Shown here: positions 1 to 64,000 of the stretch, piece by piece
Position numbering within the stretch: the first letter of the stretch is position 1
How the letters are laid out: each line of letters starts with the position of its first letter
NCBI GenBank assembly: GCA_012518675.1
Contig: JAAYRR010000133.1
Span: forward strand, 7,015-71,014
Length of the DNA: 64,000 bases
Origin: Bacillota bacterium
Lineage (GTDB): Bacteria; Bacillota; Dethiobacteria; DTU022; UBA8154
Direction: 5' to 3'
The notes under the pieces: model-generated
Seen by the model: the letters and a program-made list of their open reading frames with translations, nothing else
Database searches by the model: none
What the model was told of the DNA's origin: nothing
Program-made: the position numbers and the translations under genes

Positions 1-391
1 CAACGACAAACAGGACCAGCAATTTTTTGCGCAATTGTTTCCCCTCTCTTTTTTATGTATTTAAGGTATATTTCTGTCTATTTTTATACCTCTATTCATA
101 TAAACGTTTCAGTACAGGATAAGTTCCATTGCCAGCGCTGTAAATCCTGGGGGAAACTCCAAAAAAAACCGCCTCCTTCGGCCCGCCGGTTTTGGATACA
201 TAGAAAAAATACCCCCTTTACGGGGGCCCCCTCTAATAGTTGCCAGCCAGTTTGTTACCGGTAAAGGTTGCTAAACAGGCCCAACTTTTACCGGCAACAA
301 CAGGATATGCTCAGCCGCCAGCAATCCGGCGCCAAGCATGCAGCAAATCCAAAGTTTTTTATTTTACGGCAGCCATTCCTGGGTGTTCTTT

Positions 392-1690
392 CTAACTTAA
401 ATACCCCTTCGCCAACGCCTTTAAAAATTCTGCCCGGAAATGAAGGCTGGCAATATCTATTCTTTCATTTCTGCCATGAATCGTAGCCCCCAGTTCAGGA
501 TCGGCCTCCGGGGCCATATGCCCGATGCCATAGGCGGGTATGCCTGCTTCCCGTAAATACCGGGAGTCTGTAGCCCCGGTTGAAATATGCGGCAGGCAGG
601 GCACTCCTTCACCTGCCAGCTTCTGCGTCGTCGACACCAGCAGCCGGTAAGGATCGGTCTTTGCGGAAGAAAAGGTGGGGGCAACGAAGTTCCCAATTTC
701 CATGGTAATTCCCTCACCGATGCAGGAGTTTATGGCATCCAACACATAGTTTTGATCCTGACCCGGCAGGATACGGATATCCACGTTGGCCGTGCAGGCA
801 TCCGGAACAATGTTGGTTTTACTGCCCCCCGCAACCGTGTTGGGGGAAACAGTCATACGCGTCATCGCCCGCAGGCTTTCTGCAAAGCTGCGTTCCCTAA
901 ATTTGTCCAGCAACTGATCCACGTTGGCTTCACTTAACGGTTCTACCAGCCCCTTAACACGCAACAGCTCCTCCAACAGAAAACGGACTTCTGGAATAAA
1001 CTTTATTTCCGGCCGGTAGTCGCCAAGGGCAACCAGCGCCCGGGCCATTTTCAGCACGGCATTATCCCCCAGGGCGGGCACAGAACCATGACAGGAATGC
1101 CCTGTAGCCTGCAGTTTGCTCCAGGCGGTCCCTTTTTCACCCACCTGTATAAAATAGATCTGCCGGCCGTTAACCCGGCGCGGCCCTTCTCCTCCTTCAT
1201 TAACAGCAAAATCAGCCCTTATTTTTTCCGGGCAATTTTTAAGCAGATACTGTACACCGTGCAAACCGCCCTTTTCTTCATCAGCAGTTGCAGCAAAAAT
1301 CAGGGTTCCATTCAAAGCAGCAGCATCCCGGGCCAGTTTTAAAAAAGCATAAGCCTGGGGCGCCAATAAACCCTTACAGTCTAAAGCACCCCGCCCAAAG
1401 ACCATGCCTGCAGCTATTTCCCCTCCGAAAGGGTCAAAGTCCCAGTCATCCCCCGCCGGCACCACATCTGCATGACTAAGAAACAGCAGCTTTTTTGTAC
1501 CGGAACCGATCCGGGCTATAAAATTAGCCCGGCCTTTTTCACCTTCAATTATTTCACTGGAAACCCCCGCTGTTGTAAAAATTTCTTGCAGGTAACGGGC
1601 CACCTTAAATTCATTGCCCGGGGGGTTAACCGTGTTTAAACGGATCAGCTTAGACAACATCTGTTCCGGGGACGGGATCATCGGCATCAC
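392..1690 (-). CDS. M20 family metallopeptidase (ArgE/DapE/carboxypeptidase G2-like), 432 aa
   Basis: Full-length ORF. The HADVVPAGDDWDFDPFGG metal-binding motif and a dimerisation-domain region are typical of peptidase M20. Confidence 0.8.
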   Translation of the reverse strand: MMPMIPSPEQMLSKLIRLNTVNPPGNEFKVARYLQEIFTTAGVSSEIIEGEKGRANFIARIGSGTKKLLFLSHADVVPAGDDWDFDPFGGEIAAGMVFGRGALDCKGLLAPQAYAFLKLARDAAALNGTLIFAATADEEKGGLHGVQYLLKNCPEKIRADFAVNEGGEGPRRVNGRQIYFIQVGEKGTAWSKLQATGHSCHGSVPALGDNAVLKMARALVALGDYRPEIKFIPEVRFLLEELLRVKGLVEPLSEANVDQLLDKFRERSFAESLRAMTRMTVSPNTVAGGSKTNIVPDACTANVDIRILPGQDQNYVLDAINSCIGEGITMEIGNFVAPTFSSAKTDPYRLLVSTTQKLAGEGVPCLPHISTGATDSRYLREAGIPAYGIGHMAPEADPELGATIHGRNERIDIASLHFRAEFLKALAKGYLS

Positions 1691-1980
1691 TCCGCATCAG
1701 AAATATACATACTCTTTAAATTATATGGCCGCCGGCCGTATAAAGAACCTGAAAATTTAGTAAGCAAAACCACAACCCGGCCCCCCGCAGCAATTCTTGC
1801 CGGGCGCGTCGGGGTTGAAAAGGTGCATGGTTACAGCGGCGATTTTAACACAGCCAGTACGTCAGCAAAGACAAGAAACAGGTTTGTTCAGGAACTGAGC
1901 CCCTTAAAAAAACAACCGGGGCCGTTCACCCCCCAACAGGCACTAAAATTAAACTTTCTGCCTTTTTTCTTAAAAAACGC

Positions 1981-2742
1981 TTAGGCCAACAGTGATAACA
2001 CCTTGTTCATAATCTCACCGGCCTCCCCTTTAATCGCCACATCAGCAATTCTATCCAAAGGTGTGGGTTCCCTGTTAACAATAGCCAACTTAGCCCCTGC
2101 ATTTTTAGCTACTTCCGGCAGGCGGGCGGCAGGATAAACAGCTAAGGAAGAACCAATGCAAAGCAAAAGCTTGCATTGTGTACATTGATGCTGGGCCTCG
2201 TTAAGCACATCTGCCGGCAGGGATTGTCCAAAAGAAACGGTGGCTGGTTTTAACAGGCCCCCACACAGGCGGCAGTTTTCTATTTCTTTTTCTTCCTCCA
2301 AAAGCTGAAAAAAATCCTCCCAGGGGGAAATATCCCCACAGGAAAGACAGCCTACTTTCCACATCGTCCCGTGTATTTCCAGCACCTTCTCCGGGCTGCT
2401 GCCTGCTGCCTGGTGCAGCTCATCAATATTTTGGGTAACAACTGCATTTACCTTACCCTTTTTTTCCATTTCGGCAATTGCCAGGTGGGCCCTATTGGGT
2501 TTTGCAGCCCTGGAAACTTTCCAGTTTTCATGGTAAAACCGCCAAAAATTGCGGCGGGTTTCAGCACTGGCAGTAAACTTCTGCAGGGTAAACTCCGCCG
2601 GGTTAAAACGATCCCAAATACCCCCCGGACTGCGGAAATCAGACAAGCCGGATTCTGTACTGATCCCTGCACCTGTAAAAACAACCATACCCCCATCGTC
2701 TATCCAACCGGCCAGCTTTTTTAATGCACCTTCATTTTCCAT
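1981..2742 (-). CDS. cobB: NAD-dependent protein deacylase, Sir2 family (sirtuin)
   Basis: GAGISTESGLSDFRSPGGIWDRF Rossmann/NAD motif. Two Cys pairs (CLSCG...CRLCGG) form the zinc ribbon, and QNIDELH is present. At 253 aa it is a typical bacterial sirtuin. Confidence 0.85.
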   Translation of the reverse strand: MENEGALKKLAGWIDDGGMVVFTGAGISTESGLSDFRSPGGIWDRFNPAEFTLQKFTASAETRRNFWRFYHENWKVSRAAKPNRAHLAIAEMEKKGKVNAVVTQNIDELHQAAGSSPEKVLEIHGTMWKVGCLSCGDISPWEDFFQLLEEEKEIENCRLCGGLLKPATVSFGQSLPADVLNEAQHQCTQCKLLLCIGSSLAVYPAARLPEVAKNAGAKLAIVNREPTPLDRIADVAIKGEAGEIMNKVLSLLA

Positions 2743-2797
2743 GCCTGCCGCTCAGTCCTCCTTTTTTCATATTTACTGCATGTTTACTAGTTTATAA

Positions 2798-3241
2798 TCA
2801 ATGCAAATCTTCTTTTTTCTGATCGTCAGCGATAATGTCCTGATAATCATAGGTAAATTCCACCAGCCTGGGAGCCATATAGATGGCGGCCTCCCACCGC
2901 AAAGCCAGGGCAATAGCATCACTGGGCCTGGAATCCAAAATTAGCTCTTCCCCTTGATATTCTAGATAAAGTTCAGCATAAAAAGTACTTTCGATAATAT
3001 TTGTAATCACTATTTTTTTCAGGGTGCCCCCTAATTTTTCGCAAATAGATTTTAGCAAGTCATGCGTTAACGGACGCGGCGAGGCGCCGCCTTGTAACAC
3101 CAAGGCAATAGACTGGGCTTCAAAGGGCCCAATAGCTATCGGCAAAACCTTTGTTTCTGCCTGATCTACCAATAAAACTAAAAAGCCGCCACCCTGATCC
3201 AGGGTTACCGCTTTTACCTTCATTTCCAGCAGTTTAACCAT
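2798..3241 (-). CDS. Bifunctional nuclease (BFN/DUF151) domain protein
   Basis: 147 aa. The N-terminal MKVKAVTLDQGGGFLVLLVDQAETKVLPIAIGPFEAQSIA pattern matches BFN-domain proteins. Confidence 0.65.
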   Translation of the reverse strand: MVKLLEMKVKAVTLDQGGGFLVLLVDQAETKVLPIAIGPFEAQSIALVLQGGASPRPLTHDLLKSICEKLGGTLKKIVITNIIESTFYAELYLEYQGEELILDSRPSDAIALALRWEAAIYMAPRLVEFTYDYQDIIADDQKKEDLH

Positions 3242-3443
3242 CCCCTTTCAGGCTTTCCAAGCAAAATACGTCCCTCTGCCTGCAAACCTGTTCCAGTCAG
3301 CAAGAAAAAATTAGCCACCTTAGTTGTTTTTATTAACTGAAAAACATTGTACCAATTAGTTAAAAAGTGGTATACTGAATTAATTATACCAAACAAAAAT
3401 ACCCTTGTCAGAAATTTCTCAGGCCCCGTTCACATTCCGAAAA

Positions 3444-4712
3444 TTAGAAGGCAGGTTGAACCAGCCGTCGGAAAAGCCGCAGATAATGCAAAATGTTCCC
3501 GGTAACAAGGAATTCTTTTTTCACCTTTTCCCGGCCGGCATCCTTCATCTCTGCTGCCAAGAGGGGATTTCTCAACAGTGTAAGTGTTTTTTCTGCACAT
3601 TCCTCCACTGTTTCGACCAAGTAACCCGTTACCCCGTCTTCAATTTGCAGCTTGATACCACCGACGTTCCCGCCGATTACAGGGGTGCCTTTCCATAAAC
3701 CTTCGGCAACAGTCAAGCCAAATCCTTCCCGCAAAGACTTTTGCAAAATTATATCAGATACCGTCTGAAAGGCGTTAACCTCCAGATCAGAAATGCCGTT
3801 AAAGTTGGTAATCACTTTGATGTCATAATCCTCCCCGGCCCGGCGCAGGGTATTGTATAAATAGTCCCATCCTTCCGGATCATCGGTAGCCATAGAGCCC
3901 ACCAGCGCCAGCTGCACACTGGGAAATTCTTTTTTTACAATTTTATAAACATCAATTACCCCCAAGGGGTCTTTCCAGGGATCAAACCTGGAAACCTGGC
4001 AGATCAAAGGGCGTAGGGGATCAATACCAAACCTGCTGATGATTGCTTCCGCTTTTTCCTTGTCAAGCGCTATATTTTTAAGACTAAGCGGATCAATAGA
4101 AGGCGTAATAATGTCGGCCTTTTCAAAGTAATCCCCAAGAATATAATCCTTCATAGTAAAAATAACTGCATTATAGAGTTTGGTATACTGGTAAAGAAAG
4201 TCCCAGCAGTCTTTATTGGCTGTAGAGGTGTCAATATGGCAGCGCCAAAGCCAATTTTCGTGTTCCCTTTTTTCCCGGTAGGCAATCAAGGCTGCGGGCT
4301 GGGGATCGTGGATCACAAAAATATCATAAGGCCAGCCCTGCATGTGGGCAGCATTCGTTTGGTTATATCTGCGGTAAATTTCTTTTTGTTCCGGGGTTAA
4401 TTTACCTTCCTGGCCCTGCATCCTATTATGAAATGTTTTTGTAACCCCATAAAATTCATCATGCCCCAAAATCACCCACCAGTCTACCTGCAAACCCAAG
4501 TCCTGCATCAGCGGCACTAAGGAATGCATTTTCTCGGCCACGCCCCCGCCATAAGCTGTAGCACTAATCATAGCAATTTTTTTATTTTTTAACTTTTGTA
4601 CTAGAAAAGCCAGTTCATCCATGGTTTCTGTATCTATAAACTGCAGATAATCACTAAAGTTTTTCTTTTTTACTTCTACCAGCTGCAATTTTTCAGCCCC
4701 CTCTGCCTTCAA
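3444..4712 (-). CDS. treT: Trehalose glycosyltransferring synthase TreT (GT4 family)
   Basis: Collinear similarity to Pyrococcus/Thermococcus TreT as I recall it. Shared stretches include SATAYGGGVAE..HSLVPL, EFYGVTKTFHN..QG, HDPQPAALI, WRCHID, QVSRFDPWK, DDPEGW and EGFGLTV.E..WKG.PVIGG.VGGI. The start is a TTG with no clear RBS, so the 5' boundary is uncertain. Confidence 0.75.
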   Translation of the reverse strand: MKAEGAEKLQLVEVKKKNFSDYLQFIDTETMDELAFLVQKLKNKKIAMISATAYGGGVAEKMHSLVPLMQDLGLQVDWWVILGHDEFYGVTKTFHNRMQGQEGKLTPEQKEIYRRYNQTNAAHMQGWPYDIFVIHDPQPAALIAYREKREHENWLWRCHIDTSTANKDCWDFLYQYTKLYNAVIFTMKDYILGDYFEKADIITPSIDPLSLKNIALDKEKAEAIISRFGIDPLRPLICQVSRFDPWKDPLGVIDVYKIVKKEFPSVQLALVGSMATDDPEGWDYLYNTLRRAGEDYDIKVITNFNGISDLEVNAFQTVSDIILQKSLREGFGLTVAEGLWKGTPVIGGNVGGIKLQIEDGVTGYLVETVEECAEKTLTLLRNPLLAAEMKDAGREKVKKEFLVTGNILHYLRLFRRLVQPAF

Positions 4713-4974
4713 AAATAATTACTTCAAGCAAAAAATAAAACAAGACGGCTGCCGAAACGCCTTCCATCTGCCTGCCGGCGCCTACGCCTCCCTGAACGCG
4801 CATTACCCTGACCATCCTGCTGCTGCCCGTAGGCCACTCTTCCATAATTTACCCCCCTTGCCGGTTCTTCATCCCTGTAAAATATGGAACCCGGCGCCCT
4901 AAAAAAGCAACATATAAATTTTGCAAGATGGTTATGCTAGTATAAAAATGACCGGGGCCGGGAGGTAGACCCCC

Positions 4975-5012
4975 CCAAAAACAGACTGGGAAGCAAATTA
5001 AAAGGTCTGTTT
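4975..5012 (+). terminator. Stem-loop (AACAGAC...GTCTGTT) plus T5 in the treZ leader; possible attenuator
   Basis: Perfect 7-bp stem followed by TTTTT, about 60 nt upstream of the treZ start and downstream of a TTGCAA/TATAAA-like promoter. Confidence 0.45.
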
Positions 5013-5069
5013 TTCTTACCGGTATATCAAAATATCAAATACGTCTGGCAGATTTTTGAGGTGAATATT

Positions 5070-6875
5070 ATGAAAAATATGGGTGCAACTGTTTTGGATT
5101 CGCAAAGCAGCAAAGTTGAATTTCGCGTTTTTGCTTATGAAAAAAAGGGTGTTGCCCTCCTTTTGAAAAACGGTAAAGCAAGGGAACAGGTTATACCCCT
5201 GCAAGAGGAAGCCCCGCATATCTACAGTGTGATAATCGAGGGCAAGGGTTTGGACTTATACTATAAATTTAGGATTACAGACGAAGGCGATTTTCCCGAT
5301 CCCTGGTCGCGGTTTCAGCCGGAGGGTGTCCATGGTTTTTCCCAGGTTATAAATCCTCAAAGTTATCGTTGGCAAGCTGAAAACTGGAAAGGCAAGGATC
5401 TTGACGCACTGATTATTTATGAAATACACCCCGGCACTTTTACCCCGCAGGGCACCTTCAGGGCGATTTTAGAAAAAATTGGCTACCTGCAGGAATTGGG
5501 TATTACTGCCCTGGAACTCATGCCGGTGGCCCAAACACCGGGCAAATGGAACTGGGGATATGACGGCGCCAACTTATTCAGTGTTAATAAAAATTATGGC
5601 ACCCCCGACGATCTAAAAGAACTTATTGATACCTGTCACCAAAAAGAAATTGCCGTTATCCTTGATGTGGTCTACAACCATTTCGGCCCGGAGGGGAACT
5701 ATCTTTCTGTTTATGGCCCTTACTTTACTGCGAAGCACCAGACCGCCTGGGGTGCAGCTGTAAATTATGATGACCATTGTAGTAAATTTACACGGACAAT
5801 GGTTGTAGAAAATGCCCGCTACTGGCTGGAAGAATTTCGCTTTGATGGTTTGCGATTGGATGCTATACATGCCATCCGGGACGAAAGCAAAATCCATATT
5901 TTAAAAGAAATAGTAGCCACCGCCAAGGCAATTGCCAACAAACATCAGCGCAAAATAGCACTTATTGCTGAAACAGATGAAAATAATGTCGAAATTATTA
6001 ACCCCCCGGAAAAAGGGGGTTTTGGCCTCGACGCCCAATGGATGGACGACTTCCACCATGTTATCCACACTGCCTTGACTGCTGAAAAACAAGGTTATTA
6101 TCAAGACTATAATGGACTGGAAGACCTGGAAAAGGTTTATCAAAATTATCTTTATACCGGTGAATACTCGCACTTCTGGAAAAAAAACCGGGGCACTGAT
6201 GCCTTTCATAACCCGGGGAATCAGTTTATCGTATCCATCCAAAACCATGACCAGGTTGGCAACCGCGCCGGCGGTGAAAGACTTTCAGCGCTGGTGGATT
6301 TTTCTTTTTTAAAAGCAGCCTCTGGATTAATGTTTTTTTCACCTTATATACCCTTACTTTTCATGGGGGAAGAATATGCTGAAAAAAATCCTTTTCTCTT
6401 TTTCACCAATTATGAGGATCCCCGGCTGAAGGAAGCTGTTTCAAGCGGCCGGAGGGACGAATTTATGGATTTTGACTGGGGTGCATTTCCAGATCCGGAA
6501 GACGATCGTACTTTTTATAGGTCGAGATTAACACCCCGCAGCAATTGGCGGGAAGAAAATGAAGCCATCTTTAATTTTTATAAGGATCTGATCCATTTAA
6601 GAAAGACTCACCCGGCCCTTTGCCACCTGGAAAAAAAACAGACCAAAGTACAGGTGGACCAAAAAAAGAAAATAGTTACACTCATCAGGTGGCACCAAGG
6701 ATATCAATTAACTGCAGTTTTTAACCTTGGCAACAACAAAGTGGAGCTCACTCCCCCCCGGGGGGTACAGATCCTTAATTCTGAATGGAAAAAATACGGG
6801 GGACAGGTGGAAGGTGAAACCAAAACCCTATACAAGGGCAACTTGCTTGTTATAGAGGAAAAACCGCCGGCTTAG
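5070..6875 (+). CDS. treZ: Malto-oligosyltrehalose trehalohydrolase (TreZ, GH13 with N-terminal E-set/CBM48 domain)
   Basis: GH13 regions DVVYNHFGPEGNY, FDGLRLDAIHAI (TreZ-type DAxHAI), IAETDEN and IQNHDQVGNR. ATG at 5070 with GAGGTG RBS; the tracked ORF begins at an upstream GTG. Confidence 0.75.
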   Translation: MKNMGATVLDSQSSKVEFRVFAYEKKGVALLLKNGKAREQVIPLQEEAPHIYSVIIEGKGLDLYYKFRITDEGDFPDPWSRFQPEGVHGFSQVINPQSYRWQAENWKGKDLDALIIYEIHPGTFTPQGTFRAILEKIGYLQELGITALELMPVAQTPGKWNWGYDGANLFSVNKNYGTPDDLKELIDTCHQKEIAVILDVVYNHFGPEGNYLSVYGPYFTAKHQTAWGAAVNYDDHCSKFTRTMVVENARYWLEEFRFDGLRLDAIHAIRDESKIHILKEIVATAKAIANKHQRKIALIAETDENNVEIINPPEKGGFGLDAQWMDDFHHVIHTALTAEKQGYYQDYNGLEDLEKVYQNYLYTGEYSHFWKKNRGTDAFHNPGNQFIVSIQNHDQVGNRAGGERLSALVDFSFLKAASGLMFFSPYIPLLFMGEEYAEKNPFLFFTNYEDPRLKEAVSSGRRDEFMDFDWGAFPDPEDDRTFYRSRLTPRSNWREENEAIFNFYKDLIHLRKTHPALCHLEKKQTKVQVDQKKKIVTLIRWHQGYQLTAVFNLGNNKVELTPPRGVQILNSEWKKYGGQVEGETKTLYKGNLLVIEEKPPA

Positions 6876-7272
6876 GTCCTGGTTTCGATAGTACATTTTT
6901 GCACAGTTCGTCCTTCTATTTTTACCCTTGCAGCCGGTAAAGTTTTCTGTTTCCTGCCTTCTTTTTTGCCGGCCCGGGTTCTTACCCCGGCAAAAGGGGA
7001 AAAAATCTTTTTTTTATAATGGATACTATACTTTTAAAATATTATTGCATGTTTCATTGTTGCAAATATTTTTAAGAAAATTTCAAAACCGAATGTTTAC
7101 TTGAAACATTAGGGAAAAATTTTGTAGGCACAGAACCCTTTCCGTTTAGCTCTGCATCGCATTCCAGAAGAAATTAACTATAATTGGCATCTATTTTGCA
7201 TTATTAAATTGTTAATTTTACCAGAAAAATGAGTACCCTGGAAATTATTGTTTTAAGAACAGGAGGAAAATA

Positions 7273-7668
7273 ATGAAACTGGAAAAAGTTGACCACATCT
7301 GTATCGCAGTAAAAAACCTGAAGGAAGCAGAAAGTTATTTTTCCCGTATTTTTGGCTTGGAACCCGATGATCGCTATGTGGATGAAAAGGAAAAAATTGA
7401 CGTGGTGCGCTATTATATCGGTGAGGTAGGCCTCGAACTTGTAGCTTCCACCGCCCCGGATGGGGAGGTAGCAAGGTTTATTGAAAAAAGAGGCGAAGGG
7501 ATCTTCATCCTGTCCCTCAAGGTACCCGATGTAGAAGAAGCTGTAGTTGAGTTGCGTAAAAAAGGTGTTCCCATTCTGGATGAAGAGCCGCGTAAATGGC
7601 GGCAAAGCAAATATACCTTCATCAGCCCTAAGGATATGTTTGGGGTGCTGTTGGAGATTATTGATTAA
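7273..7668 (+). CDS. VOC/glyoxalase-family protein, probable methylmalonyl-CoA epimerase
   Basis: 131 aa. N-terminal KVDHICIAVKNL.EA and GEGIFILSLKV fit the paired beta-alpha-beta-beta-beta VOC fold seen in methylmalonyl-CoA epimerases. AGGAGGAAAATAATG RBS. Confidence 0.65.
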   Translation: MKLEKVDHICIAVKNLKEAESYFSRIFGLEPDDRYVDEKEKIDVVRYYIGEVGLELVASTAPDGEVARFIEKRGEGIFILSLKVPDVEEAVVELRKKGVPILDEEPRKWRQSKYTFISPKDMFGVLLEIID

Positions 7669-7714
7669 CAGGGCTTGGCGTATTACATAAACCTAAAACA
7701 AAGTTTAAAGTTTG

Positions 7715-7747
7715 CACCGGTGTATTGCTGTCCATCCGGTGTTTTTC
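7715..7747 (+). terminator. Rho-independent terminator after the epimerase gene
   Basis: CACCGG...CCGGTG stem followed by TTTTT. Confidence 0.55.
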
Positions 7748-8000
7748 CGCCAACACCTGTTTCCCTTCCCGGTTATAAACCAAGGTTTGCAATGTAACTA
7801 CGTTCTGCAGATCTTAAAAAAATAACAGGACCGTCTGTGTTGAATACTGTCCCGCTAGCTAAATATAAGGGCTGCTTCCTGCTTCATAGGAGCGGCCTTT
7901 ATATTTTTAAACACTGGCCCGTTCCGGGTTCTCCACCGGGGTTTACATGTTCCCCCGGCTTTCAGTATAATAGAGTCAGGAAGGTGGGGTGTCAGAAAAA

Positions 8001-9110
8001 ATGCGCACAGGCACTACCAGACTGCCCCTGCATGGGGGAAAATGTCCGTCCTGGCTTTTTCAGAAAATGAAATATCTTGGCGGCTTGATTATAGAAGCCG
8101 TTATCCTGGAATTTGGAGCTAAAGAAGTCTTGCGGCGGATGGCAGATCCTTATTGGTTTCAGGCCCTGGGCTGCATCTTAGGTTTTGACTGGCATTCTTC
8201 TGGCCTGACCACCACAACTTGCGCAGCCCTTAAAGAGGGGATTAAAAACCGGGAGGAAGAACTGGGTCTTTTCATTGCTGGGGGAAAAGGTAAAACCTCG
8301 CTGCAAACACCCCGGGAAATTGAAATCGCCGGCGACAAATATGCCCTGGAACAGCATGTAGCGGCTCTGCAAAAAACCAGTCGGCTGGTGGCTAAAGTGG
8401 ATAATACGGCCTTGCAAGACGGTTTTAACCTCTATCATCACTGCATCTTTTTTACAGGGGACGGTGACTGGTCTGTGGTGCAGCAAGGCCTGAACACAAG
8501 TTCGCGCTGGGCCAGGCGTTATCACTGGCTGGGGGAAGGGTTGAAAGATTTTGTTTCGGAACCCCACCACGCCATCTGCTGCGATTATCGCCAAGAAAAT
8601 ATTTTAAACCTGGTAGCCAAGGAAAGCAAAAAAAACAGGCAATCGAGCGTACTCCTGAGCAAGGAAAACCCGGAAAAGTTTTTACAGGAGTGGTCAAAAA
8701 TTAAAGAACATGAAACTTCACTGGATCTGCCCCGGCATCATCCCCTGCCCCGGGGAAAAAGAATAGCGGCTTCCCTGTATAAGGCTTTTCAGGAACAGCC
8801 GGCAGACTTTCAGGAACTTTTATCCATTTCTGGGGTGGGGCCACAAACTGTCAGGGCTTTGAGCCTGCTGGCAGAGCTAACCTATGGAACACCGCCCAGC
8901 CGCAAAGATCCGGCTCGCTACAGCTTTGCCCATGGCGGCAAAGACGGCCACCCCTACCCTGTAAACAAAAAAACCTACAATCAATCCCTGCAGGTTTTAC
9001 AAGAGGTTGTTTCCAAGGCCAAAATTGGCGAATATGACAAAATGAAAGCCTTTAAACGCCTGTCCGTCTTTAAAAATGAAAATGAAGGATTAAACGTGAA
9101 CGGTGATTGA
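8001..9110 (+). CDS. DUF763-family protein (function unknown), contains an HhH-like ISGVGPQTVRAL segment
   Basis: N-terminal MRTGTTRLPLHGGKCP matches my recollection of DUF763 N-termini. ATG at 8001 with AAGGTGGGG RBS. Confidence 0.55.
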   Translation: MRTGTTRLPLHGGKCPSWLFQKMKYLGGLIIEAVILEFGAKEVLRRMADPYWFQALGCILGFDWHSSGLTTTTCAALKEGIKNREEELGLFIAGGKGKTSLQTPREIEIAGDKYALEQHVAALQKTSRLVAKVDNTALQDGFNLYHHCIFFTGDGDWSVVQQGLNTSSRWARRYHWLGEGLKDFVSEPHHAICCDYRQENILNLVAKESKKNRQSSVLLSKENPEKFLQEWSKIKEHETSLDLPRHHPLPRGKRIAASLYKAFQEQPADFQELLSISGVGPQTVRALSLLAELTYGTPPSRKDPARYSFAHGGKDGHPYPVNKKTYNQSLQVLQEVVSKAKIGEYDKMKAFKRLSVFKNENEGLNVNGD

Positions 9111-9116
9111 TGTTTA

Positions 9117-9590
9117 ATGAAAATTGGAGCCCGCACACTTAAAACAGGTTTGGCGATTACCCTGACCATTTTCTTAGTAGTTGGGGATATTTCACATGCA
9201 AATATAAATTTGTTTAAAAGATACCGGCGTGCAATTAATGCTGTACAGTCAAACCTTGACAGGTTAATGGCCCTACCCAGGGGTATTGTTTTTATGCATG
9301 GCGGTTCAAAGTACTCTAAATTGCGGCAAGAGTTATATGAATATCTTCAATATTTATTAGCCCTGCATAAAAAAATTTATGACTGTATAGTTTTTAATAA
9401 AGGTTATCAAAAAGTTGAAAAAGACATAAATGCGGAAGAAATAAGAAAAAAAATAGTGAGATTCATTAAAACAGACAGCAACGACAATGTTTTTGAATTT
9501 TATAATATATATTTTGAAGCAACACGAATAAATGAAAAACTGGAACAGTTAAAAAATGAATTCGCATTGGATTTTTGTGGTACAGATTAA
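9117..9590 (+). CDS. Hypothetical 157-aa protein with one N-terminal TM helix and a Lys/Glu-rich helical tail
   Basis: AT-rich ORF with GGTGA RBS. Its stop overlaps the MATE ATG as TAATG, which points to translational coupling. The N-terminus MKIGARTLKTGLAITLTIFLVV resembles the first helix of FUSC/aromatic-acid-exporter (UPF0421) proteins, but the remainder is unrelated and shorter. Confidence 0.45.
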   Translation: MKIGARTLKTGLAITLTIFLVVGDISHANINLFKRYRRAINAVQSNLDRLMALPRGIVFMHGGSKYSKLRQELYEYLQYLLALHKKIYDCIVFNKGYQKVEKDINAEEIRKKIVRFIKTDSNDNVFEFYNIYFEATRINEKLEQLKNEFALDFCGTD

Positions 9591-10981
9591 TGACTACCAA
9601 GACCTTTGACTTGACTCAGGGAGGGATCTTAAAAAAGCTTTTGCTGGTAGCGCTGCCGATTATGGGCACGCAGCTGATGCAGATGGCCTATAACTTGACT
9701 GACATGTACTGGCTGGGACGCATGCCGGACTCGGTATCTGCAGTAGCTGCAGGCGGGTTGGGGGGCATGTTCCTGTGGCTGGGTATGGCCTTGATGATGA
9801 TTGGGCGCATGGGGGCAGAAATCGGCACGTCACAAAACTTAGGCCGGGGCGATGTTGACACTGCACGCGGCTACGCCCAAGACTCCACCCGGATCGCACT
9901 GGTTCTGGGTGTTTTGTATGGTTTGGTGTTGCTAACACTAGCCGGGCCATTGGTTTCTTTGCTGCAAGTCAGAGAGCTGCACGTTTTTGAAAACACCTGC
10001 ACCTACCTGCGCATTGTTGGACTGGGTATCCCGCTTACCTATATGTCTGCTGCAATCACAGGTATGTTTAACGGCGCCGGTAATTCCAGGCTTGGCTTCT
10101 GGGCCAACGCCGCAGGTTTGTTGTTTAACATGGTTCTGGACCCCTTAATGATCCTCAACCTTAATTGGGGCGTCAAGGGCGCTGCAATTGCCACGGTAAT
10201 CGCCCAGGGCATAGTCCTGGTCCTCTTTATAGTGTTCGCAAAACGCCATCCACAAAGGCCTTTCGTGCTTTTTCATATTTTAGGGCGGATAGATCCCAAA
10301 AAAATTGAACAAATTTTGCGTTGGAGCCTACCGGTTGCCCTCGAAAGCGGGGCCTTTACTGCGCTGGCCATGGTTGTAACCGGCATGGCCTCTGCATGGT
10401 ACGGGGAAACCGCAGTTGCTGTGCAGCGCGTGGGCAGCCAGATTGAATCCCTGTCCTGGCTAATTGGCGGCGGGTTTTCTTCGGCGACCACCGCGTTTGT
10501 TGGACAAAATTTTGGGGCACGCAAATGGGAGCGGATACGTCGCGGCTACCGTATTTCACTGGGCACATTGTTTATCTGGGAGGTGCTGGTTACACTGCTT
10601 TTGTTGTTGGGAGGCCGTTTTTTATTTTCTCTTTTCCTGCGGGAGCCACCGGTAATCCTGGATATGGGTGCCACTTACCTGCGCATCCTGGCCGGATGCC
10701 AGGTTTTTATGGCGCTGGAAGGCGCCTGTTCGGGCACCTTCCGGGGGTTGGGGAAAACACTGCCGCCCAGTTTAAGCAGCATCACATCTAACCTGTTGCG
10801 TCCGCTCTTATGCTGGTTGTTTGCACAATGGATTGGCCTCAACGGCCTTTGGTTAGGCATTGCTGTTTCAGCTGCGCTGCGGGGCCTGTTTATGTTTGTT
10901 TGGTATACGTTGTATGAACGGCAGATACCCCATACCGACGAACCGGCCACACCGGCAACCTGCGAGGAAATTCCAGTTTAA
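9590..10981 (+). CDS. MATE family multidrug/oligosaccharidyl-lipid efflux transporter
   Basis: About 12 predicted TM helices, MATE-like ILKKLLLVALPIMGTQLMQMAYNLTDMYWLGRM N-terminus, roughly 465 aa. Confidence 0.85.
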   Translation: MTTKTFDLTQGGILKKLLLVALPIMGTQLMQMAYNLTDMYWLGRMPDSVSAVAAGGLGGMFLWLGMALMMIGRMGAEIGTSQNLGRGDVDTARGYAQDSTRIALVLGVLYGLVLLTLAGPLVSLLQVRELHVFENTCTYLRIVGLGIPLTYMSAAITGMFNGAGNSRLGFWANAAGLLFNMVLDPLMILNLNWGVKGAAIATVIAQGIVLVLFIVFAKRHPQRPFVLFHILGRIDPKKIEQILRWSLPVALESGAFTALAMVVTGMASAWYGETAVAVQRVGSQIESLSWLIGGGFSSATTAFVGQNFGARKWERIRRGYRISLGTLFIWEVLVTLLLLLGGRFLFSLFLREPPVILDMGATYLRILAGCQVFMALEGACSGTFRGLGKTLPPSLSSITSNLLRPLLCWLFAQWIGLNGLWLGIAVSAALRGLFMFVWYTLYERQIPHTDEPATPATCEEIPV

Positions 10982-11034
10982 AAAGTCAACCCCGGGAAAG
11001 CATCCCTTGTTTGCCCCAGAAGGTTTTATAGCTG

Positions 11035-11259
11035 TCAGACTTTCCAACGCAACAGTCCCGCCTCCAGCCCCCGTAGTTCCTGCTGCAGGCGATACAGCTT
11101 TTCCCTGACCCTTTTCAAAGCCTGCCTGTAGTCTTCCTCGCGCAGGTAGGTAACAGCATCCAAAGCAGCCAGCTTTGTTTGCTGTGCCTTAATCATGCGC
11201 TGTACCTTTTCTTTGCGCCGGGTAATCCTTTGTTGAAATCTGCGCTCCCGGTTTTCCAT
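11035..11259 (-). CDS. Hypothetical small basic coiled-coil protein (74 aa)
   Basis: ORF only. Arg/Lys/Gln-rich heptad-like sequence with a weak RBS. It lies downstream of msrAB on the same strand. Confidence 0.3.
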   Translation of the reverse strand: MENRERRFQQRITRRKEKVQRMIKAQQTKLAALDAVTYLREEDYRQALKRVREKLYRLQQELRGLEAGLLRWKV

Positions 11260-11338
11260 ATTTCCTGATTCCCACCCCGTTTCCCTACAGCCGGCAATAA
11301 TTCTGGCAAACTGTATAAAATATTAAACAACGCTTATT

Positions 11339-12319
11339 TTATTTTTTGTTAACCGGCTTCACTTTAAATAGCGAAACATACTGCCCATAACCTTCTTTTT
11401 CCAGGTCCTCTTCCGGGATAAAGCGCAGGGCTGCCGAATTAATACAGTAACGTTTTCCCCCCGGGGCAGGCCCGTCGTCAAAAACATGCCCCAAGTGGGA
11501 ATCGGCCCCCTTACTGCGCACTTCAGTACGTATTAAACCGTGGGTATAGTCAACTTTTTCCTTAATGTTATCGGGTTGCAGGGGTTTTGTAAAGCTCGGC
11601 CAGCCGCAGCCGGCATCATATTGTTCGCGAGAACTGAAAAGAGGCTCCCCGGAAACAATATCTACATAAAGCCCCGGCTCCCGGTTGTCCCAATATTCAT
11701 TGTTAAAAGGCGGCTCTGTAGCGTTTTTTTGTGTAACCTCATACTGCAACCCGGTCAGTTTTTCTTTCAGATCCTCCCCATTTTTATTTTTTGCCTGTGC
11801 CCAATGTTTTTTAATAAATGCCTCCCGGCCTGAACCCTTACGGTAGCGGTTATAATGTCCTTCATTTTTTTTATAAAAATCCTGGTGATAATCTTCAGCA
11901 GCATAAAAGGGGCCAGCAGGCAAAATTTTAGTAGTCAGCGGCTGCTTAAACCTCCTGCTGGCCGCGAGCGCCTCCTTGGAGGCCTCTGCTTTTTCTTTCT
12001 GTCTGGCATTGTGGTAAAAAATAGCTGTCTGGTAGGGCTCTCCCCGATCAAAAAATTGCCCCCCGGGATCTGTAGGATCAATCTGCCGCCAATAGATGGC
12101 CAGCAGTTCTTCATAGGTTATGGTTTGGGGATCAAATGTAATCTGGACAGCTTCCCGGTGCCCGGTCTTTTTTGCACAAACCTCCTCATAGGAAGGGTTT
12201 TCCTTGTGACCACCGGTATAACCGGAAACAACCTTTTTCACACCTTGCATCTTATCAAAGGGGGCAACCATACACCAAAAACATCCCCCAGCAAAGGTTG
12301 CCAACTCATCATCTTTCAT
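11339..12319 (-). CDS. msrAB: Bifunctional peptide-methionine sulfoxide reductase MsrA/MsrB
   Basis: MsrA active site GCFWC near the N-terminus and MsrB motif [10 protein letters not shown] near the C-terminus. I chose the ATG at 12319 with a GGGGAGG RBS; the longer GTG ORF to 12409 has no RBS. Confidence 0.85.
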
Positions 12320-12645
12320 TTTGTAAATGTCAGCCTCCCCGAAAATATAATTCGAGCCTTTATTAGTTTTTACTGTCCGTGTATAATTTAAACAGTTTTT
12401 TAAAAACACCTTCCTGGCGGGGCAAACGTCATAAAACCGGGCATTAATAATCGCAGGCAGTTAAATTTACTGCATACATTGTCTTCTTCCCTTGGATCAA
12501 CCGTACATCGGCTGGGCAGAGTGCCCTGCCCGGCCTAAGAATCATTATTTTGAATATTTTTTACCTATAAACAGGTTTTTTGTATGTTTTGTAGAAAATA
12601 TGGGATACGGGATTATTTTATTTGATTAAAACAGGAGGCCTCATA

Positions 12646-14400
12646 ATGAAATCTGAAGAAATGGCTGCACTGATCAGGGTAGCCTTAGGTGACGAAAAAG
12701 CAGACTTGGTGATTACCGGTGGCTCACTGGTAAACGTTTATACTGGGGAACTGCTTAAAGGTTATGCAGTAGCCGTCAAAGGAAAGCGGATCGCTTATGT
12801 GGGACAAGATGCCGGGCACACAATAGGAACTGCAACAAAGGTTATAGATGCCACAGGCAAAATAATAGTTCCCGGCTTTATTGACAGCCACACCCATATG
12901 ACCCCCTATACGGTATATGAATTTCTCAGGTATGCACCCCGGGGGGGAACAACTACAATCATCACAGAAATGCTCGACATTTCCTTCGCTCTGGGTTTCC
13001 GGGGAACCCTGGAATTTTTGGAGTCATGCCGGGATCAGCCCATAAAAATGTTTGGCGTCGTGCCCACCATGGTTTCGCTTAGCCCCCGGTTTGACACAGA
13101 AGCCCTTAGTAAAGAACAAATTAGAGAACTTTTGCAGCGTGAAGATGTTTTAGGATTGGGGGAAACATATTGGTTCCCGGTAGTTGAACAGGAACCAAGG
13201 TTTCTGGAATTATTTGAGGAGGCTTTTAAGGCGGGAAAAAAAGTAACAGGCCATTCTGCCGGGGCCAGGGGCAATAAATTGATCGCCTATGCTGCCGGCG
13301 GGGTCTGTTCCTGCCATGAACCCATTACCGCTGCAGAGGTATTAGAAAGACTTCGCCTGGGAATGTATGTCCCCTCCAGGGAAGGTGAGATCCGCAAGGA
13401 TCTGGAAGCCATCGCTGAAATCAAGGATATGGACCTGGATCTGCGCCAATTTATTTTGGCGACGGATGGGACCTCCACCAAACAGATTTTGGAAAAAGGT
13501 TATATGGAGGTTGTCCTGGAAAAGGCTATTGCTTTGGGTTTTGACCCCATTACTGCCATTCAAATGGTAACTCTAAACCCCGCCCAATACCTGAATTTAG
13601 ACGATCGCCTCGGCGGAATAGCTCCGGGGAAATTTGCCGACATTGTAATCCTCCCAGATCTGCAGAACATAAAGGCTGAATATGTAATCAGCAACGGGCG
13701 CATCATCGCCCAGAACAGGGAGATGCTCGTCCAGCCCCGCAAACATGCCTACCCGGAATGGGCCCGGCAAAGTATCCGCCTGGCCCCCACATTTACACCA
13801 GAAGATTTTATGATTCACGTTTCTGGAACCAGCAGCACTGCACAGGTCAGGGCGATTGAACAAATAGCTGAACTGGTAACAAGCGAATTGCGCTTGGAGG
13901 TCCCTGTTTCCCGGGGAAAAATAACTGCCAATCTGGAACAGGACTTGATAAAGGTTGCTGCCATAGATTTCCTAGACGTGAAGGGGGAAAAATTTGTGGG
14001 ATTGTTAAAAGGATTTAAATTACAAAAAGGAGCGATCGCCAGCAGTACAGCCTGGGATCTGGCCAATATTGTCGCCGTTGGTGTCGATGAAAAAGATTTA
14101 GCCTTGGCTGTGAACAGGATTATAGAAATGCAAGGCGGAGCCGTAGTTTGTGCCGATGGCCGGGTGCTTGCAGAATTTTCCATGCCCATCGGAGGGTGTT
14201 TATCATCTGCCCCCCTTGAAACCCTTTTCCAAAAAACCGAGGAATTTCAGCGTGCCGCCGCCGCTTTGGGCTCGCCTTTTCAGGATACGCATCTGACGCT
14301 GATAACCCTCACTACACCTGCTATTCCCTTTTTTAGACTATGTGAAAAAGGGTTGGTTGATATCCGGACCAATGAAATGTTCGGTTTGTTGGTGAACTAA
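12646..14400 (+). CDS. ade: Adenine deaminase
   Basis: Amidohydrolase HxH metal motif in IVPGFIDSHTHM, about 585 aa and collinear with Ade. I chose the ATG at 12646 with an AGGAGG RBS rather than the upstream TTG at 12622. Confidence 0.85.
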   Translation: MKSEEMAALIRVALGDEKADLVITGGSLVNVYTGELLKGYAVAVKGKRIAYVGQDAGHTIGTATKVIDATGKIIVPGFIDSHTHMTPYTVYEFLRYAPRGGTTTIITEMLDISFALGFRGTLEFLESCRDQPIKMFGVVPTMVSLSPRFDTEALSKEQIRELLQREDVLGLGETYWFPVVEQEPRFLELFEEAFKAGKKVTGHSAGARGNKLIAYAAGGVCSCHEPITAAEVLERLRLGMYVPSREGEIRKDLEAIAEIKDMDLDLRQFILATDGTSTKQILEKGYMEVVLEKAIALGFDPITAIQMVTLNPAQYLNLDDRLGGIAPGKFADIVILPDLQNIKAEYVISNGRIIAQNREMLVQPRKHAYPEWARQSIRLAPTFTPEDFMIHVSGTSSTAQVRAIEQIAELVTSELRLEVPVSRGKITANLEQDLIKVAAIDFLDVKGEKFVGLLKGFKLQKGAIASSTAWDLANIVAVGVDEKDLALAVNRIIEMQGGAVVCADGRVLAEFSMPIGGCLSSAPLETLFQKTEEFQRAAAALGSPFQDTHLTLITLTTPAIPFFRLCEKGLVDIRTNEMFGLLVN

Positions 14401-14428
14401 TAATAAACTGCAAAAAGGGGGAAACCGC

Positions 14429-15094
14429 TTGCCGGCCGAAAGCAAAAGAAACTTAAACAAAAAAATAAACTGTTCAAATCAACAAAAAATACTGCAAATC
14501 CTTGCCAAGGAATACCCGCAGGTAACAACACTTTTAAAATACAGCAGTCCCTTTGAATTGCTTTTAGCGGTAATACTTTCTGCCCAGACCACAGACAAAC
14601 AAGTTAACAAAGTCACAGAAAAACTGTTCAAAATAATAAAGGAGCCCCGCGATGTTTTGCAGTTGGGTCCGGCCCGTCTGGAAAAAATGATTAAAGGATG
14701 TGGCTTGTATCGCCAGAAAAGCCGCCAGATTTTAGAAACATCCCGCCTTTTATGTATAAAGTTTGATGGCCGGGTACCACAAACCAGGGCAGAACTGCTG
14801 GAACTTCCCGGGGTGGGGCGCAAAACGGCAAATGTTGTTCTCAGCGTAGCTTTTGATATTCCTGCTTTTGCTGTAGACACCCATGTACAGCGGGTCAGCC
14901 GGCGGTTGGGGTTAAGCAAAGGGAAAAACGCCTTAGCCGTGGAAAAGGAAATTTGCAGCTTAGTACCTGCTGCGCTTTGGAAAAAAACCCACCGCCGGCT
15001 GATCGCCCATGGGCGCCAGGTGTGCCGTGCCCGGAACCCGCTGTGTGATTCCTGCCCCTTCAGCTCTTATTGCCCTACAGCCGGAAAGGAATAA
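14429..15094 (+). CDS. nth: Endonuclease III
   Basis: HhH-GPD motif LPGVGRKTANVVL and the C-terminal 4Fe-4S cluster loop C-x6-C-x2-C-x5-C (CRARNPLCDSCPFSSYC). Confidence 0.9.
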   Translation: MPAESKRNLNKKINCSNQQKILQILAKEYPQVTTLLKYSSPFELLLAVILSAQTTDKQVNKVTEKLFKIIKEPRDVLQLGPARLEKMIKGCGLYRQKSRQILETSRLLCIKFDGRVPQTRAELLELPGVGRKTANVVLSVAFDIPAFAVDTHVQRVSRRLGLSKGKNALAVEKEICSLVPAALWKKTHRRLIAHGRQVCRARNPLCDSCPFSSYCPTAGKE

Positions 15095-15258
15095 AAATTT
15101 TTTTGAAAAATAGCCTCCCTTTCTATACCGGGTTAAGAAACAGAAGGAGTACATGCAAATCGTCCATGTCTGCGGGCAGCTTTAGCTAATAATAAAGCAG
15201 AGTGAACGTCTCAGGTAATAATCCAGGCGGGGGGTAACAATCCTGACCTGCTTGATTA

Positions 15259-15291
15259 TTAATTAATAAGGGCAACCGACTTAGGTTGCCC
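15259..15291 (-). terminator. Terminator hairpin (GGGCAACC...GGTTGCCC) downstream of the 665-aa gene
   Basis: 8-bp GC-rich stem with a T-rich tract on the minus strand. Confidence 0.5.
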
Positions 15292-15330
15292 TCCTGGACT
15301 GTCGCCGGTATTTATACCTACACTGTGGGG

Positions 15331-17328
15331 TCAGGTAACCAAAAATTCGGCGCTTTGTTTTTCTGTCAGAGGTATGTTTTTTTTCAGATATGCAAAAAAA
15401 TCTTCAATTTCCCGCGGCCCCATGGAATCCAGATCATCGAGTAAGGAGGGAAAAAGTGGAGGATAGATCTCATAAAGATATTCATACATTTTTTCCACCA
15501 TGAATTCGGTGTCAGGCATGGCACCCCAAATCTTCTGGAGATGTTCGGTAGACATAAAGACCGCCTGGCAGTAATCACGCATCGCCATCAAGATTTTTGT
15601 CATCTTTTCAGGCCATTTTAAATCACTTTTGTTTACTGTATAGAGTTCAACAGCCTTTTTTACAGCCGTTTCTTTCCATTCCAAAGCCTTTTCAATTTCT
15701 TGATACTGCGTTGTCAGATCTTCTCCTTTTTCTGCAGCGTACTGTTCCATGCCATACTGCAAGTAGCTAATCCGTCCGTCAATAAAAATTTCCAGCGTCC
15801 TGACCAGACCGACAATATTTCTTTCTTCAATTTTTTTCAGATCATGTTTAAAAATCATCCCTGCTGGGCTGTCCGCCATGCTTTGCAAGAGGGTTGTGCA
15901 AAACAAATACCCTTTCAAGCAGGGCAGTTTTTGCCGGCCCTCCGTAGGCCGCCAGCCCCAGTTGCAAGCCCTTTTCATAATACGCAGGTAGAGAATAGCC
16001 CGGCTTTCCGGGCTTTCCCGGGGAAGATCATAACCGGCAGCGCTTAAATGTTCTCCGTGTACCGGGATATCCGGGAAAATACGGAAATTATCGGCTAATG
16101 TATCAAAGATGCCACAAAAATACTTGCCGTTTTCCCAAAAAACATGGGGGTGACGGTACAGGCCTGTTTTTTCCAGATCGTAACGACCTACATCGGTGAC
16201 ACCCAGAGGGGGGTAGTGACCATCGACCCTTAAAATCAACCTAATCTCCGGGGCCCAGGTCATTTCTTCAAATTCCAGCACCGGTAACTTTTCCAGGACC
16301 CCTCCCTGCAGGGTGGCATCAATATATTCGTCGGGAGTTACAAAATAAACCTGCAGATCGTCCCTTGTCTCCTGCAAAACCTCTTTCCAGGCCTGTTCCA
16401 TAATAATCAAAGCCAAGTCACCAAAGTCCATCAATTCCAGATCCTGAATATGAACCAGCACGCCATCGGGCGGGGCCTTTTCCAATTCTGCGTGCAATAC
16501 TTTTTTATAAAGCTCTATGCCGGCCTCTCTGGTAATAGGAAATTCCTCATGTTCCTGGTGGAGGTATTCATTCCCGAAAACAGGGTATTTCCCCAACATA
16601 TACCCCTGAAATTTAACATCTTCCCGTTTCATTTTCGTGATCGGGCGCCATATTTCCTGGGAAATGGGAAAATTACGGGGCAGAGCAAGCAGTTCCCCTT
16701 GGCTGGTTTTTAAGCGAAATGGTTTGTAGCGGTAATCACCTTCGCCCTGTAAACGAAAAGGTGCTTTTACTGTACTAAGATGTGGGAAAATAACATAGTC
16801 TATGTTTGCCTTTTTTATACCCGACATCTTATGGTAACTATAAGAGGCTTCCGGTGAAAAAAGGCCGTTGTATTTGGGATAAGGAACCTGCATATAATTA
16901 TGCAGAAACTGCCTATTCCAAAGAATTTCCTGAGTGATTTCCTTTTCTTGGAGCAAAGAAACATGCGTATGGTGCGCATGGCCGTAGAGGGGGTAAAGCC
17001 TGCCCCGAGCATAGCCCTCCTTCAGTTTTTGAAAGGCAGCAGGTACAACATTCTCAATCTGATGTAAAAGTTCATTGGAATATTCTACACATAAGGGCGC
17101 ATGCAAACTGTCACCAAATTCTATACTCTGGGAATAAATATCCCGTCCTTCTTCTTTCCTTTTTTGCATATAATTTTCATCTAAAATAGTTTTTTTCATA
17201 GGGTTTTGCTCATCCAAAGAAGAAAGCAGTATTTCCGGTAAATCCCAAAGCAGTTCATGGGCATGAAAAGCTAAAATAACATAAACTTTTTTCAAAAACA
17301 GGCCACCTCCAACTATCTTAGTTGTCAA
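15331..17328 (-). CDS. Large cytoplasmic protein of uncertain family, possibly GH57-like glycoside hydrolase (665 aa)
   Basis: Confident as a coding ORF. N-terminal ILAFHAHE, a W-A-P-E segment and a DGH segment loosely fit GH57 motifs (HxH, WLPE nucleophile, acid/base region). The family assignment is tentative. Confidence 0.4.
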   Translation of the reverse strand: MTTKIVGGGLFLKKVYVILAFHAHELLWDLPEILLSSLDEQNPMKKTILDENYMQKRKEEGRDIYSQSIEFGDSLHAPLCVEYSNELLHQIENVVPAAFQKLKEGYARGRLYPLYGHAHHTHVSLLQEKEITQEILWNRQFLHNYMQVPYPKYNGLFSPEASYSYHKMSGIKKANIDYVIFPHLSTVKAPFRLQGEGDYRYKPFRLKTSQGELLALPRNFPISQEIWRPITKMKREDVKFQGYMLGKYPVFGNEYLHQEHEEFPITREAGIELYKKVLHAELEKAPPDGVLVHIQDLELMDFGDLALIIMEQAWKEVLQETRDDLQVYFVTPDEYIDATLQGGVLEKLPVLEFEEMTWAPEIRLILRVDGHYPPLGVTDVGRYDLEKTGLYRHPHVFWENGKYFCGIFDTLADNFRIFPDIPVHGEHLSAAGYDLPRESPESRAILYLRIMKRACNWGWRPTEGRQKLPCLKGYLFCTTLLQSMADSPAGMIFKHDLKKIEERNIVGLVRTLEIFIDGRISYLQYGMEQYAAEKGEDLTTQYQEIEKALEWKETAVKKAVELYTVNKSDLKWPEKMTKILMAMRDYCQAVFMSTEHLQKIWGAMPDTEFMVEKMYEYLYEIYPPLFPSLLDDLDSMGPREIEDFFAYLKKNIPLTEKQSAEFLVT

Positions 17329-17564
17329 TAAACGTTAAACGTTAAAATATACTTGGTAGTTTTTTTGCCCTAACTTCCCCACCAGGCCTGGCCGGGGAAA
17401 AAAATGCCTTTGCATAACACTTTTTTTGCATAACATTTTTATAGTTTTGTCAGCCCCCCACATAAGGCTTTTATATCATTTCCATTAAGCAAAAAAGTAA
17501 ACAGGGTTGTTTCACCAAATTTTAGAATGCTTTTTGTACTTGCCTTTTTACAGCCGGGAATGTT

Positions 17565-17876
17565 TTATGCCGGTTGCCTTAAGCCCCAGAAAATTAAAGC
17601 AACCCCCAGATAAATGAAAAACATTTTATGAAAATTTACCTTCCGGGCCAGTCCGCTTAAACCCAGATACATTGCACCTAAAAAAATTAAAGGCCCAAGG
17701 GAGGCCAATAACGCGTTGATTTTTAAAGCATATTCCAAGCTATTAAACCTGTAGATCAAAAGGGCAGCCAAAACTTCAATACCCCCGGATAGCAGGCGCA
17801 GCAAAACAATACCCAATAATAATGAAGAAACCATCATTTCACCCCCCGGATTTTTCAAACCCTGTAAAAACACCAA
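17565..17876 (-). CDS. Small membrane protein, DUF2619/YqhV-like
   Basis: 103 aa with three hydrophobic helices; similar to Bacillus YqhV as I recall it. Confidence 0.5.
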   Translation of the reverse strand: MVFLQGLKNPGGEMMVSSLLLGIVLLRLLSGGIEVLAALLIYRFNSLEYALKINALLASLGPLIFLGAMYLGLSGLARKVNFHKMFFIYLGVALIFWGLRQPA

Positions 17877-18003
17877 ACAAAAGTATTTTTTCAGCTTTAT
17901 TTATTATATTCAAGCTACACTATATAAATAAGATGAAAATAAAACAGGGATAGAAGCTTTTTTTTCGGTAAAAATAAGATTGGCAGAAAGGAAGGTGGAA
18001 AAA

Positions 18004-18162
18004 ATGGCTAAAAAATATAATAAAGGTAGAAAGCAAAAACCAAACTTCTCCAAAAGAAACAGAGGCCGTTCCAACATGGAAACCGCCTCAGAATTGAGTC
18101 CCGAAAATAAAAGTTCAGACAAAAAAAGCGTTAAACAAAACGAACAGTCCCCCACCTCCTAA
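18004..18162 (+). CDS. Hypothetical small, very basic protein (about 52 aa)
   Basis: Strong RBS AGGAAGGTGG 7 nt before the ATG at 18004. Lys/Arg/Ser-rich. No homolog recognised. Confidence 0.35.
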   Translation: MAKKYNKGRKQKPNFSKRNRGRSNMETASELSPENKSSDKKSVKQNEQSPTS

Positions 18163-18289
18163 GGGAAAATAAACTTTTTTTCAAAACCCTTGTTTCCAAA
18201 GACAGTACTTTTTCCTAGGGGCGGGGGTAAATTGTTCGCTTGTTACCAATGGGGCAGCGGCCCTGGGCACAACTGCGGGGCCCGGGCCC

Positions 18290-19351
18290 TTATTTTTCCA
18301 GCGGCCCGTCAACCCCCGCGCCGGAAAAAGTAGCCATTTCATGTAATATTTTTACTGAAGCCTCGATAATATTCATGGCGAGAGCGGCACCTGTCCCCTC
18401 CCCCAAGCGCATATTCATAAAAAGTATGGGCTTTATGCCGATCATTTCTAGCATTTTTTTATGCCCTGGTTCGTCCGACAAATGTGAGGAAAGCAGGTAA
18501 CCCCTGACATACGGTTGCAAAGCAGTGGCTACCAAAGCGGCGGCCCCAGATATAAAACCATCTAAAACCACTGGAACCCGAAATGTTGCTCCTGCCAAAA
18601 TTACGCCTACAAGACCGGCAATTTCCAGCCCCCCAACTTTGGCCAAAGCTTCCAAAGGTTTTGCCGCCACCGGCGAATTTATTTTCAGGGCCTTTTCAAT
18701 GGCCTTTATTTTTTGTTTTAAAAGGGCATCGCTGGCCCCTGTTCCCCGGCCTGTAATACTTTCCACAGGAACACCTGAAAAAACTGCAAGTAGGGCCGTA
18801 CTGGCAGCCGTATTACCAATACCCATTTCCCCTATACCCAATAGATCGCTACCCTTTGAAAGGCAGCCCCGGGCCACTTCAAAACCTGTTTCAATCGCCT
18901 TTAAAGTCTGTGCGACAGTCATCGCCGGCCCCTTGGACATATTTTGGGTCCCGTAGGCAACCTTCCTGCTTAGAAGCAGAGGATGATCTTTAAAGTCAGC
19001 AGCCACGCCAACATCTACAATCAAAAGTTCTGCGCCTACATGACGTGAAAAAACATTCATGGCCGCCCCCCCGCTTAAAAAATTATAAACCATTTGGGCA
19101 GTTACCTCCTGGGGGTAAACATTGAAACCCTCCTCCAGAATACCGTGATCCCCTGCCATCAGAATACATGTTTTTTTGGTAATGGTAGGCAGTGCTTGAC
19201 CGGTGATCCCGGCAATTTTTTTGGCGATCTGCTCCATCACTCCCAGGCTGCCTTTGGGCTTCGTCAGATCATCTAACCGGGCTTGCGTCTGAGCCATGGC
19301 CTCCTCTTTTAAAGGTTTAATTTGAGCCAGCACCTTTTCCAGCTTAAACAT
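18290..19351 (-). CDS. cobT: Nicotinate-nucleotide--dimethylbenzimidazole phosphoribosyltransferase
   Basis: N-terminal DDLTKPKGSLG CobT hallmark, 353 aa, AAAGGGGG RBS. Confidence 0.9.
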   Translation of the reverse strand: MFKLEKVLAQIKPLKEEAMAQTQARLDDLTKPKGSLGVMEQIAKKIAGITGQALPTITKKTCILMAGDHGILEEGFNVYPQEVTAQMVYNFLSGGAAMNVFSRHVGAELLIVDVGVAADFKDHPLLLSRKVAYGTQNMSKGPAMTVAQTLKAIETGFEVARGCLSKGSDLLGIGEMGIGNTAASTALLAVFSGVPVESITGRGTGASDALLKQKIKAIEKALKINSPVAAKPLEALAKVGGLEIAGLVGVILAGATFRVPVVLDGFISGAAALVATALQPYVRGYLLSSHLSDEPGHKKMLEMIGIKPILFMNMRLGEGTGAALAMNIIEASVKILHEMATFSGAGVDGPLEK

Positions 19352-19734
19352 TTTAAAGAACCCCCTTTAATAAAAAAATTTATTACTTAATTTAAACCGG
19401 GTAAAACCTTCATCTTGATTTTTTGGTAACTTTTTTAAAAAAACCTACGGTAACTTTGAGCACCTGCCGGCACATCAATCGGGTGGGAGGCCACCATTAA
19501 TTGTGCGGCCGACCTCCCCCTCCACCGTACGTACCGTTCGGTATACGGCAGTTCTAAAGGTTACATATTACTTTGCAGGGTAACATGCAGTCAGACTGGG
19601 TTATCCGCTGCGTTTGAACCCTCCATTGGAAAGGGCAATTAAGGACATCCTTGCCTTCAGCTATGTGCTTGGCACTACCAATTCAGCACCTGGAGGACTT
19701 TCACCCGTCAGACTGCGCCCATGCCGGGCACACC

Positions 19735-19770
19735 AAAAACAAAGTTCCCGGCCATTTGGCCGGGAACTTT
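19735..19770 (-). terminator. Intrinsic terminator serving as the expression platform of the cobalamin riboswitch
   Basis: On the minus strand, AAAGTTCCCGGCC-AAAT-GGCCGGGAACTTT followed by GTTTTT. Confidence 0.7.
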
Positions 19771-19815
19771 ACCATCATCCCCTCACCTGCAAAAACCAGG
19801 CAGGTGCATACAGCT

Positions 19816-20000
19816 AAAGGCAGGTCTCCTGGCTTCCGGATCAAAACTTGTTTACTACACCTTAGTCCCTTCCCATTCCCCTTCCCTTTACGGTTAGGAA
19901 ACAGTGGCTTTGGCTGCAGCTCCCCGGTTACAGTGGCGGGACCGCGCAGGAATTACACCTGTCTTCCCTATTCTCCGCTAAAAACGGCACCTTTAGCAAC
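19816..20000 (-). promoter_or_regulatory. Cobalamin (AdoCbl) riboswitch aptamer
   Basis: The minus strand reads AAAGGTGCC...AATAGGGAAG...GGTGTAATTCC...GCGCGGTCCCGCCACTGTAACCGGGGAGC...GCCACTG...GGGAAGG...AGCCAGGAGACCTGCC. All canonical cobalamin-riboswitch core elements are present and in order, including the B12 box. Confidence 0.8.
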
Positions 20001-20015
20001 AATATTATTTGCTTT

Positions 20016-20044
20016 ATTATACTGGTTTTTACCCCCGGTGGCAA
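20016..20044 (-). promoter_or_regulatory. Sigma-A type promoter driving the riboswitch (TTGCCA-N17-TATAAT on the minus strand)
   Basis: Canonical -35/-10 hexamers with 17-nt spacing, ending about 10 nt upstream of the aptamer 5' end. Confidence 0.5.
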
Positions 20045-20135
20045 GTACAACAGTTATTATATTTTTTGATCCTGAAAGATTGCCAAGGATAATTATTAGT
20101 GAAAAAACAAAAGATAAAGATAAGGAGGGATAAAC

Positions 20136-20276
20136 ATGTCCGATGAAAGAAAGTACGACGATACAAAAAGTGTCAGTTATGCAGGAATAAAATATGGAAG
20201 TTGGTTGCTGGGTTTAATCATTATCCTTTATTTTGTTGGACGCCATCTTTTCCCTTTTATCCGCTCCCTGTTTTGA
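20136..20276 (+). CDS. Hypothetical 46-aa single-pass membrane protein
   Basis: Below the ORF-track size cut-off. Near-perfect RBS AAGGAGGG 6 nt upstream of the ATG, a hydrophobic core WLLGLIIILYFVG, and a strong terminator downstream. Confidence 0.45.
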   Translation: MSDERKYDDTKSVSYAGIKYGSWLLGLIIILYFVGRHLFPFIRSLF

Positions 20277-20374
20277 AAATTTGCCGTGATAATAACCCAT
20301 TTTATCCCATGGCAATGCTTTTTTAACTATTATATTAATAAAGGTTAACATATTGTTGTAAATTTTTCATGGTC

Positions 20375-20418
20375 AGAGCAGGGCAAGCATTAATAAGCTT
20401 GCCCTGCTCCCTTTTTTA
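20375..20418 (+). terminator. Rho-independent terminator
   Basis: AGAGCAGGGCAAGC-loop-GCTTGCCCTGCTC followed by TTTTTT. Confidence 0.8.
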
Positions 20419-20515
20419 GGTATACTAGGAGTTAACATAAATCTTCCTGAATGTAGCAGCCTTTTACAAAAATGAGGCTTGTTCACCTTCAGGAAAAAAT
20501 AACAGGAGGTAATCC

Positions 20516-21325
20516 ATGTTTAAACGAAAGCTTAAACACAAAATTTGGCGGAAGGTATTAACTATGTTGCTCATACCGGGAATGCTGTTGGCCCTTTGTC
20601 AGGCCGGTGCAGTAGCGCTTACTTACAACGTGGCCCCGCATGACACCCTTTTTCTAATTGCCCAAAGGTACAACACCACTGCAGCAGAACTGGCTCAGAT
20701 TAACAATATCACCAACCCAAACCTCATTTATCCCGGTCAGGCACTAACTGTTCCTACCCGAATACATACTGTTCTCCCGGGGGAAACCCTTTGGACCATT
20801 TCCCAAAAATATGGGGTGAACCTGACCGCGCTTAGTTCTGCCAACCCTGCATTGTCCCCACAAAATATTTATCCGGGTTTAAAGGTAAATTTACCCGCTG
20901 ACGCGGCAGCAGAAAGAACAACAGCCCCACCTTTAACCTCACGCGGTGGCAGAAGTTACTCCCCCAGCGAAATTGATCTTTTTGCACGCCTGGTCCATTC
21001 TGAAGCGGGAAGTGAACCTTATACCGGGCAGGTTGCTGTCGCCGCTTCTGTTTTAAACAGACTGGACAGCCCCCGTTACCCCTATTCACTGCCCGGCGTA
21101 ATATGCCAGGTTATTGACGGCTGCTACCAATATAGCCCTGTTCTGGATGGGAGAATAAACTTACCTGCCAACCAAACCGCTTACCAGGCTGTCTATGATG
21201 CTTTATCCGGTTGGGATCCCTCTCAAAATGCGCTTGGCTTTTATAATCCGGCCAAAACAAGCAATCAATGGGTTAGGCAACAGCAAGTTACAACCGTAAT
21301 CGGGAACCATGTTTTTTTCCGTTAA
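20516..21325 (+). CDS. SleB-family cell wall hydrolase with signal peptide and two LysM domains
   Basis: Two LysM repeats (YNVAPHDTLFLIAQRYN, HTVLPGETLWTISQKYG). The C-terminal Hydrolase_2/SleB catalytic domain carries LVHSEAGSEPYTGQVAVAASVLNRL...GFYNP. Confidence 0.8.
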   Translation: MFKRKLKHKIWRKVLTMLLIPGMLLALCQAGAVALTYNVAPHDTLFLIAQRYNTTAAELAQINNITNPNLIYPGQALTVPTRIHTVLPGETLWTISQKYGVNLTALSSANPALSPQNIYPGLKVNLPADAAAERTTAPPLTSRGGRSYSPSEIDLFARLVHSEAGSEPYTGQVAVAASVLNRLDSPRYPYSLPGVICQVIDGCYQYSPVLDGRINLPANQTAYQAVYDALSGWDPSQNALGFYNPAKTSNQWVRQQQVTTVIGNHVFFR

Positions 21326-21470
21326 GTAAAAAATTGAATTGTTTTAAATAAGTTTGTTCCAGATAAAAGGAAGGGGAGGCGTAAATGAAAGGATTGCCTT
21401 CCCTTCCATGTTTTTAGCGCAAAAAACCTGCCGTTAGAAAGAACGGCAGGTTAAAATATTAAAACCGTTA

Positions 21471-22862
21471 TTAACGTTTCGAAAGGGGAACATAATGACT
21501 TTTGGTTGCTACATTTTTGTAGGCCGGGCGAATGATACGTCCCCCGCTTACAATTTCCTCAAGGCGGTGGGCTGCCCAACCCGAAATTCTGGCTATGGCA
21601 AAGATGGGTGTATATAAGGCCGTGGGAATACCGAGCATTTTATAAACAAAACCCGAATAAAGGTCTACATTGGCAGCGATAGGCCGGTACATTTTTCTTT
21701 CTGCGGTGATAACCCGGGGGGCCATTTTTTCGACCATCTCGTAAAGTTTAAATTCTTTTTGCATTTCTTTTTCACGTGATAGTTCCGCTGCTTTTTCCTT
21801 AAGCAGCCTGGCCCGTGGATCAGAAAGACTGTACACCGCGTGCCCGATGCCATAAATTAAACCCTTCCTGTCAAAAGCTTTTTTATCCAAAATTTTCTTC
21901 AAATAAGCTGCTACTTCGCCTTCGTCTTCCCAGTCCTTGACGTTGGCTTTAATTTCATTGATCATGCCCATCACCTTAATATTGGCGCCCCCATGTTTGA
22001 AACCTTTTAGGGAACCGACAGCGGCTGCAATAGCAGAATAAGTATCTGTATCCGCCGAAGAAACTACATGGGTTGTAAAAGCAGAATTATTACCACCACC
22101 ATGTTCAGCATGAAGCATCAGGCTTAAGTCAAGGGTTTCTGCTTCTAATTTACTGTAGTGATTGTCGGGCCTAATCATATACAGAAAATTTTCAGAGAGG
22201 CTCAAGTCTTTCCTGGGATTATGGATATACAGGCTTTTGTTTCCATAGTAATGTGCCTTAGCCTGGTAGCCATAGGCCACCATGGTCGGAAAGCGGGCAA
22301 TCAATTCGATGGACTGTCTGAGAACATTTTCCAGGCTGTTTTCGTCCGGGTTGGGATCATATGAATAACTGGCCAGTACGCTCCGGGCCAGCTTGTTCAT
22401 GATGTTCTGACTGGGGGCCTTTAAAATCATATCTTCGGTAAAACCGTTGGGGAGCAGGCGGTTTTCAGCCAATATTTCCTTGAACCGTTTTAACTCTTGC
22501 AAGGTGGGCAATTCACCAAACAAAAGCAGATAACAGATTTCTTCAAAGCCATGCCTGTTTTCCTTTTGAAAACCTTTGACCAGTTCGTTGATTTCTATAC
22601 CACGGTAAAATAACTGGCCGTCGATAGGCACCCTTTCCCCCTGGTCATTGATAATGTAAGCATGAACATCACCGATCTCTGTCAGGCCTACCAAAACCCC
22701 GGTACCATCTATATTTCTTAACCCCCGTTTGGTGTCATACTTAGTATAAAGATCAAAATGAATATGATTGTTTTTTTCAACAAGGGCCGCCCAGTCTTTG
22801 TAACGATCCATATTAACATTTGACTGAACAATGGGAAAATTGTTGGGTACGTTTATGATCAT
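21471..22862 (-). CDS. Citrate synthase
   Basis: Citrate synthase signature GIGHAVYSLSDPRA and LHAEHGGGNNS, 463 aa. Confidence 0.85.
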   Translation of the reverse strand: MIINVPNNFPIVQSNVNMDRYKDWAALVEKNNHIHFDLYTKYDTKRGLRNIDGTGVLVGLTEIGDVHAYIINDQGERVPIDGQLFYRGIEINELVKGFQKENRHGFEEICYLLLFGELPTLQELKRFKEILAENRLLPNGFTEDMILKAPSQNIMNKLARSVLASYSYDPNPDENSLENVLRQSIELIARFPTMVAYGYQAKAHYYGNKSLYIHNPRKDLSLSENFLYMIRPDNHYSKLEAETLDLSLMLHAEHGGGNNSAFTTHVVSSADTDTYSAIAAAVGSLKGFKHGGANIKVMGMINEIKANVKDWEDEGEVAAYLKKILDKKAFDRKGLIYGIGHAVYSLSDPRARLLKEKAAELSREKEMQKEFKLYEMVEKMAPRVITAERKMYRPIAANVDLYSGFVYKMLGIPTALYTPIFAIARISGWAAHRLEEIVSGGRIIRPAYKNVATKSHYVPLSKR

Positions 22863-23098
22863 TTTATTCTCCTCATTTCCAGGGCAAGGTGGTTAAAAAA
22901 AGCCCTGCCCGAAAATACTTTTATTATTTCTTTATTATAAATTGCAACAGCTATAAATTACAACAGGTTTTTTGAATTAGCGGCCAAAAAAATTGGATTT
23001 CCTTCGTGGAATTATGGTAACATAATAAAACAACATAATTCACTTCGACATAAAAACAAAAAATCCTTTTTATTCATTTAAACTTATAACCTAATAAA

Positions 23099-23121
23099 GG
23101 CACTGCCCGATGCGCAGTGCC
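23099..23121. terminator. Bidirectional hairpin (GGCACTGC-CCGAT-GCGCAGTGCC) at the 3' end of rnpB
   Basis: Perfect 9-bp stem flanked by A/T runs on both sides. Confidence 0.6.
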
Positions 23122-23131
23122 TTTAAAATAT

Positions 23132-23505
23132 GCATGAGCAAACCTGTAAGCCGAGTTCTGTTCTCCTTAAAAGGAGCGGCAGCCATCTATCTAGGGCGCC
23201 AGTTGCCTGGCTCCTCCAGCGACTCACACCCGAGGGATTCGGCGGGCAACGTCATCTCCCTCCTATTCAGTCTTGCTCCGGGTGGGGTTTACCTAGCAGG
23301 CCGGTCACCCGGCCCCTGGTACGCTTTTACCGTACCGTTGCACCCTTACCCGGATAAAAAATAAATTTTTTACCCGGGCGGTTTATTTCTGTGGCACTAT
23401 CCTTGGGGTCGCCCCCACTGGGCGTTACCCAGCACCCTGCCCTGCGGAGCTCGGACTTTCCTCGGAAGTCATACTTACCCCCGCGACTGCCTAGTTTACT
23501 CATGT
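23132..23505 (-). ncRNA. rnpB: RNase P RNA, bacterial type A
   Basis: The minus strand contains GAGGAAAGTCCGAGCTCCGCAGGGCAGGGTGCTGGGTAACGCCCAGTGGGGGCGACCCCAAGGATAGTGCCACAGAAA...GGGTAAGGGTGCAACGGTACGGTAAAAGCGTACC...ACAGAACTCGGCTTACAGG, nearly collinear with E. coli M1 RNA conserved regions. The P1 ends pair. Confidence 0.85.
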
Positions 23506-23583
23506 AAACTTTTGTTTATTCTTCTGTTATAATTTTAACATACCATTCTTTCTTTGTCAAAATCAAAAGGAGGAGGAATCGCC

Positions 23584-24732
23584 CTATCCCATGATGGTAT
23601 GCCTGTATCTTGCACTAACAGCAGGGGGCAACAACCGGGGGGCTATAGCTGGGGGCAACCTGTTTATTTCCGGGGTTAACAAAGCTTTTTCGGAAACGCT
23701 GTGCAGGGTACCTAAAAAGTTTAGCGCTTCTTCCAGGTTGTCTACAGAAACCACCTGCAGGCGGGTTGCAACCTGCGAGGCCTCTTTGTAATTTTCGGCA
23801 GGCACCAGGAAATATTCCAAACCGGCCCCTTCTGCAGCCAGAACCTTTTGCTTAACCCCCCCGATACCGCCCACTTTACCGTCCAGGGCAATCGTGCCGG
23901 TACCCCCAATGCGATGGCCCCCTGTCAGGTTTTCAGGAAGCAACCTATCCAGGATTTCCAGAACAAACATCATCCCGGCGGAGGGGCCGCTTACCGGACC
24001 GGTTTCAATTTCAATTTTCAAAGGAAAAAGCGGTTTCCAATTTAAGGTACGCACATAAAGCCGCAGGGCTGCCTGGTAGGGGTCCTCCAGGTGGGAAACT
24101 GTTGGAATTGCAGCCTCTTTGTTTTCTTCTTTATGCTGAAATGCAATTTTAACCTTTTCCCCTACCGTTTTCTTTTGAATGCCGGCAACCACTTCCTCAG
24201 CCAAATAAACACTTTTTCCCCCAACTGCAGTAATAATATCCCCGGCCTGAAGAATGCCCCGGGCCGGGCTATCAGGCAAAACTTTGACAATTTCCACGCC
24301 ATCACTGACAATCGGCACCTCATAGCCGGCACGACGCAAGGCAATGACCCCGGCCAGATGCTTGCTTTCCTGCATCCAGCTCCGCATTAAATCGTTATAT
24401 TCTTCCATAGAAATATCGCTGGGCACTACCTTGGAAATAGGGCGTAAGTCCACAGCCGGGTGAAAATAACCATAAAGAAAACCCCATAAATTAGCCGGGT
24501 GTTGGGAAACGGTCAACATATAAAACTGCCCTTGTTCCTGGCGTGACTTTCCCTCTACTTGGATGAGGTTTCCCAGTTTTTCTGCAGAACCCGGTTTAAC
24601 AAGGAAATAGTTTAACTGCACCAAAAACCCCATTGTAAAAATAATGAGGATTATAAAACCTAAACTGACTGCTCTGCGCAAAAAACCGCTCCTTTCCCTT
24701 GATAGCATCGCAATAAAACTGCCCGCAGGCAA
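23584..24732 (-). CDS. YlbL/SepM-family Lon-like S16 peptidase with PDZ domain (membrane anchored)
   Basis: N-terminal TM helix, a PDZ region, and a C-terminal Lon proteolytic domain (IGGVKQKVLAAEGAGLEYFLVP). Confidence 0.75.
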   Translation of the reverse strand: MPAGSFIAMLSRERSGFLRRAVSLGFIILIIFTMGFLVQLNYFLVKPGSAEKLGNLIQVEGKSRQEQGQFYMLTVSQHPANLWGFLYGYFHPAVDLRPISKVVPSDISMEEYNDLMRSWMQESKHLAGVIALRRAGYEVPIVSDGVEIVKVLPDSPARGILQAGDIITAVGGKSVYLAEEVVAGIQKKTVGEKVKIAFQHKEENKEAAIPTVSHLEDPYQAALRLYVRTLNWKPLFPLKIEIETGPVSGPSAGMMFVLEILDRLLPENLTGGHRIGGTGTIALDGKVGGIGGVKQKVLAAEGAGLEYFLVPAENYKEASQVATRLQVVSVDNLEEALNFLGTLHSVSEKALLTPEINRLPPAIAPRLLPPAVSARYRHTIMG

Positions 24733-24800
24733 GAGGTCTATTATTTTTTAGCAGGCAATATATATTTATGGGGTTAAAATTTTTTTCTGGAGTAGATGAA

Positions 24801-26120
24801 ATGTTAAACACAATCTTCTTTATTTTACTTGGTCTATTTTTTTTATTATTACTGCTTACGTCTTTTAATACAAAAAGAAGGATCCTGCTTTTTTACCTGC
24901 CGGCCTGTTTGTCTGTATTATTAACCATTAGTATGATTATCTATCCGAAAGAAGCCTTTGAAGCAGCTGTGAACGGCCTGTCGATCTGGTGGAATATTGT
25001 TTTCCCCGGCCTACTGCCATTTTTTGTTTTATCACAGATCCTGATTGGTCTGGGGGTTGTTCATTTTTTAGGGGTTTTGCTGGAACCTATTATGCGCCCT
25101 CTTTTCAACGTGCCCGGCACGGGTTCTTTTGTTTTGGCTATGGGCTTGGCTTCCGGTTTTCCCTTAGGAGCTGTGCTCACCAATAAATTGCGGCTAGACG
25201 GGCTGTGCAGCAAGGTCGAGGCAGAGCGGTTGCTCAGTTTTACAAATACTGCCGATCCATTGTTCATGTTTGGAGCTGTAGCTGTCGGCATGATGCACGC
25301 CCCGCAAGCCGGCGCCCTGATCGCGGCGGCGCATTACCTTTCCAGCGTTACTGTTGGCTTATTAATGCGCTTTTACAAAGCCCGGCAGGAAAAAAGTACA
25401 GCGCCTAAAAATATTACATGGCATAAAAAAAACAGCCGCCAAGGCATTTTTCCCCAGGCCCTTACAGCCCTGATTCAGGCCAGGCAGAAAGATGGCCGTC
25501 CTTTTGGCCGGCTATTGGGGGAGGCAGTAAAAGAATCCGTAAATACCCTTTTGCTTGTTGGGGGATTTATTATCCTTTTTTCTGTAGTGATTAGCATTCT
25601 TGATTTGGCCGGGGTGGTAGATCTTTTTGCAGCAACATTTTCCTCTTTCCTTTCCTGGATCGGTTTGGAAGTAGCCCTTACCCCGGCATTTATCAGTGGT
25701 TTTTTTGAAATCGATCTGGGCTGTCAGCTGGCTGGTTCGATCGCCGCCGCCACTTTAAATGAAAAGGTTATGGCCGTCAGCTTTATCATAGCCTGGAGTG
25801 GGTTATCAGTTCATGCACAGGTAGCCAGTATTATCAGCTCTACAGACATAAGTATTTACCCTTACCTGCTGGCCCGCGTTGTGCACGCCTTTTTAGCCGC
25901 CCTTTATTGCTTTCTGCTGGCCGGCCCCCTGCCTCTTCCTTCATTTATTCAGCATAAAACTTTGCCCGTTTTTTTACAAACAGCACCGCGCAGCAATTTA
26001 TCTTACCTGTGTGCTAAACTGCTTTTTATGGGAGAACACGTGCTATTAATTTTAGGTTTTATGTTATTTGTTTCCCTTTTTGTTTACACTTATAAAAAAT
26101 ATAAAATGAAAAAAGAATAA
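24801..26120 (+). CDS. ylbJ: Sporulation integral membrane protein YlbJ (nucleoside-recognition/Gate-domain)
   Basis: Polytopic membrane protein of about 440 aa adjacent to ylbL and coaD, as in the Bacillus ylb cluster. ATG at 24801 with a GGAG RBS is preferred over 24768. Confidence 0.7.
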   Translation: MLNTIFFILLGLFFLLLLLTSFNTKRRILLFYLPACLSVLLTISMIIYPKEAFEAAVNGLSIWWNIVFPGLLPFFVLSQILIGLGVVHFLGVLLEPIMRPLFNVPGTGSFVLAMGLASGFPLGAVLTNKLRLDGLCSKVEAERLLSFTNTADPLFMFGAVAVGMMHAPQAGALIAAAHYLSSVTVGLLMRFYKARQEKSTAPKNITWHKKNSRQGIFPQALTALIQARQKDGRPFGRLLGEAVKESVNTLLLVGGFIILFSVVISILDLAGVVDLFAATFSSFLSWIGLEVALTPAFISGFFEIDLGCQLAGSIAAATLNEKVMAVSFIIAWSGLSVHAQVASIISSTDISIYPYLLARVVHAFLAALYCFLLAGPLPLPSFIQHKTLPVFLQTAPRSNLSYLCAKLLFMGEHVLLILGFMLFVSLFVYTYKKYKMKKE

Positions 26121-26150
26121 TAATGCAATCCTTGTTAATATCTCTGAAAT

Positions 26151-26636
26151 CTATTTAAGGTTTTCTATTTTATTAATTATTATTTCATAAACCTGCGGCG
26201 GAACCAGTTCGCTAATATCGCCACCGTAACTGGCTACTTCCTTCACAAGGCTGGAACTGATAAAAGAGTACTTATAGTCGGTCATCATAAACATGGTATC
26301 CACATTACGGTTCAATTTTTTATTAATCAAAGCCATTTGAAATTCAAATTCAAAATCCGAAATTGCACGCAGCCCCTTGACAATAATTGCCAAACTATTG
26401 TTTTCTGCATATTCTACCAAAAGACCCTGGTAATAGTCCACGTCTACGTTACCATAAGAGCTGGTGGTTTCCTCCAACATCTTTACCCTTTCTTCCATAG
26501 AAAATAGCGCATTCTTGCGGGGATTTTCCAAAACTGCTACAATTAGTCGATCAAAAACCTTACTGGCACGCTCAATAATATCCAAATGACCCTTGGTTAC
26601 AGGATCAAAACTTCCTGGATAAACGGCTTTTACCAC
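26151..26636 (-). CDS. coaD: Phosphopantetheine adenylyltransferase
   Basis: VYPGSFDPVTKGHLDII nucleotidyltransferase motif. GTG start at 26636 with an AAAGGGGGG RBS gives 161 aa. The longer ATG ORF to 26804 would overlap rsmD. Confidence 0.85.
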   Translation of the reverse strand: MVKAVYPGSFDPVTKGHLDIIERASKVFDRLIVAVLENPRKNALFSMEERVKMLEETTSSYGNVDVDYYQGLLVEYAENNSLAIIVKGLRAISDFEFEFQMALINKKLNRNVDTMFMMTDYKYSFISSSLVKEVASYGGDISELVPPQVYEIIINKIENLK

Positions 26637-26685
26637 TTTAAGCCCCCCTTTAATATAAATCAACCCCTGCCAGGAGTAAAGCCCT

Positions 26686-27234
26686 TCAATTTTTAAAAAA
26701 AAACAGTGAGACGCTGCCGTATACTTTAGTTTTCCATAGATTAAATGATGTTTTTTCCAATTCCCCGCCGCCACGGGAACTTCTTTCCAAAGCAACAATG
26801 CCACCTTTTTTTACAAGTGATCCCCTAAATAAGAATTCAAGCACTTTTATTGTTTCCCGGTAATTAAAAGGGGGATCCAGGTAAACAAGCTTAAAGGATC
26901 TGTTTCCCTGATGCAAATATTTTAAAGATTTAAAAATATCCGCTGTTAATACCTGCGTACGGTCTTCGGTAGCCGTAAGCTTAATATTACCTTGCAGTAT
27001 TTTTAAAGAATGACGGCTGTTTTCTACAAAAACAGCACACTGCGCACCACGGCTAAGCGCTTCCAACCCAATATTTCCCGTGCCAGAAAAAAGATCCAGG
27101 AAACAAGCGTCTAGCAGACGAGCACCGATTATATTAAAAAAGGCTGCTTTGACCTTGTCAGAGGTGGGGCGAATATTTTTATCTCGTGGTTTTTTTAGAA
27201 CCCTTCCCTTCAAAAAACCTGCACGTATTCTCAT
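26686..27234 (-). CDS. rsmD: 16S rRNA (guanine966-N2)-methyltransferase RsmD
   Basis: MRIRAGFLKGR N-terminus, SAM-binding LDLFSGTGNIGLEALSRGA, and the DPPF catalytic motif (VYLDPPFNY). Confidence 0.8.
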   Translation of the reverse strand: MRIRAGFLKGRVLKKPRDKNIRPTSDKVKAAFFNIIGARLLDACFLDLFSGTGNIGLEALSRGAQCAVFVENSRHSLKILQGNIKLTATEDRTQVLTADIFKSLKYLHQGNRSFKLVYLDPPFNYRETIKVLEFLFRGSLVKKGGIVALERSSRGGGELEKTSFNLWKTKVYGSVSLFFFKN

Positions 27235-27500
27235 AATTTTTTATATTGTCCTCCAAAAATCACGTGGGTATTTTATCATTAAGTTGCAAAAAAAGCAAGA
27301 ATATTGGATAAAACTACCATTACCTTGCCGGAGAATAAATTACAATAATATGCACATAATATAAAGGCATCAACAATATTCCCCATAAGCTCTTCCTCCG
27401 GTTTCTCCTCTCCCAACCCCTATGAGTGAAAATTTTTCATTCATAGGGGTCTTTTTTTGGATAAAATAAGAAATGTTGGAGAAAATAAAAATACAACAAT

Positions 27501-27526
27501 AAAAAAAGGCGGGCCAAGGCCCGCCA
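27501..27526. terminator. Bidirectional terminator (GGCGGGCC-AA-GGCCCGCC) after the SASP gene
   Basis: Perfect 8-bp GC stem flanked by an A7 and a T-rich tract. Confidence 0.75.
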
Positions 27527-27542
27527 GGTTGTTACAGTTTTA

Positions 27543-27872
27543 CTATAAAAGTTGTGTATCTTGCGGTTGTGCAGCTTGAGGCTGCTGTGTAACTTGGGTC
27601 TGTTCTTGGGGCTGTTTCGGGGCCGGTTGCTGGACCAGGTGAGCAGGTTGCAACTGGCCTCCGGCCAGCTGGGTTTCAACCTGTTGAATCATTTTCCTAA
27701 CCATAGTCCCGCCAACATAGCCGTTTTGTCGGGAGGTTAGCTCCCCCCTGTCTATACCAGTGTAGTTAGGAATGCCCAGTTCATTGGCGATTTCCTCTTT
27801 GAAGTTTTCCAAAGCCTGTTCTGCACCTGACACCAATATTCTATTACGTCCGGGTCTGGCTCTGTTTGGCAT
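27543..27872 (-). CDS. Alpha/beta-type small acid-soluble spore protein with a Gln/Pro-rich C-terminal extension
   Basis: Core matches alpha/beta SASP (GAEQALENFKEEIANELGI...GYVGGTMVRKMIQQVETQLAGG). A low-complexity tail of about 40 aa (QPAPKQPQEQTQVTQQPQAAQPQ) follows. GGGAGGTG RBS. Confidence 0.85.
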   Translation of the reverse strand: MPNRARPGRNRILVSGAEQALENFKEEIANELGIPNYTGIDRGELTSRQNGYVGGTMVRKMIQQVETQLAGGQLQPAHLVQQPAPKQPQEQTQVTQQPQAAQPQDTQLL

Positions 27873-28121
27873 TTGTTTTTCACCTCCCTCGCAAATTCTA
27901 TGTTTATTATTTGTTTAAAGGCGATAAATATACTTAGAAATTTCTCCTAAAATTATTATATTATTACCTTCCTATAACAAAAAAATTCCTTGAAAGTTTG
28001 ATTTTTTCAAGGTAATTTTAGGAAATTTTTTTAGGCGAAGGAGATTCTTTTTTCTTGTTTTTAAGGAGAAATTGTGTTAAAATCTATGGTGCTTGCTTTA
28101 AAGAGGAGGTTTTATGTAAAA

Positions 28122-28313
28122 ATGGCCAACAAATGCTACTATTGTGGAAAAGAAAAATCTAGCGGCTTTACCATCAGTCATTCCCATATTAAAACTAAAC
28201 GCACCTGGAAGCCCAATATTCAAAAGGTAAAGGCTATTGTGGGAGGGGTTCCCCAAAGGATTAAGGTTTGTACCCGCTGTTTAAAAGCAGGAAAAGTAAA
28301 AAGGGCTCATTAA
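28122..28313 (+). CDS. rpmB: 50S ribosomal protein L28 (zinc-ribbon type)
   Basis: 63 aa beginning MANKCYYCGK, with a second CxxC (CTRCLKAGKVKR) and KRTWKPN. GAGGAGG RBS; the ORF track begins at an upstream in-frame ATG. Confidence 0.8.
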   Translation: MANKCYYCGKEKSSGFTISHSHIKTKRTWKPNIQKVKAIVGGVPQRIKVCTRCLKAGKVKRAH

Positions 28314-28368
28314 AACTGCCCTCCCATTTAATTGTAGTTCACAGCCAGTATTAAAAAAAATAATCTCT

Positions 28369-28396
28369 GTTCCAGATACAAGCGCAACATTTTTGC
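28369..28396 (+). terminator. Rho-independent terminator after rpmB
   Basis: AAGCGCAA-CATTT-TTGCGCTT followed by TTTTT. Confidence 0.7.
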
Positions 28397-28878
28397 GCTT
28401 TTTTATTATATCCTTTATTTTGCCCTTTAGTGTTTTCCCAACAACCCTATTATAATACGGCTGATAAACCGGGGCAATTTAATAACATAAAATTTCATTT
28501 TACCGTCCTCCCTTTCTCATTTAATCCCCAACCCTCTTATTTGCCTGGCCAGTCAAATTATTATAATACAGTATATAGCCGCCAACCCAACCAGATCAGA
28601 AAAAAACCTATTAATAGGGGCCACAAATACAGGGGCAGAGCGCTTACAACCAACCCTATGCCGGCAACTGCGATAAAAACACCACCGCACCTGCGAAAAA
28701 AACTGTTGAAACGGTACCTTCTCAGCTGTAACACCCCCGTTTTTCGGGTTTATTGCATTATATGTAATCCGGACAAAAAGGGTTAAAAACGTTTACTTAT
28801 TTTCAATTTGGGGATATGGTATAATATAGGTTGTAAATTAATTGTGCCTTCAAAGTGTCATGAAAGGGTGAAAAATAG

Positions 28879-29169
28879 TTGAAAGCAGTGCAAGAAGAAC
28901 TCAAGGGTGCCGCCTGGGACGCCAGGATTGAATTGACCGCTACAGAAACAAAGGAACTTCTACAAGAATTGCAAAACTTTTTCAAACTGACCAGGCAGTT
29001 ACAAAAAATAAATTTAGAAAAAACCCCGGCGACATATTATGGTTCGGAAAAAACAAACACCCTGCGGGAAGACGTTGTTCAGCCTTCTTTGCCGCTGGAT
29101 GTATCCCTGGTAAACGCCCCGGAAACTGATGACTCCTGTTTCCTGGTCCCCAGAATCATTGAAGAATAA
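28879..29169 (+). CDS. gatC: Asp/Glu-tRNA amidotransferase subunit C
   Basis: 96 aa. The C-terminal LREDVVQPSLPLDVSLVNAPETDDSCFLVPRIIE is a typical GatC ending. TTG start with a GAAAGGGTG RBS; a TGnTATAAT extended -10 lies upstream. Confidence 0.8.
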   Translation: MKAVQEELKGAAWDARIELTATETKELLQELQNFFKLTRQLQKINLEKTPATYYGSEKTNTLREDVVQPSLPLDVSLVNAPETDDSCFLVPRIIEE

Positions 29170-29198
29170 AAATTCCTTAAGGAAAGGAGGAATATTTT

Positions 29199-30647
29199 AT
29201 GGATCCTGCCAACCTCTCTGTACAGCAGATTACTGCTAAAATTAATAAAAAAGAACTTTTATTGACTGAACTGGGAGCAATACTGGCCGGCCGCAGCAAA
29301 TACGCACAAAAAAAATTAAACCTTTTTATATCTTTTGATCCGCAGCTGTTCACTGAACAAATTAAAAAGAATGAACAAAGCACGCAAGTTAACCGTCCCC
29401 CCCTTTGGGGCGTACCTGTAGCCATAGCCGACAACATTACCACAGTAGATCAAAAAACAACCTGCGCTTCCCGGCTGCTGGCTGCTTACCAACCCCCCTT
29501 TGAAGCACAGGCCGTTTCCCTGCTGCAAGAAAATGGCGCTTTACTCATCGGTAAAACAAATTTAGAGGAATTTGGCCTTGGTTGTGCCGGCAACAGCTCT
29601 TATTTTAAACCGGTAAAAAACCCCTGGGACATAAAACGTACTGCCGGCAGCGGCGCAGCGGCAGCCGTCGCCAGCGGCCTGGCAACCTTTGCCCTGGCCA
29701 GCGACGTACGTGGAGAAATAAGACAAGCAGCCTCCTATTGTGGTGTTATAGCCTTAAAACCAACTTATGGGAAAATTCCCCGTGAAGGTTTAATCGACAG
29801 CGCTTCTTCCCTGGAACAAACCGGTATTTTAGCCCGGCGGGTTTCAGATTTAGCCTGGGCCTTGCAGGTTCTTGCCGTGCCGGGGAACAATAACCCCCCG
29901 GCGGTAAAGAGGCCCCTGTACCCAGAAATTTTGGGAAATATTCCCGCAAAAACACGCATTGCTGTTCCTGCCGACTGGGACCAAGCACCGCTCCTGGAGG
30001 AGGGGATTAAAAATAACTTCCGGGAACAGCTTAACAAATTGGCCCGGGTTGGCTTGGAGATCAACTATGTTACCCTGCCCCATTTTCAATACGCCTCCCT
30101 GGTAGCCACCATAATCGGTGCCGTCGAGGCTTTTTCCAACCTATCCAACTTAGATGGGGTGCGCTTTGGATACAGGAAGGAAGGCAAACACCTGCAAGAA
30201 ATGTATATCAAAACCCGCAGTGCAGGTTTTAGTAGTAAATTAAAAAAATTTCTTACTTTGGGAGGGTTGCTTTCCACCAAAAAATATTATAACAGCCACT
30301 TCCTACAGGGACAAAAAATGCGGAGTATAATCAAAAAGGAGCTATTAGACTGCCTGCAAGAAAACGAATTACTTCTGACACCGACAACACCTTGCAACGC
30401 AATATTATTAGACAGCAGCCCACCAGCTGGGGAGGAGCTGCCCGATCCTGCAGCCTATTATACGGCAGCGGCCAATCTTGCCGGTTTCCCCTCCCTGAAT
30501 TTCCCTGTCAGCACCAACGGGCTGCCCTACGGCCTACAATTTATGGCCAAAAAGGAAGATGAAGGGGTTTTATTACAAATAGCTTTTCTGCTTGAAAAAG
30601 AACCTATAAAATGGCCAATTTTTGCGCTAGAATTGCAGGAGGTGTAA
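29199..30647 (+). CDS. gatA: GatA-like amidotransferase subunit A with degenerate amidase signature (probable pseudo-glutaminase)
   Basis: Collinear with GatA (GKTNLEEF..., RFGYR, TPTTP). In the amidase signature region, GGSSGGSAAAVAAG...LGSDTGGSIRQP is replaced by AGSGAAAAVASG...LASDVRGEIRQA: the nucleophile Ser is Glu and the Gly-rich loop is altered. Confidence 0.8.
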   Translation: MDPANLSVQQITAKINKKELLLTELGAILAGRSKYAQKKLNLFISFDPQLFTEQIKKNEQSTQVNRPPLWGVPVAIADNITTVDQKTTCASRLLAAYQPPFEAQAVSLLQENGALLIGKTNLEEFGLGCAGNSSYFKPVKNPWDIKRTAGSGAAAAVASGLATFALASDVRGEIRQAASYCGVIALKPTYGKIPREGLIDSASSLEQTGILARRVSDLAWALQVLAVPGNNNPPAVKRPLYPEILGNIPAKTRIAVPADWDQAPLLEEGIKNNFREQLNKLARVGLEINYVTLPHFQYASLVATIIGAVEAFSNLSNLDGVRFGYRKEGKHLQEMYIKTRSAGFSSKLKKFLTLGGLLSTKKYYNSHFLQGQKMRSIIKKELLDCLQENELLLTPTTPCNAILLDSSPPAGEELPDPAAYYTAAANLAGFPSLNFPVSTNGLPYGLQFMAKKEDEGVLLQIAFLLEKEPIKWPIFALELQEV

Positions 30648-30651
30648 TTAA

Positions 30652-32094
30652 TTGACTGCATTTGAAGCTGTTATCGGTCTGGAGGTACATGTTGAACTTT
30701 TAACACAAACCAAATTATTCTGCAGTTGCAGCACGGACTTTGGCGCCGCTCCCAATACCCAGGTTTGCCCCATATGTCTGGGCCTGCCCGGAGGCAACAC
30801 GCCACGTCTTAACAAAAAAGCGGTTGCATACGCTATTAAAACTGCCCTGGCTTTAAACTGCCAGGTTGCGCAAGAGATAACCTTTGACCGTAAAAACTAT
30901 TTTTATGCCGACTTACCAAACGGCTACCAGATAACCCAGCACTTTCATCCTATGGGGAAAAAAGGCTTTCTCCCGGTTAATGTCGCAGAAAAAACAAAAA
31001 ATATTGGCATCCACCAGGTTCATCTGGAAGAGGATGCGGGTAAAATGTTCCATGTAGGCGATATTCTTTCCTCCCCTTTCAGCAGGGTGGATTTTAACCG
31101 GGCCAGCGTGCCCCTAGTAGAAATTGTCACAGAGCCCGACCTACGCACAGCAGAAGAAGCCAGACTTTTTCTCCAAAAATTACGCAATACATTACTCTAT
31201 ATTGGCATTTCAGATTGTAAGATGGAGGAAGGTTCCCTGCGCTGCGATGCCAATATTAGCCTGCGTCCCTTGGGAAGCAAGGAACTAGGCGTGAAAACAG
31301 AGCTTAAAAATATGAATTCTTTTCGTGCCGTTTACCGGGGCATTGAATACGAAATCGAAAGGCAAACTGGTATCCTGCAAGAAGGGGGCACAGTCATTCC
31401 AGAAACCAGACATTGGGATGAAGAAATAGGTGCCACTAAATCCATGCGGGAAAAACTTTCAGAGAGCTACCGCTATTTTCCCGATCCGGTTTTGCTGCCT
31501 TTGAAAACTGATACAAAATGGTTGGAAGAGATCCTTTATTCGATCCCGGAACTTCCTGATTCCCGTTACAAAAGGTTTACTGAAGACTATGGCTTACCGC
31601 CCTATGATGCCGAAGTTCTAACCTCTTCCCGTGATTTGGCTGACTACTATGAACAAGCCCTGCAAACATACCCTGAACATAAGAATTTAAGCAACTGGAT
31701 CATGAGTGAATTAATGGGACTCTTAAATGCCAATAATATGGAGATCACAGCCTGCAAGGTAGAACCCCCGGAATTGGGCGATCTTTTAAAATTAATTGAT
31801 CAGGGTACAATCAGTGGCAAGATTGCTAAAACGGTCTTTGAGGAGATGTTTACCACCGGGGAAAAACCGGAAAAAATTATTAGGGAAAAGGGACTCACGC
31901 AAATTTCTGATGAAGAAACCCTGCTTAAAATTGTGGATACAGTGGTAACAGCCCACCCCGGTTCAGTAGAGGATTATCATAACGGTAAAAATAAGGCACT
32001 GGGGTTTCTTGTCGGGCAAGTAATGAAAGAAACAAAAGGCCAGGCCAATCCGCGGTTGGTAAACAAACTGTTGCAAAAAAAATTAAGCAATTAA
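30652..32094 (+). CDS. gatB: Asp/Glu-tRNA amidotransferase subunit B
   Basis: AVIGLEVHVELLTQTKLFCSC...CPICLGLPG N-terminus and canonical GatB throughout, 480 aa. Confidence 0.9.
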   Translation: MTAFEAVIGLEVHVELLTQTKLFCSCSTDFGAAPNTQVCPICLGLPGGNTPRLNKKAVAYAIKTALALNCQVAQEITFDRKNYFYADLPNGYQITQHFHPMGKKGFLPVNVAEKTKNIGIHQVHLEEDAGKMFHVGDILSSPFSRVDFNRASVPLVEIVTEPDLRTAEEARLFLQKLRNTLLYIGISDCKMEEGSLRCDANISLRPLGSKELGVKTELKNMNSFRAVYRGIEYEIERQTGILQEGGTVIPETRHWDEEIGATKSMREKLSESYRYFPDPVLLPLKTDTKWLEEILYSIPELPDSRYKRFTEDYGLPPYDAEVLTSSRDLADYYEQALQTYPEHKNLSNWIMSELMGLLNANNMEITACKVEPPELGDLLKLIDQGTISGKIAKTVFEEMFTTGEKPEKIIREKGLTQISDEETLLKIVDTVVTAHPGSVEDYHNGKNKALGFLVGQVMKETKGQANPRLVNKLLQKKLSN

Positions 32095-32331
32095 AAATCT
32101 GCAGCCCAAAAACAACCGGGCTGCAGACTGGCAAAAGAAACAACAATTATTATACCCGCTTGTTGCATATGATACATTCCCTTCTGTAAATGTTCCTACT
32201 TCATCCTATTAAGATTTAGATGGACTGGGCCGGAAAAAATTGCATCCCTTGGGTAAAACTACATCTTGACGACAACCAACAACACGCAAAAAATCAAAAA
32301 AATATACCCCCGAAGCATGATGCTGCAAGAG

Positions 32332-32415
32332 TTTTGGGGTTTAGGTTTGGGTTTTGGGTTTTGGGGTTTGGGTTTTTGGGGTTTTGGGGTTTGGGTTTGG
32401 GGGCTTGGGGTGGGG
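32332..32415 (+). repeat. Telomere-like G/T microsatellite, about 12 units of T3-5G3-5 (TTTTGGGG/TTTGGG)
   Basis: Direct reading: TTTTGGGGTTTAGGTTTGGGTTTTGGGTTTTGGGGTTTGGGTTTTTGGGGTTTTGGGGTTTGGGTTTGGGGGCTTGGGGTGGGG. It is intergenic between gatB and the tRNA. A G-quadruplex could form on the + strand and an i-motif on the - strand. Confidence 0.85.
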
Positions 32416-32604
32416 AGCTTTCATTTTTAAATGGGGTACAAAGCAAACGTGGTGCTCACAGCATCATTGTTTGGTTAATGACCCGCAACCTGGTAATTTC
32501 CCGCAGGGTCATAATAAATGTCTCCTCTCTCAGAGGTGACATTTTATCAGAACAAATTCAACATGACATTATTATAGAATAACTACATAACGGCCCCAAT
32601 TTAT

Positions 32605-32632
32605 TTGACATATTTTAAGCTTCAGTTATAAT
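32605..32632 (+). promoter_or_regulatory. Sigma-A promoter (TTGACA-N16-TATAAT) upstream of tRNA-Leu
   Basis: Perfect consensus hexamers about 60 nt upstream of the tRNA 5' end. Confidence 0.5.
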
Positions 32633-32692
32633 ATATGTTAGGGTCTTAGCATCACATTAATATTATAAAGATCTGTTTTTTTTCTTCCGCTT

Positions 32693-32778
32693 GCCCGAGT
32701 GTCGGAACCGGCAGACGAGACGGTCTCAAAAACCGTTGTCCTTTGGACGTGTGAGTTCGAGTCTCACCTCGGGCACCA
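32693..32778 (+). tRNA. tRNA-Leu (anticodon CAA), class II with long variable arm, CCA encoded
   Basis: Acceptor stem GCCCGAG/CTCGGGC. Anticodon stem ACGGT/ACCGT with loop CUCAAAA (U33, CAA, A37). T-arm GTGAG-TTCGAGT-CTCAC. 3' ACCA. Confidence 0.8.
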
Positions 32779-32786
32779 ACCTTTTT

Positions 32787-32832
32787 AAAGGGGTTCATAA
32801 AGGCTGGCTGCACAGCCTGGTGGACCCCTTTT
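32787..32832 (+). terminator. Hairpin plus T-run downstream of the tRNA
   Basis: AAAGGGGT...GACCCCTTTT with an internal GGCTG-CAC-AGCC hairpin. Confidence 0.5.
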
Positions 32833-33199
32833 AATTTTTGAACTGTGTATCAACTGCAAAGACCCCCTTTTAACATTGCCTGCCAATATCTTAAAATTTT
32901 TAACCGGACAAATTACAACAATGTTTTTAAAATTCCTGACAAACCTTTTACCCCGAACATCAACAATCTGTCCACAAAACAAAATATCTAAGAACCCTAG
33001 AATAGGGTATAGCCTAAACATAGCTATGCAAAAAATGTCTTTAAAACATTTAAACAGCTTTGCCTAAATGATCCCTTAAAAAAGTATGATCCGGACATCT
33101 TTAAACTAGCAGGCTATACCCCAGGCCCTATTCCCGCTTACAGAAAAAGAGCCCGCTTTACCGGCCTTTGGACAGACATATCCAGCACCCTTCCAGCAT

Positions 33200-34015
33200 T
33201 TAGCGTTGTATTTCAAGCCAATCCTTATCTTCTTTTTCCAGCTTACCAAGCAGATACGGGTTTAAAACCCTTAAATAGGTTCCCTTCATACCCAAAGAAT
33301 GGGTTTCAATTACGCCTGCACTTTTAAGTTTTCGCAAGGCATTAACAATTACCGACCTGGTAATATTCAATTTATCAGCAACCTTACTGGTCACAATCAG
33401 GCCCTCATTTGCTTCTAATTCTTTAAATACCCGGACCGCTGCTTCCAATTCAGAATACGACAGCGCCCCTATCGCTTGCTGTACGGCAGCCTTGTTTCTG
33501 ATTTTTTCTTCGGTTATTCCTGATTCTAAATTTAAGATTTCTATGCCTGCAACAGTAGCCACTGTCTCCGCAAGAATCAAATCACCTGTATCAAAAGGTT
33601 TGTGGGGACGAATTAAAATAAGAACCCCCAACCTTTTATTGCGGCCCAAAATAGGAACAAAGGTGGTAAATATATTTTTAAAAATACATGTTTCCGCCCT
33701 GTTAAAAATACATTTGTTATTACTTTGCGCCAAGTTTACCTTGCCCCGGCCTTCCAAGCCATACAACATAGGGTCTTGAAAGTTTTCCGGAAACTGTCCT
33801 TTCTTTAAGAAACCGTCCATCAGCCCACAACTGTATTCATTTACAAGTGCATACCGTAAAATTTTGCCTTCGGTATCAGTAATATATACGTTAGCATGAA
33901 TTACATTTTTTAAAACCTTGATTACTTCAAAATGCTTCACTTTTTGTTCTGTTTGCAGTGTTTTACGAATAAAACGAGTCTTTTCCAGCAAAGAAGAATT
34001 AATCACTTTTACCAC
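33200..34015 (-). CDS. CodY-family GAF/wHTH transcriptional regulator, paralog 1
   Basis: The C-terminal 100 aa is nearly identical to the B. subtilis CodY HTH region (ADKLNITRSVIVNALRKLKSAGVIETHSLGMKGTYLRVLN). ILAETVATVAGIEIL and AVQQAIGALSYSELEA are also present. The N-terminal GAF portion is diverged. Confidence 0.8.
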   Translation of the reverse strand: MVKVINSSLLEKTRFIRKTLQTEQKVKHFEVIKVLKNVIHANVYITDTEGKILRYALVNEYSCGLMDGFLKKGQFPENFQDPMLYGLEGRGKVNLAQSNNKCIFNRAETCIFKNIFTTFVPILGRNKRLGVLILIRPHKPFDTGDLILAETVATVAGIEILNLESGITEEKIRNKAAVQQAIGALSYSELEAAVRVFKELEANEGLIVTSKVADKLNITRSVIVNALRKLKSAGVIETHSLGMKGTYLRVLNPYLLGKLEKEDKDWLEIQR

Positions 34016-34146
34016 CTCACTTTTTTTCTATATAAGGGTAATTTTTGTTAAAGGGACCTCCTTTTTGCCAAAAGAGCTGGAAGGAAGAACAAAAACAGAG
34101 GCCCCTGTAACAAAATAAGGGATCTTTCTGACAAATAACTGTAAAA

Positions 34147-35730
34147 TTATTCTACCTTCTCACCAATTTTACGTAATTTAAACCGCTGTATTTTCCCGGT
34201 TGCACTCTTGGGCAGTTCAGAAACAATTTCTACAAAGCGGGGGTATTTAAATTTGGCCAACCGATCCAAGGACCACTGTTTGAGTTCGTTTATTAGTTCA
34301 TCCGAACCGGTAAAGCCTTCCTTAAGTACCACAAAAGCTTTGGGTTTAATTAAATTTTTATGATCAGGGTACCCGATCACTGCACATTCCAGCACCGCAG
34401 GATGTTCAATCAGGCAACCTTCCACTTCTACCGGTGAAACCCAGATACCGCCAACTTTCAGCATGTCATCGTCCCTGCCCGCACAATGGTAATAACCATT
34501 TTCGTCTTGGTAGTAAGTGTCCCCAGTGTTCAGCCATTCACCTTGCATCGTAGAACGGGTTTTTTCCACCTTACGCCAATAATTTTGGGCAGCACTGCGG
34601 CCCTTCACATGCAGGGTTCCGATTTCGCCCTGTGGTACTTCCTTCCCTTCATTATCAACAATCCTTATTTCATACCCGGGAACAGGCTTCCCGGTTGCGC
34701 CCGGTTTAATGTCGCCAGGTCTGTTGGAAATATAGATATGCAACATTTCTGTTGAACCGATACCATCCAAAATATCGATACCAAAACGTTCCTTCCAGCG
34801 GCGGATGATATCTACCGGCAAAGCCTCACCTGCCGACACACATAATCTTACGGAAGTTAGTTCGTGATCGTTGGGATCCGCCTTGGCACCTGTTTCCTTT
34901 TCTTGGCGAGCCTTGTATTCAAGCATCTGCCCGTAGAGGGTGGGTACACCAAAGAAAATTGTAGGACGGAAACGTTCAATGTGACTAAATACACTTTCGG
35001 GAGTCGGGCGGGATTTGTTTAAAATCACTGAACCGCCTACAGCCAAGGGGAAAAACAAACCGTTCCCGATACCATAGGCAAAAAATAACCGGGCTGCTGA
35101 AAAACAGATATCATTTTCATTCATTCCCAAAACTCCCTGGGCAAAATTTTCAGAAGCAACCAGGGGGCTTTCCATACAGTGTACAGCTCCCTTGGGGGGG
35201 CCTGTTGAACCTGAACTGTAAAGCCAGAACCCTACATCGTCCTTGGTTGTTTTCACAGTTTCCAAAATAGGAGAAGCATTTTTTACCTTTTGCCTGAAGG
35301 GGATTAACGGTTCATCATCTGCAACAACAATCATATCCCTAAGGTAAAGCAGATCACCTTTAATATCATTAATCAACGGTACCAGGTCTTCCGATATAAT
35401 CAAGGCCTTGGCCCGGCTGTCGTTAAGTAAGTATTCATAATCGTTGGGTGTAAGCATGGTGTTGATTGGAATGGGCACAGCCCCAATTTTCATGGCACCG
35501 AAAAACATTACAAGAAATTGAGGTTCATCCAGCATCATGAGCATAATGCGATCATCTATACCCAAACCCATTTCACGAAAAGCGTTGCCGGTTTTATTGG
35601 CCATTTCCTGCAGTTCGCTATAAGTGTAGTTGCGCCTTTCAGTATAAATGGCAACTTTATGACCTCTTCCCTGCCGAATATTTCTATCTAAAAAATAATC
35701 TGCCGCGTTAAAAAAAGGTTGGTTTTTCAT
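34147..35730 (-). CDS. Aromatic-acid--CoA ligase, benzoate-CoA ligase family (AMP-forming), copy 1
   Basis: AMP-binding motifs WLYSSGSTGPPKGAVH and GYGxTE-like GIGSTEMLH, the C-terminal ATGKIQR, and 527 aa, typical for BCL/4-hydroxybenzoate-CoA ligases. Confidence 0.75.
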   Translation of the reverse strand: MKNQPFFNAADYFLDRNIRQGRGHKVAIYTERRNYTYSELQEMANKTGNAFREMGLGIDDRIMLMMLDEPQFLVMFFGAMKIGAVPIPINTMLTPNDYEYLLNDSRAKALIISEDLVPLINDIKGDLLYLRDMIVVADDEPLIPFRQKVKNASPILETVKTTKDDVGFWLYSSGSTGPPKGAVHCMESPLVASENFAQGVLGMNENDICFSAARLFFAYGIGNGLFFPLAVGGSVILNKSRPTPESVFSHIERFRPTIFFGVPTLYGQMLEYKARQEKETGAKADPNDHELTSVRLCVSAGEALPVDIIRRWKERFGIDILDGIGSTEMLHIYISNRPGDIKPGATGKPVPGYEIRIVDNEGKEVPQGEIGTLHVKGRSAAQNYWRKVEKTRSTMQGEWLNTGDTYYQDENGYYHCAGRDDDMLKVGGIWVSPVEVEGCLIEHPAVLECAVIGYPDHKNLIKPKAFVVLKEGFTGSDELINELKQWSLDRLAKFKYPRFVEIVSELPKSATGKIQRFKLRKIGEKVE

Positions 35731-36241
35731 TATTTATCCCCCCACTAAGTTGAATTTAATACACTAAGATTCCCAGAAAATCTTCCAGCCCTGTTTCCCT
35801 GCTCATTAAATAATTTTATATTGACAAAATACACCTTAAATTTTACATTACCCTACCCCCTCTTTGATGCTTGAAATATGTTAAAAAACTAGATATTTTT
35901 CTCAAAATTGCCTGAAAATATTTTTCTTGCGGGAAAAGGTTCACTGCTTTAAAAAATTCAAAGAGTCAAACTTCTTTTATTGTTATACCATGCAAGATAA
36001 GTACCATTAAAGTACATTTTTCTTCTAATTGCGATAGAACCGTAACCAGACCAGCCTTGATTATTCTTCCTGGCCTGCCTACCCATGTAAAATGTAGGTC
36101 ATTTTTGAAATTTAATTTTGAAAGATTGCAATATTGAAATGTATGTTAATGTTGTTTTTTTGCATTTTTTAGGGCTTTTGGAATCTTCAAACACTATTTA
36201 TTGTTCCCCTACTCGCTAATCTACAGATGCATAATGGACAT

Positions 36242-36266
36242 AAAAAAGCAGCTCCTGACGGAGCTA
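36242..36266 (-). terminator. Terminator (AGCTCC-GTCA-GGAGCT followed by T6 on the minus strand)
   Basis: Perfect 6-bp stem with a T-run, immediately downstream of the 70-aa ORF. Confidence 0.55.
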
Positions 36267-36306
36267 TCTTGGACACAATATTTTTTTTCGCTTAAATTTC
36301 CCAGCA

Positions 36307-36519
36307 CTACTCCCCGCTCATTTTTACAACGCTAATGAAAGAGTTCCCGGGGACCATTTCCCGACCACAGTTTAATTTTTCTGCTCCTGCCGCCATTTTT
36401 TTCTTTACGCCTGGCGCATCAAGTGTTTTTTCAATTTCTGAAAATTCCCTTAAAATATTGGAGAGTTTAACATCAACCAAGATCAGTTCTCTTTTCAATT
36501 TTTCAATTCTATTTAACAT
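36307..36519 (-). CDS. Hypothetical 70-aa helical protein (weak Spo0E-like resemblance)
   Basis: ORF sits between the CodY-like paralog 2 gene and a terminator. The IEKLKRELILV...SEIEKTLD pattern is reminiscent of Spo0E-family helical hairpins, but the signature is not exact. Confidence 0.35.
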   Translation of the reverse strand: MLNRIEKLKRELILVDVKLSNILREFSEIEKTLDAPGVKKKMAAGAEKLNCGREMVPGNSFISVVKMSGE

Positions 36520-36638
36520 TTTTACCCTTGCCTCCCGGATAAAAAATTATATTCTGCACATGCTTTCAATCTATTTTATAAGCCCTGGTCGGCAGTTTTT
36601 ACCACCGTTTTTGAATCCCGTAATTAATAAACGGCATG

Positions 36639-37451
36639 CTAGCGCATCCCAAGCCAATTTTTATCCTCTTTTTCCAGTCGATCCAGTAAATACGGGTTTA
36701 AGACCCTTAAATAGGTTCCTTTCATCCCCAGGGAATGAGTTTCTATTACGCCGGCACTTTTAAGCTTACGCAATGCGTTAACAATAACAGACCTGGTTAT
36801 GCTCAATTTATCTGCAACCTTGCTGGTCACAATCAAACCTTCATCTGTATCCAATTCTTTAAAAACTCGTACCGCTGCCTCCAACTCTGAATAGGACAGC
36901 GCTCCTATTGCTTGCTGCACGATCATCTTGTTTCTGATCTTCTTTTCAAGTTTTTCAGATTTTGAATTCAGAATTGACATCCCGGAAACCGTTGCCACTG
37001 TTTCAGCCAAAATTAAATCCCCGGTATCAAAAGGTTTCAGGGGACGGGTTAAAATTAGTGTTCCTATTCTTTTATTCTGGCCAATAATGGGCACCAGCGT
37101 TGTAAATATATTTTTAAAAACACAGTTTTCGGCCTGTGTAAATATGCACCTGCTAACTTCCTGTGTTAAATTTATCCTGCTTCGGTTGTCGATCCCATGC
37201 AACAGGGAATCCTGATATTTTTCAGTAAATTTGCCTTTTTTAAGGAACCTATCCAGAAGCTCACAACTGTATTCATCCACCAAGGCATGCCCCAAAATAA
37301 GACCATCGGTATCAATAATAAACACATTGGCATGAATGACGTTCTTTAAAACTTCAATTATTTCGAAGAGTTTTACCCCCTGTTCTGTTTGCAAAGTTTT
37401 GCGAATAAAGCGGGTTTTTTCCAACAAAGAAGAATTAAGCAATGTTATCAC
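36639..37451 (-). CDS. CodY-family GAF/wHTH transcriptional regulator, paralog 2
   Basis: About 75 percent identical to paralog 1. The C-terminal HTH is essentially identical, while the N-terminal GAF differs at many positions. Confidence 0.8.
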   Translation of the reverse strand: MITLLNSSLLEKTRFIRKTLQTEQGVKLFEIIEVLKNVIHANVFIIDTDGLILGHALVDEYSCELLDRFLKKGKFTEKYQDSLLHGIDNRSRINLTQEVSRCIFTQAENCVFKNIFTTLVPIIGQNKRIGTLILTRPLKPFDTGDLILAETVATVSGMSILNSKSEKLEKKIRNKMIVQQAIGALSYSELEAAVRVFKELDTDEGLIVTSKVADKLSITRSVIVNALRKLKSAGVIETHSLGMKGTYLRVLNPYLLDRLEKEDKNWLGMR

Positions 37452-37615
37452 CTCCTCAACTCCTTATGTTTATATTAAAAATAGAGGGGCCTCCTCTTTA
37501 ATGCAAACGCTGCCTAAACAAATAAAACGGAGGCCCCTGGTACCAAAAATCTGCACAATTATAAATATTTAACTATTGATATTTAACGGCTTTTGAACAA
37601 CCGTATCTTACTTGG

Positions 37616-39211
37616 TTATTTGGAAGCGGCGTCAGCCTTTTCACTTGCCAAGCGCAGTTTAAACCGCTGAATTTTGCCGGTTGCACTCTTGGGTAGTTCA
37701 GAAATAAATTCTATCCAACGCGGATACTTATATTTGGCCATCCGCTCCAGGGCAAACTGCTTCAGTTCATTGGCCAGCTCTTCAGAACCGGCCGATCCAT
37801 CCTTGAGCACAACATAAGCCTTGGGTTTAATTAAATTCTTTTCATCAGGATGCCCGATCACTGCAGATTCCAGAACAGCAGGGTGTTCAATTAAACAGGC
37901 TTCCACCTCAACCGGCGATACCCAGATACCGCCTACCTTCAGCATATCATCGCCCCTGCCGGCACAGCGGTAATAGCCTTCGTCGTCTACATAATAGCTG
38001 TCACCGGTATCAAGCCATTCCCCCCGCATTGTGGAACGGGTTTTATCTACCTTGCGCCAGTAATTCTGGGCGGCACTGCGGCCTTTTGCCAACAGCCTGC
38101 CTATTTCCCCCTGGGGAACCTCGTTCCCTTCATCATCGACAATTTTAATTTCATAACCAGGGACCGGTTTGCCGGAGGTACCGGGCCTGACATCACCGGG
38201 CAGGTTGGAAATATAGATGTGCAACATTTCTGTAGAGCCGATGCCGTCTAAAATATCTACGCCAAAACGTTCCTTCCAGCGGCGGAGAATATCTTCCGGC
38301 AGGGCTTCCCCGGCCGAAACACACATCCGTACAGAAGAAAGTTCGTGGACTTCAGGATCGGGATCTACACCCTTTTCCTTATCCTGGCGTGCCTTGTATT
38401 CAAGCATCTGCCCATACAAGGTGGGTACACCGAAGAAAAGGGTAGGCCGGAAACGTTCCAGTACGCTAAACACACTTTCGGGAGTCGGGCGGGATTTATT
38501 TAAAACCACTGATCCGCCGGCGGCCATGGGGAAAAACATGCTGTTACCGATACCGTAGGCAAAAAACAGCCGTGCTGCCGAAAAACAGATGTCATCCTCG
38601 GTTACCCCCAACACACCTTTGCCATAGTTTGTGGCGGCAACCAGCGGGCTTTCCATACAGTGCACAGCACCCTTGGGGGGGCCAGTAGAACCTGAGCTGT
38701 AAAGCCAAAATCCCACATCGTCCTTGGTTGTATATTCAGCATCCAAAATAGGAGAAGCGTTTTTGACTTTTTGTCGGAAAGGAACTTGTGGTTCATCATC
38801 AGAGACAACAATCATATCCCTGAGATAAAGAAGATCCCCTTTAATACCACTGATTAATGGTACCAGTTCTTCAGAAATTACCAGCGCCTTGGCCCGGCTG
38901 TCATTTAGCAGGTATTCATAGTCGCTAGGTGTAAGCATGGTGTTAATCGGAACAGGTACAGCACCGATTTTGATGGCACCGAAGTACATTACAAAAAATT
39001 GGGGTTCATCCAGCATCAACAGTATAATCCGGTCGCCGACTTCTAAACCCAGCTCACGGAAAGCGTTGCCTGTTTTGTTGGCCATTTCCTGAATTTCACT
39101 GTAAGTATAATTGCGCCTGTCGGTATAAATGGCAACCTTATGTCCCCTGCCCTGTCGAATGTTCCGATCTAAAAAATAATCCGCAATGTTAAAGAAAGAT
39201 TGATTTTTCAT
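37616..39211 (-). CDS. Aromatic-acid--CoA ligase, benzoate-CoA ligase family, copy 2
   Basis: About 80 percent identical to copy 1, with the same AMP-binding motifs, 531 aa. Confidence 0.75.
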   Translation of the reverse strand: MKNQSFFNIADYFLDRNIRQGRGHKVAIYTDRRNYTYSEIQEMANKTGNAFRELGLEVGDRIILLMLDEPQFFVMYFGAIKIGAVPVPINTMLTPSDYEYLLNDSRAKALVISEELVPLISGIKGDLLYLRDMIVVSDDEPQVPFRQKVKNASPILDAEYTTKDDVGFWLYSSGSTGPPKGAVHCMESPLVAATNYGKGVLGVTEDDICFSAARLFFAYGIGNSMFFPMAAGGSVVLNKSRPTPESVFSVLERFRPTLFFGVPTLYGQMLEYKARQDKEKGVDPDPEVHELSSVRMCVSAGEALPEDILRRWKERFGVDILDGIGSTEMLHIYISNLPGDVRPGTSGKPVPGYEIKIVDDEGNEVPQGEIGRLLAKGRSAAQNYWRKVDKTRSTMRGEWLDTGDSYYVDDEGYYRCAGRGDDMLKVGGIWVSPVEVEACLIEHPAVLESAVIGHPDEKNLIKPKAYVVLKDGSAGSEELANELKQFALERMAKYKYPRWIEFISELPKSATGKIQRFKLRLASEKADAASK

Positions 39212-39360
39212 GATATGATCACCCCGTAAAATTTATAATTTTTAATAGGCTTATTGCCCTCAATAAACAATACCATTAATATTTCGCAAATATTTCAGAA
39301 AATGTGAGTACTTATTTTAAAAATTACATTCATCCAACCTCCTTTTACTGGGTGGGTACC

Positions 39361-39378
39361 TTAGCTGGGGTGTGCCAA
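39361..39378 (-). promoter_or_regulatory. Candidate sigma-54 (-24/-12) promoter TTGGCAC-N5-AGCTA
   Basis: The minus strand reads TTGGCACACCCCAGCTAA, with GG-N10-GC spacing correct. It lies about 150 nt upstream of ligase copy 2 and downstream of a sigma-54 activator gene. Confidence 0.4.
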
Positions 39379-39752
39379 ATCAGTTTCCAGAACCATTTTT
39401 CTTAAGATTGCTAAAAAGATTTTTTTGCGGCAAAAAACCCACAGGTTTCAAAACTTTAAAGAGTCCCACTAATTTTAATAATTAATTATGCAAAATAGGT
39501 GCCAGTTGAAACATCTATGTTTGCCAAGTGCGACTAAACCAGCCTGCGGGGGTCTTTTGAACTGCCCGGCCGCCCTTGAAACCTGCCCAAGAATCAAATC
39601 ATTTATGAAACTTATTTTAAAATAATTGCAAAACTGAAATGCGTAAATATGCTTTATATTAAAATAAAAAAAGCAGTTCCCTGGGGAGCTGTCCTAATTT
39701 TTAAGCGGAAAACAAGGCGGGCACTGCATAGGCAGGGTAGCCCAACCTTTGC

Positions 39753-41129
39753 CTATCCTCTCAGCTTTCTGGAAAGACTGGAAAAGCTGATGCCCAGCAT
39801 TTCCGCAGCCTCTTTCTGACTTTTACTTTGTTCCATTGCTTTGGTAATCACCGCCAGTTCAAATTCCTTGGTCATCTCTTTTAACGGTGCTATATCGTGA
39901 ACTGTAAACTTATCCTCAGGTTGATGCCCTGTATAGTTAATATAGGGAGCAGGAAGATCAGCAACTGTAATCACATTTTCCTTGGCCACTATCAAGAGCC
40001 GTTCCACCAGATTAGCCAATTCTCTGATGTTGCCCGGCCAGGGATACCAGTACAAATGCTTGATTACCTCCGGGCTGATTTTTTTATTGCGAATAGCATA
40101 TTTTTGCAAGAATTTGTCTTGAAAATAGGAAATTAACATGGGTATTTCCACCTTGCGATCCCGCAAAGGGGGCACCTCTACAGGAACAACATGCAACCTG
40201 AAATACAGGTCCTCCCGAAATTTACCTTCTTCAACCATTTTTTTAAGATCCCTGTTTGTCGCCCCCACGATACGCACATCCACAGGCAATAATTCTGTAC
40301 CACCCACCCTGGATACCTTTTTATCCTGCAAAACGTTAAGTAGTTTGGGCTGAACCGCCAGCGGCAGTTCACCTATTTCATCCAGAAAAAGTGTACCCCC
40401 ATCCGCCAGTTCAAAATAGCCTTTTTTGCCCCTTTTTAGGGCACCGGTAAAGGAACCCGGTTCATAACCAAACAGTTCGGTTTCAACTAAATTTATAGGT
40501 ATGGAGGCACAGTTAATTTTAACAAAGGGGCCGGTCATGTTACGGGGACTGCGTACGTGAATAAGGTGCGCAATCAATTCCTTACCTACACCTGTTTCAC
40601 CGTGCAGCAGCACGGTGGAGTCTACCTTGCTTAAATTAACAGCCAAGTCAATTATTGCCTCCATCATGCTGCTGCCAAATACTAATTCATAATCAGAATG
40701 TTGGCCTTTAATCTGTACAATTTTGTAAGGATCCTTGAAATTCACTTTTCCGCCGGGCCGTGGCAGGGGGTTATTTTTTTTAGCCTCTAAATAGGAGGCA
40801 TAGCTTCTAATATTGCATATTACCTTATTCAATTTTCCTGCAAGATCAAAAACAGGTGCTGAGGTAGCAATCACCTTGTGGCCGGTAATACATTTGACCT
40901 CCCCGGTAACAGCACTTTTTTTTTGAATAGCCTCCAGGGCTGTAGATCTGTCGATTATTTTTTTTGCGAGTAAAACATTTAGGCTTTCATATGCAAACAT
41001 ATCCATACCCATTAAAGAGTGGATTACCGGATTACAATAAAGAAACATCCCCTGAACATCGGTAATAAAAAAACCGTCGCCGGAGTGCTCAAAAAGTTCT
41101 GCCAAATTTACGGTACCCTTTACTTTCAA
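39753..41129 (-). CDS. Sigma-54-dependent transcriptional activator with N-terminal PAS sensor and C-terminal Fis-type HTH
   Basis: AAA+ sigma-54 interaction domain (GETGVGKE Walker A, GSFTGA, ESELFGY...), C-terminal HTH (EAAEMLGISFSSLSRKL), and an N-terminal PAS-like region of about 110 aa. Confidence 0.85.
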   Translation of the reverse strand: MKVKGTVNLAELFEHSGDGFFITDVQGMFLYCNPVIHSLMGMDMFAYESLNVLLAKKIIDRSTALEAIQKKSAVTGEVKCITGHKVIATSAPVFDLAGKLNKVICNIRSYASYLEAKKNNPLPRPGGKVNFKDPYKIVQIKGQHSDYELVFGSSMMEAIIDLAVNLSKVDSTVLLHGETGVGKELIAHLIHVRSPRNMTGPFVKINCASIPINLVETELFGYEPGSFTGALKRGKKGYFELADGGTLFLDEIGELPLAVQPKLLNVLQDKKVSRVGGTELLPVDVRIVGATNRDLKKMVEEGKFREDLYFRLHVVPVEVPPLRDRKVEIPMLISYFQDKFLQKYAIRNKKISPEVIKHLYWYPWPGNIRELANLVERLLIVAKENVITVADLPAPYINYTGHQPEDKFTVHDIAPLKEMTKEFELAVITKAMEQSKSQKEAAEMLGISFSSLSRKLRG

Positions 41130-41497
41130 AAAAAACCTCCCCTCCCCCCAAAAGACTTTTCCCCAGGGTAAACTGGCAAAATTGATAAAAATAATAGCAA
41201 ATAATGTCTAAGTTTAATTGAATATACTAAAAAAGTATCTTTGTTTAATTATTTCATAGAATCATCTCAATTATCAATCTTGGTAATTGTATGAATAATT
41301 ATATCATAAATGGTCTCCCCTTTCAACAGACAAAAACAGACACCCGGCTGCCGGGGCGCTTAAGGCCCGCACCGGTTTAAAGGTGCAAAGTCTGTATTTA
41401 CAGTTTTTATTTCCGGTAAGCGCCCTTTCTATTCGCCGGCAGTTTCTTCTTTAATTTGATGGGCAAGGCAAGGTGCGGTAACACACGGCGCGGACCT

Positions 41498-42901
41498 TCA
41501 TTCGATGGCGGCCTCTTCCTTGGTTTGATAGTTGTACTGCCGGTAAACATCGGCCGTTCTGTCCTGAAGATAGAGATGATCAAAGTGCCCCCGGGAATCC
41601 TTGCGCATTTTTTCATAATAAGCCCGGGCTTCCGCCTGGCAGTTGGAACAGCCCTGGATGGGGATATTTATACAGCAGACCCTGCTACTCACCTTCCGAC
41701 CAGAAGCTTCCGAGTCTATTAACAGGTAACCCGGGCAGTCACCACATACCTTTAGCGTTTCCAGCTGTGTTTCCCTAATCTGATCGGTATCATAATAAAT
41801 CTGGCGTTTTCTTTGTACCCGCGCACCCGCTTTTTGGCGGGCGGCTGCTGCCAGGCTGTGACGCTGCTGAAAAATACCGTGTAGTTCATGTACAGTTTTT
41901 TTCAGTATATTTAAACGTTCCTGTTCCTCCTGCAGATATTGTTCCCGGTAATCAGGTTCATAAAGATGGGAATAATCTATGCCGGCCATCGCCATGATAA
42001 TACCCATGTTAACATATGGGAGGGCGGTTTCAATCGAATACCCCCCTTCCAATACAGCGATATCGGGGGCAAGCTTTTCATTTAACAGGGCATATCCGCG
42101 GGCGGAAAAGGACATATTGGCCAGTGGATCGCTGTAATGATTATCCTGCCCGGCAGAATTCACAATCAGCTCCGGTTGGAATTCATCCAGCACAGGGAGC
42201 ACCAGGTTGTCCAAAACGAAAAGAATACCTTCATCGGTAGTTCCCGGAGGCAGGGGAATATTCAGTGTAGTTCCTGCTGCCAGAGGCCCGCCAATTTCGC
42301 CCTTAAAGCCGCTGCCCGGGTAAAGGGTGCGCCCGTCCTGATGAAAAGAGATAAAAAGGGTATCAGGGTCGTGCCAGTAGATATCCTGTGTACCGTCCCC
42401 ATGGTGGACATCGGTGTCTATGACAGCTACACGCCGCAGCCCATATTTTTGGCGCAGGTATTCCACCATCACCGGTTCATTGTTAATATTACAAAAACCG
42501 CGATTGCCGTGGACCACCCGCAGCGCATGGTGCCCCGGGGGCCTGATCAAGGCAAAACCATTCTTAATTTCCCGCTTCATCAGGGCATCGGCAATGACCA
42601 GCGCCCCGCCGGCGGCAATCAGGTGTGCTTCTGTGGCCTGCGTGCCGACAGTGGGCACACAAAAATGTACCCGGGCAATGTCTTTGGATGCGGCTAAACG
42701 TGGCTGGTACTGGCGAATTTGGGGAAGATCCATAATCCCTTCCTCAAAAAGCTGATCCCTGGTATAAAGAAGCCTTTCTTCCCGTTCAGGGTGAGTAGGG
42801 GAAATGGCCCAGTCGAAGGCCGGGAAAAAAACCAGGCCGGTTTGGACAGGTGGTTTTTGGGCCGGTGGGTGAACACCGCTGTTTATATTTTTCTTTTTCA
42901 T
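41498..42901 (-). CDS. Histone deacetylase/acetoin-utilisation (AcuC/Aph) family deacetylase with Cys-rich C-terminal tail
   Basis: Arginase/deacetylase-fold motifs IRPPGHHA and DTDVHHGDGTQ, plus a C-terminal segment of about 90 aa containing seven Cys (CGDCPGY...CCINIPIQGCSNC). Confidence 0.75.
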   Translation of the reverse strand: MKKKNINSGVHPPAQKPPVQTGLVFFPAFDWAISPTHPEREERLLYTRDQLFEEGIMDLPQIRQYQPRLAASKDIARVHFCVPTVGTQATEAHLIAAGGALVIADALMKREIKNGFALIRPPGHHALRVVHGNRGFCNINNEPVMVEYLRQKYGLRRVAVIDTDVHHGDGTQDIYWHDPDTLFISFHQDGRTLYPGSGFKGEIGGPLAAGTTLNIPLPPGTTDEGILFVLDNLVLPVLDEFQPELIVNSAGQDNHYSDPLANMSFSARGYALLNEKLAPDIAVLEGGYSIETALPYVNMGIIMAMAGIDYSHLYEPDYREQYLQEEQERLNILKKTVHELHGIFQQRHSLAAAARQKAGARVQRKRQIYYDTDQIRETQLETLKVCGDCPGYLLIDSEASGRKVSSRVCCINIPIQGCSNCQAEARAYYEKMRKDSRGHFDHLYLQDRTADVYRQYNYQTKEEAAIE

Positions 42902-44574
42902 GGCTGCACCCCTTTAAATTCTTCAATAACCCCGGAGGCAATCTGGACACCAACGTCAAAAAGCCTGCCAGCTGTGTCCCAACCCCGGATCATATTAAAT
43001 TGTTCTTCCAGAAAAAATTCATAGCGGTTTGCATACTTTGCAATACCCCTGCGGGCAGCAATCTCTTGCAGCTTTTCTCTAGCCAGTTCTTTAGCCTCTG
43101 TTAGCTGCCAGTCGGGGTTGAATTTACCGGTAATTCCTTCCAAATTTAAGGAATAGGTTTGTTTTTCTGTATCAGCATGCAAGAGCAAAGCAAGGGTGGG
43201 CCTGGCCACTGCAGTGCCCAAGGCGTTGGCCACCGGGGAGTAACGGTGCACCAGCGCCCGGCAACCAAGGCCAGCCGCCAAAGCAGGAACAAAAGCCCCG
43301 GCTGCAGCACCAATTCCCACCACACGTTCCGGCCCCACCTGCCGTTTATTAATGATTTCCCAAATTTTATAAGCAGGTTCCTGTTCCCAGGATTTAAACA
43401 TTTCTTCAATACCTTCCTCCAGCCTGCTGTTTATCAGTTTAACTACCCGGCGGGCAAATCCCTTTACCGTCAGCCCTGCCTGGCTGGCAACCTTTCCCAG
43501 AGCGCTGCCGGAAAGAGCCAACGGGCCCAATTTGCCGCCCCCCAAAAGGTTTACAGCATCGGTGGGGGTGGCTGCCGGACCGCCAAAACAGGCTGCAGGG
43601 CCCAAACGATCCGGGCCGATAGTTATTTTTTCGCCGTCCCACCGCAAGGTACTGTCCCCCCCTAAGGCCATTGAACGCAGGGCAAAAGAACGCACATGGG
43701 AATAACGGCCTTCAATCAAGGCTCCCCGGGAGGCATAAAGCGGTTCCCCTTCCAGGATGAGTGCCAAGTCGGTGGTGGTACCGCCAATATCCACTACTAC
43801 AGAAGTTTGCCGATCCATGGTCAGGGCAAAGGCGCCCATTACACTTGCTGCCGGGCCGGAAAAAACGGTTTCACAAGGGTAACGCAGGGAGACCTCCAAA
43901 GGCATCGTTCCCCCGTCAGCCTTGAGAATGTTGATCGGAACAGTAATCCCGCGTTCACGTATAGCTTCCTCAATTTCAGCGGCAAAACCGGCCCATTTTT
44001 CCCTGGTTACCGCAGTATAGTAAGTTGTTACCGCCCGGCGAAGAAAATTAAGCTGTCCGGAAACTTCAAAACCCCTGATTATCTCCAGGTGGGGGTAGTT
44101 TTCCTTTAAAATCCTTTCAACCTGGCGTTCCTGGCTGTTGTTACGCTGGGAGAACTTGCCAACCACCGCCACTTTACGCCGGCCGGCAGTTGCAATGAGC
44201 CTGCCAACTTCTTCAACCTGCGCTTGCTCCAGCGGTTCTATAATGCGACCACGAAAATCTGTAGCCCCCTTTAGAAAATAGGCCCCCGGAAAAAAGCCCA
44301 GGCTGTGCAAATTGAGGCCCGGGCCGGGGATAAGAATTAGCGCCACCTGTTCTCCCCCGCCCGTAGCCAAAAGGTTGGTGACCAGCGTAGTGCTAAGCAC
44401 CACCTGTTTAACCCCGCTGCCTTCTATCCCCTGCAGCAGTTCATCCAACACAGTAAAAATAGAACATTGCAGGTTGTCTGCCTGTGTCGGCTGTTTGGCA
44501 GTTTTTAAGATTTGCCCTGTGGAAAAAAGCACCCCGTCGGTAAAGGTACCCCCTACATCGATGCCAATCAGCAT
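42898..44574 (-). CDS. Hydantoinase/oxoprolinase (HyuA N-terminal) family protein
   Basis: MLIGIDVGGTFTDGVLF ASKHA-fold N-terminus, 558 aa. Overlaps the downstream deacetylase gene by 4 nt (ATGA), so probably one operon. Confidence 0.6.
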   Translation of the reverse strand: MLIGIDVGGTFTDGVLFSTGQILKTAKQPTQADNLQCSIFTVLDELLQGIEGSGVKQVVLSTTLVTNLLATGGGEQVALILIPGPGLNLHSLGFFPGAYFLKGATDFRGRIIEPLEQAQVEEVGRLIATAGRRKVAVVGKFSQRNNSQERQVERILKENYPHLEIIRGFEVSGQLNFLRRAVTTYYTAVTREKWAGFAAEIEEAIRERGITVPINILKADGGTMPLEVSLRYPCETVFSGPAASVMGAFALTMDRQTSVVVDIGGTTTDLALILEGEPLYASRGALIEGRYSHVRSFALRSMALGGDSTLRWDGEKITIGPDRLGPAACFGGPAATPTDAVNLLGGGKLGPLALSGSALGKVASQAGLTVKGFARRVVKLINSRLEEGIEEMFKSWEQEPAYKIWEIINKRQVGPERVVGIGAAAGAFVPALAAGLGCRALVHRYSPVANALGTAVARPTLALLLHADTEKQTYSLNLEGITGKFNPDWQLTEAKELAREKLQEIAARRGIAKYANRYEFFLEEQFNMIRGWDTAGRLFDVGVQIASGVIEEFKGVQP

Positions 44575-44904
44575 TCAGTCACCTTCTTTCTTTACCTTAA
44601 ACAGTTATTACCAGTGCTGCAACGGTTAAATTATCCGGTGCACCTCCCCCCGTACATGTTCTGAAATATTAATCGGGGCATGGGGACCGGCAGGGTTAAA
44701 CCCCCGGCTGCAGAGCCGCTGCCGGTCACAATTCTTTCTTTTGTTCTCTTAACTTCTGACCGCTGTTCCTGTTTCCCTTCTTTTCGGGGAAATTATGTCA
44801 ACCCCGGTGCCGCCGGCGCCCTTTTACTTGTTTTTTACCGGCAATTATAATAAAATTTAAGCGATGTCGGAATAAGGGTATAAAAACAACACGGAGGTTT
44901 TAAA

Positions 44905-46200
44905 ATGACAATTGTCCTGCCAATCAAAGGTCTGCGGTTTTCTGACGCTGCGGGTAGCCCTGCAGAGGTTATTGCACCCCCCTATGATGTTATTGACAGC
45001 GAACTGCAGCAAAGACTTTTTGAAAAAAGTCCTTACAATATTATCCGCCTGGAATACACCCCCTCCAGGCCCGGGGACAATCACCTGGTTAATAAATATA
45101 CACGGGCGGCCGAAACCTTTCGCAACTGGCTGCAGGAGGGGATCCTGATCCGGGAAGAAAAACCGGCCTTTTATCTATATGAACAATATTTTACCTATAA
45201 TCAAAAGAAATATAAACGTCAAGGATTTTATTGCGGGGTGGAGCTGTCACCCTTTGAAAAAGGCAGGATTATCCCCCACGAAGAAACCCTACAGCAGCCG
45301 AAAAAGGACCGTCGACAGCTTTTGGAACATTGCCAGGCCCAATTTAGCCCCATTTTCGGCCTCTACAAGGATCCGGAAAAATATGTTGATCACCAGGTGG
45401 CACATTACAAAAAGGAACAAAAACCGATCCTGAATTTTCAGGATCACGAAGGGCAGTTACATATCCTCTGGGCTGTTACCGATACAAAACTTATTTCCGT
45501 CATCCAGACTTTTTTTCAAAATCAAAATATTTTTATAGCTGACGGTCACCACCGCTATGAAACAGCCCTGCAGTATTACCTGGACCATAAAGATGAAAAA
45601 CACAGTAAGGAAAAATACGGCTATGCGCTGATGGCCCTGGTTAACATTTACGACGCCGGCCTGCAGGCCTTTCCCACCCACCGGGTGATTAAACAAAGTG
45701 ACCTTCACAGCCGGGACCTGGTGGAGAAACTGCAAAAACATTTTCAATGGGAAGCGCTTCCTGCGGCGGAAACACAGGCAGAACTGCTGACACTGCTAAA
45801 TAAAAAATTGTATAACGCTGCAGACGCAAAATTACGTTTCGGGCTTTATACACCGGGAAAGAAGCTTTTTCTTCTAACCCTAAAAGATTTGCGGGAAGAG
45901 GAAAAACCTTTCCCCTGGCTCGACACGGTCATCCTACAGGAACTTATTCTAAATAATATTTTTGGTATGGATGAAGAAGAAATAAAAAGGGGATCGCTTT
46001 TAGGCTACATCCGGGATGAATGGGCAGCAAAACAGAAGGTAGACCAGGGCGCTGCAGCTTATGTTTTTTTCTTGAACAGCTCCTCACTGGAAAAAATAAT
46101 TAAATATGCCGAACAGGGACTTCGCATGCCCCAAAAATCTACCTATTTTTATCCCAAATTAGTGAGCGGCCTGTTAGTCCTGCAGCTGGGAAATTTTTAA
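44905..46200 (+). CDS. DUF1015 domain protein
   Basis: N-terminal IKGLRFSDAAGS..EVIAPPYDVIDSELQ matches the DUF1015 hallmark. Confidence 0.6.
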   Translation: MTIVLPIKGLRFSDAAGSPAEVIAPPYDVIDSELQQRLFEKSPYNIIRLEYTPSRPGDNHLVNKYTRAAETFRNWLQEGILIREEKPAFYLYEQYFTYNQKKYKRQGFYCGVELSPFEKGRIIPHEETLQQPKKDRRQLLEHCQAQFSPIFGLYKDPEKYVDHQVAHYKKEQKPILNFQDHEGQLHILWAVTDTKLISVIQTFFQNQNIFIADGHHRYETALQYYLDHKDEKHSKEKYGYALMALVNIYDAGLQAFPTHRVIKQSDLHSRDLVEKLQKHFQWEALPAAETQAELLTLLNKKLYNAADAKLRFGLYTPGKKLFLLTLKDLREEEKPFPWLDTVILQELILNNIFGMDEEEIKRGSLLGYIRDEWAAKQKVDQGAAAYVFFLNSSSLEKIIKYAEQGLRMPQKSTYFYPKLVSGLLVLQLGNF

Positions 46201-46202
46201 AT

Positions 46203-46634
46203 TCAGACGTCTTTTTCCTCCTGAATTTTATCTTTGATCAGCTTCCAGAAGAAAGGGTTTCGTTTTCGCAAGGCCACCGGTTTCCCGTCCTTATTTACAA
46301 AAGCATGTGTTGTCTGACCTGTGGCCAGCAGCGTTGCCTTTTCAGCATGTGTAATTTCATATTGAAAACCTAACTTAACCTCCTGCAGGAAATTAAGTTT
46401 GGTGGTAATTTTGAGCAGATCATCATAACGGGCTGGGCTCTTGTATTGACAATACGCCTCAATTACCGGTAAAAATATTTCGTTTTGTTCCAGGTATTTA
46501 TAGTCCATGCCCATCGCCCGGAAAAACTCGCTGCGCCCAACTTCAAACCAGATAAAATAGTTGGCGTAATAAACCACCCCCATCTGATCAGTATCCTTAT
46601 AACGAACCCGCTGGATTATCTCATTGTAGTTCAT
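46203..46634 (-). CDS. Acyl-CoA thioesterase, hotdog fold (YbgC/4HBT family)
   Basis: RVRYKDTDQMGVVYYANYFIWFEVGR, about 140 aa. Confidence 0.75.
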   Translation of the reverse strand: MNYNEIIQRVRYKDTDQMGVVYYANYFIWFEVGRSEFFRAMGMDYKYLEQNEIFLPVIEAYCQYKSPARYDDLLKITTKLNFLQEVKLGFQYEITHAEKATLLATGQTTHAFVNKDGKPVALRKRNPFFWKLIKDKIQEEKDV

Positions 46635-46673
46635 TTAGCTTCAGTCTCCTCCGGCACAAACTACCTTTTTTAC

Positions 46674-48422
46674 TTAAATTACTGTAGCACGCCCCCGGTA
46701 AACCAAGCCCCGGACAGCATCTACAGTAATGAGCTGCCCGGTAAAAAGTTCCTTGGTGGCCTGGGCAGCACCGACAATCACTGGCCGTCCCAAGTTTAAA
46801 CAAACGATGGCCGCATGGGAAGTGAGGCCACCCACTTCTGTAATAACCGCTGCCGCTTTTTCCATAGCCGGTAAATATTCCCGATCGGTATGGGTGCAGA
46901 CTAAAATTTGATTTTCCTCTATTTCCTGTGCAGCAGCGGCGTCCTTAGCCACATGAACAATACCGGTTACAGCTGTCTTCCCGATACCCTGGCCCTGAAT
47001 TATAATTTCCCCGACGGTGTCAATGCGCAGGAAATTTGTTGTCCCGGGCACCCCTACCGGCACCCCCGCAGTTAAAATAATCAGATCTCCATGGTGGATT
47101 AGCTCTGCATCCAAGGCCACCTGGATAGCAGTATCAAAAATTTCATCGGTGCTGGCTGTCGGCGGACATAGAAGAGGGTAGACACCCCAGGTCAGGGTCA
47201 ACGCTGCGGCCACCCTTTCAGAGGGCGTTACGGCTATAATCGGCGCCCGTGGTTTATACTTGGAAACCATACGCGCCGTAAAACCTGATTGTGTAGCGGT
47301 AATAATCGCCGCGGCCCCCAAATCCTGTGCCGCCTGACAGGTTGCATGGCCGATGGCGTCTGTAACCGTATGGTGTACTATGCGTTCCAAGCTTTCCTGC
47401 AGTTCCCAGTATTCAGCAGCTTCTTCTGTTCGCCGGGCGATGCGAGCCATTGTTTCGGCTGCCTTTTGGGGAAAAGCCCCCACAGCCGTTTCACCGGAAA
47501 GCATGACGGCATCACTGCCGTCAAAAATGGCGTTGGCCACATCGCTGGCTTCGGCCCTGGTGGGCCGGGGGTAGCGAACCATGGAATCGAGCATCTGCGT
47601 GGCAGTAATAACAGGCTTCCCCGCAAGGTTACAGGCAGTAATCAAGTTCTTTTGGACCAGGGGTACATCCTCTGCCGGAATTTCTACACCCAGATCACCG
47701 CGTGCAACCATAATCCCGTCAGCTACCTGCAGTATTTCCGCAAAGTTTTCCACACCTTCATAGTTTTCAATTTTGGCGATAATCCGGGCGTCTGCCTTGT
47801 TCTTTTCCACAAGGTACCTGATATCCAGAACATCTACAGCGCACCGAATAAAAGATGCAGCAATAAAATCAACCCCCTGCTGCAGGGCAAATTCAATATC
47901 CCTTTCATCCTCAGGTGAAATCACCGGCAGGTTAACCTTAATTCCGGGCAGGTTTAAGCCTTTGCGCGAAGAAAGAACCCCCCCGTGAACCACTACTGTT
48001 TTAATCTCTGCAGGAGTTATCTTTACCACTCGGAGTTCAATTAAACCGTCGTCCAATAAAATGCGATCGCCTTCTTTTAAATCTGCGGGCAGACCAGGGT
48101 AGGTTATACTTACCTTATATTGATCCCCGGCATAATCGGCAGTTGTCAGAACAAAGCCTGCCCCTTCAACAAGTTCCACCTCTTTTTGTTGAAAGTCCCT
48201 GATCCTTATTTCCGGCCCGCGGGTGTCAACTAAAATCGCCACCCTTTTGCCTGCCTGCCGGCTTGCCTGACGTATTTTTTTAATACTGGTTGCATGCAGT
48301 TCCAGGTTGCCGTGGGAAAAATTTATGCGCGCTACATCCATGCCACTTTCAATCAAATTCGTAATTGTCTGTAAGTCATCTGAAGCCGGCCCGATGGTAC
48401 ATATTAATTTAGTCCGCCGCAC
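46674..48422 (-). CDS. pyk: Pyruvate kinase with C-terminal PEP-utilising mobile domain
   Basis: MRRTKLICTIGPASD and canonical PK motifs. The C-terminal extension of about 100 aa (GGLTSHAAIVCLNLGRPVIVG) matches Bacillus-type PK. Confidence 0.9.
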   Translation of the reverse strand: MRRTKLICTIGPASDDLQTITNLIESGMDVARINFSHGNLELHATSIKKIRQASRQAGKRVAILVDTRGPEIRIRDFQQKEVELVEGAGFVLTTADYAGDQYKVSITYPGLPADLKEGDRILLDDGLIELRVVKITPAEIKTVVVHGGVLSSRKGLNLPGIKVNLPVISPEDERDIEFALQQGVDFIAASFIRCAVDVLDIRYLVEKNKADARIIAKIENYEGVENFAEILQVADGIMVARGDLGVEIPAEDVPLVQKNLITACNLAGKPVITATQMLDSMVRYPRPTRAEASDVANAIFDGSDAVMLSGETAVGAFPQKAAETMARIARRTEEAAEYWELQESLERIVHHTVTDAIGHATCQAAQDLGAAAIITATQSGFTARMVSKYKPRAPIIAVTPSERVAAALTLTWGVYPLLCPPTASTDEIFDTAIQVALDAELIHHGDLIILTAGVPVGVPGTTNFLRIDTVGEIIIQGQGIGKTAVTGIVHVAKDAAAAQEIEENQILVCTHTDREYLPAMEKAAAVITEVGGLTSHAAIVCLNLGRPVIVGAAQATKELFTGQLITVDAVRGLVYRGRATVI

Positions 48423-48435
48423 CCCGTTTCACCCC

Positions 48436-49395
48436 TTAAATAGCCAAAATACCGGCTAGATCGTAATCACTCCATAGAAATTCTTTTTTACTGTTAAATA
48501 TTTCCTCATAGGTGGAACCCCTGACTTCACCTTGCCAATACCCAAGGGCCTGGTTCCCTTTATTTGCCAGAAGCAGGTCGACTGCTTTACCCCCCATGCG
48601 GCTGGCCAGAACACGATCAAAGGCTGTCGGGGTGCCGCCCCTTTGCAGATGCCCCAAAATGATAACCCGCACTTCCATCTGCAGCAGCCTTTTGATGCCC
48701 TGTCCTACACTTACTGCATTGGCTGCACCTTCCGCCACTAAAATAACACTATGGCGTTTTCCTCTTTTTACACCACGCAGCAAACGGCTGCACACCTCTT
48801 CAAGACTGAAAGGCACTTCAGGAATAATAATTGATTCTGCACCCCCGGCCAACCCGGCCGCCAAAGCTATATGCCCCGTATCGCGCCCCATTACCTCAAT
48901 AACGTAGGTTCTCTCATGTGAGGTGGCTGTATCCCGCACCTTGTTAATCGCATCAATTACCGTATTGACAGCCGTATCAAAGCCGATACAAAAATCAGTG
49001 CGGGGGATATCATTATCAATGGTTGCCGGAATGCCTACTGTACAAAAACCCATTTCCTCCAAAACCCGGGCTCCCCTGAAGGAGCCGTCCCCGCCAATTA
49101 CAACAACCCCTTCAATACCCCGTTCCCGCAAATAGGCGGCGGCTTTTTCCTGTCCTTCCGGGGTCTGAAAACTGTGGCTTCTGGCTGTACGCAAGATCGT
49201 ACCTCCCCGGTGGATAATATCAGCCACAGAACCCAATTCCAGAGGTATGATCTCCCTGTTTATTAGTCCGGAATAACCACGCTGCACACCAAAGATCTCC
49301 AGCTGATGATAGATACTTTTACGAACCACCGCCCGGATGGCCGCATTCATGCCCGGGGCATCACCCCCGCTGGTTAGAACAGCGATTCTATTCAA
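48436..49395 (-). CDS. pfkA: ATP-dependent 6-phosphofructokinase
   Basis: MNRIAVLTSGGDAPGMNAAIRAVV and GGDGS, 319 aa. Confidence 0.9.
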   Translation of the reverse strand: MNRIAVLTSGGDAPGMNAAIRAVVRKSIYHQLEIFGVQRGYSGLINREIIPLELGSVADIIHRGGTILRTARSHSFQTPEGQEKAAAYLRERGIEGVVVIGGDGSFRGARVLEEMGFCTVGIPATIDNDIPRTDFCIGFDTAVNTVIDAINKVRDTATSHERTYVIEVMGRDTGHIALAAGLAGGAESIIIPEVPFSLEEVCSRLLRGVKRGKRHSVILVAEGAANAVSVGQGIKRLLQMEVRVIILGHLQRGGTPTAFDRVLASRMGGKAVDLLLANKGNQALGYWQGEVRGSTYEEIFNSKKEFLWSDYDLAGILAI

Positions 49396-49450
49396 TTTAC
49401 CTTCCTCCTCTGGACAATTTCAAATACCTGTAAACCCTGGCCTTTATATT

Positions 49451-52400
49451 TCAGTATTTGCGTGTGTCGGGGATGTAATCCCCCTGAACCTGGCCTGCAG
49501 CTGTTAGTTCCTGGATTTTCAAGCAACCCGGCCCTAAAAGTTCTTCCACACGCTTAGACAACTGTTCTTCATCCCCTTTAACCCAACATGCCTGTCCGGT
49601 AAGCAACAACCGGGCCTGCTCTTCGAAATAAAGATAAACCGGGTTTCCCCCGTGGTACGCTGTTAAAATATCCTTCAAGGCAACCATTTCTGCCAAAGGT
49701 CTTTCCGCATCAATACGGATAAACAGTTGCCGGGGTTCAGCAGGAAAGATGGTAACCTCCCGGCAGATAATTTTAACTTCCCCTTCTTCCTTATAATCGG
49801 TTTGCCCTTTTAACAGAACAACCCTGTCTACCTGCAGGTCTTCCTGGTGTTTTTCATACAAATCGCTGAAAACTACCACCTCCACCTCGCCGGTCAGATC
49901 CTCCACCAGCAAAAACGTCATAGGGCGTCCTTTTTTTGTATAGATGACGCGCTGTGCAGCGATCATCCCCGCAAGGGAAACGTTGCGCCGGTCACCGACC
50001 TCCGGCAATACGCCAAGAGGAATAATTCCGCGCAGGTTTTCAAGAACAGTACTGTACTGATCCAAAGGGTGGCCGGAAATATAAAGACCGACCATTTCTT
50101 TTTCCAGGGCCAATTTTTCACGTGGCGAAAATTCATCCAGAGCTGGGAGTTCATCCCCCGGGGCCTGCACAGGGGACTGGCCGGCGTTAAGATAAGAAAA
50201 CATGGATATCTGCCCGTTTAAACGATCTTTTTGCGTTTGCTGCCCATAGGCCAGTGCCTTTTCCATGATGTTCAGGTACTGGGCGCGCTTGCCGCCCAAG
50301 GAATCAAAAGCCCCGCTTTTAATCAGGCTTTCCAATACCTTACGGTTGCAGGTGCGCAGGCCCACCTTGCTGCAAAAATCATGCAGGCTTTCAAATTTCC
50401 CCTCTTTTTGCCGCGTGGCCATAATTGATTCGATCGCACCCTTACCAACATTTTTAATGGCAGCCAAGCCAAAACGAATTCGGTTTTGGCCCACCGCGGT
50501 AAAGTTAACATCACTTTCGTTTACATCGGGCGGCAGTATTTCGATCCCCTGGCGGCGGCAGTCAGCAATATAAAGGGCTATTTTTTCACTGCTGGACATC
50601 ACTCCGGTAAGCAAAGCTGCCATAAATTCCAAAGGATGGTTTGCTTTGAGGTAGGCTGTCTGATAGGCGATCAGGGCATAAGCGGCGGCATGTGACTTGT
50701 TAAAACCATAAGAGGCAAATTTTACAATCAGATCGTAAAGTTCCTCCCCCAACTTATTGGGGTAACCCTTTTCCACCAAACCCCGGATAAAAATAACCCT
50801 TTGTTCATCTAAAATTTCCCGCTTCTTTTTACCGATGGCCCGGCGTAGCAGATCAGCCTGTCCCAATGTGAAACCGGCCATCTTGGCCGCTATTTCCATA
50901 ATCTGTTCCTGGTAAACAATCACGCCGTAAGTTTCCTTGAGAATGGGTTCCAGATCGGGGTGCAGGTATTTGATGGGCTTTAAACCATGCTTACTTTCTA
51001 CAAAAACAGGAATCTGTTCCATGGGCCCGGGGCGGTAAAGCGCTACAACAGCAATAATGTCTTCAAACTTACCGGGTTTCAAATCCCGCAGGGCAGAGCG
51101 CATCCCGCTGCTTTCCAACTGAAAAACGCCGGCGGTTTCACCCTGGGACAAAAGCCTATAAGTGGAAGCATCATCTAAGGGAATGGTCTCCAGTGTAACT
51201 TTTTCTTTTTCTCCCCGCCGGGCATTAACCTGCCGGATGGTTTCCCCCATGATCGTCAGGGTGCGTAAGCCTAAAAAGTCCATTTTCAACAGCCCCAGTT
51301 CCTCCAGGGTATTCATCGGAAACTGGGTTGCAACCACGCCGCCGGTAACTTTTTGTAAAGGAACATGTTCCACCAACGGCCGGCCGGCAATAACCACCCC
51401 GGCAGCGTGAGTAGAAGCATGGCGGGGAAGCCCCTCCAGCGCCCGCGAGGTGTCGAGTAAAAGGCGGTAGCGTGGTTCTTTCCGGTATAGCTCCAAGAGA
51501 TCTTTATTCATTTTTAGCGCCTTTTCGATGGTCATCCCCACCTCAAAAGGGATCATTTTTGCCAGGCGATCTGTTTCGCCGTAAGAAACATCCAGGGCCC
51601 GGCCTACATCCCGTACGGCCAGCCGGGCCGCCATTGTGCCAAAGGTGGTAATCTGGGCAACCCTATCTTCACCGTATTTTTCCACGACATAGCGGATCAC
51701 CTCATCGCGGCGTTCGTAACAAAAGTCGATATCAATATCCGGCATGGAAACCCTTTCCGGGTTTAAAAACCTTTCAAAGAGCAGGCCGTAGCGCAAGGGA
51801 TTGATGTTGGTAATAGAAAGGGTGTAGGCTACCAGGCTGCCGGCAGCAGAACCGCGGCCCGGCCCCACCAAAATACCCTGTTCGTGGGCAAAACGCACAA
51901 AGTCCCAGACGATCAAAAAATAACCGGCATATCCCATCTGGCTGATAACCTGCAGTTCGTAACTTAAACGTTCTTCAATCTCCGGCGTTATAGTTGTAAA
52001 TTTTTCCTGCAGCCCTTGTCTGCAGAGGGCCTCTAAATAGTCCCCGGCATTTTTATAGGAGGGAGGTATTTCATAGGGGGGCAGGTGCATCTGGCCAAAA
52101 GAAAGCTCCAAATCAACCTGGGAGGCTATTTTGACAGTGTTTGCAAACACCTCTTCCGGAAAGCCGCTGAATGCCACCCGCATTTCCTCTTCATCCTTAA
52201 AGTAAAATTCGGTTCCTTCAAATTTTAAACGATTTTCATCCTCCACGCTCTTTCCGGTCTGGATGCAGAGTAATACATCATGGGCGCGGGCGTCCTCCCG
52301 TTCCAGGTAATGGACGTCGTTGCTGGCAACTAAGGGGATACCCGTTTCTTTCCCCAGCGCCAAAAGTTTTTTATTGAGCATTTCCTGTTCCGGCAGCCCA

Positions 52401-52927
52401 TGTGCCTGCAGCTCCAGGTAAAAATTGCCCGGGCCAAAAGTGTCCCGGTACCAGCAGGCTGTTTGCAAAGCCTTTTCTTCCTCTCCGGCCAGCAACAACC
52501 TGGGGATTTCACCGGCCTGGCAGGCGCTTAAAACAATCAGCCCTTCCTTATATTTTTCCAGGATTTCCCGATCCACGCGGGGTTTATAGTAAAAGCCCTC
52601 TACATAACCTGCTGTCACCAACTGCATTAGGTTTTGATAACCTTGCATATTTTTTGCCAGCAGGACTAGATGAAAGCGGGTGTCGTCAATTCCCGGTTCT
52701 TTTTGCAGGCGACTTCTGGGGGCCACATAAACTTCACACCCCAAAATTGGTTTAATGCCCTTTTTTTTTGCTGCTTTATAAAAGTCAATAACCCCGTAAA
52801 GGTTGCCATGATCGGTAATCGCCACTGCCGGCATGCCGAGCCTACACGCTTTTCCCACCACTTGTTCGATACGCGCAGCCCCGTCCAGCAGGCTGTATTC
52901 AGTGTGTACATGTAAATGAATAAACAA
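49451..52927 (-). CDS. dnaE: DNA polymerase III alpha subunit
   Basis: PHP domain HLHVHTEYSLLDGA and the polymerase core, 1158 aa. Confidence 0.95.
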   Translation of the reverse strand: MFIHLHVHTEYSLLDGAARIEQVVGKACRLGMPAVAITDHGNLYGVIDFYKAAKKKGIKPILGCEVYVAPRSRLQKEPGIDDTRFHLVLLAKNMQGYQNLMQLVTAGYVEGFYYKPRVDREILEKYKEGLIVLSACQAGEIPRLLLAGEEEKALQTACWYRDTFGPGNFYLELQAHGLPEQEMLNKKLLALGKETGIPLVASNDVHYLEREDARAHDVLLCIQTGKSVEDENRLKFEGTEFYFKDEEEMRVAFSGFPEEVFANTVKIASQVDLELSFGQMHLPPYEIPPSYKNAGDYLEALCRQGLQEKFTTITPEIEERLSYELQVISQMGYAGYFLIVWDFVRFAHEQGILVGPGRGSAAGSLVAYTLSITNINPLRYGLLFERFLNPERVSMPDIDIDFCYERRDEVIRYVVEKYGEDRVAQITTFGTMAARLAVRDVGRALDVSYGETDRLAKMIPFEVGMTIEKALKMNKDLLELYRKEPRYRLLLDTSRALEGLPRHASTHAAGVVIAGRPLVEHVPLQKVTGGVVATQFPMNTLEELGLLKMDFLGLRTLTIMGETIRQVNARRGEKEKVTLETIPLDDASTYRLLSQGETAGVFQLESSGMRSALRDLKPGKFEDIIAVVALYRPGPMEQIPVFVESKHGLKPIKYLHPDLEPILKETYGVIVYQEQIMEIAAKMAGFTLGQADLLRRAIGKKKREILDEQRVIFIRGLVEKGYPNKLGEELYDLIVKFASYGFNKSHAAAYALIAYQTAYLKANHPLEFMAALLTGVMSSSEKIALYIADCRRQGIEILPPDVNESDVNFTAVGQNRIRFGLAAIKNVGKGAIESIMATRQKEGKFESLHDFCSKVGLRTCNRKVLESLIKSGAFDSLGGKRAQYLNIMEKALAYGQQTQKDRLNGQISMFSYLNAGQSPVQAPGDELPALDEFSPREKLALEKEMVGLYISGHPLDQYSTVLENLRGIIPLGVLPEVGDRRNVSLAGMIAAQRVIYTKKGRPMTFLLVEDLTGEVEVVVFSDLYEKHQEDLQVDRVVLLKGQTDYKEEGEVKIICREVTIFPAEPRQLFIRIDAERPLAEMVALKDILTAYHGGNPVYLYFEEQARLLLTGQACWVKGDEEQLSKRVEELLGPGCLKIQELTAAGQVQGDYIPDTRKY

Positions 52928-53401
52928 AAAAATTCCTCCGACCGTTTTTATTATGTTCTAGTATTTCGACCCTTAGTAAAAAAACCCTTTTAAAACTAAA
53001 AAAGGGGCAGCACAAACCGTCCCGCCCAACAGGGCGGTTTGCCGCCGGGCAAACCCGGCGGTTTAACTGCCGGCAGACAGCCAAGGATTATAACTTAACG
53101 GCGGATGGAAAAATTTTTTAGGAAAGCAGCTGCCACCAGCACACAAAGCCCTGTCCAGGCCGTAGTAAAAAGACCTTCCAAGGTGGAAAACCCTATCCGG
53201 GGCAGGGTTAGCATCCCTACCGTTAAAAGAAGACAGGACAATAGTGAACCCCATTCGTCTACCTTCATGGCTAAGCAGACCCCATTCCTACACAGAAAAT
53301 TTGTTGCCAGTATTATTATATGCCGGTCACCAAACGTTTTTACCGGCAATAGCCAATAAAAAAAGAAATTCCAAACAGCAGCAGGGTTCAGGAAGAAGGT
53401 G

Positions 53402-53863
53402 CTATTGCATACCGGGGTAGGCCAGCTGGCGCAGGGCCTCATAAAGAACTACTGCCACGGCGTTGGCCAGGTTTAAGGAACGGGGGATATCTTGCGTTAT
53501 CGGTATTCTAAAACAGCGTTCCGGCCACCTGCTTAGCAGTTCCGGCGCCAAACCTGCAGTCTCCTTGCCAAAAACCAAGAAGTCTGCCGCTGTATAAGCA
53601 ATTTCTGTATAAAACTTTTGGGCCCGCGTGGTAAAAAAATAAAAATTACAGCCTAAATTGTTTTTATAAAGGCTGTCAAAGTCGCCGTAGGTATGCCAGG
53701 CAAGATAAGGCCAGTAGTCCAGACCGGCACGGCGCAGGTAGCGATCTGCCAAAGAAAACCCCAAATTACCGACAAGGTGCAAACTGGTATTGGTCAACAC
53801 ACATGTCCGGGCTATATTACCTGTATTTGGCGGTATTTCCGGTTCAATCAGCACCACATGCAC
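53402..53863 (-). CDS. trmL: tRNA (cytidine/uridine-34 2'-O)-methyltransferase, SpoU/TrmL family
   Basis: MHVVLIEPEIPPNTGNIARTC SPOUT N-terminus, 153 aa. Confidence 0.8.
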   Translation of the reverse strand: MHVVLIEPEIPPNTGNIARTCVLTNTSLHLVGNLGFSLADRYLRRAGLDYWPYLAWHTYGDFDSLYKNNLGCNFYFFTTRAQKFYTEIAYTAADFLVFGKETAGLAPELLSRWPERCFRIPITQDIPRSLNLANAVAVVLYEALRQLAYPGMQ

Positions 53864-53866
53864 AGC

Positions 53867-54646
53867 TCAGCCCTCCCGCCGCAAAACATAAAATATATTC
53901 CGATCTGCCGGCAAGGGTTCCGTGAGGGTAAAGGCCCTGTAACAGGATTTTAGCTGCCAGCCGGTTTCCAACAAAATTGGTTCCAGTTCTGCACGGGAAT
54001 AAGAGCGTTCCCGATGTTCTTCCTGAATCTTTTTATAAAGCCCTTTCTCCTTGCGGACAAAGGCTGTAAATTTAATTTTCCAAATTTTTTTCCCTGGCTC
54101 CAAGCAGCTTTCCCAAATTAAGGTAATTCCTTCGTCTTCGTCTTCAAACCATGAAACCTCCGGCATGGTGCCAACAGGAAGCTTCTCCACTAAGTTTAAA
54201 TTGAAAATGAAATACCCCCCCGGGCGCAAAGCAGCCCGGATATTCTGCAAAGCTTTTTTTAAGTCCTCCCTGGTCAAAAGATAATTCAGGCCGTCCTGAT
54301 AAAGCACAATCACATCGGCCTGAAAAGGCAGTTGCAAATTACGCATATCCTGCTGGTAAAATTTTATTTCCAGGCCGGCGGCCCGGGCCTTCTGCCTGGC
54401 CAGCCCCAGCATTTCCGGGGAGATATCCACACCAAAAACAGCATAACCCTTTTCTGCCCAGGGAAAAGTGGAATTTCCCGTCCCACAGGCCAAGTCAATA
54501 ATCAGCCGGCGGGGCAGTACCTGAAAGTGTGCAAATATTTCCTCCAGGTAGTCGGCCCACTCCCGGTAGTTTACCCCGCTTAAAAGATAATCATAAACAC
54601 CGGCCAGGCCTTTATAAACCTGTACCATCTTTTTCACCCCCTGCAA
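53867..54646 (-). CDS. Class I SAM-dependent methyltransferase
   Basis: Motif I DLACGTGNSTF and an acidic motif II (VFGVDIS). Confidence 0.75.
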   Translation of the reverse strand: MQGVKKMVQVYKGLAGVYDYLLSGVNYREWADYLEEIFAHFQVLPRRLIIDLACGTGNSTFPWAEKGYAVFGVDISPEMLGLARQKARAAGLEIKFYQQDMRNLQLPFQADVIVLYQDGLNYLLTREDLKKALQNIRAALRPGGYFIFNLNLVEKLPVGTMPEVSWFEDEDEGITLIWESCLEPGKKIWKIKFTAFVRKEKGLYKKIQEEHRERSYSRAELEPILLETGWQLKSCYRAFTLTEPLPADRNIFYVLRREG

Positions 54647-54852
54647 TCAGACTACAGCCCCCAGTTTTGATCTGCCTTTACAACACTGTGTTTTGGGCGG
54701 CACAAATATAGGGCGTAGCATTTTATAATCAAGTGGCTAACCGCCGTTTACATTGTATCAGCTACAGAAGCCGGCCTGGGTTTCTGCAATATTTTTGTTT
54801 TTTCCCAGACTGCCGAGCACCAGCAAAATTTTAGGAAAATTCATCTGGAAAA

Positions 54853-57327
54853 TTAAAACAAGGCATTATTATCCCGCTGTTCATCGTTTATTTCCAATTC
54901 ACCCTGCTTATCGGCCTCAGGAGTCTTTTTACCCAGCAATTTATGGTATTCCTTTAAATTCCTTTCAATTAGGGCATTGATGGTCCCCGCAGGATATTCA
55001 CCATTTTTGTCCCGTTCCCCTGCCGGGGTACCAGTAAGAATCTCCAAGCCCTCGTCGATAGTTTTAATAGCATAAATGTGAAATTTGTTTTCCCGCACGG
55101 CCTCTACAACCTCAGCATTCAACATCAGGTTGACAACATTCTGTGCGGGAATCAGCACCCCTTGTTCCCCGGTAAGACCCTGCAACTTGCAGGCGGTGAA
55201 AAAACCTTCAATTTTTCTGGTGATACCCCCTACAGGCTGAATTTCACCCTTCTGGTTTACCGAACCCGTAACGGCAAGGCCTTGCTTTAAAGGAACGGCA
55301 CTGATGCTGGAAAGCAGGGCATAAAGTTCAGCACTGGAGGCGCTGTCGCCGTCAACCCCATCGTAAGACTGTTCAAAACAAATACTGGCTGTCAGAGACA
55401 GCGGTATGTTCCGGGCATATTTTTGACCCAAATAGCCGCTGATAATCAACATCCCCTTATCATGGATCCGGCCGCTCATTTTACTTTCCCTTTCAATGTT
55501 CACAATACCCCGCCGTCCCAGGTAGGCAGCAGCCGTAATCCGGGAGGGTTTGCCAAAGGTATAATCCCCCTGGTTTATAACCGCCAAACCGTTAACCTGC
55601 CCTACCTTTACCCCGGAAAAATCCAATAAAATCTGTCCTTCATTCACCATTTCCAACAATCTTTTTTCGTATTTATCAGACCGGAAAACTTTTTCCCGGA
55701 TTGCTTTATCCACGTGTGGGGCGCTAACATAATCCTGGCCACCCAAACCCGCCCAAGCATCAGCTTCGTAAAGAATTTCCACAATTTCATTAAAACGGGT
55801 TGACAGTTTTTCCTGGTGTTCAGCCAGACGGGAACTGTATTCTACAACCCTGGCCACACCGGCACAGTCAAAATGCCTTAAATTTTCCTTTTGACAATGT
55901 GAGGAAATAAAGTTTGCCATCTGGGCTTCATTCTGGGGTGAACGTTCCATCATGACATCAAAATCCGCTTTGATTTTAAAAAGTTTGCGGAAATCTTCAT
56001 CATAGCGGTACAGTAGATGATAAAGCAGGGGGTTGCCGATTAAGATCACTTTAATATCCAAAGGAATCGGTTCGGGTTTAAGCGTGGTCATCGTTAGCAG
56101 GGCGTACTGTTCTCCAATAGTTTCAATGCGCACTTCTTTTGTTTTTAAAACACGCTTCAAAACCTCCCAGGATTGAAAATTTTGCAAAAGATCATTGGCC
56201 TGCAAAATCAGGTAGCCTCCGTTGGCACGGTGCAAGGCGCCACCTTTAACCATGGTAAAATCTGTAGTGATCATACCCAACCTGTTTTCATGTTCGATCC
56301 TGCCGATCAGATTATAATAGGTCGGGTTGGATTCTACAACAACAGGTGCCCCCTTGGTTTCCCGGTTGTCAATAACTAAGTTGACTTTATATTTTACAGC
56401 TGTTACCTCGCGGCCATAGTGCCGTAACCAGGGCAGGGAAAGCTGTTTTTCATCTTCATCGTCTTTAAAATCATTGATATTGTTCAAAACATCTTCATGC
56501 AGGCTTTCCAGGTAATGGATCACCTTGGGAAACTGTTCGTATTTTTCCTGAAGCCCTTCCATGAGATGCCTGGTGGCATGCAAGATTGTCTTATAGTCCA
56601 GATCTTTAATTTCGTCCTTCAAATTTTTTTCTTCACTTTGGATGCGCCGGGAAATTTTTACCGCTTTCCGCTGCACCTTACGTGATTTTTTTTCCAGTTC
56701 CTCTTTTTCCTGTTCTTCCAACTGAGCAAACTCTTCCTCGCTCATCTCCTGGCCCCCTTTTAAGGGGACGCTTAAAAACCCTGTGCTGGTCCGTTTAAGC
56801 ATAAAACTGTTTTCCCGAGCCACTTCATTAAGGCTGTCCATCAAGTTTTTCCTAACTTCTTGGAATCTTTTGACAACGGCCCCCTTCTGGCGTTCATATT
56901 CTTCGGTATGCATGGCTTCCAGGATTGTTTCTTTTAACTCCTCCAGCAGGCTGTCCATATCCCGCGCAAAAACACTGCCCCTCCCGGCCGGCAAATTCAG
57001 GGCTAGCGGTTCGTCCGGGTTTTTAAAATTATAAAGATAGCACCAGTCGTCAGGAACAGGTTCACGGCAGGCTATTTCCCCGGCAACAGCCCGGGCGTAA
57101 CCGGTCTTCCCTGTGCCGGTAATCCCCGTCATAAAAATATTATAGCCGTGCCCCTTGATTTTTAACCCAAAATCCAGTGCCTGCACTGCCCTTTCCTGAC
57201 CCACAATACCTTTTAATGGCACAAGTTCTTCTGTTGTGCTAAAACTAAATGTGTCCGGGGCACACTTTTTAAATAATTTTTCTGCACTCAGCCTCCGGTC
57301 ATCAACCATTGTTCTCCTCCTGTTCAA
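54853..57327 (-). CDS. Lon-family ATP-dependent protease, LonC-like (endospore-former type) with coiled-coil insertion
   Basis: N-terminal P-loop GITGTGKTGYA. The C-terminal Lon proteolytic domain carries the Ser-Lys dyad context (GDSASSAELYALLSSIS...GGITRKIEG). A Glu/Lys-rich coiled-coil insert is present. 824 aa. Confidence 0.75.
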   Translation of the reverse strand: MNRRRTMVDDRRLSAEKLFKKCAPDTFSFSTTEELVPLKGIVGQERAVQALDFGLKIKGHGYNIFMTGITGTGKTGYARAVAGEIACREPVPDDWCYLYNFKNPDEPLALNLPAGRGSVFARDMDSLLEELKETILEAMHTEEYERQKGAVVKRFQEVRKNLMDSLNEVARENSFMLKRTSTGFLSVPLKGGQEMSEEEFAQLEEQEKEELEKKSRKVQRKAVKISRRIQSEEKNLKDEIKDLDYKTILHATRHLMEGLQEKYEQFPKVIHYLESLHEDVLNNINDFKDDEDEKQLSLPWLRHYGREVTAVKYKVNLVIDNRETKGAPVVVESNPTYYNLIGRIEHENRLGMITTDFTMVKGGALHRANGGYLILQANDLLQNFQSWEVLKRVLKTKEVRIETIGEQYALLTMTTLKPEPIPLDIKVILIGNPLLYHLLYRYDEDFRKLFKIKADFDVMMERSPQNEAQMANFISSHCQKENLRHFDCAGVARVVEYSSRLAEHQEKLSTRFNEIVEILYEADAWAGLGGQDYVSAPHVDKAIREKVFRSDKYEKRLLEMVNEGQILLDFSGVKVGQVNGLAVINQGDYTFGKPSRITAAAYLGRRGIVNIERESKMSGRIHDKGMLIISGYLGQKYARNIPLSLTASICFEQSYDGVDGDSASSAELYALLSSISAVPLKQGLAVTGSVNQKGEIQPVGGITRKIEGFFTACKLQGLTGEQGVLIPAQNVVNLMLNAEVVEAVRENKFHIYAIKTIDEGLEILTGTPAGERDKNGEYPAGTINALIERNLKEYHKLLGKKTPEADKQGELEINDEQRDNNALF

Positions 57328-57622
57328 AAGATTCTTCCCTTACTAAAGCGAATACCCTTTTCAGGCGAATATACCTCCATAGTCCTTTTGCTTTCAAATA
57401 ATATGATTTCGTTTTTTGAACAGCCTTTTCCTTTTTGATGAAAAATATACACTTAAAATAAGGATAATAAAATCTATGTTCTGCTAACTTTTTCTTTTCT
57501 AAAGTTAATTAGAAACAACATTACTTGAAATGTTCTATTGTTTGCGTTTTACAAATTAAAGAGTTATACTCTTAAAGGATTTGGATCCTAAAATATCTTA
57601 CAACTACTAAGGGGTAGGAAAA

Positions 57623-59917
57623 TTGCTTACCAAAGAACAAACTTTAACCGAACAAACGTTAGCCAAATTTTTTGTGCCCCAGGGTGTCGCTGTCATTGGA
57701 GCATCCAAAGACCCTGCCAAAGTAGGAAATGCCGTTGTAAAAAATTTGTTAGCCAGCAACTATGGTGGCAATATTTATCCGGTTAATCCGAAGGAGGAGG
57801 AGATTTTTGGGCTCAAATGCTATCCGAACGTAAAGGATATACCGCCAAAAACCAAGGACGGAGACGGTGATAATGTAGAACTGGCAGTGATTGCTATTCC
57901 TGCTGCCTTCGTCCTTAAAGCCCTGGAAGACTGTGCCCAAAGAGGTATCCGTTACACTATTGTTATTACTGCCGGTTTCAAAGAAATAGGACCACAGGGG
58001 ATGGAACTGGAAAAAAAATTGACTGCTTTTTGCCGTGAACAAAAAATTCGTCTTTTGGGGCCCAACTGTGTAGGGCTTATCCATACCCATACCCCAATTA
58101 ATGCCTCCTTTAGCCGGGGCATTCCCCACAAGGGCAACATTGCCTTTATTTCTCAAAGCGGTGCCATTCTGCTTTCCATCCTGGACTGGAGTCAGATGGC
58201 CGGCATTGGTTTTTCACATTTTGTCAGCTTAGGTAATAAGGCTGACCTACAAGAAACAGATTTTTTGGAATATGCCGCCTGGGATCCGGCTACAAAAGTA
58301 ATCCTCTGCTATTTGGAAGATATTACTTTTGGGCAAAAATTTTTGGAGGTAGCCACACGTGTTTCTGCACATAAACCAATCGTCGTTTTAAAATCAGGAT
58401 CCAGCCCCTCGGGGGCCCGGGCCGCCTCATCCCATACCGGCGCCCTGGCAGGAACCGATAATGCCTATGATGCAGCCTTTCGAAAAAGTGCTGTGCTCCG
58501 GGCCCACAACATGGGGGAACTTTTTGATATAGCAGCTGCTTTTGCCCACCAGCCCCTGCCGGTGGGAGATAAAATTGCCATTGTAACCAATTCCGGCGGG
58601 CCGGGAATTTTAGCCACAGACCGGATTGAAAAAACGGGGTTGAGAATGGCTGGTTTTACTACAGAAACAAAAAAACAACTGCGTTCGCACCTGCCAAAAG
58701 AGGCCAGCATTTATAACCCGGTGGATATCTTGGGTGATGCCGGGGCAGATCGCTACTATTTCACCTTGGAAAAGGTGCTCCAGGATCCGCAAGTAGAAGC
58801 TGTAATAGCTTTGTTTTGCCCCACCGCCCTGTCCGACCCGGCAGAAATTTCCCGGGCAATTGTTGATGTGCAGCAAAAGGCACCCCAAAAACCCTTGTTA
58901 ACGGTTCTCATGGGTGGCAAAGAAATACAAGCTGGAAAAGATGTCCTCTTAGAAGCCGGCATACCGTCCTATACCTTTCCTGAAAACGCCGTTACGGCTT
59001 TAGAAGGTATGGTCCGTTACGCCAAAAATAAAAACCGGCTTATGCAAAGAAAAACTGTACAGCCCGGTGAAGTTAAAATAACTGCAGCAAAAAAAGGAGA
59101 TATGCAGTTACCTGAAAAACAGCTTTATAATACAACACAGGTTAAGGCCTCCTTTTACGATGCTTTGATGGAAAGAAGGGTAGTACTTTCAGAACATGAA
59201 GGAATAGAGACCCTAAACGCCTTCAACATCCCAACCGCTAAAACGTTTTTAGCCAAGGATCCCCAGGAGGCAGCAGAAAAGGCGGAACTGGCCGGGTTCC
59301 CTGTAGTGCTTAAAGTTGCTTCCCCACAGATTTTGCATAAAAGTGATATTGGCGGGGTAGTACCAAACCTTAATAACCCTGAAGAAGTTAAAAAGCATTT
59401 CCGGGAGATCATGCAAAGGGTGCAACATTTTTATCCGAATGCCCCTTTATTTGGCATTACAGTGCAGAAAATGATGCCCCCGGGCATGGAAATTATTATC
59501 GGCTCCTCAGAGGATGTCCAGTTTGGACCCTTGCTTGTTTTCGGACTTGGTGGCATCTATGTTAACCTCTTTGAAGACGTTTCCATGCGGTTGGCCGCAA
59601 ACCTCCACGAACAGGATGTCGAGGAAATGATCAAAGAAACAAAGGCATACAACCTTATAAAAGGCTTTCGGGGAAGCAATCCTTTGGATCTGCAGGCCCT
59701 GAAAAACGCTATTTTAAACACTGCCCAGCTTGTTACCAATTTCCCGGAAATTAAAGAAATGGACATTAACCCCCTACTGGTTTATGAAAAGGGTGTCTGT
59801 GCAGTCGATGTAAAGATCACACTTTCCCACCGCCTGCTGAACAACACCTTCTCTCCCCGGGAACAGGCGGTACACCAAGAAAATTTAGCAGCAGAGCTAA
59901 CAGAAAGGAGCGTCTAG
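57623..59917 (+). CDS. Acetyl-CoA synthetase (ADP-forming), fused alpha/beta (CoA-binding + ATP-grasp)
   Basis: N-terminal CoA-binding domain (VAVIGASKDPAKVGN), ligase-CoA middle domain, and C-terminal ATP-grasp. 764 aa. TTG start with a GGGGTAGGA RBS. Confidence 0.8.
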   Translation: MLTKEQTLTEQTLAKFFVPQGVAVIGASKDPAKVGNAVVKNLLASNYGGNIYPVNPKEEEIFGLKCYPNVKDIPPKTKDGDGDNVELAVIAIPAAFVLKALEDCAQRGIRYTIVITAGFKEIGPQGMELEKKLTAFCREQKIRLLGPNCVGLIHTHTPINASFSRGIPHKGNIAFISQSGAILLSILDWSQMAGIGFSHFVSLGNKADLQETDFLEYAAWDPATKVILCYLEDITFGQKFLEVATRVSAHKPIVVLKSGSSPSGARAASSHTGALAGTDNAYDAAFRKSAVLRAHNMGELFDIAAAFAHQPLPVGDKIAIVTNSGGPGILATDRIEKTGLRMAGFTTETKKQLRSHLPKEASIYNPVDILGDAGADRYYFTLEKVLQDPQVEAVIALFCPTALSDPAEISRAIVDVQQKAPQKPLLTVLMGGKEIQAGKDVLLEAGIPSYTFPENAVTALEGMVRYAKNKNRLMQRKTVQPGEVKITAAKKGDMQLPEKQLYNTTQVKASFYDALMERRVVLSEHEGIETLNAFNIPTAKTFLAKDPQEAAEKAELAGFPVVLKVASPQILHKSDIGGVVPNLNNPEEVKKHFREIMQRVQHFYPNAPLFGITVQKMMPPGMEIIIGSSEDVQFGPLLVFGLGGIYVNLFEDVSMRLAANLHEQDVEEMIKETKAYNLIKGFRGSNPLDLQALKNAILNTAQLVTNFPEIKEMDINPLLVYEKGVCAVDVKITLSHRLLNNTFSPREQAVHQENLAAELTERSV

Positions 59918-59918
59918 C

Positions 59919-61022
59919 TTGTTAAATAAGTTATACTTGATGGGTGAATCTGGTGCCGGTAAAACAACTATTGCCCTGAGCTTCGCCCTGCACCTTCAGG
60001 AAAAAGGGTTACAGGTTGCCTATTTTAAACCCAAAACTGCTTCCCGGCATTTGCCTCTTAACCAGGATGCCGATGCTTACCTGATGAAAAGGACGCTGGA
60101 ACTCCCTTGGGAAACAGAACAAATCGCACCGTTGAATTTTGAATCAATTTATATCTTTGGGCCCTCTGAACACATTCAGTCTTCGGCAAGAGAAATGGCC
60201 GGCAAACTGGAAAAAAACTTGCATGAAATATCCAGCAACTCCGAACTGGTCCTGATCGAAGGGGGAAAATATCCTGGTGATTGTTTTTCCCTTTCACTCG
60301 ACGATCTCAGTCTTGCCATAAAATGGCAAACACCGGTAATCCTTGTTTCCGAGTTAAAAAAGGACACTGACCTGGACCGGCTTCTTTTCTATAACAATCT
60401 GATGCAGTCCCGGGGGGTTTTTCTACTGGGAAATATATTTAACAATATCCCACAGACCATCTTGAATAAAGCCCGGGAAGTCTACCGCCCTTTGATGGAG
60501 GAAAAAGGATGCCGGCTCTTAGGGATTATCCCTTCCCAGCCCATGTTTACTTTTCCAACGGTTGCTGAATTTTGTGAAGCTCTGCGGGGGGAAATCCTCA
60601 CAGGTGAAGAACATCTGGACCTGCCAGTAGAAGAAATTGTGATCGGAACCATGACTATTGAGGGCGCCTTAAGCTACCTGCGGAGGGCTATCAACAAAGC
60701 GGTTATTACAGGCGGGGATCGCAGTGACATGGCCCTTACCGCTTTGGAAACAAGTATTTCAGCCCTTATTCTGACCGGGGGTCTTTATCCCGACATCAGG
60801 GTGATTACACGTGCCCGGGAAAGAAATGTGCCCGTGCTGCTTGTGCAGTGCGACACTTATACAACAATTGGCCTGCTACAGGGCATTGTCAGGCAAATTC
60901 GCCCCGACGATGCCCAGACTATTGCCCTGTTCAAAGAAGAAGTCATCCGTCACTGCCCCTGGGAAAAAATTGTTGCAGAGGCCAATGCCCAGGAAGGTTA
61001 TTTTCCAACAAAGGAAAAATAA
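59919..61022 (+). CDS. DRTGG-domain protein (phosphotransacetylase N-terminal-like, P-loop)
   Basis: P-loop GESGAGKTT and the DRTGG motif VITGGDRSD. Starts 2 nt after the acd stop; TTG with an AAAGGAG RBS. Confidence 0.65.
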   Translation: MLNKLYLMGESGAGKTTIALSFALHLQEKGLQVAYFKPKTASRHLPLNQDADAYLMKRTLELPWETEQIAPLNFESIYIFGPSEHIQSSAREMAGKLEKNLHEISSNSELVLIEGGKYPGDCFSLSLDDLSLAIKWQTPVILVSELKKDTDLDRLLFYNNLMQSRGVFLLGNIFNNIPQTILNKAREVYRPLMEEKGCRLLGIIPSQPMFTFPTVAEFCEALRGEILTGEEHLDLPVEEIVIGTMTIEGALSYLRRAINKAVITGGDRSDMALTALETSISALILTGGLYPDIRVITRARERNVPVLLVQCDTYTTIGLLQGIVRQIRPDDAQTIALFKEEVIRHCPWEKIVAEANAQEGYFPTKEK

Positions 61023-61097
61023 CAGACCGGAGGAATACTAAAAGCCGCCGGCATTAAACCCTGTTTTGTCAGCAATCTTTTACACAGAAATACTTCT

Positions 61098-61123
61098 AAG
61101 AGCCCTGAGTGGCTCTTTTTTTT
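61098..61123 (+). terminator. Rho-independent terminator (bidirectional)
   Basis: AAGAGCCCTGAGTGGCTCTT followed by T8 then A8. Confidence 0.7.
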
Positions 61124-61297
61124 AAAAAAAATGAAATGTTTTTTTGCGCATGAATAGAAAAAACAACGTAAAATATGGTATAAATAACTGAGGTAATAAA
61201 AATGAACCACTTAAGCTGGTCAGCTTGGATTATCATTTTTAAAAAATGCAGCAGCAGTTTGTTATATTAAATAACATTAAACCATGGAGGGATACCC

Positions 61298-62569
61298 TTG
61301 TCAAACCAAGCCAAGGAAAGAATTAACACCTATGAGGTTGCCAAGAAGCGCCTACAAAAAGCAACAGAAGAACTGGCTCTGCCGGCAAGCGTTTATGAAC
61401 GTTTAAAAGATTGCGATCGCGTTGTGGAAGCAGCCCTGCCGGTAGAAATGGATGGTGGCACATTGCGTGTCTTTAAGGGCTACCGTGCCCAGCACAATAA
61501 CGTTTTTGGACCATATAAGGGAGGAGTCCGTTTCCACCCGGAAGTTGATCTTGACGAAGCAAAGGCCCTTTCCATCTGGATGACGATTAAATGTGCTGTG
61601 GCCCGGGTCCCCTATGGCGGGGGTAAAGGAGCCGTAGCCTGCGATCCTTTGCAGATGTCTGCAGGGGAAATCGAACGCCTTAGCCGGCAGTATATCAGGG
61701 CTATGGCCCCTGTTCTAGGACCCCACAAAGACATTCCGGCTCCCGACGTAAATACCAATGCCCAGGTGATGGCCTGGATGACCGATGAATATTGTAACAT
61801 TCAGGGATATGATGCCTTAGGCGTAATTACCGGCAAGCCCCTGGAAATGGGCGGCAGTGCCGGAAGGGAAACAGCTACCGGGCAGGGTGTAATGTTTTCC
61901 GTACGTGAAGCGGCCAAAATCAAAGGCCTGGACCTTAAAAATGCAACCTTAGCCGTACAGGGTTATGGCAATGTCGGTTCTGCTACCGCCCGTTTCTTGG
62001 CCAGGGAAGGCTGCAAGTTGATCGCCGTAGCAGATATTTTCGGCGGTGTCTATGATCAGGACGGCCTTGATGCAGAAGCGCTTTACCGGTACTGCCGGGA
62101 AAAAGGTACTGTTAAAGACTTTCCAGGCAGTAAGGACAGCATTACAACAGAAGAACTTTTTGCTTTGGACTGTGATATTATCGTGCCGGCAGCCATGGAA
62201 AACCAGATTACCCCGCAGGTTGCCCAAAACATTAAAGCCAAAATTATTGGAGAAGGGGCCAACGGGCCCACCACCCCCGAGGCAGACGAAATTTTGCAGG
62301 AAAAAGATATTTTTGTTGTTCCTGATATCCTGGCCAATAGCGGCGGTGTTGTCACCTCTTATTTTGAATGGGTCCAGAACAACTATTCCTATTATTGGAC
62401 AGCAGAGGAAGTGGCTAAACGCCTGGAACTGAAAATGGTGGAAGCCTTTAACCATGTTTATGATTACCAGCGTAATTTTGGTAAAAGTATTACCATGCGG
62501 GAAGCAGCCTTCATGTATGCACTGCAGAGGCTGGCAGATGCCATGAAAATAAGGGGTTGGATCAGATAA
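61298..62569 (+). CDS. gdh: NAD(P)-specific glutamate dehydrogenase
   Basis: Glu/Leu/Phe/Val dehydrogenase motifs: K in GGGKGAV, then the Rossmann GYGNVG. 423 aa. TTG start with a GGAGGG RBS. Confidence 0.85.
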   Translation: MSNQAKERINTYEVAKKRLQKATEELALPASVYERLKDCDRVVEAALPVEMDGGTLRVFKGYRAQHNNVFGPYKGGVRFHPEVDLDEAKALSIWMTIKCAVARVPYGGGKGAVACDPLQMSAGEIERLSRQYIRAMAPVLGPHKDIPAPDVNTNAQVMAWMTDEYCNIQGYDALGVITGKPLEMGGSAGRETATGQGVMFSVREAAKIKGLDLKNATLAVQGYGNVGSATARFLAREGCKLIAVADIFGGVYDQDGLDAEALYRYCREKGTVKDFPGSKDSITTEELFALDCDIIVPAAMENQITPQVAQNIKAKIIGEGANGPTTPEADEILQEKDIFVVPDILANSGGVVTSYFEWVQNNYSYYWTAEEVAKRLELKMVEAFNHVYDYQRNFGKSITMREAAFMYALQRLADAMKIRGWIR

Positions 62570-62636
62570 AACAAAAGAACATGGAAATTGCACAGGCCGC
62601 ATGGCCACAGCAAAGCAGCCTGTAATGTCTGCAAAA

Positions 62637-62666
62637 CTTTTGCCGGCAGACAGCTGCCGGCAAAAA
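62637..62666. terminator. Bidirectional terminator TTTTGCCGGCAG-ACAG-CTGCCGGCAAAAAA
   Basis: Perfect palindrome flanked by a T-run and an A-run. Confidence 0.7.
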
Positions 62667-62802
62667 AGGGATTTTCTACGGGGAACTGTTACTTTACTAT
62701 TTATATTTAGCAGAAACTATAAGATAACCCGGGGGTAATTACCTCCGGGTTATCTGTTTTCCCTGAATACCAGTTGTCTATAAAAGTGTTATTATACCTT
62801 TT

Positions 62803-64000
62803 TCAGTGTACTGCCGGCAGATATAACTTTAGCTCACCGCCATTGTTAAAGGTTTCCCTGCCCAGAAAACAATAGGCCGGCAGCCGTTGTTTTTGGGGCG
62901 CATCATGAACTCCCACTGGAAAATCGTAATAGGTTAAGTACACCTCCTGGAAGGAAAAATCCAGTCGGGGTGAGGCTGCATACCATTCTACACCCTGCAC
63001 CTGTTCAAAGGCCTTGGCAGGCGACAGAAGGGCGTAAAAACCAGGCGGCAACACTTTTCCGTCTTCCTGGTAGTAATAAGCTATAATACCCTTTCCTTCC
63101 TCGTAGTGCAAAACCACCGGCAGTTCCTGCAGGGAACCTTTGTGGGGAAGGTAAGACACCTCTACCAAGGCGCCTGCAGATGTTTCACGCAGCCTGCTTT
63201 CCAGGGTATCACCTTCCCTGACAGGAAAACCTTCATTAGTAAGGATTTCCTTGGCCCATTCCGGCGTAGCGATGGACCGGGCTTCGCTTTGCAGCATGGA
63301 AACAACAGTTTTCCGTGGTTTCCAGGCCTGGTTAATTTTTTCAACCGGCGTAGCGGTTTCAGCAGGCGTGGTTCTATAAAAAACTGGGGGCAGGCTAATC
63401 TTACCCGCAGCTTTAAAACTTCGCAGATTTTGTTCTACTTTAAAATCTGTTTCCGGCGGAGGTGTTTCTGCTTGGACGGCAGGGGGAACAGGTTCGTTGG
63501 GATCTTCCTTCGGTTCTGTTCCGACACCGGGTTCAGGTTCATTTGCCGGTTGCCCTGGCGCAGGAAAGACATCTCCGCCCGGGGGTATTGCAGGTGTTTC
63601 TCCGGCTCCTTCAGTTCCAACTCCCTCCAGCCCTGTTTCCGGCCCTGATGCGGGGGGTTTAACCGCAGGGCCTTCCTCAATTATCGAAGGAAAGGTTTCG
63701 CTGCTTGGAACCTGCCCGGCAGGCTTCTTTTGTTCGGTCATAGCTGTGTAAGGATCGGGGAGCTTATCATTTCCCAGGCCTGACCCAACCAGACCCCCGT
63801 TGTGGAACAAAGCCAGCGCCACAACCATAATCACTGTGGCAGCTGTGAGGGCATAATAGGAAAGGTGTTTTTGAGAAAATTTTAAAACGCCGGCGAACAG
63901 ATCGTTCGTTTTGTTTTTTTGGGTAACGTTCCCGCCTGTCCCCCAGCCTTTTTCCAGCAAAGACTGCCGGAGTTCGTCCTGAAAAGAAGAAGAGGACTGT
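62803..64000 (-). CDS. Membrane-anchored protein with Pro/Glu/Thr-rich linker and C-terminal globular domain; 5' end runs off the window
   Basis: The reading frame stays open to position 64000. It has a TM helix (YYALTAATVIMVVALALF) and a low-complexity linker. No family recognised; the topology is like an anti-sigma factor. Confidence 0.5.
   Translation of the reverse strand, partial: QSSSSFQDELRQSLLEKGWGTGGNVTQKNKTNDLFAGVLKFSQKHLSYYALTAATVIMVVALALFHNGGLVGSGLGNDKLPDPYTAMTEQKKPAGQVPSSETFPSIIEEGPAVKPPASGPETGLEGVGTEGAGETPAIPPGGDVFPAPGQPANEPEPGVGTEPKEDPNEPVPPAVQAETPPPETDFKVEQNLRSFKAAGKISLPPVFYRTTPAETATPVEKINQAWKPRKTVVSMLQSEARSIATPEWAKEILTNEGFPVREGDTLESRLRETSAGALVEVSYLPHKGSLQELPVVLHYEEGKGIIAYYYQEDGKVLPPGFYALLSPAKAFEQVQGVEWYAASPRLDFSFQEVYLTYYDFPVGVHDAPQKQRLPAYCFLGRETFNNGGELKLYLPAVH

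Follow-up and report, generated by a model that had tools for sequence, protein, structure and literature searches.

A predicted sigma-54 promoter with a long conserved leader upstream of a benzoate-CoA ligase family gene in an uncultured Dethiobacteria-like Bacillota lineage

The 64,000-nucleotide stretch of Bacillota DNA analysed here (hereafter, the window) contains two tandem paralogous modules, each with a benzoate-CoA ligase family gene and a CodY-family gene (Table 1). The analysis concerns where transcription of ligase copy 2 is initiated, and whether a CodY-type repressor gates it. In an earlier note, both elements were placed within positions 39378-39283: a candidate sigma-54 promoter at 39361-39378 and, between it and the ligase start codon, a CodY-box-like palindrome suited to repression by a roadblock. 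Both strings are present in the sequence, although the first position of the 16-nt CodY-like string is 39289 instead of 39288.

The analysis points to a different map, which is considered highly likely. The flagged interval would lie in the middle of a 5' leader transcribed from a promoter at 39504-39489, which is driven by an enhancer-binding protein (EBP) acting at an upstream activator sequence (UAS). The two strings described earlier would be chance resemblances, and a Shine-Dalgarno-like (SD-like) AAAGGAGG followed by AUG-UAA may, by analogy, serve in ribosome loading.

Conservation was measured against the 4-fold degenerate sites of the window paralogues as a neutral proxy (49% identical between the ligases, 38% between the CodY-family genes). 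Between the two paralogous upstream regions, identity reaches 81% in the -24/-12 promoter, 77% in the UAS, 65% in the first ~25 nt of the transcript, 68% in a leader-proximal block (39454-39392), and 58% in the segment with the SD and start-stop. The strings of the earlier note give 39% (sigma-54) and 41% (CodY), within the neutral range of 38-49%.

Table 1. Positions of genes and sequence elements discussed in the text
Feature	Position	Strand	Remarks
Glyoxalase/VOC-family gene	7273-7668		downstream of promoter 7185-7200
Third sigma-54 promoter, TGGCATCTATTTTGCA	7185..7200	+	upstream of the glyoxalase/VOC-family gene; one mismatch; same UAS type
CodY-family gene, copy 1	33200-34015	-	76% identical to copy 2
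Benzoate-CoA ligase family gene, copy 1	34147-35730	-	81% identical to copy 2
Paralogous sigma-54 promoter, TGGTACTTATCTTGCA	35991..36006	-	ligase copy 1/CodY-family copy 1 module; one-mismatch version
UAS of ligase copy 1 module	36098-36141	-	same cassette as copy 2
70-aa ORF (orf70)	36307-36519	-	terminator follows at 36266-36249
CodY-family gene, copy 2	36639..37451	-	GAF-like domain and CodY winged HTH; Pfam CodY 9e-43, HTH_CodY 8e-26
Benzoate-CoA ligase family gene, copy 2	37616..39211	-	531 aa; TIGR02262 657.9 bits (cut-off 375)
Predicted 5' untranslated leader	39212..39478	-	~267 nt; extent follows from the promoter position
CodY-box-like sequence of the earlier note, ATATTTCAGAAAATG	39290..39304	.	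plus-strand reading; 12/15; +175..+189 of the leader
12-codon ORF (MNVIFKISTHIF*)	39295..39333	-	starts 4 nt before the conserved AUG; stop codon within the CodY-box-like sequence above
SD-like AAAGGAGG (39345-39338) and AUG-UAA start-stop (39329-39324)	39324..39345	-	AUG 8 nt after the SD-like sequence
Candidate sigma-54 site of the earlier note, TTGGCACACCCCAGCTAA	39361..39378	-	TTGGCAC with GG-N9-GC; probable chance look-alike
Unstructured AT-rich leader-proximal block	39392..39454	-	T-run/A-run dyads; +25..+87
Conserved CodY-box-like dyad, AATCTTAAGAAAAAT	39395..39409	.	+70, within the AT-rich block; 3 mismatches in the copy 2 leader
Sigma-54 (-24/-12) promoter, TGGCACCTATTTTGCA	39489..39504	-	11/11 consensus positions; GG-N10-GC spacing correct
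Conserved TCGCAC box	39528..39533	-	~29 nt upstream of the -24 element; aTCGCA-like, same position in most of 13 promoters
UAS, CATTTCAGTTTTGCAATTATTTTAAAATAAGTTTCATAAATGA	39598..39641	-	44 bp; probable EBP binding sites
Terminator-like hairpin CAGCTCCCCAGGGAACTGC, then T-run TTTTTTTATTTT	39660..39692	-	after the EBP gene; sequence reading, hairpin scan reported + strand
EBP gene	39753..41129	-	458 aa; N-terminus weakly PAS-like; GSFTGA loop in the AAA+ domain; HTH of Fis type

The predicted sigma-54 promoter and its probable activator

A consensus search of the window for TGGCAC-N5-TTGCW returned a single exact match, against 0.10 expected. It lies on the minus strand at 39504-39489 and reads TGGCAC-N5-TTGCA, a perfect consensus; it is situated 126 nt upstream of the string proposed in the earlier note, at a distance of 293 nt from the ligase ATG (39211). 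The proposed string had been described as fitting a GG-N10-GC frame. Its TTGGCAC does form a perfect -24 element, but nine bases separate the GG (39376-39375) from the GC (39365-39364) in TTGGCACACCCCAGC (39378-39364, minus strand), and in the N10 register the -12 element would be AGCT in place of TTGC (0/4 matches). Sigma-54 promoters are reportedly intolerant of a 1-bp change in spacing. Altogether the string agrees with 7/11 specified positions of the consensus, while 1,606 positions of the window score 7 or more, and the TTGGCAC heptamer has 7 occurrences over the whole window, where 12.8 would be expected.

The frame is also lost in relatives of the locus. In L066 (related loci are designated by L numbers), whose ligase is 95% identical, CAGCT is replaced by AAACT and the -12 GC is missing; in L005 (ligase 85% identical), GAAGCAC replaces TTGGCAC, with loss of the GG; in the leader of ligase copy 1 (lig1) and in L006, the aligned sequence is TTAACATATTTCAA, in which GG or GC is lost. 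A perfect and conserved promoter with its UAS lies 126 bp upstream, and the proposed promoter and operator both stand at neutral conservation. It is very improbable that the ligase is expressed from a sigma-54 promoter at 39378-39361 while a CodY-family repressor at 39290-39304 blocks elongation.

Versions of the promoter at 39504-39489 recur at 13 sites, aligned here by anchoring on the -24 element; three of them belong to the window and the other ten to related Bacillota MAGs (L005, L005b, L006, L007, L008, L009, L010, L062, L066, and L070). In L005, L006, L007, L008, L010, L062, L066, and L070, TGG[CT]A[CT]-N5-TTGCA precedes the ligase ATG by 239-331 nt; L005 carries a second copy (L005b), and the site in L009 is 69 nt upstream of the ATG. 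For 11/13 promoters, the leader retains a length of 213-305 nt. As the set stems from only ~8 related MAG lineages, part of its conservation reflects short divergence time; for the paralogue pair, the comparison with 4-fold sites argues against short divergence as the cause.

The related loci were retrieved with the ligase protein from Dethiobacteria-like and other Bacillota MAGs. A metagenome scan for more diverse leaders returned known lineages only (L085-L089 duplicate the window, L005, L062, L070, and L010). At 71% identity or less, every homologous locus lacks both an adjacent EBP orthologue and an adjacent CodY-like gene, and these loci are therefore uninformative for the leader. No such promoter was found among the sampled deltaproteobacterial ligase homologues (63-71% identity; L012, L013, L014, L022, L033, and L058) or in the Bacillota loci L011, L030, and L055.

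The minus strand between 39212 and 39750 contains neither a sigma-70-like site (9/12 or better) nor a terminator-like site apart from that of the EBP gene. No rpoN was present among the window ORFs of at least 150 aa that were scanned. Transcription of the ligase-2/CodY-family-2/orf70 unit most likely starts from the promoter at 39504-39489, at ~39478, a position counted 12 nt downstream of the -12 C (39490); the exact start and the co-transcription of the CodY-family gene are predicted.

The sigma-54 activator gene that had been noted directly upstream is confirmed. Its product contains the Pfam domains Sigma54_activat (1.7e-64), AAA_lid_14, and HTH_8, and the GSFTGA loop is visible in the translation. 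Matches of the N-terminus to PAS are sub-threshold (Pfam PAS_8, E 5.6e-4, below the cut-off; PDB ID: 2r78 PAS, E 7.5e-4). Synteny of EBP and ligase is kept in L005, L007, L008, L009, L010, L062, and L066, and an orthologous EBP gene is located directly upstream wherever the contig extends far enough. The UAS occupies a constant position in 13/13 promoters, from -137 to -94 relative to the -24 TGG. Exact 17-mer matches to it occur at the two ligase promoters only, and the distant promoter group carries a co-varying version (TATTCAGTTATGCAAT...TCAGAAATGAATAC).

The site at 39504-39489 has both an EBP with a GAFTGA-type loop nearby and a UAS in the expected range of ~80-150 bp upstream. Judged by its sequence, the ligase promoter region is an ordinary activator-dependent sigma-54 promoter with standard EBP/UAS architecture. 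The adjacent EBP would bind the UAS at 39641-39598 and activate this promoter, and the same UAS-promoter cassette would drive the tandem paralogous module (36006-35991) and the distant VOC-family gene (7185-7200). The hairpin and T-run at 39692-39660 are terminator-like; they would end the EBP transcript and insulate the ligase promoter from read-through. The earlier proposal that a PAS-type EBP switches the module on is thus retained in its dependence on sigma-54 and the EBP, for which the conserved promoter and UAS argue, but not in the site it named; its PAS label corresponds to the sub-threshold matches given above.

CodY-like sequences and CodY-family proteins

With the promoter at 39504-39489, the flagged interval 39378-39283 corresponds to approximately +101 to +196 of the predicted 5'UTR. 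A structured RNA element (riboswitch, T-box, or leader) was considered for this UTR and rejected. An Rfam scan of 35650-39800 on both strands gave 0 matches at E of 1 or less, both window leaders fold less stably than their shuffles (z-scores +1.35 and +1.16), and RNAalifold detected no supported or covarying structure on six leaders (-0.54 kcal/mol). An anti-SD pairing of CACCCC (from the proposed sigma-54 string) or CCCACCC with the ligase SD GGGGTG was likewise dropped: in the MFE structure these segments remain unpaired, and the C-rich segment (CACCCC/CCCACCC) is deleted in lig1 and L006.

The degree of the CodY-box match reported earlier was reproduced. An ungapped comparison of 39290-39304 with the CodY box AATTTTCWGAAAATT gives 12/15 matches, with a good right half-site (TTTCAGAAAAT). 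In dinucleotide shuffles of the 267-nt, 32%-GC leader, at least one match with three or fewer mismatches appears with a probability of 0.13. The other leaders have no match of this quality at the corresponding position, and L005, L006, and the lig1 leader lack the box. In Bacillus, several mismatches are tolerated by functional CodY sites, so that, judged by sequence, a 12/15 site may still be functional. The 12/15 match, set in AT-rich sequence, appears not clearly above chance level.

Matches with three or fewer mismatches number two per leader against 0.15 expected (P ~0.013), and the second one in the leader of ligase copy 2 (lig2) is a different site, the dyad at +70. This dyad reads AATTTTGAGAAAAAT in lig1 and L006, with 2 mismatches, and has 3 mismatches in L066. 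In L005, our own count gives 4 mismatches, and the scan accordingly reported no match with three or fewer. The leaders of L007, L008, L010, and L062 lack the dyad, although in L008, L010, and L062 a CodY-family gene lies downstream of the ligase. An overlapping 24-nt double CodY site at +61/+72 was also considered; by visual comparison it does not fit, the two boxes in lig1 being offset by 11 nt, not 9.

The proteins encoded at 36639-37451 and 33200-34015 both match Pfam CodY and HTH_CodY, with a GAF-like N-terminal domain and a winged HTH. They score 292.9 bits (copy 2) and 288 bits (copy 1) with NF003170, above its cut-off of 255, and 262.6 and 256 bits with TIGR02787, below its cut-off of 267.2. 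In the alignment, the elements that contact DNA in CodY-DNA complexes (PMC10415144) are all identical to those of Bacillus subtilis CodY (LSYS, the T/R/S/V/V/R recognition helix, and the L-G-M wing), so a CodY-box-like specificity is a reasonable expectation; the contact motifs LSYS, TRSVxVNALRK, and LGMKGT are invariant. The effector site is altered. [quoted passage not shown] At the GTP P-pocket positions S43/R45/K47 (PMC5100569), copy 2 has D/D/L and copy 1 has D/E/K, and these changes recur across the clade. Since Arg61 and the P-pocket residues are lost, sensing of branched-chain amino acids (BCAA) or GTP is not predicted. Probably, the window proteins read CodY-type DNA without sensing either.

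Gating by a CodY-family protein, as put forward in the earlier note, is therefore possible in principle through the retained DNA-contact residues, and CodY roadblock repression is an established mechanism (PMC10415144); the operator named at 39290-39304, however, shows only neutral conservation. Such gating might instead take place elsewhere in the leader. The co-transcribed CodY-family paralogues would bind the AT-rich dyads of 39454-39392, including 39409-39395, and thereby place a feedback roadblock in the path of sigma-54 transcription, in response to an effector that is neither BCAA nor GTP. This reading, which is compatible with the preferred one, is judged unlikely. The block exceeds neutral conservation between the paralogues and has no RNA structure, covariation, or Rfam match, so that a motif of DNA or linear type is favoured. 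In lig2, lig1, L006, and L066, the +70 box is kept with 2-3 mismatches, the DNA-contact residues are invariant while the effector residues are replaced, and synteny of a CodY-like gene with the ligase extends to L005, L006, L008, L010, and L062. For CodY homologues elsewhere, binding to AT-rich arms with variable spacers is described (PMC9318921). Yet the leaders of L008, L010, and L062 lack a box with three or fewer mismatches despite their CodY-like genes, and the L005 dyad falls outside this limit as well. The block also resembles UAS half-sites (GCAAT-N4-AAAAT) and could bind the EBP instead, and AT-rich dyads are easily found in 30%-GC sequence.

More speculatively, and with rather poor odds, the ligase-linked proteins may constitute a specialised CodY clade that kept the DNA-reading head, rebuilt the GAF pocket, and exerts local feedback via the AT-rich dyads from +25 to +87. 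If this were true, the ligase operon would be under a two-key switch, with the EBP acting at the UAS and a CodY-type roadblock in the leader, and the effector of the roadblock would be a non-BCAA compound such as an aromatic acid or an acyl-CoA.

On this reading, the rebuilt GAF pocket has a hydrophobic residue in place of Arg61, has lost the GTP P-pocket, and has gained conserved Cys residues. No paper linking CodY with benzoate-CoA ligase was found in the literature searched.

A candidate start-stop element in the predicted leader

Under the preferred map, in which the flagged interval is mid-leader, the only constrained element inside it is the SD-like AAAGGAGG with AUG-UAA. The SD-like sequence and its one-codon ORF are positioned -119 to -121 from the ligase ATG in 6/6 close leaders. 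In L007, L062, and L070, an SD precedes a 2-5-codon ORF at -146 to -152, and no SD with a mini-ORF is found in the leaders of L008 and L010. A conserved 12-codon leader peptide at 39333-39295 was rejected, as its ATG is absent in L066, L005, lig1, and L006.

By analogy, AAAGGAGG with AUG-UAA would most plausibly load a ribosome on the leader, with mRNA stabilisation or translational tuning as the outcome. A more specific version, compatible with the preferred map, takes it as a STAB-SD/start-stop ribosome-loading element that blocks 5'-3' mRNA decay or tunes ligase translation; this is a possible but doubtful assignment. The STAB-SD of Bacillus thuringiensis cry3A is an SD-like sequence adjoining the processed 5' end at -129, where it binds the 30S subunit and blocks RNase J1 (PMC4113751). 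The recurrence of SD and one-codon ORF in six leaders and of mini-ORFs in three distant ones is consistent with such a role, as is the SD-AUG spacing of 8-9 nt, which is optimal for the conserved AUG; the 12-codon ORF, whose start is separated by 4 nt from the GGAGG core (by 5 nt from the scored AGGAG match), is not conserved. On the other hand, the element is missing from L008 and L010, its identity between the paralogues is only 58%, and a classical STAB-SD functions without translation initiation, whereas here an AUG follows.

Implications and comparison with known systems

The promoter itself is textbook. For annotation or engineering of the locus the difference matters, as mutating or fusing the site at 39378-39361 would target the wrong sequence. 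The corrected map outlines a sigma-54 regulon of small size, three promoters of which lie in the window, in an uncultured Dethiobacteria-like Bacillota lineage, and also yields a testable UAS motif for its activator. Two subjects are worth following up. One, the most interesting residue of the analysis, is a CodY-family clade genetically tied to benzoate-CoA-ligase-family genes and endowed with an altered effector pocket; the other is the long conserved leader with its unstructured AT-rich block and SD/start-stop element.

Among described systems, the closest likeness to CodY-type control is the CodY box and roadblock of B. subtilis and Staphylococcus aureus (PMC10415144). Shared with it are AT-rich pseudo-palindromes downstream of the predicted transcription start and identical DNA-contact residues in the operon-encoded CodY-family proteins. 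In contrast to CodY roadblock systems, the 12/15 box at 39290-39304 is not conserved, and the conserved box, at +70, is confined to the closest relatives; in contrast to canonical CodY, neither Arg61 nor the GTP P-pocket residues are present in the local proteins.

With the cry3A STAB-SD (PMC4113751), the leader shares a strong SD-like sequence ~125-135 nt upstream of the main start within a long leader, and with this element as well as with start-stop mini-ORFs it shares an SD that does not serve the main ORF. Unlike cry3A, the AUG-UAA is placed here at optimal spacing, so that a full initiation-termination cycle would be possible.

The promoter architecture corresponds to that of the sigma-54 (SigL) regulons reconstructed by Nie et al. 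2019 for Clostridia/Bacillota (Clostridiales), in which promoters are accompanied by adjacent one-component PAS-type EBPs (PMC6615313). Common to both are the TGGCAC-N5-TTGCA promoter, an EBP gene adjacent to the target, and a dyad-rich UAS ~95-140 bp upstream of the -24 element. The EBPs likewise have an AAA+ domain with a GAFTGA-type loop, a C-terminal Fis-type HTH, and a ligand-sensing N-terminal domain without a receiver. The text of that study mentions neither CodY, nor ligase, nor benzoate, while the targets here are benzoate-CoA-ligase-family genes with co-transcribed CodY-family genes, plus a VOC-family gene. The PAS assignment is sub-threshold in the present case, and the leader has an unusual and conserved length of ~250-300 nt.

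Probable reach of the activator and the promoter-UAS interval

Sequence comparison suggests that three or more transcription units within the window are under the control of the sigma-54 enhancer-binding protein (EBP), because its probable upstream activator sequence (UAS) is of one type at the benzoate-CoA-ligase-family promoters and at a third sigma-54 promoter, TGGCATCTATTTTGCA, which lies upstream of a monocistronic glyoxalase/VOC-family gene located 32 kb from the EBP gene. Between UAS and promoter, about 29 nt 5' of the -24 TGG, lies a conserved aTCGCA box, found at an equal position in most of the 13 promoters aligned on the -24 element (three from the window and ten from related Bacillota MAGs). 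Several metagenome contigs with this ligase (L085-L089) start 30-80 nt 3' of the sigma-54 promoter, probably because the repeats of the UAS-promoter cassette broke the assembly there.

Features of the ligase modules and the third promoter (window positions, except for related loci)
Feature	Position	Strand	Remark
Sigma-54 promoter no. 3 with UAS	7050-7200	+	UAS type of ligase promoters
Glyoxalase/VOC-family gene	7273-7668	+	monocistronic
aTCGCA box	39533-39528	-	alignment of 13 promoters
Leader-proximal block	39454-39392; paralogue 35955-35890	-	three T-run/A-run dyads; paralogue comparison
Shine-Dalgarno-like AAAGGAGG, then AUG-UAA	39345-39324	-	conserved among leaders
Long conserved hairpin	37540-37478; 34105-34050	-	one per ligase/CodY-family gene pair
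CodY-family genes, window	36639-37451; 33200-34015	-	
CodY-family genes, relatives	L005 5754-6554; L010 5820-6599; L008 3913-4707; L062 5731-6501		
70-aa ORF	36307-36519	-	downstream of CodY-family copy 2

Leader and intergenic elements

The dyads of the leader-proximal block, which include TTTTTTGC-C-GCAAAAAA, are shared by the two paralogues at 68% identity; neither an RNA structure nor an Rfam match was found for either copy. About 120 nt 5' of the ligase start codon, AAAGGAGG precedes an AUG-UAA start-stop, and both are kept at equivalent positions in the leaders of ligase copy 1, L005 (both copies), L006, and L066, while L007, L062, and L070 carry mini-ORFs of 2-5 codons where close leaders have AUG-UAA. 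In both modules, a hairpin (arms AGGGGCCTCC and GGAGGCCCCT, loop of about 35 nt, then a T-rich run) separates the ligase gene from its CodY-family gene, and could act as a partial terminator or as a processing or stability element.

The ligase-linked CodY-family clade

The 70-aa ORF, which has no Pfam match, is kept in L005 (70% identity) and L006 (86%). The CodY-family clade itself is genetically tied to benzoate-CoA-ligase-family genes with predicted sigma-54 dependence in the window, L005, L008, L010, and L062, and its pocket loops contain conserved Cys residues. Compared with CodY, the DNA-contact residues are identical, whereas Leu, Ile, or Val stands at the position of Arg61, the isoleucine ligand, and the S43/R45/K47 set of the GTP P-pocket is altered.
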